The notes below the pieces were generated by a model. That model ran no database searches. It saw only the letters and a list, made by a program, of their open reading frames with translations, and had not been told where the DNA came from. A stretch of 56,354 nt of DNA from NCBI GenBank assembly GCA_045598925.1, contig JAZRVC010000009.1, positions 1-56,354 of the forward strand, given 5' to 3'. Position numbers and translations under genes: made by a program. Shown here piece after piece: positions 1-56,354 of this stretch; within the stretch, counting starts at the first letter, position 1, and each line of letters starts with the position of its first letter. This DNA is from Alphaproteobacteria bacterium. Its GTDB lineage: Bacteria > Pseudomonadota > Alphaproteobacteria > CAAHEQ01 > UBA3637.

Positions 1-415
<415 letters not shown>

Positions 416-654
416 AATAAATATATTGAGTAGCTGTCCTGTGCATCAAATAATTACTTTCAATAAAAAGTTATTAACAGAAACCCTACAAAACTTTACC
501 AGTACATAACTTGTATACACTTTTTCGTTTTATAGTTCCTGATGCACAACAGCCCATAAATCTTGAGATCTGCAGCTATCCGTGCATCCGTTTCTTTTCA
601 TCCATATTCACTCTTTCTAACAACTTGTTCGGGCCAGATTTTCTGAAGCGAACA

Positions 655-722
655 GGGGGGATTATACAATAAACAAAAACGAAAGTCAAGTACTTTTTTG
701 AAAATTTTTTCTTTTTTTTAGA
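655..722 (-). promoter_or_regulatory. rRNA operon sigma70 promoter with UP element
   Basis: Minus strand TTGACT (689-684), N17, TATAAT (666-661), followed by a C-rich discriminator (CCCCCC). A-tracts lie upstream at 691-722. Confidence 0.85.
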
Positions 723-883
723 AAAACACCATCCCCAACCGAACCGATTATATAATTTTTGTATAAAAATCAATAAGATAAACATAAAACAAACTTTTTA
801 AAAAAAATAAAAATCCTCTATTTTTTACTTGTGCAATATCATAAGATGTGCTATCAAAAAAAATAAAAACAAAGGAGAAAAAA

Positions 884-2524
884 ATGACGAAATATGTTTT
901 TACAATGGGCGGTGTCGTTTCCAGTTTAGGGAAAGGGATTGCTTCGGCAACTTTAGGGGGGCTGTTGCAAGCCCGCGGATATAAAGTCCGCTTACGCAAG
1001 ATGGATCCCTATTTGAATATGGACCCCGGGGCTTTAAATCCGTATCAACACGGGGAAACTTTTATTACAGAAGATGGCGCCTGTACCGATTTGGATTTAG
1101 GCCACTATGAACGCTTTGCAGGTATCAACTGTCATAAAACAGACAGTGTTTCCGGCGGACGCATCTATTATAATGTGCTGGCGCGTGAACAAAGGGGCGA
1201 ATATATGGGGGGCACCGTGCAAATGATTCCCCACGTTAGTAATGAACTGAAATTGTTTATGGATTCCGATTTATCAGATGAAGACTTTGTTCTTTATGAA
1301 GTCGGTGGCACCGTGGGAGATATTGAAGGAACCCTCTTTTTAGAGGCTGTGCGTCAATTTATGAACGAAAAAGGACGCCAAAATTGCTGTGTCGTCTATC
1401 TGACACTGCTTCCTTATATAGATACAGCGGGCGAATTGAAAACTAAGCCCACACAACAGGCCGTCAAAAAATTATTAGAAGCAGGGATTCAAGCCAATGT
1501 CTTGCTCTGTCGGTCCAAAATCCCTTTGGGGACAGAGGAAAGAAAGAAGTTGGCCTTGTTCTGTAATGTGCCTGCCGATAACGTGGTATCGGCGTTGGAT
1601 GTCGGCAACATTTATGAATTACCCCTGTCTTATCACGAACAAGGATTAGACACATGTGTGTTAAATTACTTTGGAATGCCTTCCAGTGTGGATTTAAGCA
1701 AATGGGAACGAATCGTCGCCACCATGAAGAACTTCAAACATCGCACCAAAATCGCTGTTGTGGGAAAATATTGCCATTTAGAGGATGCCTATAAATCCTT
1801 AAAAGAAGCCATTACGCATGCCGGCATCAATCAAGACACCAAAGTGGATATTGATTGGGTGGATTCTGAAGATTTAGAAAATATTTCCGAGTCGGATTTA
1901 GACGCCAAATTGAATATCTATCAAGGTATTCTGGTCCCCGGAGGTTGTGGGGCGCACGGTACCGATGGCATTTTACGGGCGATTCGCTATGCGCGTGAAA
2001 AAAATATACCGTATTTCGGCATTTGCCTGGGCTTTCAATTATCCGTCATTGAAGCGATTCGCAACTTATATGGCGAAAAAAATGCTAATTCTACCGAATT
2101 TACCCCCGATTGCGTGCCTGTTATTGATCGCATGACCATCTGTGAAAAAGACGGGATTAAAATTGTGCAACCTGATGTCCAAGGCACCAACTCCAAAAAA
2201 AGATTAGGAAACGAAACCTGTACTTTGACGCCCAATTCTATCGTGGCACAATTATATGGCACAACCACCGTCGCCGAACGCCACCATAACAGGTATGAAA
2301 TGAATAACGCGTTCGCCCCTGTATTAGAAGAAAAAGGCATTAAAATTACGGGCACTTCCCATGAAGGGCTTTTGCCTGAATTTTTAGAAATGCCTTCTCA
2401 TCCTTTTTATATCGCGACGATGGCGCATCCTGAATATGCTTCAAAGCCCTTTGCCCCTCATCCTTTGTTTGTCGGGTTCATTAAGGCCACTTTAAAAAAG
2501 GCCGGGGTGTTGGATAAAGAATAA
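884..2524 (+). CDS. pyrG: CTP synthase (divergent)
   Basis: Motifs GGVVSSLGKG, DPYLN.DPG, DLDLGHYERF, GGTVGDIE, KTKPTQ, GICLG and HPE. Start moved to ATG 884 after an AAGGAG RBS. Confidence 0.95.
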   Translation: MTKYVFTMGGVVSSLGKGIASATLGGLLQARGYKVRLRKMDPYLNMDPGALNPYQHGETFITEDGACTDLDLGHYERFAGINCHKTDSVSGGRIYYNVLAREQRGEYMGGTVQMIPHVSNELKLFMDSDLSDEDFVLYEVGGTVGDIEGTLFLEAVRQFMNEKGRQNCCVVYLTLLPYIDTAGELKTKPTQQAVKKLLEAGIQANVLLCRSKIPLGTEERKKLALFCNVPADNVVSALDVGNIYELPLSYHEQGLDTCVLNYFGMPSSVDLSKWERIVATMKNFKHRTKIAVVGKYCHLEDAYKSLKEAITHAGINQDTKVDIDWVDSEDLENISESDLDAKLNIYQGILVPGGCGAHGTDGILRAIRYAREKNIPYFGICLGFQLSVIEAIRNLYGEKNANSTEFTPDCVPVIDRMTICEKDGIKIVQPDVQGTNSKKRLGNETCTLTPNSIVAQLYGTTTVAERHHNRYEMNNAFAPVLEEKGIKITGTSHEGLLPEFLEMPSHPFYIATMAHPEYASKPFAPHPLFVGFIKATLKKAGVLDKE

Positions 2525-2531
2525 AGGCGCA

Positions 2532-3188
2532 ATGGATAAAGCAGTACTTCACGGCATAGAAATAGCCCTGCGACCGAATCGGCGGGCCAGGAATTTACGG
2601 CTTTCTATCAATAAAGAAGGACAGCCTGTTTTGACGATTCCTTTTTTATGTTCCCAAAGGCGCGCTTTAAAATGGGCGGAATTACAACTGGGATGGATTC
2701 AAAAAAATTCTTTTACCCCGTCACGGTTTGTTTTAGGGGGCCAATTTTCCCTGTTGGGTCAAGAAGTCCAACTTCAAAAAAGTCCCAAAAAAATGACTTA
2801 TCTGACCGATTCTGTTCTTTATATAGCGGGGGAACCGGAATTTATCCATCGGCGCACCAAAGATTTTATTAAAAAAGCCTTACTTCCTGTCTTACAAAAA
2901 AAGGTCAAAGAAAAAGCCACCCGATTGGGCACACCCTATAAACGCATCAGTATTAAAGAAACCTCCAGCCGTTGGGGCAGTTGTTCCAGTCAAGGGAATT
3001 TAAGTTTTTGTTGGCGAATCGCTTTAGCCCCCACAGAAGTGCTGGATTATTTGGTGGCGCATGAAGTGGCCCACCTGAAACACATGAATCACAGCCCCCG
3101 TTTTTGGAAAACGGTTTCAGAATTGACCCCGCACACCTTGATGGCGAAAAGGTGGCTAAAAACCAACGGGCACAAACTCCCCAAATAA
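2532..3188 (+). CDS. YgjP/DUF45-family (M48/SprT-like) zinc metallohydrolase
   Basis: SRWGSCS and DYLVAHEVAHLKHMNHSPRFW (HExxH) signatures. Confidence 0.85.
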   Translation: MDKAVLHGIEIALRPNRRARNLRLSINKEGQPVLTIPFLCSQRRALKWAELQLGWIQKNSFTPSRFVLGGQFSLLGQEVQLQKSPKKMTYLTDSVLYIAGEPEFIHRRTKDFIKKALLPVLQKKVKEKATRLGTPYKRISIKETSSRWGSCSSQGNLSFCWRIALAPTEVLDYLVAHEVAHLKHMNHSPRFWKTVSELTPHTLMAKRWLKTNGHKLPK

Positions 3189-3189
3189 C

Positions 3190-3672
3190 TTATTTGTTAT
3201 AATCCAACGTTTCGTCGTGAATATATTCCACTTTGACACCAGCGGCCAATAACATTTCTTCGGCCTCTCCGCCCGCATGGTATTTATATTCCGCAACCAC
3301 CCGTTTGATACCGCAGGCAATCAAGAGCATGGCACAAGTGCGACACGGTGCCAATTTGCAATAGATAGTCGCGCCTTCAATAGACACCCCCCGTTTGGCA
3401 GCCTGACAAATCGCATTTTGCTCGGCGTGAATCGTGCGCATACAATGTTCGCGAATCGTACCGTCTTCATCTATCACTTTTTTCATCAAATGGCCGACTT
3501 CATCACAATGGGGCAATCCCGCAGGAGATCCCACATAGCCCGACACCACAATTTGATTATCCTTTACAATCACACAGGCTGTACGCCCCCGATCACAGGT
3601 CGCGCGCTTGGCCAAAGCATGCATCACATCCAAAAAGTATTCATCCCACGTAGGGCGTTGATAAGTTTCCAT
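3190..3672 (-). CDS. dCMP deaminase (ComEB/DCTD family)
   Basis: RPTWDEYF N-terminus, RATC, and HAE plus PCxxC zinc motifs. AGGAGG RBS. Confidence 0.9.
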   Translation of the reverse strand: METYQRPTWDEYFLDVMHALAKRATCDRGRTACVIVKDNQIVVSGYVGSPAGLPHCDEVGHLMKKVIDEDGTIREHCMRTIHAEQNAICQAAKRGVSIEGATIYCKLAPCRTCAMLLIACGIKRVVAEYKYHAGGEAEEMLLAAGVKVEYIHDETLDYNK

Positions 3673-3748
3673 GAGATACCTCCTTTAGGTCTATTTTAGA
3701 AAAAAGAAAACGATTGTCAACGAAAAAGGATGCCCCCCAGAATAAATC

Positions 3749-3777
3749 TTGCGATTTTGGAAACGATTCGCTATAAT
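3749..3777 (+). promoter_or_regulatory. sigma70 promoter of xseA (leaderless configuration)
   Basis: TTGCGA (3749-3754), N17, TATAAT (3772-3777), then 6 nt to ATG 3784. Confidence 0.7.
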
Positions 3778-3783
3778 AAAAGC

Positions 3784-5034
3784 ATGAATGAACAACCTAT
3801 TTTATCTGTTTCAGAAATCTCTCTTTCATTAAAAAGTTGTGTAGAACAAATCTTTGGCCATGTCCGTGTGAAAGGGGAAGTGAGTGATGTCAAACGCGCC
3901 AGTTCCGGCCACATCTATTTTACCCTAAAAGATAAAGACGCGGTACTGTCGGCGGTGTGTTGGCGGGGTAAAAGTGCCGCCACAAACCAAGCCATTCAAG
4001 CCGGGTTAGAAATCGTTTGTACGGGGAAACTTTCCACTTATCCGGGGCGTTCCAACTATCAAATGATTGTAGAAACAGCCGAACCCGCCGGCATAGGGGC
4101 CCTTTTAAAACTGTTAAACGAACGCAAAGAAAAGTTGGAAAAAGAAGGCCTGTTTGAAGCGTGTCATAAAAAACCCATCCCCTATTTACCCGAAACCATC
4201 GGTGTGATTACCAGCCCGACGGGGGCTGTTATTCGGGATATCATCCACAGGCTGACGGATAGATTCCCCCGCCACGTCTTGGTGTGGCCGGTGGCAGTTC
4301 AAGGCGAAGAATGTGCCGCACAAGTCGCAGGGGCGATTCGGGGATTTAATCACCTACCTTCCCCCTTGCCCAAACCGGATGTTCTGATTGTGGCACGCGG
4401 GGGCGGATCGTTGGAAGATTTATGGGGCTTTAATGAAGAAGAAGTCGTGCGCGCCGCTTTTGAAAGTCAAATTCCCATTATTTCGGCGGTAGGACACGAA
4501 ACAGATACTACCTTGATTGATTATGTGGCCGATTTACGGGCCCCCACCCCAACGGGAGCCGCCGAAAAAGCCGTCCCAATGCGCTTGGAATTAGTGGAAA
4601 AATTATCCCTGATAGGAAATCGCCTGACCCAAGCGTTGCATCGCACCCTTTCAGAAAAGGACTTACATTTAAAATCAACGCTGCGGCTTTTACCGAATTT
4701 AACAGAAATGATTCATCAATTTACGCAAAGAGTGGATGACAAAACCGAACGCTTACATCAAAACATTCAGCATTATTTGAAATTTCAAGCGGAACGTTTT
4801 ACCGCTTTGGGGCGATTGTTGGATTCTTATTCTTATCAGGGCGTTTTAAAACGGGGATTTGCTTTGGTTCAATCTCAAGGCGGTCAAGTGATGACTTCTG
4901 TTTTAAAGGCTCAAGAAAGCAAAAAACTGGATATTGTCTTCTTTGATGGAAAAATGCCAGTTATCCCATTGAATAAAAAAGAAAATTCAAAGAATAATTT
5001 CAATGATTTACAGGGCGATTTGTTCAAAATGTAA
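3784..5034 (+). CDS. xseA: Exodeoxyribonuclease VII large subunit
   Basis: Motifs SGHIYFTLKD, IGVITSPTGAVIRDI, ARGGGSLEDLWGFNEE, SAVGHETD and RAPTPT. Start taken as ATG 3784. Confidence 0.95.
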   Translation: MNEQPILSVSEISLSLKSCVEQIFGHVRVKGEVSDVKRASSGHIYFTLKDKDAVLSAVCWRGKSAATNQAIQAGLEIVCTGKLSTYPGRSNYQMIVETAEPAGIGALLKLLNERKEKLEKEGLFEACHKKPIPYLPETIGVITSPTGAVIRDIIHRLTDRFPRHVLVWPVAVQGEECAAQVAGAIRGFNHLPSPLPKPDVLIVARGGGSLEDLWGFNEEEVVRAAFESQIPIISAVGHETDTTLIDYVADLRAPTPTGAAEKAVPMRLELVEKLSLIGNRLTQALHRTLSEKDLHLKSTLRLLPNLTEMIHQFTQRVDDKTERLHQNIQHYLKFQAERFTALGRLLDSYSYQGVLKRGFALVQSQGGQVMTSVLKAQESKKLDIVFFDGKMPVIPLNKKENSKNNFNDLQGDLFKM

Positions 5035-5167
5035 TTACAAAAGACTTACATTTTATCAGACCTTAACAACAATGTAATTACGTCTTTTTCGGGAAAAATA
5101 GTCCTCTTTTTTGTAAATACAAAGTAATTACTATCCGTTTAAAAAGTATTCACAATGTAATTACATT
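5027..5167. repeat. Cluster of GTAATTAC palindromes
   Basis: Exact copies start at 5031, 5074, 5124 and 5157; variants start at 5042, 5113 and 5146. AATGTAATTACATT (5154-5167) is a perfect 14-bp palindrome. Confidence 0.8.
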
Positions 5168-5255
5168 TATAGCCCCAACCCACCAAATATCTGTATTTAT
5201 TTAATACAATATAAACACTATCCTATTGAAAAGAAACAATTATTTATAATATAAA

Positions 5256-8200
5256 TCAATCCTGGTTATGCGGATGGAATCTTTCCACAATCCGTTGAAT
5301 CAAGACATAGAACAACGGGGTAAAGCCCAAAGCCAAAATCGTCCCCAGTGTCATTCCCCAAAAGACGGGTGTCCCCAAAGACCGACGAGAGCCAGACGCC
5401 GCCCCTGTCGCCCAAATCATCGGCATCACCCCCAACACAAAGGTAAAGGCGGTCATCAACACGGCTCTAAACCGTTGGGTGAGTCCATGCAAAGCGGCCG
5501 TCACGGCATCTGTGCCTTGATTATATTCGTCTTTGGCAAATTCCACGATTAAAATACAACTTTTGGCAGAAAGCCCAATCAATAAGACAAGTCCCAACTG
5601 AGCATAAATGGACAGTGGCAATCCTGTTATCCAAAGACCCAACAACCCGCCCGCAATAGCAAAAATCACACTCATCAAAACGGAAATCGGCACAATCCAA
5701 CTTTCGTACTGTGCTACCAAAAACAGGTACGCAAACAACACCGCCAACAAAATCACCCAAGAAATTTGCCCTTGGTTTTCTTTTTCCTGATAACTCATCC
5801 CTGACCATTCATAGCCATAGGTTTTGGGTAGAACTTGCTTGGCCAACTTTTCCAATTGTTCCATCGCTTCACCGGAACTGACCTGATTAGACTGCATCAC
5901 AGTCAATCCCGCCGCCGGATATTGATTATATCGGGTAATTTGACGCGGTGCCAACAGATGACGAATAGAAACAAAAGTCTTTAACGGCACCATTTTCCCC
6001 ACCACGTTCGGCACATAAAGTTTATCCAAACTTTCCAAATTACGGCGATATTTCCAATCGGATTGCACAATCACTTTATTGACTTGCGTCCCGAAATTCA
6101 CGTCATTCACATAGCCGGACCCCAAATAACTTTCCAAAGCGGCAAAGAGATTAGACATCGGCACATTCATACTTTCGGCCTTTATCCGATCAATTTCCAA
6201 AAAGATATTTGGCGTTTTTGAGGTAAAATCGGAATAACCATACATAAATTCGGGGTGTCCCGCCAAAGATTCAATCAACGCTATGGCGTTATTATCCAGC
6301 GCTCCATAATCCAAATCATTAAACGATTGAATTTTAAAATTGAGCCCCCCTGACAGTCCCAATCCCGGAATAGCGGGCATTTCAAACAATTGAAATTCCG
6401 CTTCGGAAATCTTTGAAAATTCCTGACGCAAAGTATTTAAGACTTCCGTGGAATACAAACTCTTCTTTGTCCGTTGGTCCCAAGGTGTCAAAACGATAAA
6501 GCCCATCGCGACATTTTCCCCCATCCCTAAGGTCATAGACATCCCTTCTACCACCACAAAATTTTTAATTTCTTTATGTGATTCCAAAATCGGACGCATT
6601 TGTTGAATGACCGCATCTGTGCGCCCCATACTGGCACCTTCTGGCAAACTGACACTGACCAAAATCATCCCTTGGTCTTCATCGGGCAAAAAGGAAGTTT
6701 GTAAATGTTTAAATAACAACATGGAACCGGCCGTACACAAAATAAAGACAATCGCAACCATCATCATTTTACGGGACATTTTGGAAACGATATGACGGCT
6801 ACCATCCGTACAACGCGCCATCCATTTATTAAACCACACCAACGGTTTAAAGGTGGTCGCGGATGTTTTTCTAAAAAATCTGGACGCCAAAGCAGGAGCC
6901 AACGTCAAAGCACAAAGGGTGGAAAAGCAAACGGCCATACAAATAGTCACCGAAAATTGTTGGTAAATTTTACCCGTAATACCCCCTAAAAATGCAATCG
7001 GCACAAAAATAGCCAACAAAACCAACGTGGTGGCAATAAGAGCCCCCGAAATTTCACGCATGGTTTGAACGGTGGCCTCTATAGGACTTTTTCCTTCATT
7101 CACCAAAAAGGTCGCCCGTTCGGTCACACAAATGGCATCATCCACCACCACACCGATGGCCAACAACAACCCAAACAAAGTGAACATATTGATAGAATAC
7201 CCCAAGGCCGCCATCACAATAAAAGAAGCCAGCAAAGACACAGGGATCGTTAAAGTCGGCACCAAAGTCGCCCGCCAATCTTGTAAAAAGAGATACACCA
7301 CCAAAATCACCAACAAGAACGTGGCAATCAATGTCCACGCCACTTCTTCCACAGACGCGGAAATATAATCGGTAAAATCCATCGTAATATTATATTTTAA
7401 ACCGGTCGGGAAAAATTGTTCCAACCGTTTTAATTCAGACCGCACCCCTTTAATTGTTTCCAAAGCGTTGGCCCCGGAAGTCAAATTGATCAACATCCCC
7501 ACGGATGTATGGCGACCATAAAAGGCTTCATGGGAATAATCTTCAGATCCGATTTCAACCCGGGCAATATCGGACAAACGTAAAATACCCCCTTCTTCAT
7601 TGGTGCGAATCACAATGTCGGCAAATTCTTCCGGTGTAGAGAGACGACCGGTTGTTTGTAAAGAATACACCATACCTTCGGAATCATCATTCGGACGCAA
7701 GCCTAATTTTCCCAAAGAGGGTTGATAGTTTTGTCCCGCAATCGCCGCCCGAATTTTTTCGGCCGATAGATTCAAGGAAGCCATTTTATCCGAATCCAGC
7801 CAAACCCGCATACTTTTTTTGGCCCCGTAGATATTGACCTCTCCCACGCCATTCACTTTACTTAAAGGTTTAATCACGTTGTTTTGGATATAATCGTTCA
7901 TATCTCGGGCCAACATACTGTCATCTTCGGAATAAAAACTTAAAAACGCCAACATACTGGACGAGGCTTTATTCACCTTTAAACCATATCTTTGCACTTC
8001 CACAGGCAACAGATTTAAGGCTTGTTGCACCCGATTTTGGACTTTCACCATCGCCATATCGGGATCCACACCTGATTTAAAAGTAATCGTCAACGTGTAA
8101 TTGCCATCCATAGAGTTAGATGACATATAAATCATATCATCCACCCCATTGATGCTGTCTTCCAAAGGAATCCCGATTGTTTTGGCAACAGTATCGGCAC

Positions 8201-8360
8201 TGGCCCCGGGATAACTGGCCCGGACACGGACTTCAGGCGGGGTGACCGTTGGATACAAATCCACAGGCAATTGGAATAAACAAATAGCCCCTGCTAAAGA
8301 CAAAATCAAAGACAGAACAGCGGCAAAACGGGGACGATTGATGAAAAATTGAGAAAACAT
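5256..8360 (-). CDS. RND efflux permease (AcrB/HAE1 family)
   Basis: 1034 aa with FFINRPRFA N-terminus, AIGVVVDDAI (TM4 DD), GLSAK (TM10 K) and RFRAVLMT. Confidence 0.95.
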   Translation of the reverse strand: MFSQFFINRPRFAAVLSLILSLAGAICLFQLPVDLYPTVTPPEVRVRASYPGASADTVAKTIGIPLEDSINGVDDMIYMSSNSMDGNYTLTITFKSGVDPDMAMVKVQNRVQQALNLLPVEVQRYGLKVNKASSSMLAFLSFYSEDDSMLARDMNDYIQNNVIKPLSKVNGVGEVNIYGAKKSMRVWLDSDKMASLNLSAEKIRAAIAGQNYQPSLGKLGLRPNDDSEGMVYSLQTTGRLSTPEEFADIVIRTNEEGGILRLSDIARVEIGSEDYSHEAFYGRHTSVGMLINLTSGANALETIKGVRSELKRLEQFFPTGLKYNITMDFTDYISASVEEVAWTLIATFLLVILVVYLFLQDWRATLVPTLTIPVSLLASFIVMAALGYSINMFTLFGLLLAIGVVVDDAICVTERATFLVNEGKSPIEATVQTMREISGALIATTLVLLAIFVPIAFLGGITGKIYQQFSVTICMAVCFSTLCALTLAPALASRFFRKTSATTFKPLVWFNKWMARCTDGSRHIVSKMSRKMMMVAIVFILCTAGSMLLFKHLQTSFLPDEDQGMILVSVSLPEGASMGRTDAVIQQMRPILESHKEIKNFVVVEGMSMTLGMGENVAMGFIVLTPWDQRTKKSLYSTEVLNTLRQEFSKISEAEFQLFEMPAIPGLGLSGGLNFKIQSFNDLDYGALDNNAIALIESLAGHPEFMYGYSDFTSKTPNIFLEIDRIKAESMNVPMSNLFAALESYLGSGYVNDVNFGTQVNKVIVQSDWKYRRNLESLDKLYVPNVVGKMVPLKTFVSIRHLLAPRQITRYNQYPAAGLTVMQSNQVSSGEAMEQLEKLAKQVLPKTYGYEWSGMSYQEKENQGQISWVILLAVLFAYLFLVAQYESWIVPISVLMSVIFAIAGGLLGLWITGLPLSIYAQLGLVLLIGLSAKSCILIVEFAKDEYNQGTDAVTAALHGLTQRFRAVLMTAFTFVLGVMPMIWATGAASGSRRSLGTPVFWGMTLGTILALGFTPLFYVLIQRIVERFHPHNQD

Positions 8361-8361
8361 A

Positions 8362-9486
8362 TTAAACCTCCGTGGTCAGCGGTCGGACTTGTTGTCCATT
8401 ATGTAATTTTTGTCCGCCCGACAAAATAACGGTATCGGATGGTTGTAATCCGTCCAAAACAAATGCCCGACCATTGATTAAATCCCCCACACGCACATAT
8501 TGTTGTTGAATCGTGTTATCCGAATTTACTTTCATCACATAGGTTCCATTGGCATCATTATAAATCGCACTCTGGGGTAAAGTTAAAGCATCTTGCGCTG
8601 CAGAATCATCCACCAAAATCGTGACATAGTTATTCGGCAACAACAGCCCTTCTTCATTATTAAATTCCGCATACAAAGAAACAGTGGCTGTTTGCCGATC
8701 CATTTCATTATCCACAAATAATTTTTCGGCCGTCACGGGTAAAATACTTTTATCGGATAATTCAACGCGTAAATGTTGTCCAATCATTTCCCCGTTTTGT
8801 TGAATAAAGCGTTGCATACTAAGGTATTCTTTATCCGTTAAAGAAAAATTGATTTTGACAGGTGTGATTTGGACCAAACGTGCCAAAGGTTCCCCTAACG
8901 TTACATAGTTTCCTTTGGTTTTTAACGCCTCACCCATTTGACCGGTAATCGGGGCCTTCACTTCGGTATGTTTCATATCAATTTCCGCCAAAGTTAAATT
9001 CGCCCGTGCTTGTTCCACCATTGCTTCCGCCTGCAAACGCTTACTTTCGGATTTTTCCAAATCAGCCGTTGAAACATACTTATCCTTATACAGTTCTTCC
9101 TGACGCTTATAATCATTTTGAATTTGCTTTAAATCAGCCTCTGCTTTCGCCAAAGTAGCCTTTGCCACCGCCAAAGCCGCCCGATATTTATCAGAATCTA
9201 TCCGAAACAGCGTATCGCCTTCTTGAACCATTTGGCCGTCTTCAAACAGAACTTCTTCAATCTCACCCACCACTTGGGGACGCACATCCACAGCATTTAA
9301 AGGGCTCACCAGCGCAATAAAACGCCGTGCACTATTCAAAGATTGTTCTTGGGCTTTGCCTGTCGGCACAAAAGGCGCCCCACTCTTTTGCGTTTGAGGC
9401 GCAGATGTATTTTGTGCATAACGCACAGCATACCCCCCCATAAAACAGACCGCAGCAAATACACAAACTAACAAAATCTTTTTCAT
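8362..9486 (-). CDS. RND membrane fusion protein (AcrA-like)
   Basis: Lipoyl halves VDVRPQVVGEI...FEDGQMV...LFRID and TEVKAPITG flank a coiled coil. Start taken as ATG 9486 after a GAAGGGG RBS. Confidence 0.92.
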   Translation of the reverse strand: MKKILLVCVFAAVCFMGGYAVRYAQNTSAPQTQKSGAPFVPTGKAQEQSLNSARRFIALVSPLNAVDVRPQVVGEIEEVLFEDGQMVQEGDTLFRIDSDKYRAALAVAKATLAKAEADLKQIQNDYKRQEELYKDKYVSTADLEKSESKRLQAEAMVEQARANLTLAEIDMKHTEVKAPITGQMGEALKTKGNYVTLGEPLARLVQITPVKINFSLTDKEYLSMQRFIQQNGEMIGQHLRVELSDKSILPVTAEKLFVDNEMDRQTATVSLYAEFNNEEGLLLPNNYVTILVDDSAAQDALTLPQSAIYNDANGTYVMKVNSDNTIQQQYVRVGDLINGRAFVLDGLQPSDTVILSGGQKLHNGQQVRPLTTEV

Positions 9487-9575
9487 TTTTTCCCCTTCAT
9501 TTAATATAAAAAACAAGTACTCTTTTTTGATTAAAAAATCAAGATTGAAAATTCAAAAATAAGTGTCGTGGATAA

Positions 9576-9662
9576 TGGTGCCCAGGAAAAGACTCGAACT
9601 TTCACCCCTTTGACAGGACTAGCACCTGAAGCTAGCGCGTCTACCAATTTCGCCACCTGGGC
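9576..9662 (-). tRNA. tRNA-Leu(CAG)
   Basis: Minus strand GCCCAGGTGGCGAAATTGGTAGACGCGCTAGCTT-CAG-GTGCTAG...GTTCGAGTC...CTGGGCACCA, with a long variable arm. TTGACT-N17-TACAAT promoter upstream. Confidence 0.95.
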
Positions 9663-9782
9663 AACGGGGAAAATTGTAATCTATTCTAGGGAAAAAGTCA
9701 AGCAAAAATTCAATCTGTAAAGACCCCAATTTCTTTTTAGGGCTTGCTTATTTCAAAGAAATCCGATATAATAAAGCCCGTT

Positions 9783-9859
9783 GCGCCCGTAGCTCAGCTG
9801 GATAGAGTATTGCCCTCCGAAGGCAAGGGTCGTGAGTTCGAATCTCGCCGGGCGCGCCA
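9783..9859 (+). tRNA. tRNA-Arg(CCG)
   Basis: GCGCCCGTAGCTCAGCTGGATAGAG...TTGCCCT-CCG-AAGGCAA...GTTCGAATC...GGGCGCGCCA. Confidence 0.95.
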
Positions 9860-10029
9860 AAAATAAAGCACCCCGATGGGTGTCTTTTTTTTGGAGTTAT
9901 CCGACGAGGTGAGATACTCACGAAGTGAGGTCGGTGAGCCATCAGCGAACGACGCCGCAGGCGATCCCTTTAGGGATGAGGCCTTTAAGGCCGAACAGAC
10001 GAGCCAAGCGCGCCAAAAATAAAGCACCC
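9852..10029. mobile_element. Possible tRNA-integrated mini-element or remnant bounded by a 22-bp direct repeat
   Basis: GCGCGCCAAAAATAAAGCACCC occurs at 9852-9873 (overlapping the tRNA-Arg 3' end) and at 10008-10029. The interior is GC-rich with several short hairpins and has no credible ORF. Confidence 0.55.
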
Positions 10030-10077
10030 TTTAAAAACAAAACAGATAAACCGAGTATGTGCTTTTTTAATTTCTTC

Positions 10078-10106
10078 TTGACATTAGATGAAAAGTTTTG
10101 TACAAT
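10078..10106 (+). promoter_or_regulatory. sigma70 promoter for tRNA-Gly-tuf
   Basis: TTGACA (10078-10083), N17, TACAAT (10101-10106). Confidence 0.8.
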
Positions 10107-10139
10107 AACTTCACTCTTTTACCTATGGCAAAAGATGAT

Positions 10140-10213
10140 GCGGGTGTAGCACAATGGTAGTGCAGCAGCCTTCCAAGCTGAATACGTGGGTCCGATTCCC
10201 ATCACCCGCTCCA
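10140..10213 (+). tRNA. tRNA-Gly(TCC)
   Basis: GCGGGTGTAGCACAATGGTAGTGCAGCAGCCT-TCC-AAGCTG...CACCCGCTCCA, in the usual position before tuf. The T-loop reads TCCGATT. Confidence 0.92.
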
Positions 10214-10339
10214 AATGTTAGGATGTCAATTTCCTTTTGATAGGTCTAACTGGGTGAGAAAACACCTTTAAAAAACAAAACTAACCGAGGCCTTCGGGCT
10301 TCATTTTATTAACTGATCAGTTAAAGAAAGAGAAAAAAA

Positions 10340-11530
10340 ATGAGTAAAGAAAAATTTGAAAGAACAAAACCGCACTGCAATATCGGTACGATTGGTCACG
10401 TGGACCATGGTAAGACCACATTGACTGCGGCTATTACAAAAGTATTATCAGAAAATGGTGGCGCTTCATTCGTTGATTACGCCAACATTGATAAGGCTCC
10501 TGAAGAACGCGCTCGTGGTATTACAATTAATACTTCACACGTTGAATATGAAACAGCCAAACGTCACTATGCGCACGTTGACTGTCCGGGACACGCCGAC
10601 TATGTGAAAAACATGATTACCGGTGCGGCCCAGATGGATGGTGCTATCTTGGTGGTGTCTGCTGCTGATGGTCCAATGCCTCAAACACGTGAACACATTT
10701 TGTTGGCTCGCCAAGTGGGCGTTCCTGCCATTGTTGTGTTTATGAACAAGATGGATATGGTGGACGATCCTGAATTGTTGGAATTGGTTGAAATGGAAAT
10801 CCGCGATTTGTTGACTTCCTATCAATTCCCCGGGGACGAAATTCCTATCATCAAAGGTTCTGCGAAAGTGGCCTTGGATGGCGGCGATGCTAAATTAGGT
10901 CGTGATGCCATTATGGCTTTGATGGATGCGGTTGATTCTTATATTCCTCAACCTGCCCGTCCGACAGATAAGACTTTCTTGATGCCGATTGAAGACGTGT
11001 TCTCAATTTCCGGTCGTGGTACAGTGGTGACCGGTCGTGTGGAACAAGGTATTGTCAAAGTCGGTGATGAAATTGAAATCGTGGGCTTACGTCCAACACA
11101 AAAAACAACTGTGACCGGTATTGAAATGTTCCGTAAATTATTGGATCAAGGTGAAGCCGGTGATAACATTGGTGTGTTGTTGCGTGGTACAAAACGTGAA
11201 GAAGTGGAACGTGGTCAAGTGTTGGCTGTTCCTGGTTCTATCACACCACACACAGAATTTGAATGCCAATGCTATGTGTTGACAAAAGAAGAAGGTGGAC
11301 GTCATACTCCATTCTTTGGAAACTACCGTCCTCAATTCTATTTCCGTACAACAGACGTGACTGGTACTGTTGAATTACCAGCCGGTACAGAAATGGTTAT
11401 GCCGGGCGATAACATCACAATGAAAGTGAAGTTGATCGTTCCAGTCGCCATGAATGAAGGCTTACGCTTCGCTATTCGTGAAGGTGGTCATACAGTGGGC
11501 GCTGGTACAGTTTCCAAGATTATTAAATAA
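10340..11530 (+). CDS. tuf: Elongation factor Tu
   Basis: Motifs [19 protein letters not shown] and NKMD; 396 aa. Confidence 0.99.
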
Positions 11531-11551
11531 TAATCTCATCTGTATAAAGAA

Positions 11552-11583
11552 GACTCCCTGCCTGAAAGGTGGGGAGTTTTTTT
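11552..11583 (+). terminator. Intrinsic terminator of tuf
   Basis: ACTCCCTGCCT-GAA-AGGTGGGGAGT stem followed by a T-run. Confidence 0.85.
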
Positions 11584-11587
11584 ATGC

Positions 11588-11616
11588 TTGCAATTTTCCG
11601 ATTGAACCGCTAAAAT
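11588..11616 (+). promoter_or_regulatory. sigma70 promoter for the structured leader and pilin-like gene
   Basis: TTGCAA (11588-11593), N17, TAAAAT (11611-11616). The predicted TSS near G11623 coincides with the first base of the first hairpin. Confidence 0.75.
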
Positions 11617-11622
11617 AAATTT

Positions 11623-11811
11623 GTCTTTTCCAAGGTGGAAAAGGCGTTGGGCGTAAGAAACCCTTAAACATAGAGTTGGCAACAACTCTTTAATAACGTT
11701 GGCATTCGGCCGAAAGGACGGATGTCGGCTGAATAAGGCTTTTGGCCCCAATAGGCTGAGCCATTATGTTTATGGTTTCTTAACATCCGCCCACTTTATG
11801 GTGGGTTTTTT
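11623..11811 (+). ncRNA. Unassigned structured RNA leader (riboswitch/attenuator candidate) ending in an intrinsic terminator
   Basis: Nested helices 11648-53/11788-93, 11654-62/11774-82 and 11665-72/11765-72 close a junction with four hairpins (two with GNRA loops). Terminator GCCCAC...GTGGGT followed by Ts at 11789-11811. Confidence 0.65.
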
Positions 11812-11840
11812 ATTAACATTATTTTGAAAGGAAACTATAA

Positions 11841-12494
11841 ATGTTGAATAAAAAGAAAAAATTAGAATCAGGTCGTTCAATGGTTGAAATGCTGGGCGTT
11901 TTGGCGATTATCGGGGTGCTGTCTGTGGGCGGTATCGCGGGCTATACCATGGCCATGAATAAATATCGGGCCAATGAAATTTTAAATGGGGCATCCATGA
12001 TGTATATGTTGGGGATGGCTTCCAATCAGGGAAATGGCACGGCTGAATTGACATATTCTGGCACAATAGGCAGTGTGCCAACAGGCGCCAGTGAAATTAC
12101 CTATACCAACAAAACGGTAGTGGTAAAAATTCAAGACGCCAGTGTGTGCGACCAAGTGAAAAATCAACTGGGGGATAAAGTATCCGCAGGCGATTGTGAA
12201 ACCGCCACCAGTGGTGTGTATTCATTGACAATTACTTTGAGCGAAGCAGACACAACAGGGGGAGATATTGATTGTAGTCAATGTCCCAGTACTTGTCCTA
12301 CAGGATGTGGCAAAGTGATGGCAGCAGATGATTTTTATGCGGCCAATAAAACGGAAGCCTCAAATGAGTGTAAAAAACAGATCCATCCTGGTAATAACAA
12401 ACCCTTCTTAGGAGCCTTCACGGCAGAAGAAATACCAGAAACACCACCACCATCCTATCAAGCAGAATATACATGGTTTTGTTGGAATGAATAA
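11841..12494 (+). CDS. Type IV pilin/pseudopilin-like protein with class III signal peptide and Cys-rich C-terminal domain
   Basis: Basic leader MLNKKKKLESG followed by RSMVEMLGVLAIIGVLSVGGIAGY (G at -1, E at +5, hydrophobic helix). CSQCPSTCPTGC lies in the C-terminal part. Confidence 0.8.
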   Translation: MLNKKKKLESGRSMVEMLGVLAIIGVLSVGGIAGYTMAMNKYRANEILNGASMMYMLGMASNQGNGTAELTYSGTIGSVPTGASEITYTNKTVVVKIQDASVCDQVKNQLGDKVSAGDCETATSGVYSLTITLSEADTTGGDIDCSQCPSTCPTGCGKVMAADDFYAANKTEASNECKKQIHPGNNKPFLGAFTAEEIPETPPPSYQAEYTWFCWNE

Positions 12495-12511
12495 TAACAA
12501 AACTGCAACCT

Positions 12512-12541
12512 ATCCCCGCTTTTTCCAGCGGGGATTTTTTT
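12512..12541 (+). terminator. Intrinsic terminator after the pilin-like gene
   Basis: CCCGCT-TTTCC-AGCGGG stem plus T-run, in the convergent gap with htpG. Confidence 0.75.
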
Positions 12542-14366
12542 ATTTCATCATAAGCGCCGTCAGGCGTTTCACAAAATCGGCGGCATCGGGTAAGGGTTCC
12601 CCTTCGGCCACCAAAGTTTGGTCATACAACAATTTAATATAATCGTCCGCATCTTTCATATCGGCCAATTTATGAATCAATGGGTGGCACGGATTGATTT
12701 GTAGGACACGGGTGCTGGCAAACGCGGTTTGTTGCCCGTGCATGCGCATCAACCGTTCCAAATGCAGACTCATTTCGCCCGCCCCTGTGGTCAATGCCAT
12801 CGGGGAATCGGTTAAATAGGCCGCTTCTTCCACCTTTTGCACCTGGTTCTTTAACACGTCTTGAATCTTTGTTTTTAAGGCTTCCAATTTGGATTTTTCC
12901 AAAACTTCCCCTTGGGCTTTGGCGGGCGAGACTTTATTCAACTCGTCACCCGCGTGTTGCACCGCGCAAAACTTTTTGCCCTGATATTCACCAAAGGTAT
13001 TCGTCCAAAATTCATCCACCGGATCAATCAACAACAAGACTTCAATGCCTCTGGATGTCAAGTTTTCCAATTGCGGATGATGACGTAAAATCGTCAAATC
13101 TGCCCCTGTGATAAAATAAATTTTGTCTTGATTCGGTTTCATACGCTTGACATAATCCGCCAACGAAGACAGTTCTTTGCCTTGGGTGGTATAAAAGCGA
13201 CACAAGTCCGCGACTTCATCCCGCACTTCGGATGGCTCATACAGGCCTTCCTTTAACACGACACCGAAATTATCCCAAAATTCTTTATATTCAGCCGGCT
13301 TTTCGCTGCGTTTTTTTAAGGCTGCCAATACTTTTTTTGTCAGCCCCTGTTTAATCTTGGTTAAAACAGGTGTTTGTTGCAACATTTCCCGACTGACATT
13401 TAACGGCAAATCTTTGGTATCAATGACCCCAGACAAAAAGCGCAACCAATAGGGCATCAATTCCGGCATATCATTAGAGATAAACACTTGATTGACATAC
13501 AGGCTTAAATGACTGGGCTGATCCGGTTGAAATAGAGACACCGGCGCTTTAGTCGGCACAAACAACAAAGCGGTGTAATCTATCACGCCTTCCACATGCG
13601 CGTGCAGTGTTTCCCATGGCGTATCAAAAGCCCCCGACACCGTTTGATAAAAATCTTTATATTGTTCGCCTGTAATATCAGATTTCGGGCGCATCCACAG
13701 GGCCGAACCCGCATTGACCTGAGATTCTTCTTTACCATCCGTTAAATAAATCGGAAACGCAATAAAATCACTGTACTGTTTAATCAAATGGCGCAAGCGA
13801 AAAGCGTCCGTATATTCTGAATCTTCTTTTTTCAAAGACAAAATAATGGACGTACCGAACTCTGCCTGATCATCAGGGGTAATCGTAAAATCACCTGTCC
13901 CCGAACTTTCCCACAACCAGCCCGATTTTTCCCCCGCTTTTTTGGTGCGCACCTTCACTTTATCCGCCACCATAAAACTGGCGTAAAAGCCCACACCAAA
14001 CTGACCAATCAACGCCATATCTTTTTGCTTATCACCCGACAAAGATTTAAAAAATTCCGCCGATCCCGAACGGGCAATCGTCCCCAGATGATTGATCAAA
14101 TCTTCCCGATTCATCCCGATACCATTATCCGTAATCGTTAAAGTATTGGCTTTTTTATCAGGGGTAATCGTTAAACGCAAAGCACTTTTTGGGGCCAATT
14201 CGGGATGTGTTAAAGAGGCATAACGCAACTTTTCACACGCATCCGCCCCGTTGGAAATCAACTCTCTTAAAAAAATTTCTTTATTGGAATACAGCGAATG
14301 AATCACAATATCCAACACTTTGGCAACTTGTGCTTGAAAGGCGATTTTTTCTGATTTTTGTTGCAT
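12540..14366 (-). CDS. htpG: Molecular chaperone HtpG (Hsp90)
   Basis: Motifs HSLYSNKEIFLRELISN, DNGIGM, LGTIARSG, IGQFGVGFY and LPLNVSRE. Confidence 0.97.
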   Translation of the reverse strand: MQQKSEKIAFQAQVAKVLDIVIHSLYSNKEIFLRELISNGADACEKLRYASLTHPELAPKSALRLTITPDKKANTLTITDNGIGMNREDLINHLGTIARSGSAEFFKSLSGDKQKDMALIGQFGVGFYASFMVADKVKVRTKKAGEKSGWLWESSGTGDFTITPDDQAEFGTSIILSLKKEDSEYTDAFRLRHLIKQYSDFIAFPIYLTDGKEESQVNAGSALWMRPKSDITGEQYKDFYQTVSGAFDTPWETLHAHVEGVIDYTALLFVPTKAPVSLFQPDQPSHLSLYVNQVFISNDMPELMPYWLRFLSGVIDTKDLPLNVSREMLQQTPVLTKIKQGLTKKVLAALKKRSEKPAEYKEFWDNFGVVLKEGLYEPSEVRDEVADLCRFYTTQGKELSSLADYVKRMKPNQDKIYFITGADLTILRHHPQLENLTSRGIEVLLLIDPVDEFWTNTFGEYQGKKFCAVQHAGDELNKVSPAKAQGEVLEKSKLEALKTKIQDVLKNQVQKVEEAAYLTDSPMALTTGAGEMSLHLERLMRMHGQQTAFASTRVLQINPCHPLIHKLADMKDADDYIKLLYDQTLVAEGEPLPDAADFVKRLTALMMK

Positions 14367-14396
14367 GACTTTCTCCTTGGGTTAAAACATATCTAT

Positions 14397-14426
14397 GTAT
14401 ATAAGGCGTTCCTAAAAAAAATCAAG
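14397..14426 (-). promoter_or_regulatory. Possible RpoH-type promoter of htpG
   Basis: Minus strand CTTG-N17-CTTATAT resembles the alphaproteobacterial sigma32 consensus CTTG-N17-CYTATNT. It could also be read as a weak sigma70 promoter. Confidence 0.45.
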
Positions 14427-14468
14427 GGGAAAAGAACTTTTCCCCAAGAAGATAAACCAAATAAAGTC

Positions 14469-15188
14469 TTATTTTTCTGACCCGCGGGTTCTTAAGGCTT
14501 TTTCTTCAACCCTTAAATAATCATGCGTTTGAAGTAATAAGTGATTCAACGCTGAATGATACTTTGATTTTTCTTGGGCGTATTTTTGTCCCGCATCCGT
14601 TGTCAACCACTGATTATAAGCATTTTCATCCCCCGGCTTCGCAAAATTTTGTGTTTCCAAAACCTTTTGCCATACTTCAGGATTCCAAGCAAAAACAGGG
14701 TTTTCCCCTTTTGAAAAAGCAATAAAGCTGTAATAAGGGGTCGGATGTTTTTTAAATAAATTATGCAATTTATCCAATTTCAGGGCCGATTTATTGAGGA
14801 CAAATTTTCCTTCATAAACTTCAGGATAAGCCCCATACCACCAAGCAATTTTTTTCAAAGCCTCATCCCCTTGACTGAGCAAATGTTCGGCCGCCCCCAA
14901 TACACGCATTTTTTCTTGAGATGTCGTGCAATTTTTTAATTCTTGCTCTAAAACGTGTTCCAAATTTTGCGCCTTTACAGAGGTTCTGGACACCTTTATA
15001 TTCCCGTCAATAATCCTTAAAACCCTGTTGATTTGGCAAAGCGTCGTCCCTTGTTGTTGAGGGGTTAAACCTTCTTTAGCCCAATCAGATGCCTTTTGAT
15101 TATAAAAAGCCTCTACGGCAGGCAAAAGGGCGTTTTCACCACTGGCCATTTCCTGCATTTCTAATTGTTTTAAAAAATCATTTTGCAT
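14469..15188 (-). CDS. Hypothetical protein
   Basis: About 240-aa ORF starting 4 nt after the alaS stop, with a GGAG RBS. No recognisable motif. Confidence 0.7.
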   Translation of the reverse strand: MQNDFLKQLEMQEMASGENALLPAVEAFYNQKASDWAKEGLTPQQQGTTLCQINRVLRIIDGNIKVSRTSVKAQNLEHVLEQELKNCTTSQEKMRVLGAAEHLLSQGDEALKKIAWWYGAYPEVYEGKFVLNKSALKLDKLHNLFKKHPTPYYSFIAFSKGENPVFAWNPEVWQKVLETQNFAKPGDENAYNQWLTTDAGQKYAQEKSKYHSALNHLLLQTHDYLRVEEKALRTRGSEK

Positions 15189-15192
15189 GTTA

Positions 15193-16962
15193 TTACTCCA
15201 ATACAGCCTTAATACGGCGCACACCGGCCGAAGACGATTCTTCTTTTAAAATACGGAAATGTCCCAAATCCCCCGTGTTCTTGGCGTGCGGTCCCCCACA
15301 AACTTCTTTGGACACATTACCGATTGTATAAACTTTGACATTTTGGGCATTGTATTTATCTTTAAATAAGCACATCGCCCCTTCGGCCTCGGCTTCCGCC
15401 AAAGTCTTTTCTTCACAAACAACAGGGATTTTTTGACCAATCACTTCGTTCACTTTGTCTTGTAAATACTGCACTTCTTCCGGTGTCATTTTGCGTTCAA
15501 AAGAAAAGTCAAAGCGCATCCGTTCCGGTGTAATGTTGGATCCGCGTTGTTCCACGGTTGTCCCAAACATTTGGCGCAAAATCGCCTGCATAATATGGGT
15601 GGCGGTATGATAGTGCGCGGATTTTTCCGATGTATCGGCCAGGCCCCCTTTAAACTTTTGTTCGGCACCTTTTCTGGACAATTCTTGGTGGGCTTCAAAG
15701 CATTTGTTAAAGCCATCCACATCCACTGTAAGGTTGTGTTCTTTGGCCTCTTCCTGCGTAAATTCCAAAGGAAAGCCATAGGTATCATACAAATGGAAAG
15801 CGGTTTGCCCGTCAATTTGGGTGCCCGTTAAACGCGCACGCACTTTGTCCATTTCTTTTAATCCTGCGGTAATCGTGCGGTTAAACAGTTGTTCTTCCTT
15901 ATCCAATTCCGTCATAATAAAATCACGATTACGCACCAATTCCGGATAGTAGTCTTGATATTGATTTAACACACATTCGGCAAGTTTCGGCAACACAAAG
16001 TCCGTAATCCCAATCTTTTTCAAATTCCGAATCGCCACACGAATCAAACGACGCAACACATAACCTTGATCCGTATTAGACGGCACTAAATGCTTATCAT
16101 CTCCCATAATAAAGACGGAAGTCCGCACGTGATCTAATACCTTACGGAAAGGCACCAAATGATCCGCATATTTTTGACCGGAAATTTCCTCTAACTTCGT
16201 GCGCATGCCTTGGAAGAGTTCCGTTGTAAAGACATCATTGGTCCCGTTCATAAAGGACAGCACCCGTTCCAAGCCCATCCCCGTATCCACGTTCTTTTGG
16301 GAAAGCGGCACCAAGGAACCATCTTTTTTCTTTTCATATTGCATAAAGACGTCATTCCAAATTTCGGTATATTTACCACAAGGACAACTGGGGCCACAAT
16401 CAGGGCCACAAGCGGGCTGACCGTTATCAATAAACATTTCTGTATCAGGGCCACAAGGTCCCCCATCCGCAAGTCCCCACCAGTTATCGTCCGCGCCATA
16501 GAAAAAGATTTGATTATCTTTAAGTCCTTGCGCTTTCCAAAGGGTCGCCGTTTCTTCATCTTTAGGCGCATTTTCATCCCCCGCAAAAGCGGTCACGGCC
16601 AATTGTTCTGGTTTAAAGCCCAATTGAGAAGTTAAAAATTCATAACTCCAAGCCACCATTTCTTTTTTGAAATAATCCCCCAAAGACCAGTTGCCCATCA
16701 TTTCAAAGAAAGTCAAATGGCTGGTATCCCCAACGGAATCAATATCGTTGGTGCGAATACATTTTTGAATATCGGTCAAACGATTGCCGGCGGGGTGTTT
16801 CTGTCCCATTAAATAAGGAACTAACGGATGCATCCCCGCTGTTGTAAAGAGCACAGTTGCATCATTTTCGGGGAAAACCGAAGCCGATGGAATTTCGGTG
16901 TGTCCTTTTGATTTAAAAAAATTCAACCATTTTGATCGTAATTCTTTATATGTAATTGACAT
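15193..16962 (-). CDS. alaS: Alanine--tRNA ligase, short form (no C-Ala domain)
   Basis: Motifs LFTTAGMHPL, HLTFFEMMGNWS, GPCGPDTE, EIWNDVFMQY, VDTGMGLER and LYDTYGFP. Editing motifs HTATH and CGGPH. The protein ends at SAGVRRIKAVLE. Confidence 0.95.
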   Translation of the reverse strand: MSITYKELRSKWLNFFKSKGHTEIPSASVFPENDATVLFTTAGMHPLVPYLMGQKHPAGNRLTDIQKCIRTNDIDSVGDTSHLTFFEMMGNWSLGDYFKKEMVAWSYEFLTSQLGFKPEQLAVTAFAGDENAPKDEETATLWKAQGLKDNQIFFYGADDNWWGLADGGPCGPDTEMFIDNGQPACGPDCGPSCPCGKYTEIWNDVFMQYEKKKDGSLVPLSQKNVDTGMGLERVLSFMNGTNDVFTTELFQGMRTKLEEISGQKYADHLVPFRKVLDHVRTSVFIMGDDKHLVPSNTDQGYVLRRLIRVAIRNLKKIGITDFVLPKLAECVLNQYQDYYPELVRNRDFIMTELDKEEQLFNRTITAGLKEMDKVRARLTGTQIDGQTAFHLYDTYGFPLEFTQEEAKEHNLTVDVDGFNKCFEAHQELSRKGAEQKFKGGLADTSEKSAHYHTATHIMQAILRQMFGTTVEQRGSNITPERMRFDFSFERKMTPEEVQYLQDKVNEVIGQKIPVVCEEKTLAEAEAEGAMCLFKDKYNAQNVKVYTIGNVSKEVCGGPHAKNTGDLGHFRILKEESSSAGVRRIKAVLE

Positions 16963-16989
16963 CAATAACTCCTTTTAAAAAGTAGAGTA

Positions 16990-17018
16990 ATTATATCAAA
17001 AACAGTCCGAAAAGTCAA
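16990..17018 (-). promoter_or_regulatory. sigma70 promoter of alaS
   Basis: Minus strand TTGACT-N17-TATAAT. Confidence 0.75.
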
Positions 17019-17028
17019 ACAAAACAAG

Positions 17029-17054
17029 AAACGGGCCCTTTCTTGAGCCCGTTT
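17029..17054. terminator. Intrinsic terminator downstream of the PPIase gene
   Basis: AAACGGGC...GCCCGTTT inverted repeat with T-rich flanks. Confidence 0.7.
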
Positions 17055-17073
17055 TATTTAACAGAATAAATTT

Positions 17074-18096
17074 TTATTCCATTGTCGGACGAATAATCTG
17101 CACATTTCTTTTGACACGCTCTTCGGCCAAAATTTCGGGCACTTTTCGTTCCATCACGGCCTGACGCAGTTGGTCTTTTACATCTTCAAATTTAGGCGCC
17201 GAAGTCATCCGTTTATCCAAGACTTGAATAACGTGCCAACCATAGGCTGTCCGCACAGGATTAGATAACTCACCTTTTTGCATTTTAAAGACGGCTTCAG
17301 CAAATTCGGGAATCATCATTTCACGGGTAAAATATCCCAAATCTCCCGCTTCGGTATTTTTATCCAAAGATTTTTGGTTGGCCAGTGTGGCAAAATCGGC
17401 CCCCGCTTTTAATTGAATCAGCACATCCCGTGCTTGATCTTGCGTATCCACCAAAATATGACGAGCGTGTATTTCTTGTTGAGGTTGAAAGTTCTTTACT
17501 TGCTCATTATAAAAATTTTGTAAATCTTGTTCTGTAATGGCTTGCTCTAAAACCGCCGTCAAATAGGCCTGAGTAATAATTTGTTCTTCGGCCGTTTGAA
17601 TCATCCGTTGGACTTCGGGATCTTCGGGAATCAGCATTTCTTCTGCCCCTAACTGCACCACTTTATTATTCAAATATAAATCCAACATTTTGGGATAAAT
17701 TTGATTAAAAGGCACTTCTGCCAGTTGGGGCACTTTTTTCACAAATTCTTTTAATTCTTCAATTGTGATTTCTTCATCCCCGACCACAGCCACAACATTT
17801 TGTGCATAGGTTTTAACAGGGGCTTGCGCTTCTGTGGGGGGTAAGGCGGGACGCACAGGAATCAAACGTCCGCGGACAGAAGTTGCTGGATGCAACACCA
17901 TCATCAATTGAAAAACAAACCATCCCAAAAGACAAGCCGCCAATAAGGTCATCAAAATCGTCCAAAATGCTTTATTGTTCTTTGGTGCTTTTACTTTTGT
18001 AGCAATCGGTAATTGCACGGATTGCACTACCATTGACTTTTCCCGACTAATCGGTTGAACCGCATTTTTTTTAGGTTTCATTTTCTTAAGTGTCAT
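17074..18096 (-). CDS. Membrane-anchored parvulin-type peptidyl-prolyl isomerase (PrsA/PpiC-like)
   Basis: One TM helix; motifs HARHILV, GADFATLA, GDLGYF, MIPEFAEAVF and PVRTAYGWHVI. Confidence 0.9.
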   Translation of the reverse strand: MTLKKMKPKKNAVQPISREKSMVVQSVQLPIATKVKAPKNNKAFWTILMTLLAACLLGWFVFQLMMVLHPATSVRGRLIPVRPALPPTEAQAPVKTYAQNVVAVVGDEEITIEELKEFVKKVPQLAEVPFNQIYPKMLDLYLNNKVVQLGAEEMLIPEDPEVQRMIQTAEEQIITQAYLTAVLEQAITEQDLQNFYNEQVKNFQPQQEIHARHILVDTQDQARDVLIQLKAGADFATLANQKSLDKNTEAGDLGYFTREMMIPEFAEAVFKMQKGELSNPVRTAYGWHVIQVLDKRMTSAPKFEDVKDQLRQAVMERKVPEILAEERVKRNVQIIRPTME

Positions 18097-18163
18097 ATTT
18101 TATTCCTCCCCTGAATCAATATATAAGTTTTAGTATAAAAAAAATGAAAGAAAAATCAAGTCT

Positions 18164-18580
18164 CTAACTGATTTTTTCCAACATTTTCAATCTGTGCGAC
18201 AGAGTACCTAAGAACGCTTTGGCCAAACTGGGATGTAAAGACATCACCGTATAAAGTTGATCTGAGGTCCATTTTAACAAGACGGTTTTTTTATGGGCCA
18301 CAACCTTCACCCCTAAAGGAGCGGGATTAAAGACAGTCGTTTCCCCCACCATTTGTCGGGGACCTAATTCCACATCATCGGTGTCTTTTTGTTCTAGATT
18401 CAATTGTCCGGTTAAAATCAAAAACAAATGATTATTTTCTTGCGAAGCCTCTAACAATGTTTCCCCTTCTTTCAGGGTTTTTTCTTGCGCCTCGGAAATA
18501 AGGTCCGACAAGGCCAGTTCAGACGCTTTTTCAAACAAAGGAACGTTTTTTAATAATAAAACTTTTTCATATGTAATCAT
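18164..18580 (-). CDS. Stand-alone cyclic nucleotide-binding (cNMP/Crp-like) domain protein
   Basis: EKVLLLKNVPLF, GETLL...LFLILTGQL and VGE. No HTH domain. ATGA overlap with the upstream gene. Confidence 0.8.
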   Translation of the reverse strand: MITYEKVLLLKNVPLFEKASELALSDLISEAQEKTLKEGETLLEASQENNHLFLILTGQLNLEQKDTDDVELGPRQMVGETTVFNPAPLGVKVVAHKKTVLLKWTSDQLYTVMSLHPSLAKAFLGTLSHRLKMLEKIS

Positions 18581-21342
18581 GATTCCTCCTGATTTTTTAA
18601 ATAATGATTGAAAGCCAAATTGGGACTTTCGGAGAGGATTTTGGCCAGAAAATCGGCTTGTTGTTTCTTTTCACACCATGCCTTCAGGGCCTCTAATCCG
18701 GCTTCCCACACCACAGATTCTGTTGTCGCAAATGCTTTTTTTAACAGGGGTAAATCTTTGGCATTTCCCACCTGCTTCAACCCATATAAAGCCGAAGCCA
18801 TTGCCCACCTGTCTAATTCAAATTTTGGTTGTAAAATTAAAGTTTTTAAAAAATCATAAGCCTGTTTTTTATCCAACGCCATTGTGCCGTTTTGTTCTTG
18901 TTCTTCAATAGATGCCATCAAAATCGGACGTAAGGACACATACAATTTTTTGGGAATTAAATCTTGCAATAATTCCACCCCGCTGATTTGGGCAGAAATT
19001 TGTTTTTTCAAAATCATTTGCACCGCATACAACACCAAATCATTGGGATATAACAAAACAATTTGATACAGTAAAATCAGATGTAAATCCGATAAACTTT
19101 CTTCAAACGACCGCATCAAAAAGCCAAACGAATCTGCCAAAGCAGGATCGGGCGCTTGCGCACATTTTTGCATATTTTCCCATAACCATTTCCAACGTTG
19201 AATATCCCGTTGTAAAGACGGAATCAAAATTTTTTGACGCTGACTTCTGACCCAAATAATTTTTGAATCTAATAAGGCCTTTAAAATGTCTTTGCGTAAT
19301 TTTTGATCCGAAGTATTTAAACAACGCAGTAAAATTTGCTTGCCTTCGCCACTGGATAATCCGGCCAAAAACAGAACGAGTTTTTTACGCCGACTTAAGG
19401 GGACATACACGTTCCCAATCATTTTTTCAATCGGGGGCAATGCTAATTTACCATAATTCTTTAAAGCCACCAGCGCTGATTCCTGTAAATCCGCTTCATC
19501 CAAAGCCGACAGAACAAAACTTAAACTTTGGGTGTGCCCGATGGCACCTGCCGTCAATAAAGCCCGTTGAACGACCGTTTTATCTTTATGTTGTAATAAA
19601 GGCAAAACCAAACGAATCAATCCTGTTTGCGGTACCTGTTCAATGATATCCAAGGCTTGAAAAATTTCCTCTTTTTTGGAACTTTGCGACAAACGTTGCA
19701 ATCCATCCATCGCCAACAAAGCACATTCTCCCCCCGTTTTTAAAAAGCCCAAAATCGCCCCCGGCTTTAATTTGTTATCATCCAAATAATCACCGAATTT
19801 ATGAAATACTTTGGTGGGATTTTCCTCTCCTTCGCGATGGATGAGCGCCGCCAAAATACGGGCCCGCACCATCTCGTCCTTCTCATGGTGAAACGCTTGT
19901 TTTAATTGCCGATAGGTTCTGGGCGTTAAACCACGAAAATCTAATTGATCCACACAAAACAGGCGCACCTGAGGATGCGAATGCGTCAAACCATTCCCCA
20001 ATTCTTTTTGTAATCCGGGGAAACATGTCTGTCGCATCAAACGGAAAAAATACAAAACTTCATCTATGCTTTCAGACCGCACACCTTGTCGCAAAAGGGC
20101 TTTAGATGAATCGGAAATCGCCATCAAAGTTCCCGAACACCACCGCTTCATTTGACACATCTTGATGAAAAAACCATTATAGAGCATCAACGAAAACAAC
20201 AAACAAAGCAAAAAGAAAAGGCCCAATAAAACTAATCCAAAAGAAATATGGGACACACTGAAATTTAAAATAACACTGCCCATAAAAATCCACGCCAAAG
20301 GCACGACAACAACATCCCGATACCAACGTAATCGCACGCCTTGACCTAAGGTTAAAAGACGGGGTAAAGTGCGCAAAAAAGGTCCCCAATATAAAGTGGC
20401 CAGCACCCATACGCCCACTGTCCCGATCAATACACCGAAAGAACCCAATCCTGATAAAGCCAACAAAACAGCCATCACCAAGACCCCCAGAACCATATTA
20501 TAAATATAATTAAAGCGATAGAGCAGGAACAAACCGATTAGGCCAAATATCCCCCGATAAAACCAAATGCGCGTCAACAAAGAACGCATATTGACGTGTG
20601 AAAGGTATTGGTAAAACAGGTAATCTAAAGCACCCGAACATACGGTAAATAAAAAAGAAGCAGATAAAATGCCCGCCACTAATTTAAGTTCTGAATGATT
20701 TTGAACCCCCCCTGATTTTTTCACAAAAGTTTCATTCGGCACGGGTAAAAACCAAACCAAAACTTTCATCACGGCCACCAAAGCGGATAAAGCAATCAAC
20801 GCCAGTGTAAATAATGTTTGATGTCGCCCTTGAATAGAGGAAATTTGACCCGAGGCATAAATAAGCCCCAAGAAACTGCATCCCAAAACCCCGATAAATT
20901 TATACGAATCTAATTTCAGCGGAATAAACCGATGAGCAATCATCCAAAACGCCGTTTGCAACAAAATCGGCGCTGTATAGAGATAAATAAATAAACTGTT
21001 GGTAAATAAAGCATTGACCCCTAAAGAAGAGGCTGCCCATAAAAGCCCCGCCAACACAAAAAATAAGACACCCGATAAAGGTACACCCCCATATCCTAAA
21101 CGCCGATCCAATTTGACGGTTATTCTGCCGATAAAAGAAATTAAAATACCGATCAATAAAAAATCAAATCCGATATCAAATAAGCCTTGGTGGGCTAAAA
21201 ACATTTCAATGGTGGGAATTTGCAAATACACCAAAAAAACGCCTTGTAAAAAAGACCCTAACATCAATAAAGAAAGCACGCGCCAATCTTGAATTTTTAA
21301 TTTTTGAAATCTTTTTAATAAACGTTTTAACCGAAGCAACAT
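18577..21342 (-). CDS. Multi-TM (NTT/MFS-like) membrane protein fused to HEAT repeats
   Basis: About 12 hydrophobic segments in residues 1-390, including FW...RFIP. HEAT-like repeats include HPQVRLFCVDQL, DEMVRARILAAL, DKTVVQRALLTAG, DQKLRKDILKAL and ESVVWEAGLEAL. Confidence 0.7.
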   Translation of the reverse strand: MLLRLKRLLKRFQKLKIQDWRVLSLLMLGSFLQGVFLVYLQIPTIEMFLAHQGLFDIGFDFLLIGILISFIGRITVKLDRRLGYGGVPLSGVLFFVLAGLLWAASSLGVNALFTNSLFIYLYTAPILLQTAFWMIAHRFIPLKLDSYKFIGVLGCSFLGLIYASGQISSIQGRHQTLFTLALIALSALVAVMKVLVWFLPVPNETFVKKSGGVQNHSELKLVAGILSASFLFTVCSGALDYLFYQYLSHVNMRSLLTRIWFYRGIFGLIGLFLLYRFNYIYNMVLGVLVMAVLLALSGLGSFGVLIGTVGVWVLATLYWGPFLRTLPRLLTLGQGVRLRWYRDVVVVPLAWIFMGSVILNFSVSHISFGLVLLGLFFLLCLLFSLMLYNGFFIKMCQMKRWCSGTLMAISDSSKALLRQGVRSESIDEVLYFFRLMRQTCFPGLQKELGNGLTHSHPQVRLFCVDQLDFRGLTPRTYRQLKQAFHHEKDEMVRARILAALIHREGEENPTKVFHKFGDYLDDNKLKPGAILGFLKTGGECALLAMDGLQRLSQSSKKEEIFQALDIIEQVPQTGLIRLVLPLLQHKDKTVVQRALLTAGAIGHTQSLSFVLSALDEADLQESALVALKNYGKLALPPIEKMIGNVYVPLSRRKKLVLFLAGLSSGEGKQILLRCLNTSDQKLRKDILKALLDSKIIWVRSQRQKILIPSLQRDIQRWKWLWENMQKCAQAPDPALADSFGFLMRSFEESLSDLHLILLYQIVLLYPNDLVLYAVQMILKKQISAQISGVELLQDLIPKKLYVSLRPILMASIEEQEQNGTMALDKKQAYDFLKTLILQPKFELDRWAMASALYGLKQVGNAKDLPLLKKAFATTESVVWEAGLEALKAWCEKKQQADFLAKILSESPNLAFNHYLKNQEES

Positions 21343-21345
21343 TTT

Positions 21346-22209
21346 TTATTCCCCTAATAACGAATCAACATAATTTTCGGCAGTAAAGGAATTTAAATCA
21401 TCCACCCCTTCTCCCACACCAATCGCATACACGGGCAATTTAAATTGATCGGCCAAAGCCACCAAGATGCCCCCTTTGGCTGTTCCGTCTAATTTAGTCA
21501 TAATCAATCCCGTTAAAGGACAAACCTCATTAAAAATTTTGACTTGAGAAAGAGCATTTTGTCCCACACTTGCATCCAAAACTAAAATCGTTTCATGGGG
21601 CATTTGCGGATTGATTTTCTGTATGACACGATAAATCTTTTTCAGTTCATCCATTAAATCCACCCGATTTTGCAAGCGACCCGCCGTATCAATAAAAACA
21701 ACATCCGTTTTCTTTTCTTGGCATTGTTTTAATGCATCAAAAATCAACCCAGCCGCATCACAGCCTGCTGCTCCCTCATAAAAATCAGCCCCTGTTCTTT
21801 CGGCCCATTTTTTCAGTTGTGCCACAGCACCTGCCCGAAAAGTATCCCCCGCCACAAAAGCCAACTTTTTCCCCGAATAATGAGGGGCCAACTTACCAAT
21901 CGTTGTTGTCTTACCGGCCCCATTGACTCCCACCATTAAAACCACCGTTGGGGAACAAACAGCCTTTGGCATCGGTCGCACCACGGGGGTCATTTTATCA
22001 ATCAAATAGGAACGAATAAAAGTTTTCATTTCCTCGGGAGTTTTATATTTTTTATTCTGCAGTTGATTTAAAATGTCATTGGCCACTTTAACCCCCATAT
22101 CGGAACGAATCAAGACTTCCTCAAAAGTTTCTGTGTCCATCAAACTTGAGTCCGAAAAGAGTCCCGATGTTTTTTTTAAGCCTTGCTTTAATTTATTCAA
22201 CCAACTCAT
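21346..22209 (-). CDS. ftsY: SRP receptor FtsY (NG-only form)
   Basis: Motifs GVNGAGKTTT, GDTFRA, DTAGRL and TKLDGTAKGG. Start taken as ATG 22209 (MSWLNKLKQGLKKT). Confidence 0.95.
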   Translation of the reverse strand: MSWLNKLKQGLKKTSGLFSDSSLMDTETFEEVLIRSDMGVKVANDILNQLQNKKYKTPEEMKTFIRSYLIDKMTPVVRPMPKAVCSPTVVLMVGVNGAGKTTTIGKLAPHYSGKKLAFVAGDTFRAGAVAQLKKWAERTGADFYEGAAGCDAAGLIFDALKQCQEKKTDVVFIDTAGRLQNRVDLMDELKKIYRVIQKINPQMPHETILVLDASVGQNALSQVKIFNEVCPLTGLIMTKLDGTAKGGILVALADQFKLPVYAIGVGEGVDDLNSFTAENYVDSLLGE

Positions 22210-23386
22210 TTTTTTGTACCTTTGAAATTTTAATGGGAACAATTTGCCCCGAAACATAATTATTCTTTAATATAACATGTAAATAATTTTCTGTCCAGCC
22301 CGAATAATTCTCTTCCACCAAGACCTTCACAGTTTTTCCCACCATTTTCTTTAACAAATCTTGATGCAATTTTTCCCCTAACTCACGTAATTTTAAAGCC
22401 CTTTCTTTGCGTGTTCTTGTGTCCACTTGAATCCATTTGCTTGCCGGTGTTTCAGGCCTTTGGGAATAAGGGAAAACGTGTAAATGTGTAATATTGGCTG
22501 ATTTCACCAGATCACAGGTTTGTAAAAATTGTTCTTCTGTTTCTGTGGGAAAGCCGGTAATAAAATCAGCCCCAAAAACAGCATCCGCCCGCACCGAGCG
22601 AATTTTTTGAATCAGATGCAATACATCTTGACGGCGATGACGGCGCGCCATTTTCCGTAAAATCTCATCATCCCCCGATTGAATAGAAAAATGAAAATAC
22701 GGCATAACCTGCGGATATTTTTGGATCAGTTCAATAAAATCATCCCCCAACCCCGCAGGATCCAATGAACCAAAGCGCAGTCTTTTTATCTCGGGCACTT
22801 CGGTTAAAAGGCGTTCACTGATTTTGACCAAGCCATAGGGATACGATACCACATCGGCCCCGGTCAGAACAATTTCTTGAAAACCCGCCCGCACAAAAGC
22901 CTGAGCCTGTTCAATCACTTGATCGGGTAAAAGCCCTTGATTGGGGCCACGCGCTAAACGCACCACACAAAACGTACAATGATGCTGACAGCCTTGTTGA
23001 ATTTGTAAAAAAGCCCGATTACGTCCTTCAAATTCATGCACAATCGGCAAATGAAACGGGGCATTGATGGGGCCCACACAACACTTTTCTTCACTATGCA
23101 AACATTCGGAATCTAATTTTTCATGATTTCCCAACACCCGATCCACTTCGGGCATTTGGGTATAAACTTCGGGATGAATTTGAACCGCACAGCCCGCCAC
23201 AATAATTGTCGCCTTTGGATTTTCGCGCCGTAATTTGCGAATACTTTGGCGACACTGCCGTTCTGCTTCGGCTGTCACCGCACAGGTATTGACCACAATT
23301 GTCTGATCATCTAAATCCTTTCCCAAACGCGCCATTAAAGCGCTTTCAAAAGTATTCATCCGACATCCGAAAGTAATTATTTTCAT
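22193..23386 (-). CDS. mtaB: tRNA methylthiotransferase, MtaB-like radical SAM enzyme
   Basis: TFGCRMN, NTCAVT, GC, CQHHCTFC (CxxxCxxC) and HVFPYS.RP.T. Adjacent to ftsY, as in alphaproteobacteria. Confidence 0.88.
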   Translation of the reverse strand: MKIITFGCRMNTFESALMARLGKDLDDQTIVVNTCAVTAEAERQCRQSIRKLRRENPKATIIVAGCAVQIHPEVYTQMPEVDRVLGNHEKLDSECLHSEEKCCVGPINAPFHLPIVHEFEGRNRAFLQIQQGCQHHCTFCVVRLARGPNQGLLPDQVIEQAQAFVRAGFQEIVLTGADVVSYPYGLVKISERLLTEVPEIKRLRFGSLDPAGLGDDFIELIQKYPQVMPYFHFSIQSGDDEILRKMARRHRRQDVLHLIQKIRSVRADAVFGADFITGFPTETEEQFLQTCDLVKSANITHLHVFPYSQRPETPASKWIQVDTRTRKERALKLRELGEKLHQDLLKKMVGKTVKVLVEENYSGWTENYLHVILKNNYVSGQIVPIKISKVQKNELVE

Positions 23387-23424
23387 GTGCTAATTATAGC
23401 AGAAAACCCGCCAAAAAGCAACTT

Positions 23425-24327
23425 TTAACCTTTGGGATAAATATGCTTATTAAAACGGCGATGAATCCATAAAACCTGTTCCGGATTTTGCCTAAACCAT
23501 TGTTCATAAATCTGATTGACCGAACGCATTAAAAGATATTCGGCTTCTTCGCGTTTTTTGACTTTTGGCAACGGCAAAGGCTTTAAAAATTCAATTTCAT
23601 AATGATCTTTGTGAAAAACACTTTTGGCCATAATAATCGGCAATTTCATTTTTAAGGCCAACCCCGCCATCGCTGTCGCAGTTTGGGCAGGCATATCAAA
23701 AAAAGGCACCGTTAAACCTTCCCGAAATTTTTGATCACACAAAATAGAAATAAATTGTCCCTGTTGTAAAAGTTGAATCATCAGACGCGCCCCTAAGGGC
23801 CCTTTGGGAATATTGACCCCTTGACGATGATGAAACAACAGCCAATTTAAAAAGTTATTATTGGCTTTTCTAAACACGGGATTTAAAACAAAATCAGGGG
23901 CCACCGCTTGACCGAAAGGCACTTCCCAATTACCAAAATGGGCCGAACACACAAACCCGCCCTTCCCCTTTTGATAAGCCTGTTTTAAATACTCTAAATG
24001 GATATATTTTGCTTGAGATAACACTTTTTTAAGATGTGGCAATTCGGCGGCCACTTGCCCGAAATGCGCCCACATTTTTTGTAAAATTTGTTGATTTTGT
24101 TTTCTCTTATTTTTGGGAAACGCAATATGTAAATTAAACAGCGCCCACGTATTTCTTTGATGACAAAACCATCCCACGCAAAAGCCCAATCCGCGACCGA
24201 CTTTTCTGGCAACAGGCAGCGGTAAAATCCAAAATAAAAATAAAAAGACAGCCACCACCATCCCCACCATAGGATCCACAATAAACCGTTCAAAAAGGGT
24301 ATGTTCTCCTTGGGCAATTTTTTTCAT
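23425..24327 (-). CDS. Lipid A late acyltransferase (LpxL/HtrB family)
   Basis: SAHFGNWE, DQK, VPFF and PEQVLWIHRRF. Confidence 0.88.
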   Translation of the reverse strand: MKKIAQGEHTLFERFIVDPMVGMVVAVFLFLFWILPLPVARKVGRGLGFCVGWFCHQRNTWALFNLHIAFPKNKRKQNQQILQKMWAHFGQVAAELPHLKKVLSQAKYIHLEYLKQAYQKGKGGFVCSAHFGNWEVPFGQAVAPDFVLNPVFRKANNNFLNWLLFHHRQGVNIPKGPLGARLMIQLLQQGQFISILCDQKFREGLTVPFFDMPAQTATAMAGLALKMKLPIIMAKSVFHKDHYEIEFLKPLPLPKVKKREEAEYLLMRSVNQIYEQWFRQNPEQVLWIHRRFNKHIYPKG

Positions 24328-25301
24328 CCGAGTACTTCTCCTAAAATAGCGGCTAATTTTTCAGGCTCATCAAATTGAAAGTCGCCCTCTACCGCATGAA
24401 TACCCGCACAAGATTCACGGGGGAGTTTCACCCAATCTTTACAGGTCGTCGCCCACACATAATCGGGATATTCTTTTTTCAATGAATCAATATCAAAGCG
24501 TGTATAAAAATAGTGATCTGGAAAAAACTTTTCCGCTTGTAATTCAATGCCTAAATTTTTCAGCATATTAAAAAATTTTTCGGGATGCCCGATACCGGCA
24601 AAAGCCCCGATTTTAGGGGCATTTTCAAACACCTTCAAACTGGTTGGATTCGGCAAGAAGGTCCCCGTTAAAACAGGTAAATCAATTTTATTTTTATCCA
24701 AATACTGTTGCACGCCCCACTTATCTTGCCCGATTAAAATCAAAGCATCCGCACGCTGTAATCCTTTCAACACAGGTTCCCGCAAAGGCCCCGCCGGCAT
24801 CACTCGTTCATTTCCAAAACCTAACCAACCATCCACCACCACAAAGGAAAGTGTTTTCACCAAACTGGGGTTTTGAAAACCATCATCCATAATCAAACAA
24901 TCAGCCCCCAAGTGTTCGGCCAGTTGTGCGCCCCTGGCCCGCGCACTATCCACAATGGTCGGGGCATCTGTGGCCAAAAGAAGCGCCTCATCCCCGACAT
25001 CCAAAGCACTATGCACGGCCATATCCACCAAGACACTTTGCTGACGCGCTTTATATCCATGATTTAAATAATAAAATTTTTTGCCACGGGTCCGTAAAAA
25101 TTTCCCTAACGCTAAACACACAGGGGTTTTTCCGACACCACCCACAGACAAATTCCCCACACATAACACGGGCATCTTCGCCTGATACGGATGTGTTCTT
25201 TTTAATCGCCGTGCCGAAAAATAAGCATAGACTTGCCCCAACGGATTTAAAAGCAAGGCGCGTTTTGAATTTTTATTTTGCCAAAAACGTGGCGCACGCA
25301 T
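24324..25301 (-). CDS. lpxK: Tetraacyldisaccharide 4'-kinase
   Basis: CVGNLSVGGVGKTP, GDEA, MDDGFQN, PAGPLRE, FAGIG.PEKFF and FPDH. Confidence 0.95.
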   Translation of the reverse strand: MRAPRFWQNKNSKRALLLNPLGQVYAYFSARRLKRTHPYQAKMPVLCVGNLSVGGVGKTPVCLALGKFLRTRGKKFYYLNHGYKARQQSVLVDMAVHSALDVGDEALLLATDAPTIVDSARARGAQLAEHLGADCLIMDDGFQNPSLVKTLSFVVVDGWLGFGNERVMPAGPLREPVLKGLQRADALILIGQDKWGVQQYLDKNKIDLPVLTGTFLPNPTSLKVFENAPKIGAFAGIGHPEKFFNMLKNLGIELQAEKFFPDHYFYTRFDIDSLKKEYPDYVWATTCKDWVKLPRESCAGIHAVEGDFQFDEPEKLAAILGEVLG

Positions 25302-26566
25302 TATTGAATCCCCCTTTTGTTTAAATAAGAAACAACTCTATCCAATACTGCCATTTCTGATACAGCCATTTCATGGGCCCGCTCACCCATTTGTTTTTGT
25401 TCTGCAGGGTGCAACAAATAATAACTGATACGTTCGGCCAATTCGGCCACCGATTTCACTTCAATTACTGTGTTTTGTTCTTTACCCATTTTCATAAAAG
25501 CACGGAAATTTTGTGTGTGTTCTCCCACCAATACCACCCGCGACCAATACATGGGTTCCAACATATTTTGTCCACCAAAAGGAATCAAACTGCCCCCGAC
25601 AAACACCACAGGAGCCAATTGATAAATCAATCCCATTTCCCCCAAAGTATCCGATAAATACACATCCACATTGTTTTGTATTTTTTCTTTTAAAGAACGT
25701 TGGGCAACTTGAAATCCATGGGCAATAAACATCTTTTTGAGTTCTTCTGCGCGATTGGGATGGCGCGGGGCGCAAAGCGTTAAAAGGGTTGGAAATTGCT
25801 GTTTTAATTTCACCATCGCTTCGGTCATCATTTCTTCTTCCGGCCCGTGGGTAGAGGCCATCAACCAAGCAGGACGCCCCCCCATATCCTGTAAAAGCAA
25901 GGCTAATTCCGCTGCATCAAAAGGGCTGGGCGTGGCGGCGCATTTAATGTTGCCGACACAAGCCGTCTCAGGACTGCCCAAGACTTCCAACCGACGTCTG
26001 TCTTCTTCGGATTGCCCCAATGTCGCCACAAAGCAAGAAAGCATTTGACGAATCACCGCGGGATGTTTTTGCCAACGCTGAAAAGACCGATCCGAAATGC
26101 GCCCGTTCAATAAAATCAAAGGCACTTTTTCTTTTTTAAAAGCGTGTAAAGTGGTCGGCCAAAATTCAGATTCAAACCACAGAACCGCTTTGGGTTTAAA
26201 ATGACGAATCAAGCGAGTGGTAAAAGTCGGTACATCCAACGGTAAATAATGATGAAAGGCCCGTTCAGGCAACCGTTTTTCCATAATTTCGGCAGACGTC
26301 ACTGTCCCGCTGGTTACCATAATGTGCAAGTTGGGGTTTTGTTCCAACAATTTTTTAATCAAACTGAGCATAGACAGACATTCCCCGACACTGGCCCCGT
26401 GCATCCAAATTAAATCGCCCTCTGGACAGGGTCTGCCCGCAAAGCCGAACCGTTCTTTAAAGCGTTTTTTATCTTCTTTACCTTTTATAAAACGGATGAA
26501 AAAGACAATCAACCAAACGGGAGTCATTAAAACAAAGAGAAATTGATACAAAAATAAAAGTATCAT
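25301..26566 (-). CDS. waaA: Kdo transferase
   Basis: IWMHGASVGE, ESEFWP, NGRISDRS, ASTH, PRHP.R, DTLGEMG and GGQN.LEP. Start taken as ATG 26566. Confidence 0.93.
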   Translation of the reverse strand: MILLFLYQFLFVLMTPVWLIVFFIRFIKGKEDKKRFKERFGFAGRPCPEGDLIWMHGASVGECLSMLSLIKKLLEQNPNLHIMVTSGTVTSAEIMEKRLPERAFHHYLPLDVPTFTTRLIRHFKPKAVLWFESEFWPTTLHAFKKEKVPLILLNGRISDRSFQRWQKHPAVIRQMLSCFVATLGQSEEDRRRLEVLGSPETACVGNIKCAATPSPFDAAELALLLQDMGGRPAWLMASTHGPEEEMMTEAMVKLKQQFPTLLTLCAPRHPNRAEELKKMFIAHGFQVAQRSLKEKIQNNVDVYLSDTLGEMGLIYQLAPVVFVGGSLIPFGGQNMLEPMYWSRVVLVGEHTQNFRAFMKMGKEQNTVIEVKSVAELAERISYYLLHPAEQKQMGERAHEMAVSEMAVLDRVVSYLNKRGIQ

Positions 26567-26635
26567 TTTTTTAAACTTTCTGTTATAGTCATTACTGATC
26601 AGTATCATATCTTTTTTTCCAACAAAAGGCAAGCC

Positions 26636-27157
26636 ATGATCGGCATAAAGACAAAAAACAAACTTTTAGAAAGCACTTTGTGCCACCTTTATCCTGACAA
26701 AATCGTTCCTTTTCAAGAAAATCAAGCCTTTGACATCCTGTTGTGTGATGACAAAACCTATAAAAACGAACACATGAAAATCATCTATCTGGGACCTAAA
26801 AAACAGGATGATTTACAAACACCTTTTTCACTTCAGGATTTGGAAAAAGTTTTAACAAAAATCCAACAAACCCCTTTGGAACTTACCTTTTTTTATTGGT
26901 TTGCAGACCAAAGAAGTTTGGTGGATAAAGCCACCCATAAAACCTATCTTCTCACGCAAAAAGAAGCGGAACTCATTGATTTTTTGGGGTGCCAACCCAA
27001 ACACCAAGCCACCAAAGAGGTGCTGCTCTCTCAAGTATGGCATTATCACGAAAATACCAATACCCATACCCTCAACAGTCATCTTTATGAACTTAATCAA
27101 AAGGTAGGAAAAAATAAATTGATTCGGTTTAGAAAAAACTACTATCAGTTATTTTGA
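26636..27157 (+). CDS. OmpR/PhoB-type winged-helix regulator with a shortened, degenerate receiver (CenR-like)
   Basis: The C-terminal LTQKEAELIDFL...KEVLLSQVWHY...THTLNSHLYELNQK resembles the CenR-type LTEKE...VWGY...THTLETHIYRLRQK. Confidence 0.7.
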   Translation: MIGIKTKNKLLESTLCHLYPDKIVPFQENQAFDILLCDDKTYKNEHMKIIYLGPKKQDDLQTPFSLQDLEKVLTKIQQTPLELTFFYWFADQRSLVDKATHKTYLLTQKEAELIDFLGCQPKHQATKEVLLSQVWHYHENTNTHTLNSHLYELNQKVGKNKLIRFRKNYYQLF

Positions 27158-27925
27158 ACGGGCAACCGGTTCTACAATGTTTTCACCCGCAGAAGGTTTG
27201 GCTTCGCCCGCTAAAGGCGGCAAAGTTTGCGCTATCGGTTGTGTGGAAGCCATCCCGTTTTCTAATCCTTGAAATTGAATTTCACGTTGGACAGGCTGAC
27301 TATTCATCGTCATCGCCGAACGCGCCGTTGGTGCTGTTTTTCCTGCAGCCCCTTGTGTCGGAGCAGTCGCCCCGCCCAAAGTCGCATTTTGCGAAGAAAG
27401 ACCACTCAACATTTTTTCGGTCAAACTGTCGGCTAAATCAGTATCACGCAAAACAGGATTCTTATCCAAATACCACAACAAATTGCGCCCGTTATCATCT
27501 GTTTGATTTAAGGTTAAACCCAAAGCCTCAATCGCTTGCACCATCAAATTCATGATATTTTCATTGGGGGCATAATAGGCGGTAAAAAGTAAAATAGGAA
27601 GTTCTTTCGGGGCCCCGACAATCGGATAACCCAACAAACTCACCCGTTGAGTTGCCCGTTTAATATCTTGTTCCAATAAAGCGCGCAACACTTCGTGATT
27701 TCCACGCAAAACAGCCAATTGTAATAAAGAGCCCCCGCAACGAATTTGATTGTCTTCAAATAAAACCCCTTGCTCCATCAATTTTTTAATTTGATCCGCA
27801 TTACGGGCATTACGCACCAATGTTTGCAACGGTGTATAGGCGCAATCTGTGGGTGTTGCAGCCCCCGCCACACAAGCCATCATACAGGATAAACCAACAC
27901 AGGCCAACAAAAATTTTTTCATCAA
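27149..27925 (-). CDS. Exported hypothetical protein with ankyrin-like repeats
   Basis: Signal peptide; GGSLLQLAVLRGNHEVLRALLE and DDNGRNLLWY; low-complexity C-terminal tail. Confidence 0.6.
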   Translation of the reverse strand: MMKKFLLACVGLSCMMACVAGAATPTDCAYTPLQTLVRNARNADQIKKLMEQGVLFEDNQIRCGGSLLQLAVLRGNHEVLRALLEQDIKRATQRVSLLGYPIVGAPKELPILLFTAYYAPNENIMNLMVQAIEALGLTLNQTDDNGRNLLWYLDKNPVLRDTDLADSLTEKMLSGLSSQNATLGGATAPTQGAAGKTAPTARSAMTMNSQPVQREIQFQGLENGMASTQPIAQTLPPLAGEAKPSAGENIVEPVARSK

Positions 27926-27937
27926 TTCCCCCTTTTT

Positions 27938-28558
27938 TTATTCGTCTTTGTATGGATTATGAAATAAAAAAATCTTTTTGTCAACAGGAATATTTTGTTT
28001 GATATCAAAAAGGGACACCGTTGATTTAATCCCTTGGATATCTAACACATCCCATTGCTTTAAGTTCAACGTTTCTTTATCAATAACCAGAGTCAATTCG
28101 CCCAATTCTTTCGCGTCTTTTTTATGGGCGGTAATTTTATATTCATCCAACACATCTTGCACATCGGTCACCACAAAACCCGCATCATCAAACACGAGTT
28201 TATCCCGTAAAATCCATTCCACAGGGGTAGAATTTAAATCAAAATAGTTGACCTGTTCCATATCTTTATCGTGATAGATAAAAACCCCTTGGGTCGCCAC
28301 AAATTCCAAAGGAGAACCTTGTTCATATTTCAGGCGCATTTGCCCGGGTTTTGATAGGTAAATTGTCCCCGTTTGCAAGTCATCTTTCATTTTGGAATTA
28401 AACTGCGCAAATTGGGCGGTGAGTGTCCGCATTTTGTTATAGGCTTTTTCCACTTTATTTAAAATCGCCCGATTGACTGGGGTATCAATTTCCTTTTCCA
28501 CCAACGCAAAAGAAGGGGTAGAACAAACCAGCAATAAGAAAAAAATCAATTTTTTCAT
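27938..28558 (-). CDS. lolA: Outer-membrane lipoprotein carrier LolA family protein
   Basis: TLTAQFAQ, GTIYLSKPGQMRLKY and LKQWDVLD. Downstream of ftsK. Confidence 0.85.
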   Translation of the reverse strand: MKKLIFFLLLVCSTPSFALVEKEIDTPVNRAILNKVEKAYNKMRTLTAQFAQFNSKMKDDLQTGTIYLSKPGQMRLKYEQGSPLEFVATQGVFIYHDKDMEQVNYFDLNSTPVEWILRDKLVFDDAGFVVTDVQDVLDEYKITAHKKDAKELGELTLVIDKETLNLKQWDVLDIQGIKSTVSLFDIKQNIPVDKKIFLFHNPYKDE

Positions 28559-30723
28559 TCGCCACTCCCTGTTAAAATTTCCCGTTTGCCGGCGACATTC
28601 GGGGCGGAAACAATCCCGTTTTCTTCCATTTTTTCAATAAGACTTGCCGCTTTATTATACCCGATAGAAAGCCGTCTTTGAATATAACTGGTCGTGGGCT
28701 TTTTATCCCTTAAAACAATCGCCACCGCTTTATCATAGAGTTCATCCCCACTGGCCGAAGCGCCAATCCCCCCGCTGGCCATTTCGGCGGAATCCTGCAC
28801 CACCGCATCCACATACTTGGGCTCACCTTGATTTGCCCAGTGTTTCACGACAGCGCCCACATCATCATCCGATACAAACGGCCCATGAATACGGGTGGGC
28901 TTATTCCCCGCCGGCATATACAGCATATCGCCTTTACCCAGCAATTGTTCGGCTCCTTGTTCATCCAAAATGGTACGTGAGTCAATTTTGTTGCGCACTT
29001 GGAAAGAAATACGAGACGGGAAGTTGGATTTAATTGTACCGGTCACCACATCCACGGACGGACGCTGAGTCGCCAAGACCAAGTGAATCCCTACGGCACG
29101 CGCCATTTGTGCCAACCGTTGAATCAAAGGATCGGCCTCTTTTCCACACTGGCCCATCAAATCGGCCATTTCATCAATGATAAAGACAATATATGGCAAC
29201 GGTGTTAAATCAAAGGCTTGATCTTCCATAATGGCTTCGCCTGTTGCGGGATCAAAGCCCGTTTGCACCCGACGTTTCAGGGTCAAATTTTTCTCTTTGG
29301 CCTCTTTCAGTTTCGCATTAAAACCTTCAATATTACGCACCCCCACCTGGCTCATTGAACGATAGCGATCTTCCATTTCATGCACCGCCCATTTCAGCGC
29401 CATCAAAGACTTGGCAGGTTCTGTGACCACTGGGGTCAATAAGTGCGGAATCCCGTTATAGACAGACAGTTCCACCATTTTCGGATCCACCAAAATCAAG
29501 CGACATTGTTCGGGGGTAAAACGATAAAGCAAGGACAAAATCATGGTGTTGATGCCCACGGATTTGCCCGATCCCGTTGTTCCCGCCACCAATAAGTGAG
29601 GCATTTTGGCCAAATCCGCAAAGATAGGCTTACCCCCGATATTTTTGCCCAAAATAATCGGTAAAGCCCCTTTGTGTTCTTTAAAGCCATCATCTTCTAT
29701 CATCTCACGAATATAGACGGTTTCTCGGCTGGGGTTCGGCATTTCTATACCAATGACATTACTGCCCGGAACCACCGCCATCCGCACAGATATTGCCCGC
29801 ATTTCACGCGCCACATCATCCGCCAAAGCAATCACACGGGATGTTTTAACCCCACTGGCAGGTTCAAATTCATACAAGGTTACCACGGGTCCCGGATGTG
29901 CCCCCACCACTTGCCCTTGTACCCCAAACTGCGCGAGTACATTTTCCAAAGAACGCGAGATTTGATTCATCTGTTCACGACTGAACTTTGAACCACCCCC
30001 TTCTTTCACGGGCGCCAACAAATCACTGGACGGTAAAGCCAAACTCGGCAATGATTTCGGCTGTAAAGTATGTGGCGTATTTTTCACGGCCTTCACCTTG
30101 ACTTTCGGCACAGATTTTTTGATTTTGGCCACTTGTTGATGAATATGAATTTTTGTGAATAAGGCTTTAATTTTCGGGGATAAACGGATGGGTAATTTTC
30201 CAAACAGGTAAACAATTCCTTTGCCCAATCCTTTAAATAAAAAGCCCACGGGTATTTTTAACGCCCAAGCAAACAGGAAAAAATCAATAACACAGGCGGC
30301 CACCAACCACCCACCGGCTAAAATCGGCAAACACGCTTTTAAATAAAAACCGATGAATCCGCCCAATCCTGCCTTTAACCAAGACGCTTCAAAAGGGTAT
30401 ATCGCCCCCAACCATAACCCCAACAAAACCGCCACAAACAACAAACATAAACGACATTTCAACCATCTTTGCTTTAAAAAAGAAAACACCACAAACACCG
30501 CCATAAACACAGGCATCATAAAGGCCATCATCCCAAATAATTGTAAAACAGCATCCGCTGTCCAAGCCCCGACACGCCCGAAATAATTTTGAATATCATG
30601 AGAATTGTGGGCCACATTCCATGCTTGATCTTGCGGACAATAACCAATCAAACACACGCCCAAAAATAAAGCCAAGAACATCCAAAAAAACAATTTGATA
30701 TATCTTCCTTTACTCTCCTTCAT
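28555..30723 (-). CDS. ftsK: DNA translocase FtsK
   Basis: N-terminal TM domain, GPVVTLYE, PHLLVAGTTGSGKS, DEMADLM, ATQRPSVDV and a gamma domain (SYIQRRLSIGYNKAA). Confidence 0.97.
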   Translation of the reverse strand: MKESKGRYIKLFFWMFLALFLGVCLIGYCPQDQAWNVAHNSHDIQNYFGRVGAWTADAVLQLFGMMAFMMPVFMAVFVVFSFLKQRWLKCRLCLLFVAVLLGLWLGAIYPFEASWLKAGLGGFIGFYLKACLPILAGGWLVAACVIDFFLFAWALKIPVGFLFKGLGKGIVYLFGKLPIRLSPKIKALFTKIHIHQQVAKIKKSVPKVKVKAVKNTPHTLQPKSLPSLALPSSDLLAPVKEGGGSKFSREQMNQISRSLENVLAQFGVQGQVVGAHPGPVVTLYEFEPASGVKTSRVIALADDVAREMRAISVRMAVVPGSNVIGIEMPNPSRETVYIREMIEDDGFKEHKGALPIILGKNIGGKPIFADLAKMPHLLVAGTTGSGKSVGINTMILSLLYRFTPEQCRLILVDPKMVELSVYNGIPHLLTPVVTEPAKSLMALKWAVHEMEDRYRSMSQVGVRNIEGFNAKLKEAKEKNLTLKRRVQTGFDPATGEAIMEDQAFDLTPLPYIVFIIDEMADLMGQCGKEADPLIQRLAQMARAVGIHLVLATQRPSVDVVTGTIKSNFPSRISFQVRNKIDSRTILDEQGAEQLLGKGDMLYMPAGNKPTRIHGPFVSDDDVGAVVKHWANQGEPKYVDAVVQDSAEMASGGIGASASGDELYDKAVAIVLRDKKPTTSYIQRRLSIGYNKAASLIEKMEENGIVSAPNVAGKREILTGSGE

Positions 30724-31364
30724 TCTGTCCCCCTCTCCTGCTGAATGACCTGACGAATAATCGGAATCGTAATCTTGCGGCCGCTTTCTAAAGCCAATTG
30801 ATCTGCTTTGGCCACCACCCGTTGCAAAAGCGGGAAAGACCGTGTCAGATGTTGGCTTAAATAATCCAACACATTTTCTTCCACCAAAATATGACGATCT
30901 TCAAAATCTTTTTTGGCGACCTGACGCATCAACATTTCATCCGGTAAAGTAATTTCGGCTTTAGGAATCATATTCAATCTAGACACCAAATCCGGCAAAC
31001 TAAAATCAGGGACAGAGCGCGAAGTCAACAGCAAATCCCCCCCCATTTCCCGCACAAAATTAAATAAATGCAGCAATGCTTCTTCATCAGGTAAATCCTG
31101 TAAATTTTCCACCACCATCTTTTTTTGAAAAGGCGGACGAAAAAAACCGGTTAAATTTTTGGCTTCAATCACCGTTTCAGAAAACAAATTCGCCAAGTGT
31201 GTTTTTCCTGAACCTTCCGGCCCGATAATCCACACAGCGTGTTGTGGCCAATCGGGATATTTATCAATCCAAGCAATTGCTTCCTCATTACATTGAGAAA
31301 CCCAAAAGGCTGTTCGGCCATAAACGGTTCTGTAAGGTAAAGAAAACGCCAATTGCTCCGTCAT
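30720..31364 (-). CDS. hdaA: DnaA regulatory inactivator HdaA/Hda family protein
   Basis: N-terminal clamp-binding motif QLAFSL, GPEGSGKTHLA, LLHLFN and LPDLVSRL. Confidence 0.85.
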   Translation of the reverse strand: MTEQLAFSLPYRTVYGRTAFWVSQCNEEAIAWIDKYPDWPQHAVWIIGPEGSGKTHLANLFSETVIEAKNLTGFFRPPFQKKMVVENLQDLPDEEALLHLFNFVREMGGDLLLTSRSVPDFSLPDLVSRLNMIPKAEITLPDEMLMRQVAKKDFEDRHILVEENVLDYLSQHLTRSFPLLQRVVAKADQLALESGRKITIPIIRQVIQQERGTE

Positions 31365-32411
31365 TTATTTTCCTTTAAAAAAGGGCGTATTTTGATACCA
31401 CTTATATCCCCAACGAATCAAGACGCCCGCAATGGCCGCCAAAGGCACCGCCACCAACACACCCAAAAAGCCGAACAAAGAACCGCAGGCGAGCAATGCA
31501 AACAGAACCCAAAAAGGAGAAAGTCCCACGCGCCGTCCCACCAAATAAGGGGTCAAGATATAACTTTCCAACACACTGCCCACACAATAAACCGCCATGA
31601 CCCAACCGAACAACGACCAACCGCCACCTTGAATCAAAACCATAATCAAGGCCACCGCCAAACCGGTGAAAAAGCCGACATAAGGGATAAAACTCAACAA
31701 ACCGGTCGCCAACCCGATGACGCCCCCTAAATCTAATTGTGTTAAACTTAAGGCCACCCCGTAATACACCATCAAAATAAAACTTAAAGAGGCTTGACCA
31801 CGCAAGAAAGCCGACAGTGTTTGACTGAGTTCACCACTCATTTTTTTCACGGTTTCACGATGACGATGAGGAATCATTTCTACACATTTTTTTTGAACCA
31901 TAGGTAAATCCTTTAAAACATAAAATAACACAATCGGGCTGATAAACACAAGCATTAAAATATTCATCACAGCCAACCCGCCGGAAATCAACCGATTGAG
32001 CCCCGCCCCAAAGGCATTTAAAACCCCCATAGCGGTTTGTGTGGCTGTATCAGATAAACGATACATTTCTTGATAGGACATTTCCGGTTTTCCCCACAAC
32101 ACCACATCTTTTAAATAGGACCATAACTTTTCCGCCATTAAAGGAATACGGCTGATAAAGCCCGTGATTTGTGCCTGTAAAACGGGAATAAATAAAAACA
32201 ACCCGAACGCCAAAACGACCAAGACACTCACTACCACAACGGCCGTGGCCATTCCCCGCCCGATATATTTGGATAATTTATTCACCAACGGATTCAATAA
32301 ATAGGCCAACACAAAAGCCAAAATGAAAGGAAGTAGAATCGCCTCAATCGCCCACAAAAATCCAATTAATAAAAATAAAAAAATACCCGCATAAATCAGT
32401 TTTTTATTCAT
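31365..32411 (-). CDS. AI-2E family transporter (PerM-like)
   Basis: ILLPF...AYLLNPLV, FLRGQ, FIPYVG, ESYILTPYLVG.RVGL.P and FGFLGVLVAVP. Confidence 0.9.
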   Translation of the reverse strand: MNKKLIYAGIFLFLLIGFLWAIEAILLPFILAFVLAYLLNPLVNKLSKYIGRGMATAVVVVSVLVVLAFGLFLFIPVLQAQITGFISRIPLMAEKLWSYLKDVVLWGKPEMSYQEMYRLSDTATQTAMGVLNAFGAGLNRLISGGLAVMNILMLVFISPIVLFYVLKDLPMVQKKCVEMIPHRHRETVKKMSGELSQTLSAFLRGQASLSFILMVYYGVALSLTQLDLGGVIGLATGLLSFIPYVGFFTGLAVALIMVLIQGGGWSLFGWVMAVYCVGSVLESYILTPYLVGRRVGLSPFWVLFALLACGSLFGFLGVLVAVPLAAIAGVLIRWGYKWYQNTPFFKGK

Positions 32412-33462
32412 ACACAACTCCTTTTCTTAATGTACCGGAATTACCCATAAAATCAGCCGTCCAAGTCCAACCGGCTTGACGCCATTTTTGGGCCAATTCA
32501 TCTGAATCCCCTTCATAGGCAAAAGAAATCAACATCTGATCTTTAAAGGCACCTTGCAACAAAACATCTTTCACAAACTTTAACTTTTCCAAACTTTTTT
32601 GATCTTGCCCCCATTGAGAAAGCGAAACTTCATTGAGTCTGGCATAATAAAGGCGATCTTGTTTGGGGAGTTGCGCCGCTTTTTCACGAACTTCTTTTTC
32701 AAATTTTTGTAATAAATTTTCCCAAGCAGTTTCAATGGAATACCCCTGATACCAATCAAAGGCCGTTTGTTGCTGTTGTAAGGTATTTTGCGCATAAATT
32801 TCCCCCGTGAAGCGCCAATTCTCTGTCCCCACTTGTTCCGCTTTAACAAACAGTAAAGCATCGGCCCCATAGCGCGCCATAAAAGGATTTAATTGCGTGA
32901 TATCCATTGTTTTTAAAAATTGATTGACCGCTACAATTTCATCCAAATCTCCGCTCAATAATTTAATATCATAAAAATCGGACAATTTTTCTTGGGTATT
33001 TAAAAACTGATGAACGGGATTCATTTCGTCTATCCCCATCCAACCATCGGTTGTTTTATAAACAGGCACCACCAATAAAGAAGCCGGCGTCTTTTTTAAA
33101 AAAGGAATATTTTTTTGTGATAAAAATTCTTCCACCGCTGATTTTTTAAATTGCACATCCACGCTCGCCCAATAATCCGTTGTGGTATTTTTTTCGCTTT
33201 TTAAGGAAAAGTCTTGCACCATGGATTCAATTTCCGTATTTTCCGGTAATTGATCCACAAAAGGATGATTGCCCCCGACCAAACGCCGCATAAGGGTTGT
33301 AAAAGCCTGTTGTTGCGCCTGTGTCAAAGCGTCCGTTTTGGCCTCTTTGGCCGAAGCCGCCGTTGATTGAACAGAAATATCTTGAATCTGATAAAAGTCT
33401 GCTAGCGCAGCAAAGGAGACTGTCATCAACCCAAGTGTTAAAAATAAAGATTTACAATTCAT
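32404..33462 (-). CDS. DUF2066-like exported protein
   Basis: Signal peptide; ISVQSTAASAKEAKTDAL...AFTTLMRRL. Sits next to AI-2E/hdaA, as in alphaproteobacteria. Confidence 0.6.
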   Translation of the reverse strand: MNCKSLFLTLGLMTVSFAALADFYQIQDISVQSTAASAKEAKTDALTQAQQQAFTTLMRRLVGGNHPFVDQLPENTEIESMVQDFSLKSEKNTTTDYWASVDVQFKKSAVEEFLSQKNIPFLKKTPASLLVVPVYKTTDGWMGIDEMNPVHQFLNTQEKLSDFYDIKLLSGDLDEIVAVNQFLKTMDITQLNPFMARYGADALLFVKAEQVGTENWRFTGEIYAQNTLQQQQTAFDWYQGYSIETAWENLLQKFEKEVREKAAQLPKQDRLYYARLNEVSLSQWGQDQKSLEKLKFVKDVLLQGAFKDQMLISFAYEGDSDELAQKWRQAGWTWTADFMGNSGTLRKGVVYE

Positions 33463-33543
33463 TTTTTTGTTGCCCTTTTTTCTGGATAAGAGTATTCTAG
33501 CATAAAATAAATGAAAAATACAAATAAAAAAGGAGAATATGAA

Positions 33544-33903
33544 ATGGTCCACTATGATGCCGACAATGTTTTTGCCAAAATTTTAAGAGGAGAAATTCCC
33601 TGTAAAAAAATTTATGAGGATGAAAATGTCTTGTCATTTTACGACATCAACCCAAAAGCAAAAATTCACGCCTTAGTCATCACCAAAGGGATGTATGTCA
33701 ATTTCCAAGATTTTGTGGAACATTCTTCCAATAAAGAAATCACGGATTTTTTCCGATCGGTTTTGCATGTGTGTAATTTGTTGGGGCTGAAAGAAAACGG
33801 CTATCGTTTAGTCATGAATACCGGCAAAGATTCAGGTCAAGAAGTCCCCCACTTACACGTGCATATTTTGGGTGGCGAAGTCTTACCCACAGACCATATT
33901 TAA
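33544..33903 (+). CDS. HIT-family nucleotide-binding protein (HinT-like)
   Basis: YDADNVFAKILRGEIP and GQEVPHLHVHILGG. AAGGAG RBS before ATG 33544. Confidence 0.93.
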   Translation: MVHYDADNVFAKILRGEIPCKKIYEDENVLSFYDINPKAKIHALVITKGMYVNFQDFVEHSSNKEITDFFRSVLHVCNLLGLKENGYRLVMNTGKDSGQEVPHLHVHILGGEVLPTDHI

Positions 33904-35657
33904 TTTTTCTGATTTTTTAAATCTTTGGTGCGGGCGAAGGAAAAAATCATTCCACCGGTAATGGGATCGCATTCGCGCAAAATCACAGGCACTTCATCCC
34001 CCATTTTATAAACTCTCCCCGTATGGCGCCCAATCAAGCGTGCCCCTTTTTCATCCACTTTATAGTAATCCCCGTGCATGGTGCGGAAAGGCACAAAACC
34101 ATCGGCCCCTGTCCCGTTCATCATCAAAAAGCATCCAAAAACGGTGACAGCCGAAATTCGCCCGTAAAAAAGTTCTCCGATTTTTTCGTGCATATAACCT
34201 GCCAAATAGCGATCCACCGCATTTTGTTCGGCTGAGGCGCTATTGCGTTCGGTAAAGGAAATATGTTCGGCAATTTCATCAAACTGTTTTTCTTCATCCG
34301 ATGTCAATCCGCCTTTACCCAACTTTAAAGCGCTCACCAGCGCCCGATGCACCATCAAATCCGCATACCGCCGAATCGGGGACGTAAAGTGGGCATACTT
34401 GGGCAAAGCCAATCCAAAATGCCCGATATTATCGGGACTATATTCGGCTTGCGCTTGCGTCCTTAAGACAAAGGTATTCATGGCATAATCCATTTTTTTC
34501 CCATCTACACGATGTAAAATTTCATTAAAGGAGGTTCCCGAAACGTCCGACAAGCGTTTTTTAAAGCCCAAAGATTTTAAAAAGTCATTAAAGCGGGTGA
34601 GTTTTTCTTCACTGGGCCTGTCATGAACACGATACATAGTGGCCACTCCTGCTTTTTCCAAAGTTTCGGCCGCCGACACATTCGCCAAAATCATCATTTC
34701 TTCAATCAATTGCATACTGTCGGTTTGCAGGCGTTGGCTGACCCCCACCACTTGCCCTTTGTCGTTCAGACTGACTTTTCGTTCGGGCACATCCAGTTCC
34801 AACACCCCCCGTTTTTGGCGTAATTCCTTTAAATGATGATAGGCTTCAATCAAAGCCGTGAGGGGTTCCTTTACATTTTCCAATCCTGCGCCACTGTCCA
34901 TAAAATTTTGCACTTCATTATAGGTCAGGCGCGCCCGAGACCGAATTAAAGCCCGATAAAATTTGTGTGCTGTTTTTTGCCCCTGTTTATTTAAGTAAAT
35001 ATCACACACCATCGCACCCCGGTCTTCGTTGGGGTTTAATGAGCACATCCCGTTGGACAAACTAAAAGGAAGCATCGGGACCACTCTATCGGGAAAATAA
35101 GTGGAATTTCCCCGTTTAAAGGCTTCTTTATCCAACGCCGATGCGGGCAACACATACCATGACACATCCGCAATTGCAACCCGGATGTGATAGCCTTTAT
35201 CTGTTTTTTCTCCCCATACCGCATCATCAAAATCGCGGGCATCCGCGCCATCAATCGTCATAAAGGGCACTTCGCGTAAATCGGTGCGTTTTTCCAATGG
35301 TGGCACGACCGCCTGCTTTCCTTCATTTTCGGCAGATTCAGAAAAAGTGGTCGGCAAATGTGCTTGCGCCATCGCCAACAAAGTGGGCGAAAAAGGATCA
35401 TTGATATTGCCCAGTTTTTTTTGAAATTCGCCCGCCGAATCAGTGCGCACAAAACGGGGAATTTGAATTTCCACAATATCCCCTTCTTTTAAATGGACCG
35501 AAGGGGGCACATGGCGCACATAAAAAGTATGGGCCTGTTTCCTATCCGCCGGCACGACTTGGCCGTTTTGCCAAACACCCACCAAAAACACGGGCTTTTC
35601 TTCGGGCTCTTCCCGTTCCCGCCGATGACGCATAAAATGTTTAAATTTTTTTCGCAT
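33900..35657 (-). CDS. rnr: Ribonuclease R/RNB-family exoribonuclease (N-terminally shortened)
   Basis: TIDGADARDFDDAV, VAIADVS, RGNSTYFP, LIEEMMILAN, HFTSPIRRYADL and a C-terminal S1 domain. Confidence 0.9.
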   Translation of the reverse strand: MRKKFKHFMRHRREREEPEEKPVFLVGVWQNGQVVPADRKQAHTFYVRHVPPSVHLKEGDIVEIQIPRFVRTDSAGEFQKKLGNINDPFSPTLLAMAQAHLPTTFSESAENEGKQAVVPPLEKRTDLREVPFMTIDGADARDFDDAVWGEKTDKGYHIRVAIADVSWYVLPASALDKEAFKRGNSTYFPDRVVPMLPFSLSNGMCSLNPNEDRGAMVCDIYLNKQGQKTAHKFYRALIRSRARLTYNEVQNFMDSGAGLENVKEPLTALIEAYHHLKELRQKRGVLELDVPERKVSLNDKGQVVGVSQRLQTDSMQLIEEMMILANVSAAETLEKAGVATMYRVHDRPSEEKLTRFNDFLKSLGFKKRLSDVSGTSFNEILHRVDGKKMDYAMNTFVLRTQAQAEYSPDNIGHFGLALPKYAHFTSPIRRYADLMVHRALVSALKLGKGGLTSDEEKQFDEIAEHISFTERNSASAEQNAVDRYLAGYMHEKIGELFYGRISAVTVFGCFLMMNGTGADGFVPFRTMHGDYYKVDEKGARLIGRHTGRVYKMGDEVPVILRECDPITGGMIFSFARTKDLKNQKN

Positions 35658-35663
35658 AAGTTC

Positions 35664-35722
35664 AGTGTATCTGGATTCATCCCAAAAAGCAAGTGGACTT
35701 TTTTTGATAAATTTGCTAAAAG
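35664..35722. promoter_or_regulatory. Back-to-back divergent promoters for rnr and murI, both in leaderless configuration
   Basis: Minus strand TTGCTT-N17-TACACT-6nt-ATG(35657); plus strand TGGACT-N17-TAAAAG-6nt-ATG(35729). Confidence 0.6.
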
Positions 35723-35728
35723 AGTCTT

Positions 35729-36517
35729 ATGAAAATTGGCGTTTTTGATTCAGGATTAGGCGGGCTGATTATTGCGAAAGCACTGATGAAAGCCCTGCCT
35801 GAATATGACTATGTGTATTTGGGCGATACACAACATCTTCCCTATGGGGAAAAAACATCGGGACATATTTTGTCCTATACGTTAAAGGCTATGCGTTTTT
35901 TAATTGGGCAAGATTGTGGCCTGATTATTATTGCCTGTAATACCGCCACCGCCATTACTTTGCGCTATTTACAAAAGCGTTTTTGCCCATCAGAAAGCCC
36001 CTCTACCAAAATTTTAGGTGTCATTATTCCCGCGGTGGAAGAAGCCCTGACAACCACCCCCGATCAAATCGCTGTCATTGCGACCAAAGCCACTATTCGT
36101 GGGGATATTTATAAAACGGAACTGAATAAAATAGATTCAAAACTGCCGGTGTTTTCTTTGGCGACCCCCGAACTGGTGCCCGCGATAGAAAGTGCCGATT
36201 TTCAAAAAGCCGATACCCTCATGCGCACTTATTCGGCACAATTAAAAGACTTTCCTGCCTTGATTTTAGGATGCACTCACTATCCTATTATCAAAAACAT
36301 CATCCAAAAACACCTGCCCAACACACGCTTGATTTCTCAAGATGAATTTATGGGCGCCAAATTGGCGAATTATTTAAGCCGACATCCTGAAATTGACAAC
36401 ACCCTGTCCCGTCAAAGCACGCGCCGTTTTTTCATCACCGAAGAAAATCAGCATTATATTCAAGTGGCCCACCAAATAGACCCCACGATTTGTTTGGAAA
36501 AAGTTAAACTTATTTAA
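35729..36517 (+). CDS. murI: Glutamate racemase
   Basis: [22 protein letters not shown] and LILGCTHYP. Confidence 0.96.
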
Positions 36518-37226
36518 CAGCGTCCAATTGTTTTTTCATAATTTCGGGCATGACTTTTCCCGCCATGGAAATTAGATTGATCAATTCTTCACTCGTAAAA
36601 GGCGCCGCTTCGGCCGTGCCTTGGACTTCCACCAACTGACCCAAATTATTCATCACAAAGTTCGCATCTGTTCCGGCATTGGAATCTTCCAAATAATCCA
36701 AATCCAACACCAAATTTTTTTGCACAATGCCGCAAGAAATCGCCGCCACCTGACCAAACATCGGGTCGCGTTCCAATTTTCCTTCGGCCAATAATTTATT
36801 AAGGGCTTGACGTACCGCCACCCACGCCCCCGTAATGGACGCTGTCCGAGTGCCGCCATCGGCCTGTAAAACATCACAATCAATTTTAATGGTCATCCCT
36901 TGCATTTGATGTAAATCCACCACAGAACGAATAGAACGCCCGATTAAACGTTGAATTTCATGGGTGCGCCCTTCTTGTTTTCCTTTAATGGCTTCCCGAT
37001 CAATCCGTGTCGCGTTGGCCCGTGGCAGCATGCCGTATTCAGCGGTAATCCACCCGCTGTGTTGCCCTTTCATCCAAGCGGGCACTTTAAATTCCACACT
37101 GGCGGTACACAGAACGTGTGTATCCCCACATTTCACCAAACACGACCCTTCCGCATGTTTATTCACATGGGATTGTAAAGTCAGTTCACGCATTTCATCA
37201 TTACTTCTGCCAGAATGTCTTGTCAT
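36510..37226 (-). CDS. rph: Ribonuclease PH
   Basis: [29 protein letters not shown] and [18 protein letters not shown]. Confidence 0.97.
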
Positions 37227-37354
37227 TTTAAAACTCCTTTGTTATGGGGATGATTGTACTCTTTTTCACAAAAAAAAGCAAGTTTAAGGCCAGACCCTTG
37301 ATTTTTGTGTTTCAAAAGACTACATATAAGAATAATCAAACGAAAGGATATCTG

Positions 37355-37933
37355 ATGAATAAAAATAATAAGTCCGCAACGCAAAAACCAAACCCGATGC
37401 CCGAACAAAAAAAGGAAGCAACTCCTCCGGCTCCCGTGGCCGAAGAACAAGTGGAAAAGTTGGCCCAAGAAGTCCTGCATTGGAAAGATTTGGCTTTACG
37501 CACGGCGGCCGAAATGGAAAATTTGCGCAAACGCTGTGCCTTGGATATGCAAAACAATACAAAATATGCCATTAAAGATTTTGCCAAAGACGTCTTACAG
37601 GTGGTGGATAATTTGGAAAACGCCATGAAACACGCCCGTGTGGAAATGGGCAAATCAACCGAACAACTCCCCCCGTTTTTTACCGGTTTTTTCCAAGGTA
37701 TTGAAATGACCCATAAATTATTGTTGGGGGCTTTGGAAAAACACCACGTCCAACAAATGCAAGATGTGGGCTCTGTGTTTAATCCCGATAAACACCAAGT
37801 GATTCAACAAGTGGAAGATCCGTCCAAACCCAACGGAACTATTATTGAACAACTGCAAACAGGTTATATGTTGGAAGACCGTGTCTTACGTGAAGCCATG
37901 GTCATTGTCAGTAAAGAACCCGTTCAACAATAA
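37355..37933 (+). CDS. grpE: Nucleotide exchange factor GrpE
   Basis: LRTAAEMENLRKR, FAKDVL.VVDNL, FNPDKH and GYMLEDRVLREAMV. AAGGA RBS before ATG 37355. Confidence 0.95.
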   Translation: MNKNNKSATQKPNPMPEQKKEATPPAPVAEEQVEKLAQEVLHWKDLALRTAAEMENLRKRCALDMQNNTKYAIKDFAKDVLQVVDNLENAMKHARVEMGKSTEQLPPFFTGFFQGIEMTHKLLLGALEKHHVQQMQDVGSVFNPDKHQVIQQVEDPSKPNGTIIEQLQTGYMLEDRVLREAMVIVSKEPVQQ

Positions 37934-37975
37934 TTTTTTGATTGATATTTTATGCTATTTTGGTAAAATATCTTT

Positions 37976-38824
37976 ATGGGTCTTTTAAAAGTTATTTGGC
38001 GTAAAATTCGCCCACGTCGAATTGGTAAGTATCGTTTTAATGAAATTGTTTTAAAACGAAACGGGTTTGAACGAGTCAAAAATAAAATAGAAGTTTTGGC
38101 TTTGGGGTCATCTCATATGGCACAAGCTTTCAACCCAAAATTTTATCGTTCCGGATGGGCATTTAACATGGCTTCTATGAACCTGGATCTCTATACCATT
38201 GAAAAATTATTCAATCAATATATTCCTCCCCATTTACAGAGGGTGTATCTGTCCTTTTCAGTGTTTTCCCCTGGACATGAAATTGATAAAGGAAATAATC
38301 AAGAACTGTGCTTTTTATTAAATTATTTTTATCATATTCCGTATCCGCATTTACATATGCCCCATGGATTACAAAAAGCATTAAAACATCGTTTGGAAAA
38401 TTTTGATGAATCAACCTTAGTTCAAACAAAAGACTTTGACGGATATTTTCCAATCCCCGCTTTTATCCCTAAAACATCAAAAAGAAAACAATATAAAGAT
38501 CTTAAAAAAAGAGTCGCCCATCACTTGTGTGAAAATCATCGACCAACAGATCAGGTCTATTTATTGGAAAATATTGCCCACTGTTGCCAAAAAAAGAAAA
38601 TAGAACTCATTGTGATCATTACACCACACCGACAAGATTATAATCAATTGATTCAACAAGCTGATAAAGAACTTTTTAAATCTTTATTTGCCGCCCAGAA
38701 AAAATACGGTTTTAAAATTTTAAATTGGCGTTGTTCAAAAAAATTTAAAGACAGAGACTTTTTGGATGCCGATCATTTAAATCCAACAGGCGCCGAAAAA
38801 TTCACAAAACTTTTAAATCTCTAA
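37976..38824 (+). CDS. SGNH/GDSL-like hydrolase or acyltransferase (DltD/DUF1574-like)
   Basis: ALGSSH (block I Ser) and C-terminal DFLDADHLNPTGA (DxxH). AT-rich. Confidence 0.6.
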   Translation: MGLLKVIWRKIRPRRIGKYRFNEIVLKRNGFERVKNKIEVLALGSSHMAQAFNPKFYRSGWAFNMASMNLDLYTIEKLFNQYIPPHLQRVYLSFSVFSPGHEIDKGNNQELCFLLNYFYHIPYPHLHMPHGLQKALKHRLENFDESTLVQTKDFDGYFPIPAFIPKTSKRKQYKDLKKRVAHHLCENHRPTDQVYLLENIAHCCQKKKIELIVIITPHRQDYNQLIQQADKELFKSLFAAQKKYGFKILNWRCSKKFKDRDFLDADHLNPTGAEKFTKLLNL

Positions 38825-39283
38825 TTTTTCAACGACGGGCAGAAATTCGGCCAAGACCTGTTCGTACACTTGCTTTTTAAACGGAATAATTAAATAGGGG
38901 GCTTTACGCGGATCGGCCCAACGATAACGAACAAATTCGGGATGTTTTTGTATTTTTAAATTGATATCCTGACGCTTTCCTTTAAACAACATTAAAAACC
39001 ATTTTTGCCGTTCCCCGTCAATCGTTCGATTTTTTTTATCCGGTAAATCATAGGTGTACCAATTATCGGAAACTTTAATCAAAGTGGTGTTTTCAGGTGT
39101 AAGCCCCGTTTCTTCATACATTTCACGCCAAGCCGCGGCTTCTGCTGTTTCCCCCGTATCAATCCCCCCTTGCGGCATTTGCCAATGATATTTAGAATGT
39201 TGTGTCCAAGCCCGATAAGCCAAAAACAACTTTTTATCCTGATTGATAATCATTACCCCAACTGCATCACGATATCTTGACAT
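38813..39283 (-). CDS. rppH: RNA pyrophosphohydrolase
   Basis: YR..VG, WQMPQGGID.GE...AAWREMYEETG (Nudix box), QKWF, PEF and FKKQVY. Confidence 0.92.
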   Translation of the reverse strand: MSRYRDAVGVMIINQDKKLFLAYRAWTQHSKYHWQMPQGGIDTGETAEAAAWREMYEETGLTPENTTLIKVSDNWYTYDLPDKKNRTIDGERQKWFLMLFKGKRQDINLKIQKHPEFVRYRWADPRKAPYLIIPFKKQVYEQVLAEFLPVVEKLEI

Positions 39284-40555
39284 TTACCCTTCTTTCTGAG
39301 AATCCACCCACAAGGCTTTCACTAAATCCAAAGCCCGATCCAATTGATAATCCGATTTGTCTTCCTTGGGTGTTTCTTCTTCAAACGGATTTTTGGCTTG
39401 GGGCATATGATCCAAATCCAAAGCCCCTTCTAAATTTTCCTCACTATAACCTGTTAGCACAGGATAAGCCTCTAACTTTCCCCGCGGAATTTGCACATCT
39501 GGTTCAATCCCCTTGGTTTGAATAGAATGTCCCGACGGCGTATAGTATCGCGCCGTGGTAATTTTAATAGAACCAATTCCAGGGATTTGACGAATATTTT
39601 GTACCGAGCCTTTTCCGAAAGATTTCAGTCCCGCAATCACAGCCCGCCGATGATCTTGCAAAGCCCCGGCCACAATTTCACTGGCACTGGCGGATCCTTC
39701 ATTGATCAGTACCACCAAAGGAAGTCCCTTTGTTTCATCCCCGTCTTTGGCCGAAAAACGTAAAGTGTCTTCCGGGTTTCTGGAACGGGTAGAAACAATT
39801 TCGCCTTGTGTTAAAAATAAATCAGCCACCGCAACCGCTTCTTCCAACAATCCCCCGGGATTATTTCTTAAATCCAACACAAAACCTTTGAGTTTTTCTA
39901 CCCCAATGTCTTTTGTGAGTTTTTGAATCGCTTCTTTTGTTTTTATGCCAGCGCCTTCACTGAACGTAGACACCCTGAGATAACCCATATCGCCTTTACG
40001 TTCAAACTTCACGGGTTGAACTTTAATCACTTCACGCGTTAAGGTGACCGTAAAAGGTTTTTTATTTTTTCTGTAAATACCCAATTTAATTTTTGTTTTG
40101 GGCTTACCTCGCATTTTTTTAACCGCCTCATTTAAACTCATCCCCACCACAGAAACACCGTCAATATGACTGATATAATCCCCGGCTTGCAAACCCGCTT
40201 TTGCCCCCGGAGTCCCATCAATCGGGGCAGTAATACGCACCAAATCTTTATCCGCAGCGACCTCTAATCCCAATCCCCCAAATTCACCGGTTGTTTGCGT
40301 TTGCATTTCTTCTGTTTCTTCTAAATCCAAAAAGCCCGAGTGCGGATCTAACGACGTTAAAACACCATTGATGGATTTTTCCACTAATTGCCGATAACTG
40401 ACAGGTTCTACAGAATCTTTTTGAATTTGTTCAAAAGTCGCCCCTAATAAATCCATCAACAAATAGGGGTCATCTGGTGCTTCGGTCGTTTCTTTGGCCA
40501 ACGACACAGAACTCGCACACACACTGGCCATCAACAAAATCAATAATTTTTTCAT
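39284..40555 (-). CDS. ctpA: Carboxyl-terminal processing protease (S41, CtpA)
   Basis: LDPHS, a PDZ domain (GEFGGLG), LDLRNNPGGLL, SASASEIVAGALQD and SFGKGSVQ. Start taken as ATG 40555. Confidence 0.93.
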   Translation of the reverse strand: MKKLLILLMASVCASSVSLAKETTEAPDDPYLLMDLLGATFEQIQKDSVEPVSYRQLVEKSINGVLTSLDPHSGFLDLEETEEMQTQTTGEFGGLGLEVAADKDLVRITAPIDGTPGAKAGLQAGDYISHIDGVSVVGMSLNEAVKKMRGKPKTKIKLGIYRKNKKPFTVTLTREVIKVQPVKFERKGDMGYLRVSTFSEGAGIKTKEAIQKLTKDIGVEKLKGFVLDLRNNPGGLLEEAVAVADLFLTQGEIVSTRSRNPEDTLRFSAKDGDETKGLPLVVLINEGSASASEIVAGALQDHRRAVIAGLKSFGKGSVQNIRQIPGIGSIKITTARYYTPSGHSIQTKGIEPDVQIPRGKLEAYPVLTGYSEENLEGALDLDHMPQAKNPFEEETPKEDKSDYQLDRALDLVKALWVDSQKEG

Positions 40556-41691
40556 AACAATCCCCCCTTCACAAACCAAGGTTCAGGATCAATCGCTTGC
40601 CCTTGATGACGCATTTCCAAATATAAATCCGTATAATTTTGTCCCATTTGACCAATGGGTTCACCCGCCAACAATTCTTGCCCCACCATGACATCAATCT
40701 GACTCATCCCTGCCAACACTGTCATATATCCGTTGCCATGATCTATAATCAACAACTGACCATAATTTTGGAAAGGCCCCGCAAACAAAACAACCCCATC
40801 AAAAGGCGCAATCAACCGCCCGTTCGGATGCGTTTTTAAAATCAAGCCTTTGGCATGGGCCCCCGATACACTGGCCGCCCCAAAATGTTGCGTCAATTTT
40901 CCCCCGGCCGGCCAAGAAAGATGCCCATGGGCCCGTTCAAAATTCCCCGTTCCAACAGGGCGAACCATTTGGCGCTGTTTTTGGGCCTGTTCTTTTTCTA
41001 ATTGTTGCAATAAGTCTTTTAAGTCTTGCGCTTTACTGGACAACAATTGCGCTTTCTTTTTAGCGGACAAATAATCGGATGTATAACGTTCTTGCATCTT
41101 CTTTTTTTCTTTAAGCAACTGATTCATTTTTTTATTTTGGGCTGTTAAATCCAAATGAACCCGTTGAATACGGACCACTTTATCCCCCAGTTGCTGACGC
41201 ACTTGAATCAATTTTTTTAAGTTCTCTAAGGTTTCTTGCTTGACCAAACCAATCATCGGTACACTATAACGCATCAACATCTTACTGCGCAACGTGTTGA
41301 CAGGCGTCTTTTTTTGCACCAACAACAATTCCGGCGGACGCAACGCCAAAGTTTGCAACCCCTTCATCACCCGATATAATTGCTTATCGGATAAATCTAA
41401 CTTTTCTTCCAAGATTTCTTCTTGTTGTTTGTATTCTTTTTTTTGTTGTTCCAACGCGGACAGTTCATTTTCTTTGCGTTGAATTTTTTGGGCTGTGGTA
41501 ATCAAATCCACCTGAACTTCTTTCACTTCGCGTGTCAAAGCCGCCACTTTTTGTTGAGATTCTTTTTGCACCCGTTGTTCTGCTTTTAATTGAGTTTCCA
41601 CTTTTTTCAAATCATCCAGCGTGGCCGTTGACACAGCCCCGACCCCGCCGGCCGCCATCAATAAAAAAGCAAAAACAACAAAGGCTTTCAT
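40552..41691 (-). CDS. envC: Murein hydrolase activator EnvC family (coiled coil plus degenerate M23)
   Basis: Long coiled coil, then APFDGVVLFAG, YGQLLIIDHG and LYLEMR...IDP. Lies between gpmI and ctpA. Confidence 0.85.
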   Translation of the reverse strand: MKAFVVFAFLLMAAGGVGAVSTATLDDLKKVETQLKAEQRVQKESQQKVAALTREVKEVQVDLITTAQKIQRKENELSALEQQKKEYKQQEEILEEKLDLSDKQLYRVMKGLQTLALRPPELLLVQKKTPVNTLRSKMLMRYSVPMIGLVKQETLENLKKLIQVRQQLGDKVVRIQRVHLDLTAQNKKMNQLLKEKKKMQERYTSDYLSAKKKAQLLSSKAQDLKDLLQQLEKEQAQKQRQMVRPVGTGNFERAHGHLSWPAGGKLTQHFGAASVSGAHAKGLILKTHPNGRLIAPFDGVVLFAGPFQNYGQLLIIDHGNGYMTVLAGMSQIDVMVGQELLAGEPIGQMGQNYTDLYLEMRHQGQAIDPEPWFVKGGLL

Positions 41692-41692
41692 C

Positions 41693-43222
41693 TTATTCCT
41701 TTTCTATTAAATTTGTTCCTGTCATTTCTTTGGGTTGAGGTAAATCTAACAGACTGAGTAAAGTCGGCGCCACATCCGCCAACCGTCCTTTTTTGAGTCC
41801 CTTGACCCCATGGGCATTATACAAGACCGCCTTGACCGGCGTATTGGTATGACTGGTTTTGGGCTTACCGTTTTCATCCACCATATCTTCGCAGTTGCCA
41901 TGATCGGCCACCACAAAAGCACACCCGTCTTTTTCTTTTAAGGCTGCTAACACACGCCCCAAACAGGCATCCACCGTTTCAACAGCTTTAATCGCTGCGG
42001 GAATAGAACCCGTATGTCCCACCATATCACCATTGGCATAGTTCACCACAATCACATCAAACTTGTCTTGATGAATAGCGTCCACCAACTTATTGGTGAC
42101 TTCCACGGCACTCATTTCAGGCTTTAAATCATAGGTTGCGACCTTGGGACTGGGCACTAAAATCCGTTCCTCATTTGGGAAAACTGATTCCAATCCGCCA
42201 TTAAAAAAGAACGTGACGTGCGCATATTTTTCTGTTTCCGCAATTCTGAGTTGTTTCAGGCCCGCATTGGCCACTTCTTCCCCAAAGATATGTTTTAATT
42301 CTTCGGGCGGGAACAATGTCTTCATCCATTGTTTATGTTCACTGGAATATTCGGTCATCATCACCGCATCCGAAAATTGCACCACACGAGAACGCGCACA
42401 TAAATTAAAGTCCGGTTGCAACAGCATCCGATTGATTTCACGCGCCCGATCGGAACGATAGTTCGCCATCATCACCGCATCCCCGTCTTTCATCCCTTGA
42501 TAATCGCCAATCACCGCCGGCACCATAAATTCATCAAAGACATTTTCCTGATAGGATTTTTCAATCGCTGCATCCGCCGTATCAAAACGATTTCCTTGGG
42601 CGTTCACGATTGCCTCATAAGCCAAAGATACCCGTTCCCAACGATTATCCCGATCCATACCGTAATAACGACCACCCAATGTACCGATTTTCACCAAAGG
42701 CATGTCATGAATTGATTCAACCAGTTCTTTCACAAAGCCACGGGCCGAAGCCGGCGGCGTATCCCGTCCGTCCAAAAAGCCGTGAATCACCACAGGAATA
42801 CCCGCTTGATTTAAAAGCCCCGCCAACGCCACAATATGACGTTGTTGGGCATGAACACCCCCTGGCCCTAACAATCCCATCAAATGACAAGTCCCCCCGT
42901 TGGCTTTCAATGTTTTTTCCAATTCCACCAACACTGGGTTTGTATCCAAGGTATGATTTTGAATCGCTTGATCAATACGGGGAAGATCCTGCATGACGAC
43001 ACGCCCTGCCCCCAAATTCGTGTGGCCCACCTCTGAGTTTCCCATCTGTCCGTCGGGCAGCCCCACCTCTAAACCGGATGTTTCCAACATCGTATGCGGA
43101 TAAGTTTCCACCAACTTGTGCCAAACGGGTGTTGCCCCCATTTCAATAGCATTATTTTCTTTTGTCGCGCGATAGCCCCATCCATCCAAAATACAGAGCA
43201 TAACTGGTTTTTGTCTTGTCAT
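41693..43222 (-). CDS. gpmI: 2,3-BPG-independent phosphoglycerate mutase
   Basis: ILDGWG, GQMGNSEVGH, DGRDTPP, AETEKYAHVTFFFNGG, NGDMVGHTG and ADHGN. Confidence 0.97.
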   Translation of the reverse strand: MTRQKPVMLCILDGWGYRATKENNAIEMGATPVWHKLVETYPHTMLETSGLEVGLPDGQMGNSEVGHTNLGAGRVVMQDLPRIDQAIQNHTLDTNPVLVELEKTLKANGGTCHLMGLLGPGGVHAQQRHIVALAGLLNQAGIPVVIHGFLDGRDTPPASARGFVKELVESIHDMPLVKIGTLGGRYYGMDRDNRWERVSLAYEAIVNAQGNRFDTADAAIEKSYQENVFDEFMVPAVIGDYQGMKDGDAVMMANYRSDRAREINRMLLQPDFNLCARSRVVQFSDAVMMTEYSSEHKQWMKTLFPPEELKHIFGEEVANAGLKQLRIAETEKYAHVTFFFNGGLESVFPNEERILVPSPKVATYDLKPEMSAVEVTNKLVDAIHQDKFDVIVVNYANGDMVGHTGSIPAAIKAVETVDACLGRVLAALKEKDGCAFVVADHGNCEDMVDENGKPKTSHTNTPVKAVLYNAHGVKGLKKGRLADVAPTLLSLLDLPQPKEMTGTNLIEKE

Positions 43223-43359
43223 TTTTATCCTTTCTTCTTTAAATAAGCGTATTATACTCAGAAAAAATCAAAAAGTGTAGTCTTTTTGAAAAAAAAGCGT
43301 GCTTTTTATAAAAAAAATGTGTATACATATCTTATAAAGCTCAAGACAAGGAGGATAAA

Positions 43360-44163
43360 ATGTCTTTATTTAGCAACTTATTTCAAAAGAAAATTACACC
43401 GGAACGCTTAAGAAAAGCCATGAAAAACGGCGAATTTGTTTTTTATTACCAACCGGAATTTGATTTAAAAACAGGTAAAGTGTTGGGGTTGGAAGCGTTG
43501 ATGAGATGGAATGATGCCCGTCGTGGAATCGTACCACCCAATGAATTTATTCCTGTCTTGGAAGAAAGCGGTTTGATTACAGAATTTACGGATATGTTGC
43601 TGAAACAAACACTGACGGATTTACATTTGATTCATGAAGCCGGCTATCGTGATTTACACTTGGCGGTCAATTTTTCCGTGGCTCAATTAAAAACCGCAGG
43701 CATTGTCCAAAAAATTCAGGATGCGTTGCAAGGCGCCCATATCAATCCCAGTTTCTTGGAATGTGAAATTACCGAAAGCCAAAATATTGATCGGGAAATG
43801 TTTGAATCCGATACTTTCAAAAAGTTGGAAGAATTAAATGTGGCGATTTCTTTGGATGATTTCGGTACAGGCTACGCGTCTTTTAATGCCCTGAAAAATC
43901 TGAATATCAAAAAATTAAAAATTGACATGGATTTTGTACAAGAATTGTTTAAGCACGATAAAAATCAAACGATTGTGGCTTCTATGATTCGCTTGGGTCA
44001 TGATTTGGGATTCCCCGTTTTGGCCGAAGGCATTGAAACAACCGAACAAAAGGAATGGTTAGAGAAAAACGGATGCGATTTGGGACAAGGTTATTGGTTT
44101 TCCCGTCCTCTGCCCTTAGACCAACTTTTGACTTTTTTACAAAAAAAAGCACCTAATCAATAA
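43360..44163 (+). CDS. Stand-alone EAL-domain c-di-GMP phosphodiesterase
   Basis: YYQP, EALMRW, VNFS, EITES, LDDFGTGY, LKID, AEGIE and QGY. AGGAGG RBS. Confidence 0.92.
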   Translation: MSLFSNLFQKKITPERLRKAMKNGEFVFYYQPEFDLKTGKVLGLEALMRWNDARRGIVPPNEFIPVLEESGLITEFTDMLLKQTLTDLHLIHEAGYRDLHLAVNFSVAQLKTAGIVQKIQDALQGAHINPSFLECEITESQNIDREMFESDTFKKLEELNVAISLDDFGTGYASFNALKNLNIKKLKIDMDFVQELFKHDKNQTIVASMIRLGHDLGFPVLAEGIETTEQKEWLEKNGCDLGQGYWFSRPLPLDQLLTFLQKKAPNQ

Positions 44164-44235
44164 AAAAAGTATTGCAAAAATTTTATTTTTGTTTTAGGAT
44201 GCAGTTGTTGTTGATATAACAAGAGGAGTATTATC

Positions 44236-44556
44236 ATGACACAAATAAACGAAAATATGATTCGTGAAGCCGCTTATTTCTTATGGGAAAAAGCCGGCCG
44301 TCCGGATGGTTCTGCGGAATTTTTCTGGATGAAAGCCTGCGAACAATTTTTTGCCCCAAAGAAAGTGGCGATTAAAAAGCCCTGCGCGAAAAAGCCTGCA
44401 GCCGCCAAAAAAACAGTGAAAAAACCGGCTCAACCTGCTAAAGTGGCCGTGAAAACTGTGGTGAAAAAACCTTGTGCTTGTGCGAAAAAAACTTGCGCTA
44501 AAAAAGCCTGTGCCAAGAAACCTTGCGCTAAAAAGGCTTGCAAGAAATCCAAATAA
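44236..44556 (+). CDS. DUF2934 domain plus Lys/Ala/Cys-rich histone H1-like tail
   Basis: IREAAYFLWEKAGRPDG...FWMKA is the DUF2934 pattern. The tail is built of KKPCA/KKTCA/KKACA repeats. GAGGAG RBS. Confidence 0.75.
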   Translation: MTQINENMIREAAYFLWEKAGRPDGSAEFFWMKACEQFFAPKKVAIKKPCAKKPAAAKKTVKKPAQPAKVAVKTVVKKPCACAKKTCAKKACAKKPCAKKACKKSK

Positions 44557-44697
44557 GTTCAAAAATTTAAAAGAACATATTCCCTTTAAATTGAAAGGGA
44601 TGTGTTTTTTTACATAAAATGATATAAATTTATCTTGACAAGTTCTTATAATCCAATTATGCTGAACTTATCATCTGAATGAAAGGGGAAACACAAA

Positions 44698-45243
44698 ATG
44701 AAACTTCAATTTTTAACATTACTGGCGGCGGGTTTACTGCTCTCTTGCGCCGGACACGCCGAAAATTATGCGGGGGCAGGTGTCGGGGCCAGTTGGAACG
44801 GCGGACATGCTGTCACCAACGGGCAAAAATACGATATGGAAACTTTTTCAACTCTGTGGTCTTTGTTTGCGGGGACAATTATTCCAACAGAATGGACCGA
44901 TATTCGGGTAGAAGGCGAATTTTTACGCATGGATGTGGAACCGGATTATGGACGCACCCGTCAATTTAAAGCCTTAATGGCCAATGCCACAGCCATTATT
45001 CCCGATACAGGATGGTTTGCTGAACCTTATGTGGGCTTTGGATTGGGCTATGCCCGCTGGGATCACAATAACACCATCGCCGGACAAATTATCGGCGGTG
45101 TAGAATATGATTTTGCGCAATGGCCCGTTGGGGCGGCGTTGGAATACCGCCACTTATGGGTAAATGAAAAAGGAGGCAAAGGCTATGATACCTCCCGCAT
45201 CAATTCGGATACATTGATGCTGAAGTTAAAATATTTCTTTTAA
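44698..45243 (+). CDS. Small outer-membrane beta-barrel protein (OmpA/OmpW-like)
   Basis: Signal peptide, IRVEGE, EPYVGFGLGY, LEYRH and C-terminal LKYFF. Confidence 0.8.
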   Translation: MKLQFLTLLAAGLLLSCAGHAENYAGAGVGASWNGGHAVTNGQKYDMETFSTLWSLFAGTIIPTEWTDIRVEGEFLRMDVEPDYGRTRQFKALMANATAIIPDTGWFAEPYVGFGLGYARWDHNNTIAGQIIGGVEYDFAQWPVGAALEYRHLWVNEKGGKGYDTSRINSDTLMLKLKYFF

Positions 45244-45348
45244 CAAAAATTTTGTTTTTGAAAGACAGGCCCCATCGCCTGTCTTTTTTTCTTGCCTTTT
45301 TTTTCCCAAGCGCCTAAAATTATCCCTAAAAGGGATAAAGGAGTTTGA

Positions 45349-46134
45349 ATGAAGACGATTTTCAAATTTATCAATACATTGGGTCGTGTGATGCTGAATT
45401 TTTTTGAATCCGCCGGGGATTTGATTTTATTCACGGGCCGGACATTAAAGGCTTGCGTGCATCCCCCGTTTTATGCACGAGAGTTTGCCCGACAACTGAT
45501 TGAAATCGGCTTTTACTCTTTGCCTGTGGTGGCTTTGACCACTTTGTTTTCGGGGATGGTGATTGCGATTCAAACCTATGAAGCCGTGTCTAAATTTTCG
45601 GCAGAAGGGGCTGTGTCTATGGTTGTATTGGTCGCCGTTACCAGAGAATTGGCGCCTGTGATGGCCGCCTTGATGGTGGCGGGTCGTATCGGGGCAGCCA
45701 TGGCGGCCGAAATCGGCACCATGCAAGTCACCGAACAAATTGATGCTTTAACCACCCTCAACACCAATCCGTTTAAATATTTAATTGCGCCACGCGTTTT
45801 ATCGGGAATTTTAATGATGCCCGTTTTGGTTTTAATCGGCGATATTTTGGGCGTTTGCGGGGGATACTTTGTGGGTGTCTATAAAATGGATTTTAATGCC
45901 ACCACTTACCTCATCAATACTTGGAACTACCTTAAGCCGATGGATATTATTTCGGGTTTGGTAAAAGCGGGCGTCTTTGGCTTTTTAATTGCGTTGATGG
46001 GATGCTATAATGGTTTTAATTCCAAAGGCGGTGCCCAAGGGGTGGGACAAGCCACCACAAATGCGGTTGTGTCCGCCAGTATCTTGATTTTAATTTTCAA
46101 CTATTTACTGACAGAAGCCTTTGTCAATCTGTGA
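45349..46134 (+). CDS. mlaE: MlaE-family ABC permease
   Basis: SLPVV, RELAPVMAALMVAGRIGAAMAAEIGTMQVTEQIDAL and GAQGVGQATT. Confidence 0.93.
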   Translation: MKTIFKFINTLGRVMLNFFESAGDLILFTGRTLKACVHPPFYAREFARQLIEIGFYSLPVVALTTLFSGMVIAIQTYEAVSKFSAEGAVSMVVLVAVTRELAPVMAALMVAGRIGAAMAAEIGTMQVTEQIDALTTLNTNPFKYLIAPRVLSGILMMPVLVLIGDILGVCGGYFVGVYKMDFNATTYLINTWNYLKPMDIISGLVKAGVFGFLIALMGCYNGFNSKGGAQGVGQATTNAVVSASILILIFNYLLTEAFVNL

Positions 46135-46140
46135 GGTCAA

Positions 46141-46872
46141 ATGAAAAAAGTACAAATTGAATTAAAAAACGTCCATAAATCCTTCGGGCATAAACGTGTC
46201 TTGGATGGGGTAGATTTAACAATTCATCAAGGCGAATCTGTGGTCATTATCGGGGGGTCCGGGACAGGAAAATCCGTTACATTAAAATGTATTTTAAATC
46301 TGTTAAAGCCCGATAAAGGCACAGTGAAATTTTACGGCAAACAAATCGGGATGTTGTTTCAGGGCGCCGCTTTATTTGACAGCCTATCCGTTTGGGAAAA
46401 TGTCGCTTTTGCCCTTTTACAACAAAAAAATATGACGCGGGAAAAAGCCAAAAAGATTGCTATCCAAAAGTTGGCCGAAGTGGGACTGAAACCCGATATC
46501 GCAGACGTGTATCCGGCGGATTTATCGGGTGGCATGAAAAAACGGGTAGGATTAGCCCGAGCCATTGCCATCAATCCGGATACCCTCTTTTTTGATGAAC
46601 CCACAACGGGATTGGATCCCATTATGTCGGATGTCATCAATGATTTAATTGTGCGTTCGGTGAAAAAATTGGGCGCGACCGCCCTCACCATCACCCACGA
46701 TATGCAAAGTGCCAAAAAAATCGCGGACAAAATTGCCATGCTGTATAACGGACGCATTATTTGGATGGGCACGGTGAAAGAATTAGAAACAACCTCTAAC
46801 CCTTATGTGCGTCAATTTGTGGCGGGCTCTGCCATTGGTCCTATTCAAATGGAAGTCAAGGCTCAAGAATGA
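46141..46872 (+). CDS. mlaF: MlaF-family ABC ATPase
   Basis: GGSGTGKS, LFQGAALFDSL, LSGGMKKRVGLARA and DEPTTGLDP. Confidence 0.93.
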   Translation: MKKVQIELKNVHKSFGHKRVLDGVDLTIHQGESVVIIGGSGTGKSVTLKCILNLLKPDKGTVKFYGKQIGMLFQGAALFDSLSVWENVAFALLQQKNMTREKAKKIAIQKLAEVGLKPDIADVYPADLSGGMKKRVGLARAIAINPDTLFFDEPTTGLDPIMSDVINDLIVRSVKKLGATALTITHDMQSAKKIADKIAMLYNGRIIWMGTVKELETTSNPYVRQFVAGSAIGPIQMEVKAQE

Positions 46873-48260
46873 AAAAAACAACCCAATTTGTGTGTCAAAA
46901 TTGCGGCACCATTTATCCCAGATGGGCAGGACAATGCTCGGCCTGCGGCCAATGGAATACAATTCAAGAAGAAGCTATTGCCACAGCCGATAGTCCCACC
47001 GCTACCGGCGGACAAAACGGTCATCAGATTAAATTTGAAAACCTGCAAGGGGCACCTGAAATTTTGTTTCGTTTAAAATCTAACATTTTGGAATTGGATC
47101 GTGTATGTGGGGGTGGCCTTGTTCCCGGTTCTGTGATTTTGGTGGGGGGCGACCCGGGGATTGGAAAATCTACCTTACTTTTACAGGCGGTCGCGCAACT
47201 GGCCAAAGGGGTAAATAAAGCAGGAAAAGCCACCCGTTGCACCTATATTTCGGGCGAAGAATCCATTGACCAAGTACGCCTGCGCGCCATGCGATTGGGG
47301 TTAGCCAATGCCCCTGTGGATTTGGCCAGTGAAACCCACGTGCGTGATATTGTGGCCAGTCTGGATACCCCTGATGCCCCTGATATTGTTGTGATTGATT
47401 CCATTCAAACCATGTATAATGACGCGGTGGAATCGGCCCCGGGGACTGTGGGACAAGTCAGGGCATGCGGCCATGAACTGATTCGTTTGGCCAAAAAGCG
47501 TCAATTTGTCTTATTCTTGGTGGGGCATGTAACCAAAGAAGGAACGCTGGCCGGCCCGCGTGTGTTGGAACATATGGTTGATACCGTTCTTTATTTTGAA
47601 GGCGATAGAGGACATCACTTCCGTATTTTAAGGTCGGTTAAAAATCGTTTTGGCGCCACGGATGAAATCGGTGTTTTTGAAATGACAGAAAAAGGCTTAA
47701 GTGAAGTTCCCAATCCGTCGGCCCTCTTTTTGGCCGACAGACAAGGCAACGTGTCGGGCAGTTGTGTGTTTGCAGGCATTGAAGGCACTCGTCCCATGTT
47801 GGTGGAAATTCAAGCCCTGGTTGCCCCGATGACAGGTACAAATCCCCGTCGGGCTGTCGTGGGGTGGGATAGTAATCGGTTGAATATGCTATTGGCGGTT
47901 TTAGAGGCGCGCTGTGGCGTTTCTATGGCCAATAAAGACATTTTTTTAAATGTGGCGGGAGGAATGCGCCTCAACGAACCTGCGGTGGATTTGGCGGCCG
48001 TTATGGCTATTCTTTCTTCGGCCTTTAATCATCCCCTGCCCGCGGATATGGTCTTTTTCGGAGAAATCGGCTTATCAGGGGAAGTCCGCAATGTACCCCA
48101 ATCTGATTTACGTTTAAAAGAAGCGGGGAAACTGGGCTTTACCAAAGCGCTTGTTCCCCCGAATAAAAATAAAAAAAGTTCGTTTAAAACAACAGAAATC
48201 GGAAATTTAAAAACACTTTTAACTTTCTTTAATAAAGGAGACACTCATGGGAATGATTGA
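46869..48260 (+). CDS. radA: DNA repair protein RadA/Sms
   Basis: C4 zinc finger, GGDPGIGKST, DSIQT and KNRFG. Confidence 0.97.
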   Translation: MKKTTQFVCQNCGTIYPRWAGQCSACGQWNTIQEEAIATADSPTATGGQNGHQIKFENLQGAPEILFRLKSNILELDRVCGGGLVPGSVILVGGDPGIGKSTLLLQAVAQLAKGVNKAGKATRCTYISGEESIDQVRLRAMRLGLANAPVDLASETHVRDIVASLDTPDAPDIVVIDSIQTMYNDAVESAPGTVGQVRACGHELIRLAKKRQFVLFLVGHVTKEGTLAGPRVLEHMVDTVLYFEGDRGHHFRILRSVKNRFGATDEIGVFEMTEKGLSEVPNPSALFLADRQGNVSGSCVFAGIEGTRPMLVEIQALVAPMTGTNPRRAVVGWDSNRLNMLLAVLEARCGVSMANKDIFLNVAGGMRLNEPAVDLAAVMAILSSAFNHPLPADMVFFGEIGLSGEVRNVPQSDLRLKEAGKLGFTKALVPPNKNKKSSFKTTEIGNLKTLLTFFNKGDTHGND

Positions 48261-48840
48261 TTTATTCGTTTTAATCACAATGTTGGTATCCGTCTTGTTT
48301 GCCCTGTATCGGGGATTGTTGCGTGAATTGTTGGGGATTACCAGTTGGATTTTGGCCGGTATCGCCGCCCTGTACAGTTATCAACCGCTGTTTTCTTTTT
48401 TATCAGACAAAGTGGAACGGGTGAATTTATGGAGCCTGTCTTTGTCCGGATCGGCCGCTTTGATTATTTTGGTGATAATGACTGTTTTTAATGCCCGTAT
48501 TACCAAAAAATTACGCAAAAGTTCCCTGTCAGGGTTAGATCGCATTTTGGGCACCGCCTTCGGGATTGCACGGGCGGTGTTATTGATTGTCTTGGTCTGG
48601 CTCTTCACCGCTCAAATGGCCTTTACGCAAAAGCAAATTACCCAAATGGAACAAGAAAACGTGTCTGTCAAATATATTCAAATGCTGGCCACTCAAGTGG
48701 AACAAACTCTGCCCGCCCATTTACAGGAAGAAATCAAAAAACCCGAACCTAAAAAACTCCCTATTGTGGAATACAAAGAAGAAGATCGGGAGGCTTTGGA
48801 CGAAATGATGGAAGATATTGTTGAAATTGAGGAGTTATAA
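48247..48840 (+). CDS. cvpA: CvpA family membrane protein
   Basis: RGLLRELL...W and LDRILGTAFGIAR. Follows radA. Confidence 0.88.
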   Translation: MGMIDLFVLITMLVSVLFALYRGLLRELLGITSWILAGIAALYSYQPLFSFLSDKVERVNLWSLSLSGSAALIILVIMTVFNARITKKLRKSSLSGLDRILGTAFGIARAVLLIVLVWLFTAQMAFTQKQITQMEQENVSVKYIQMLATQVEQTLPAHLQEEIKKPEPKKLPIVEYKEEDREALDEMMEDIVEIEEL

Positions 48841-48841
48841 A

Positions 48842-49252
48842 ATGAAAAAAATCACCCCACAAATTTTAGTTGAAATGGCCCAAGATTTAATTGAGGCCAG
48901 ATATGAAAAAGGAAATCATCACTCGGTGGTAGCGGCCGCGATTTTAACCAAGTCAGGCCGTGTCTATCTGGGACTCAATGCCGGTACAACTCAACCGTCT
49001 ATCGCCACTTGTGCCGAAATTATCGCCATCGGTTCGGCCAACACCGCTGAAAAGAAAATGGAGATTGAAATGATTGTTGCGGTACGTGATAAGCCCAGTT
49101 ATGTTATTTCCCCTTGCGGTAAATGTCGGGAATATATTGCGGATTATGGTCCCAAAGCCACAGTCATTATTCCTGCCAAAAATAAGCGCGGTTGGACCAC
49201 AGCCAGTATTAAAACACTTTTACCTTGCAAATATGAAAAGAAAACAAAATGA
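48842..49252 (+). CDS. Cytidine deaminase, small tetrameric or blasticidin-S-deaminase-like type
   Basis: VAAAILTKSG.VY.G.N, CAE and SPCGKCRE. GAGGAG RBS before ATG 48842. Confidence 0.8.
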   Translation: MKKITPQILVEMAQDLIEARYEKGNHHSVVAAAILTKSGRVYLGLNAGTTQPSIATCAEIIAIGSANTAEKKMEIEMIVAVRDKPSYVISPCGKCREYIADYGPKATVIIPAKNKRGWTTASIKTLLPCKYEKKTK

Positions 49253-49704
49253 TTCAAATTCGTGCAATTGGTAAATTAAAAACAAATACACCTGAATCTG
49301 AACTGATTGCGGATTATTTAAAAATGATTCGCGAAAAAGTGGAAGTCAAAGAGTTTGTTGAAAAAAAACCCTTGAATGAGTCAGAACTCAAAAATGCCGA
49401 AGCCAAACTGTTGTTAAATAATATTAAAGACAGCGATTTTGTGGTGGCTTTGGATGAACATGGGCAACCCCTGTCTTCACGGGAATTTGCCGCCACCTTA
49501 AAAAAAGCCAAAGACAAAGCCCAAGACATTATTTTAATGATTGGGGGTGCCAACGGGCACGGAAAGGCCGTTTTACAACGCGCAAACCTCACGCTTTCCT
49601 TCGGACGTATGACCCTGCCCCATTTTTTAATGCGTGTGGTGTTGGCGGAACAACTCTATCGCGCTAAAACCATCTGGGACGGCCACCCGTATCATCGGGA
49701 TTAA
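49249..49704 (+). CDS. rlmH: 23S rRNA pseudouridine-1915 N3-methyltransferase
   Basis: LDEHG..LSSREFA, IGGANG, LSFGRMTLPH, EQLYRA and HPYHRD. Confidence 0.95.
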   Translation: MIQIRAIGKLKTNTPESELIADYLKMIREKVEVKEFVEKKPLNESELKNAEAKLLLNNIKDSDFVVALDEHGQPLSSREFAATLKKAKDKAQDIILMIGGANGHGKAVLQRANLTLSFGRMTLPHFLMRVVLAEQLYRAKTIWDGHPYHRD

Positions 49705-49731
49705 AAAAATCCGCCCGAAAAGGCGGAAAAA
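49703..49731. terminator. Terminator between the convergent rlmH and rnpB
   Basis: TCCGCC-CGAAAA-GGCGGA flanked by A-runs, giving a T-run on the minus strand. Confidence 0.75.
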
Positions 49732-50102
49732 GTCAGATAATCTATAAGCCGGGTTCTGTCGTGGGACAATCATTCGTCTGGTTCATTGATTACTCAATAA
49801 CTCAAGCAACCTACCTTTTGATAGCCGAATCAGGACTTTCGTTTGAACCTGTAATGTATCCGATCACAGGGCTATCTGTGTTTGGTCTTGCTTTCAATAG
49901 GGTTTGTCGTGCCATAGCACCTCTCGGCCTATGCGGTGGGCTCTTACCCCGCCGTTTCACCCTTACCCATATAAAATGGGCGGTTTGTTTTCTGCGACAC
50001 TATCCATCGGGTCACCCCGCCCGGACGTTATCCGGTATTGTGTCCTTTAAAAGCCCGGACTTTCCTCCAACTTTTCAGTCAGCGATTGTCCGATTATCTG
50101 AC
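49732..50102 (-). ncRNA. rnpB: RNase P RNA (type A)
   Basis: Minus strand GAGGAAAGTCCGGGC near the 5' end and ACAGAACCCGGCTTA near the 3' end. P1 helix GTCAGATAATC/GATTATCTGAC. TTGACT-N17-TATAAT promoter at 50138-50110. Confidence 0.96.
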
Positions 50103-50149
50103 GGGATTGATTATACTTGAAAAACCCAAAAAAGTCAAATCAATCAGAA

Positions 50150-50176
50150 AAAAGCCCTTGAAATACAAGGGCTTAA
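50150..50176. terminator. Intrinsic terminator of the small secreted-protein pair
   Basis: AAGCCCTTG-AAATA-CAAGGGCTT with an A-run on the left (T-run on the minus strand). Confidence 0.75.
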
Positions 50177-50180
50177 AAAC

Positions 50181-50555
50181 TTATCTTCCCCGACATCCAG
50201 GGCGAATCCGATGATGTCTTGGACGTGGAGGCGGTAAGTGGCGATGATGATGACCGTGAATCACAACAGGCGTTTCCACCACAACTGTTTTTTCCACCAC
50301 GACAGGTGCCACAGGTTGAACAACCGTTGTTTGCGCCACCGGTTGCACCACTGTGGTAGCCGCAACGGGTTGAACCACAGTTGTTGTCGGTGTCGTCGCT
50401 TGATTGATAGCAGCCCCCACCACGCCGCCGACAACCCCGCCCACTAAAGCAGCGGCCACAGGGTCCGGATGATGATGTGCTTCGGCCTGTTTTACCGGTG
50501 CTGCCACGGCACTCACGGCCAAACTGGCCATTGCTAATTTTTTCTTAATTCCCAT
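50181..50555 (-). CDS. Small exported glycine-zipper protein with TTVVQPVA repeats and His/Pro/Arg tail
   Basis: AAGGAG RBS. Signal MGIKKKLAMASLA...AEA, then HHH, AALVGGVVGGVVGAAI and three TTVVQPVA copies. Confidence 0.7.
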   Translation of the reverse strand: MGIKKKLAMASLAVSAVAAPVKQAEAHHHPDPVAAALVGGVVGGVVGAAINQATTPTTTVVQPVAATTVVQPVAQTTVVQPVAPVVVEKTVVVETPVVIHGHHHRHLPPPRPRHHRIRPGCRGR

Positions 50556-50577
50556 AATTTTCTCCTTTGTTAAATAA

Positions 50578-50871
50578 TTATCTGCCAAAAGGCCACCAAG
50601 AATGCGTGATTGTTTTTTTCACAACGACCGTCTTTTTCACCACTTTCGTTGGTGCAGCAACTTGATTTCCTGTCAATCCGGCAATTACACCGCCAATCAA
50701 ACCACCGACAAAAGCGGCTTTTTCCACTTTATGTGCGTCATGATGATGTGCACGATGTTCAATCCGATCTGATCTTCTTTCAGGATGAATCACTTTTGCT
50801 TCAGCCTTCATAGATCCCATGGTGGCACCAGCGGCTAAACTAAGCATTGCTAATGTCTTTTTTATTCCCAT
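50578..50871 (-). CDS. Small exported glycine-zipper protein (paralog of the neighbour)
   Basis: AAGGAGG RBS. Signal [13 protein letters not shown]...AEA, then [18 protein letters not shown] and [12 protein letters not shown]. Confidence 0.7.
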
Positions 50872-50973
50872 ATTTCCTCCTTATTCATGAAATACAATTC
50901 CTGTTTAACACAGTTCAGGTCTAAAAGCAACCTTTTTCTTGCGAAATTAAAAGAATTTCGCTATAATACCCCT

Positions 50974-52761
50974 ATGATTGATTTATCTAAAATTCGTAAT
51001 TTTTCAATTGTGGCGCACATTGACCACGGTAACTCCAGTGTGGCCGGCCGTTTGATTCAAAAATGCGGGGCTGGTTGCGATCGTGAAATGAAGGAACAAC
51101 TGTTGGACAATATGGATATTGAACGGGAGCGGGGCATTACGATTAAAGCCCAAACCGTGCGCCTGAAATATGGCGACTATATTTTAAACCTGATTGACAC
51201 CCCGGGACACGTGGATTTTGGCTATGAAGTCAGCCGTTCTTTGCACGCTTGTGAAGGCTCACTTTTGGTAGTAGATTCCACCCAAGGGGTAGAAGCACAA
51301 ACCCTGGCTAATGTGTATAAAGCCTTAGATGCCAACCACGAAATTGTTCCTGTCATCAATAAAATTGATTTACCCGCCGCTGATCCGGAACGGGTCAAAA
51401 AACAAATTGAAGATGTGATTGGGCTGGATTGCACGAACTGCCCTCTGATTTCCGCCAAAACGGGCATTGGGATAGAGGATGTTCTGAAAGTGATTGTGGA
51501 TAGGCTCCCTGCCCCACAAGGGCAACCCGAAGCACCCACCAAAGCCATGTTGGTGGATTCTTGGTATGATGCCTATCTGGGGATTGTGATTTTGGTACGG
51601 GTCATTGATGGCACGTTAAAGAAAAATCAACAGATTCAATTTATGTCTACAGGCGCCACCTATAAAGTAGAACGCTTGGGTTATTTTACCCCAAAAATGC
51701 AAGACACCAACGAAATTCAAACAGGGGAACTCGGCTTTGTGATTTGTGGCGTAAAAACCATTGGTGAAACAAAGGTTGGGGATACGATTACGGATGAAAA
51801 GCATCCCTGTACAACCGCTTTACCCGGATTTAAACCCAGCCAAAGTGTCGTTTTTTGCTCTATGTTCCCTGTGGATATGTCGGATTATGAAGCCTTAAAA
51901 GAAGCGATTGAAAAATTACAACTGAATGATGCCAGTTTCCAATTTACCCCCGATAAGTCCATGGCCTTGGGGCAGGGGTTCCGTTGTGGCTTTTTGGGAT
52001 TGCTACACATGGAAATTATCCAAGAAAGACTCAATCGTGAATTTAACCTCAATTTGATTACAACCGCACCATCGGTCGCCTATAAAGTCTATAAAACCAA
52101 CGGGACGATGCTAAGCATGCATAATCCCGCCGATATGCCGGATGTCACCACTATTGATAAAATTGAAGAACCTTGGGTAAAAGCCACGATTCTGACCCCT
52201 GATGAATACTTGGGGGGCATTTTGCAATTGTGCACCGAACGGCGGGGCGAACAGATTGATTTAACCTATGTCGGCAATCGCGCGATGGCGGTTTATCGGT
52301 TGCCTTTGAACGAAATTGTGTTTGATTTTTATGATAGACTCAAGTCTATCTCGCGGGGCTATGCCAGTTTTGATTATGAAGTAGATGCCTATCACGAATC
52401 AGACCTGGTGCGTGTCAATATATTGGTTCATGGCGAACAGGTGGATGCTTTGGCGTTTTTGGCACACCGCAGTCAAGCCGAACGACGCGGGCGGCAGATT
52501 TGTGCCCGTCTTAAAGACCTGATTCCCCGTCATCAATTTAAAATTCCGATTCAGGCAAGTATCGGCGGTAAAATTATCGCCCGTGAAGATATTTCGGCTT
52601 TCCGTAAAGACGTGACCGCCAAATGTTATGGGGGGGATATTACCCGTAAGCGAAAACTGTTGGAAAAACAAAAAGAAGGTAAAAAGCGGATGCGTCAATT
52701 CGGGGAAGTGGAAATCCCGCAAAATGCCTTTATTCAGGCCCTAAAAATAGGGGACGAATAG
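50974..52761 (+). CDS. lepA: Translation factor LepA/EF4 (anomalous P-loop as assembled)
   Basis: [45 protein letters not shown] and [22 protein letters not shown]. Start ATG 50974 lies 6 nt after TATAAT. Confidence 0.95.
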
Positions 52762-52762
52762 T

Positions 52763-53434
52763 TTATAAGTGATGTGCCCGAAACGAATAGACTTTTTTAT
52801 TCGTACCGATAATCAGATGATCCAACATTTTAATCGGAATTGTATTGAGTAAGCGTTCAATTTCTTTGGTGACTTCCAAATCATCTTTAGAGGGCAGGGG
52901 GTCGCCCGACGGATGATTATGCATTAAAATCACCGCTGATGCGTTTAAATTTAAGGCGCGTTTTAACACTTCTCGGGGATACACAGGCACATGGTTGATG
53001 GTTCCTGTTTGATGAACCTCTGTATGAATCAATTGATAATGTTGATTTAAAAAGAGTACCCGTAATTTTTCAATCGTTTCACCCGCATAAATAAGTTGTG
53101 CATAATCCAATAAACTTTGCCAATCCGCCAGAATAGGGGCGTTATGGAGTTTTTCTTTGGTGATTTTTTGACATACCGTCATCATCAGGTGAAAAAGAGC
53201 AATCGTTCTATCGCCCACACCTTTGACCTGTTTTAATTGATCTGTGGGTGCATTCAGGATATTTTCCAACGATCCGAAAGACGCCAATAATTCTTTAGCC
53301 AAAGGCTTTACATCTTTTCGGGGAATTGCCTGCATCAAAATAAATTCCAACAGTTCATAATCGGCAAAAATTTCACCGCCATAGGTTAAAAATTTTTCCA
53401 ATACCCGCTGACGATGTCCTTCAGACCCAACCAT
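52763..53434 (-). CDS. radC: RadC/UPF0758 JAB-domain protein
   Basis: GHRQR, DYELLE, IPRKDVKPLAK, an HhH motif, YPREV and HNHPSGDP.PS..D. Confidence 0.93.
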   Translation of the reverse strand: MVGSEGHRQRVLEKFLTYGGEIFADYELLEFILMQAIPRKDVKPLAKELLASFGSLENILNAPTDQLKQVKGVGDRTIALFHLMMTVCQKITKEKLHNAPILADWQSLLDYAQLIYAGETIEKLRVLFLNQHYQLIHTEVHQTGTINHVPVYPREVLKRALNLNASAVILMHNHPSGDPLPSKDDLEVTKEIERLLNTIPIKMLDHLIIGTNKKVYSFRAHHL

Positions 53435-53437
53435 TTT

Positions 53438-54226
53438 TTACTCCTGATAAGGGGGATAGGTATAACCTTTTGGGGATAAAGTAAAAATCTCAATGCCGTC
53501 TTCGGTAATCCCTAAAGTATGTTCAAACTGGGCAGAAAGGCCCTTATCTTTCGTGACCGTTGTCCATCCGTCTTTAAGAGTTAAAGTATCGCCAGAGCCC
53601 GTATTGACCATCGGCTCTACCGTAAAGACCAGCCCCGGGACTAATTTTACCCCTTTACCAGGATGACCATAATTTAAAATATTCGGCGCACTATGAAACA
53701 CGCGTCCGATCCCATGTCCGCAATAATCATGAACAGTGGAATAGCCTTCTTTATTGGCAACTTCTTCCATCACGGCCCCGATATCTCCTGTGGTTTGACC
53801 GGGTCCGGCCGCATGGATGCCCGCCATCATAGTGCGATAGGTCGTTTCAACCAACCGCCGCCCTTTAACCCCCACTTTTCCCACATAATACATCCGTGAG
53901 GTATCGCCATACCACCCATCTACAATCACGGTCACATCTATATTGATAATATCACCGTCTTTTAAAAATTTTGTTTCAGAAGGAATCCCATGACAAATCA
54001 CATGATTTGGGGAAATACAGGTACACTTCGGATACCCATTATACCCACGACAAGCCGTGCGTCCCCCGTGAGAAGTGATATATTCATCCATCAAATCATC
54101 CAAAGCCCCTGTACTGACCCCAGGCTTTACAAAAGGAGTAATATAGTCCAAAACTTCGGCGGCTAATTGGCCTGCTTTTTTAAGTTTAGGAAAATCTGTT
54201 AAAGAATAGATCGTTAAATCTGACAT
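53438..54226 (-). CDS. map: Methionine aminopeptidase type I
   Basis: CISPNHVICHGIP, GDIINIDVT, DTSRM, GHGIG..FH, EPMVN and SAQFEHT. Confidence 0.97.
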   Translation of the reverse strand: MSDLTIYSLTDFPKLKKAGQLAAEVLDYITPFVKPGVSTGALDDLMDEYITSHGGRTACRGYNGYPKCTCISPNHVICHGIPSETKFLKDGDIINIDVTVIVDGWYGDTSRMYYVGKVGVKGRRLVETTYRTMMAGIHAAGPGQTTGDIGAVMEEVANKEGYSTVHDYCGHGIGRVFHSAPNILNYGHPGKGVKLVPGLVFTVEPMVNTGSGDTLTLKDGWTTVTKDKGLSAQFEHTLGITEDGIEIFTLSPKGYTYPPYQE

Positions 54227-54268
54227 AAATATATTATATCTTTTTTAGGAAAAAATTGCAAAAATAAT

Positions 54269-55204
54269 TTAAAAAGGACGCGGATTTCCCGTTGGATCTT
54301 TCCACGATTCAATAAAATCCGTTAAACTGCGTGAACCTTTTGTGGGAAGAACAATACTGATTTTAACGTGTAAATCTCCTTTTCCTGACACCCCTTTTCC
54401 TTTTAACCGTAAAACAGAATGACCACTGGTATAAGGGGGAATTTTCACCGCCAAACTGCCCGAAGGGGTCGGAATCACCACTTTTGTCCCTAATACTGCC
54501 TCTTTTAAAGTCAAAGGAAGTGTCATTTCTATATCATTATTCAAACGTTTATACAGGCGACTTTCTTCTACTTTGATTTTAATCAAAGCATCCCCGCCTA
54601 TTTGTCCCATTCCTTTTAAACGGAGCACTGCTTCATCCACGACACCCGCGGGGACTTTCACCTTAACTTGCTTTCCGTTTGATAAACGAACAGTCGTTTC
54701 ACCCCCTGTGATAGACAGATTAAAAGGAATACTTAAAGAATACTGGACATCTTGACCTTGTGGGGCTGTCTGATAACGCCGACCGCCCATACCGCCCATT
54801 CCACCGAATAAATCAGAAAAATTAAAACCACCACCACCAAATCCCCCGAACATACTGGCCAAATCTTCGGGGTCTATATTAGTATAAGTGGTATTTCCCT
54901 GACGATAGGTGCGTCCCCCACGTCCAAAACCACCGCTAAACGGATTAGAACCGCCGTCATAAGCGCCCCGACCAAACGGGGTAGGGTTTCCCTGCTCATC
55001 AATTTCTCCTGCGTCATAACGGGCTTTTTTTGATTTATCAGATAAAATTTCATACGCCCCTGTTATTTTTTGAAATTGTTCTTGGGCTTTTTTATCGGGA
55101 TTCACATCAGGATGAAGGGTACGCGCCTTTTGCCGATAGGCTTTTTTAATCTCCGCTTCACTCGCATTTTTAGATACCCCTAATAAATCATACAAACTGG
55201 ACAT
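54269..55204 (-). CDS. Type II J-domain protein (CbpA/DnaJ-like, no zinc finger)
   Basis: J domain with HPD, a G/F-rich region and a DnaJ C-terminal domain. No CxxCxGxG repeats. Confidence 0.9.
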   Translation of the reverse strand: MSSLYDLLGVSKNASEAEIKKAYRQKARTLHPDVNPDKKAQEQFQKITGAYEILSDKSKKARYDAGEIDEQGNPTPFGRGAYDGGSNPFSGGFGRGGRTYRQGNTTYTNIDPEDLASMFGGFGGGGFNFSDLFGGMGGMGGRRYQTAPQGQDVQYSLSIPFNLSITGGETTVRLSNGKQVKVKVPAGVVDEAVLRLKGMGQIGGDALIKIKVEESRLYKRLNNDIEMTLPLTLKEAVLGTKVVIPTPSGSLAVKIPPYTSGHSVLRLKGKGVSGKGDLHVKISIVLPTKGSRSLTDFIESWKDPTGNPRPF

Positions 55205-55299
55205 AAAAAAACTCCTTTAACAACATACTCTGATATTATATAGGATAAATTCGTTAAAAATCCATAGCAATTTTTAAAAAAAAGACTATAATAGACCTT

Positions 55300-56175
55300 A
55301 TGAAACATACTCATTCGTTTTTAATGCTGTTCGCCTGTTGGGCTTCCCTCGGGGTGGCTTTTATATTGATTTTATTAAAGGCTTTGGCTTTTATTACCAC
55401 AGGCTCAGTCGCTATTCTTTCTACTTTATTTGACTCGGTTCAAGATTTAATGACCTCCTTGATTAATTTTATCGCTGTCAAGCATTCTATTCAGCCGGCG
55501 GATAAACAACATCGTTTTGGCCACGGTAAAGCCCAAGGAATCGGCTCACTCATTCAATCTTTAATTATTCTGATTTCCGGGGGAATTTTAATTTATACTT
55601 CTTGCCAACGCTTATGTCATCAAACAGCCCCTACAGAATTATGTATAGGTTTTTGGATAATTTGTATCGCTTTGATTTTGACGTTTATTCTTATTCGCTT
55701 TCAAAGATATGTGGTACGTTTAACAGGCTCTCTTTCTATTAAATCAGATATGTGCCATTATACAGGCGATCTTTTAATGAATACAGGCGTTTTAATTTCT
55801 CTTGTCTGTTCCTACTTTATTAAAACAGGTTGGTTGGATGCATTATTTGGGGTAGGGGTCGGCCTTTATCTTATTAAAGTCAGTTATGAAATTATTTCAC
55901 AAGCCATTGAAATGTTGATGGATACGGAATTACCCCAAGAAATTCGTCATAAAATCAAAGAAAATGTCCTGTCTATTAAAGATATTCATCAAATTACTGA
56001 TTTAAAAACCCGCCAATCAGGCAATCAAATTTTTATTCAAATGACACTTCATATGACAGAAACGCTCACTTTAAAGAAAGCCCATCAACTGGCTGACCAA
56101 GCCGAACATTTAATTCATACAGACTTTCCTGATTCTGAAATTGTCCTTCATTTAGAACCGGATGCGACAAACTAA
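55300..56175 (+). CDS. Cation diffusion facilitator (FieF/YiiP-like)
   Basis: TGSVAIL...DS.QD, PADKQHRFGHGKA, DMCHYTGD, LKTRQSG and HLEP. Confidence 0.9.
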   Translation: MKHTHSFLMLFACWASLGVAFILILLKALAFITTGSVAILSTLFDSVQDLMTSLINFIAVKHSIQPADKQHRFGHGKAQGIGSLIQSLIILISGGILIYTSCQRLCHQTAPTELCIGFWIICIALILTFILIRFQRYVVRLTGSLSIKSDMCHYTGDLLMNTGVLISLVCSYFIKTGWLDALFGVGVGLYLIKVSYEIISQAIEMLMDTELPQEIRHKIKENVLSIKDIHQITDLKTRQSGNQIFIQMTLHMTETLTLKKAHQLADQAEHLIHTDFPDSEIVLHLEPDATN

Positions 56176-56283
56176 ATTCTGAATATAAATTTTATTTTAT
56201 CCTTTTTACTATCCTATTTTATATAAATAAAAAATAGTAGTTATTGTGGTTGGCAAAACTGGTATAACTTTTTTTTATTTTAT

Positions 56284-56352
56284 TTGACATGAATTTTACA
56301 ATCAAAACGAATCGTTTATTTTATGGATATTTTTCCCTTTAAAACGAATCGT
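56284..56352. promoter_or_regulatory. Possible tandem operator sites overlapping a promoter of a gene beyond the window
   Basis: AAAACGAATCGT occurs at 56304-56315 and 56341-56352, with near-palindrome AAACGA-A-TCGTTT. TTGACA at 56284. Confidence 0.4.
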
Positions 56353-56354
56353 CT

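Follow-up and report, generated by a model that had tools for sequence, protein, structure and literature searches.

The interval between tuf and a pilin-like gene carries a structured leader RNA that we interpret, with a probability of about 0.6, as a cis-acting transcription attenuator with two conserved and mutually exclusive folds. The element is a new, abundant and lineage-wide leader RNA, and its two folds, A and B, which are both conserved and both overlap the terminator, are arranged as terminator and antiterminator. Cis action on transcription is well supported by the anatomy of the locus, which is described below for the window (the whole stretch of DNA analyzed, 56,354 nucleotides) and then for the family of copies to which the leader belongs.

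Anatomy of the Leader

The region reads as a self-contained regulatory cassette, made of a promoter, a 5' hairpin, a structured leader of about 165 nt, a terminator, a ribosome-binding site and a gene (table 1). The tuf terminator is the end of the upstream transcription unit and the leader follows it with a promoter of its own, as the preliminary description of this DNA had proposed. Promoter-like TTGCAA/TTGACA...TAnAAT/TATACT sequences can be read by eye at a similar place in the other copies of the source genome and, of 88 copies from other genomes, 42 contain a strict promoter pattern. Transcription probably starts near 11623, at hairpin P0, which had also been described. P0 varies in sequence, yet 80 of 88 copies keep a hairpin in the 32 nt that precede the core, versus 18 of 88 for a segment further upstream, a control that was scored by energy alone and is thus a looser test.

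Several segments of the leader have more than one possible partner. The GGG of the 5' segment can pair with CCC at 11661-63 (H0), with UCC at 11786-88 (P1') or with CCC at 11790-92 (the outer helix), and the near-invariant 3' arm of P5 has two additional conserved partners, found in helices Y and alt23. Helix Y encloses GAAUAA (11731-36), P6a and AAUA (11750-53), and alt23, which reaches up to 10 bp in other copies, closes the Y/X three-way junction and sequesters the 5' arm of the terminator. An intrinsic terminator, as expected of an attenuator or expression platform, lies between the promoter and the ORF; it sits exactly where it had been placed, its end 30 nt before the ATG (11841).

The plus strand from 11618 to 11815 folds at -81.2 kcal/mol (z -7.34), a value reached by 0 of 200 shuffled sequences, and the minus strand at -62.2 kcal/mol (z -4.75). 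Since G-U pairs are numerous and the minus strand is much weaker, we agree with the preliminary description that the structure is that of a plus-strand RNA. The existence of the leader is confirmed, far beyond chance.

Table 1. Features of the Leader and Its Neighbors in the Window (Slashes Separate the Two Strands of a Helix)
Feature	Position	Strand	Sequence, basis and remarks
tuf ORF	10340-11530	+	Upstream neighbor of the leader
tuf intrinsic terminator	11553-11584	+	Stem ACUCCC.../...GGGGAGU and T-run; read from sequence
sigma-70-like promoter	11588-11616	+	TTGCAA 11588-93, 17-base spacer, TAAAAT 11611-16; 9/12 matches in consensus scan
P0, 5'-terminal hairpin	11623-45	+	GUCUUUUCCA/UGGAAAAGGC, perfect, 10 bp; sequence and folding
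5' segment UGGGCG and P2 5' strand	11648-11664	+	GGG has three possible partners
P2	11654-62/11774-82	+	UAAGAAACC/GGUUUCUUA (also as TAAGAAACC/GGTTTCTTA); covariation
P3	11665-72/11765-72	+	UAAACAUA/UAUGUUUA (also as TAAACATA/TATGTTTA); covariation
P4 hairpin	11673-88	+	GAGUUG-GCAA-CAACUC; folding and covariation
P5, long G-U-rich hairpin	11698-11729	+	5' arm 11698-11711, loop GAAA, 3' arm GGACGGAUGUCGGC 11716-29
P6a hairpin	11737-47	+	Inside helix Y
Helix Y	11725-29/11755-59	+	UCGGC/GCUGA; rival of P5 base
Helix X	11759-63/11773-77	+	AGCCA/UGGUU; encloses P3 3' strand, excludes P2 and P3
alt23	11719-25/11783-89, 11716-17/11791-92	+	CGGAUGU/ACAUCCG and GG/CC; taken as antiterminator pairing
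Leader intrinsic terminator	11789-11811	+	GCCCACU-UUAU-GGUGGGU then U6; stem 11789-11806, U-tract to 11811
Likely ribosome-binding site	11828-33	+	AAGGAA; before the pilin-like ATG
Downstream pilin-like gene	11841-12494	+	ORF, 217 aa; N-terminus GRSMVEMLGVLAIIGVLSVGGIAGY resembles prepilin-type signal

Distribution of the Leader

By using a combination of BLAST and covariance model searches (model R1), we identified 11 near-full copies of the leader in the source genome (77-84% identity) and, when divergent copies are included, at least 21 (E-value of at most 2e-4) in a genome of 0.906 Mb that is 84% complete. The preliminary description had suggested a search for such copies, there and in related genomes. 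Similarity among the copies of the source genome runs from about the promoter to the first codons of the downstream gene, and alignments that include the flanks indicate that the DNA upstream of the copies is unrelated. R1 matches were found in 60 of the 80 genomes of the bacterial family (the order consists of the same 80 genomes) and in 4 of 119 genomes sampled from other families of the class; within the family, they are spread over 12 of 16 genera and number as many as 22 in one genome. At least 116 stretches came from a pattern scan in which each species was represented by one genome. Among the matches listed, most titles name bins of gut origin, human or animal, assigned to Alphaproteobacteria or Azospirillum; a few of the bins listed bear other labels, and one match is probably due to chance. 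We take the genomes that carry the leader to be the RF32/CAG-239 lineage. In the literature searched, no account of an RNA element in this lineage was found.

Conservation of Fold A and the Terminator

Covariation, named in the preliminary description as a check of the model, is abundant. Fold A was scored on 102 copies aligned with the covariance model (alignment A4): taken together with the terminator, 94.2% of its cells are paired and 36 of its 47 pairs show double changes (relatedness being ignored), for a covariation score of 0.523, compared with 0.211 for shuffled alignments (none of 500 scored as high) and no more than 0.079 with the partners slid. Because the copies are related, these shuffle controls, which do not take relatedness into account, overstate significance; despite this caveat, many distinct compensated sequences are seen.

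The leader had been described as three nested helices enclosing four hairpins. P2 and P3, the two inner helices, are both borne out by covariation, all four Watson-Crick types being seen at every position of P3 and at three positions of P2. Pairs 8:138, 9:137, and 10:136 of P2 each occur in two to four Watson-Crick types and are paired in 98 of 98 copies; P3, whose pairs top the mutual-information ranking, is hypervariable and always compensated (9 of 9 pairs doubly changed, 96.5% of cells paired). Three of the hairpins also hold, namely P4 (4 of 4 pairs doubly changed), P5 (55:82 is CG, UG, or UA, and 64:73 and 65:72 covary) and P6a; the fourth, GGC-TGA-GCC, does not, its closing pair being A x C in 67 of 98 copies. 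The terminator stem covaries as well, with 150:160 being AU in 47 copies, GC in 37 and GU in 12, and 149:161 being CG, UA, or GC; the stem alternates between CCCAC/GUGGG, CCCGC/GCGGG, and CCUAC/GUAGG.

The P2/P3 repeat could also be read at the level of DNA, as flanking an invertible promoter, a recombination site or a miniature transposon. The inverted repeat spans 17 bp, the copies are many and often lie near contig ends, and the genes that they precede resemble the phase-variable repertoires of other host-adapted bacteria. Such an element is nevertheless scarcely credible here, since P5 and the terminator rely on G-U pairs, which exist only in the plus-strand RNA, and the arms of P3 vary between copies while their complementarity is kept. 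In addition, inverted copies of the interior between the repeats numbered 0, against 12 forward copies in the source genome and 147 at other loci, which leads us to reject an inverton.

Fold B, a Second Set of Conserved Pairings

An all-against-all mutual-information scan, combined with targeted pair counts, yielded four further helices, H0, X, Y, and alt23, each of which excludes a helix of fold A and which are mutually compatible in one fold. These helices are 95.7% paired, 10 of their 22 pairs are doubly changed, and their score is 0.126 versus 0.072 for shuffled alignments (none of 500 scored as high) and no more than 0.028 with the partners slid. The closing pair of H0 (nGGG/CCCn'), 1:17, is AU in 61 copies, UA in 17, GC in 4, and CG in 2, and is paired in 85 of 96. 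In helix X (AGCCG/CGGUU), 117:130 is GC in 82 copies and AU in 14, and 116:131 is CG in 94 and UA in 2. Helix Y, between the base of the P5 3' arm and GCYGA, occurs as eleven different complementary sequence pairs, with 82:111 being GC in 81 copies, AU in 11, and GU in 6, that is, paired in 98 of 98. The window copy itself has U x U at the closing position of H0.

The fourth helix, alt23, joins the rest of the P5 3' arm to ACAUCCGCC and is near-invariant in main-type copies, for which reason divergent copies were fetched. In these, the two strands have changed together (GGGUGGAUG/CAUCCACCC, GGUUGGAUG/CAUCCAGCC, and UGGCUGGAAG/CUUCCAGUCG), and at least 8 contiguous base pairs are present in 22 of 22 of these copies. 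We also scored fold B on a structure-blind MAFFT alignment of 43 sequences that included the divergent copies. Its score was 0.318 versus 0.169 for shuffled alignments (0 of 500 as high); Y reached 100% pairing, with double changes at all 5 of its pairs, and alt23 reached 95.8%, with double changes at 4 of its 9 pairs, 13:103 being CG in 25 sequences, UA in 15, and UG in 3, and 12:104 being GC, CG, or UG. Thus, a conserved alternative pairing covers the 5' arm of the terminator, and H0, Y, X, and alt23 make up one coherent three-way-junction fold whose closing stem holds that arm.

This result bears on the central claim of the preliminary description, namely that the 5' arm of the terminator takes part in mutually exclusive pairings. 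Two had been proposed, the outer helix and, in second place, CGGATGT/ACATCCG; the latter, which is the core of alt23, is complementary and covaries, and it is through alt23 that the claim stands. The outer helix, the third of the nested helices, does not carry it. If it did, the four-way junction of fold A would be an aptamer whose ligand stabilizes UGGGCG/CGCCCA and so withholds the 5' arm of the terminator, making the leader an ON riboswitch. This arrangement agrees with the presence of the outer helix in the minimum-energy fold of transcripts cut before the 3' arm of the terminator, with its full pairing in 96 of 99 main-type copies, and with the change of 5:146 from C-G to U-A in copies of the UGGGUU type. 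We consider it unlikely, however, on several grounds: 73 of 100 rows lack the outermost pair and 18 lack 6:145, the remainder of the helix is near-invariant and shows no covariation of use within the main type, and only 9 of the 22 divergent copies have all four core pairs, whereas 18 of 22 keep the register GGN:UCC (P1'), which spares the terminator. Moreover, most of the conserved bases that fold A leaves "unpaired" are accounted for by the pairings of fold B. Because the evidence for the outer helix is weaker across the family, alt23 is taken as the conserved antiterminator.

Energetics and Proposed Mechanism

Over 69 sequences, enforcing alt23 and Y is predicted to cost the RNA 18.9 +/- 4.4 kcal/mol relative to the fold that has P5 and the terminator; without the 5' strands, fold A still comes out ahead by 6.5 kcal/mol. 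With fold B about 19 kcal/mol less stable, thermodynamic bistability is unsupported; since the predicted energies prefer fold A, fold B needs kinetic trapping or a co-transcriptional route, or else a strong effector or stabilizer.

Such a strong preference for fold A would also suit a constitutive 5' UTR module, acting on stability, processing or strong expression and dispersed as a promoter cassette. Stabilizing leaders typically have a 5'-terminal hairpin, and the occurrence of the cassette before unrelated genes recalls promoter propagation. The alternative helices could then be co-transcriptional folding intermediates and not a regulated state, which is one argument to be made against a switch. 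We hold such a module to be quite improbable, given that constitutive expression does not sit easily with a conserved and covarying terminator right before the ribosome-binding site and that the complementarity of alt23 to the terminator arm remains perfect through several double changes.

In the attenuator that we favor, fold A (P2, P3, P4, P5, and P6) is the predicted ground state and would leave ACAUCCGCCCAC free enough for the terminator to form, which would result in termination (OFF). Fold B would consist of H0 and of the three-way junction around hairpins P6a and X, in which the near-invariant P5 3' arm would pair with GCUGA (Y) and with ACAUCCGCC (alt23); the 5' arm of the terminator would thereby be removed and read-through would follow (ON). 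The contrast between a G-U-rich, mismatched P5 and the all-Watson-Crick Y and alt23 would fit a displacement of the P5 5' arm. The three-way junction is the likeliest part to be recognized by a putative effector, either a small molecule or a protein, which may bind the two-fold symmetric GAAUAA/NAAUAR internal loop. The cassette would gate many surface and surface-modifying genes individually, in the source genome mostly those of an expanded pilin-like family. Unusually rich covariation for two competing folds would make the leader a good natural model of a bistable RNA. Four sequencing runs gave cover on tuf and on the conserved start of the pilin-like gene and are uninformative on the leader: positions 11524-11819 have no read cover, save a little from one run in the last bin.

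Resemblance to sRNA-Xcc1

The preliminary description had called the leader unrecognized. At the gathering threshold, an Rfam scan of the whole window indeed matched no family at the leader, and the known riboswitch, T-box, 6S, and tmRNA families gave no match at this threshold or in E-value mode. The term needs qualifying for the 3' half, which resembles sRNA-Xcc1 (RF02221) below threshold. This family is the only recurrent Rfam match in E-value mode, at 24.1 bits for the window copy and 29.2-39.7 bits in 7 of 15 other copies (32.5-39.7 bits for matches in the source genome), compared with a gathering threshold of 53. The Rfam alignments follow exactly fold B: the closing stem of sRNA-Xcc1 corresponds to alt23, its first arm, with AAUA/GAAU loops round a small hairpin, to Y and P6a, and its second arm, GCCGU...ACGGU, which a UUUC linker follows, to helix X. 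The junction of the leader had been derived independently by covariation, ahead of the comparison with the Rfam alignments. The leader thus has the three-way junction of sRNA-Xcc1, as an alternative and not as its ground-state fold.

In the reverse search, a model of fold B (R2) hit 13 of 14 true Xcc1 loci where they are annotated, but with scores of only 14.8-28.2 bits and E-values of 4.5e-5 to 0.12 (at most 0.011 in 10 of the 14). Of 151 genomes sampled from the phylum, 24 carry true sRNA-Xcc1 above the threshold, often more than once, and 13 of 14 loci have an ORF, mechanically called, 20-53 nt downstream. Both elements are therefore multi-copy and directly upstream of ORFs. They differ in that the leader scores only 24-40 bits against the gathering threshold, is about twice as long, and adopts the junction only as its alternative fold, in competition with its own 5' half (the strands of H0, P2, and P3, and the P5 5' arm); its closing stem overlaps a separate intrinsic terminator, and its host lineage (gut Alphaproteobacteria) and downstream genes are also different. 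We conclude that the 3' half of the leader is a distant relative or a close structural analog of Xcc1, and a nonmember by the Rfam criterion.

Going by the title of the report of Chen et al. from 2011, sRNA-Xcc1 is said to be a trans-acting sRNA. It is reported as an 88-nt RNA, established by Northern blot and end mapping (PMC2996969), lies upstream of symE in integron cassettes (bioRxiv 10.1101/2025.06.18.660453) and occurs seven times in Xylella, where five of the copies form a tandem array (PMC12189769). By analogy with this discrete and multi-copy RNA, each leader, having both a promoter and a terminator, might be an independent sRNA gene acting in trans, with read-through into the downstream gene being incidental. 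Several observations make this distinctly unlikely. The spacing to the start codon is fixed and too short for a second promoter, the genes that follow are coherent in function, and each gene of a tandem array has its own leader copy. Furthermore, a conserved seed is lacking outside the paired segments, as both P3 and P0 are hypervariable.

Candidate Effectors and Comparable Systems

Riboswitches for c-di-GMP also occur in multiple copies and before surface genes. In Clostridioides difficile, the c-di-GMP-II riboswitch Cdi-2-4 lies upstream of pilA1 and responds to its ligand by read-through (PMC6366702). The leader is alike in placing an intrinsic terminator before a pilin gene, but unlike Cdi-2-4 it had no match to the c-di-GMP-I or -II models in the Rfam scans. 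The source genome encodes two GGDEF proteins, one DAC and one RelA/SpoT, so that several nucleotide messengers are candidate ligands; GGDEF proteins were absent from three leader-positive genomes that are 95-98% complete, which weakens the case for c-di-GMP as a universal ligand.

Protein-dependent attenuators, such as the BglG/SacY-RAT, PyrR, and ANTAR systems, set a hairpin, an antiterminator and a terminator against each other in a three-tier logic, and the RAT has a quasi-symmetric internal loop that is bound by a dimer. The leader shares this three-tier logic with the targets of these proteins, from which it differs by its much larger size and unrelated sequence; no CAT_RBD or ANTAR domain was found in the source genome, which is 84% complete. 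Antitermination of the RfaH/LoaP type was rejected because exactly one NusG match per genome was found in the six genomes searched. A leader peptide was set aside, as the sole ORF of the leader starts at a nonconserved TTG and lacks a ribosome-binding site.

Genes Downstream of the Leader

In the source genome, 10 of the 11 near-full copies have an ORF starting 11-30 nt past them; the eleventh copy lies 176 nt from a contig end, where no ORF was found. The 10 ORFs encode proteins of 217-433 aa with a common GRSMVEMLGVLAIIGVLSVGGIAGY motif, so that copies do lie upstream of other genes of this type, where the preliminary description had proposed to look; overall, this genome has 33 such motifs, of which 19 have a leader pattern at most 420 nt upstream. 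The link to pilin genes proposed in the preliminary description does not extend to the family as a whole. Among 147 copies in other genomes, only 32 precede a pilin-like ORF, 108 precede other ORFs and 7 precede none, where an ORF was counted if it had at least 40 aa and a start 20-129 nt past the ACAUCCGC motif. Where such genes are in tandem, each has its own copy.

Simple heuristics applied to 153 distinct downstream proteins classified 48 as pilin-like, 41 as lipoprotein-like, 31 as having a signal or transmembrane N-terminus, and 33 as other. Twenty proteins were tested against Pfam. In the first batch, 9 of 10 were matched, to Stealth, GT2 (two proteins), GT8, Acyl_transf_3, APH, EcoRI methylase, N6_N4 methylase, and YpsA; in the second, one protein matched an OMP beta-barrel (Opacity-like) over threshold. 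Of the same 20, the window protein and six others had no match and three had matches below the cut-off only. Across genera, the element precedes lipoproteins, outer-membrane proteins, glycosyltransferases, and DNA methylases, and the downstream set is a surface and surface-modification repertoire.

These associations lead us to a broader and tentative proposal, which we put forward as a possibility well short of an even chance: the Xcc1-like junction may be a sensor for a metabolite, a second messenger or a dedicated protein, wired to a terminator before each variable-surface gene, and may define a new riboswitch-like class with a "surfaceome" regulon of pilin-like proteins, lipoproteins, porins, glycan-modifying enzymes, and DNA methylases. 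If so, sRNA-Xcc1, which for 15 years has been classed as a trans-acting sRNA, would be a cis-regulatory domain, joined to different expression platforms in different lineages. The leader gives a first functional context for this widespread fold which, in both families, lies just upstream of ORFs. In the attenuator that we favor, surface genes of these uncultured bacteria, with genomes of about 1 Mb, would be gated singly, here by at least 21 copies of a cassette of about 190 nt; with so many cassettes on surface genes, the leader would be a central and so far unstudied control of how these bacteria present themselves to the host gut.

As for the gene of the window itself, its product scores 13.8 bits with N_methyl (cut-off 21.2) and 10.8 with TIGR02532 (cut-off 16.3), both below cut-off, so that the prepilin match is to be taken as a resemblance only. 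The residue that follows the glycine of its prepilin-like motif is R, F or M being usual at this position. The source genome encodes a prepilin peptidase (peptidase A24) and three T2SSE ATPases.

Pilin-like paralogues and their in-frame repeat

The motif G[RKQ]SMVEMLGVL... occurs in 33 ORFs of the 0.9-Mb genome to which the window belongs (for example on contigs C7, C45, and C2), a paralogous family that is very large relative to such a small genome. The N-termini of its members are near-identical, and their C-terminal portions differ in both length and sequence. In many of these genes, the start codon and the prepilin-like motif are separated by an in-frame insertion of a ~60-nt palindrome, a repeat that is predicted to form a hairpin and is represented by one copy on C39 and 64 more blastn matches. 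Within the genes it is translated as ...PVILSGREGSMDSSANAFRMT..., and it is also present at other places in the genome. It resembles palindromic elements that other reduced genomes carry in frame.

Leader copies and neighboring genes

Many leader copies of the same genome lie within ~2 kb of a contig end. The assembly probably breaks there because the cassette is repeated along with the conserved start of the gene, and the leader copy number is therefore a lower bound. At locus L195, in another genome, three leader copies are arranged in tandem with a spacing of ~440 nt, each followed by its own lipoprotein-like ORF of 59–68 aa. Similar small proteins are encoded downstream of 6 of the 23 divergent-type leaders, which fall outside the main sequence type (L188, L191, L196, L198, L200, and L203); the one searched against Pfam, that of L188, matches the YpsA SLOG family.

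True sRNA-Xcc1 loci

An ORF was found 20–53 nt downstream of the sRNA-Xcc1 element (RF02221) in 13 of the 14 true loci (L209–L222). In at least two of them (L209 and L219), inspection by eye shows complementarity between a short stretch immediately 5′ of the element and the Shine–Dalgarno region immediately 3′ of it, which hints at a translational expression platform.

Nucleotide-messenger domains and other RNA genes

The window's own genome codes for a DAC (c-di-AMP synthase) domain and has two GGDEF matches, one of which contains an in-frame TAG. The window also carries other RNA genes.

Coordinates of the features (window positions unless a genome, G, or contig, C, is named; G000, the window's own genome; G019, another genome)
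Feature	Position	Strand
16S rRNA 5′ end, cut by window edge	1-415	-
Three tRNAs	9579-10210	
Motif-bearing pilin-like family member	11841-12494	
RNase P class A RNA	49729-50101	-
Palindromic repeat	G000:C39:35699-35813	
DAC and GGDEF (given jointly)	G000:C1:6457-6810 and G000:C18:1651-2103	
Tandem leaders, L195	G019:C22:12800-14750	
G000 leader copies listed near contig ends	C39:177, C10:905, C35:1065, C19:1668, C11:357, C27:1980, C14:2007, C33:14050
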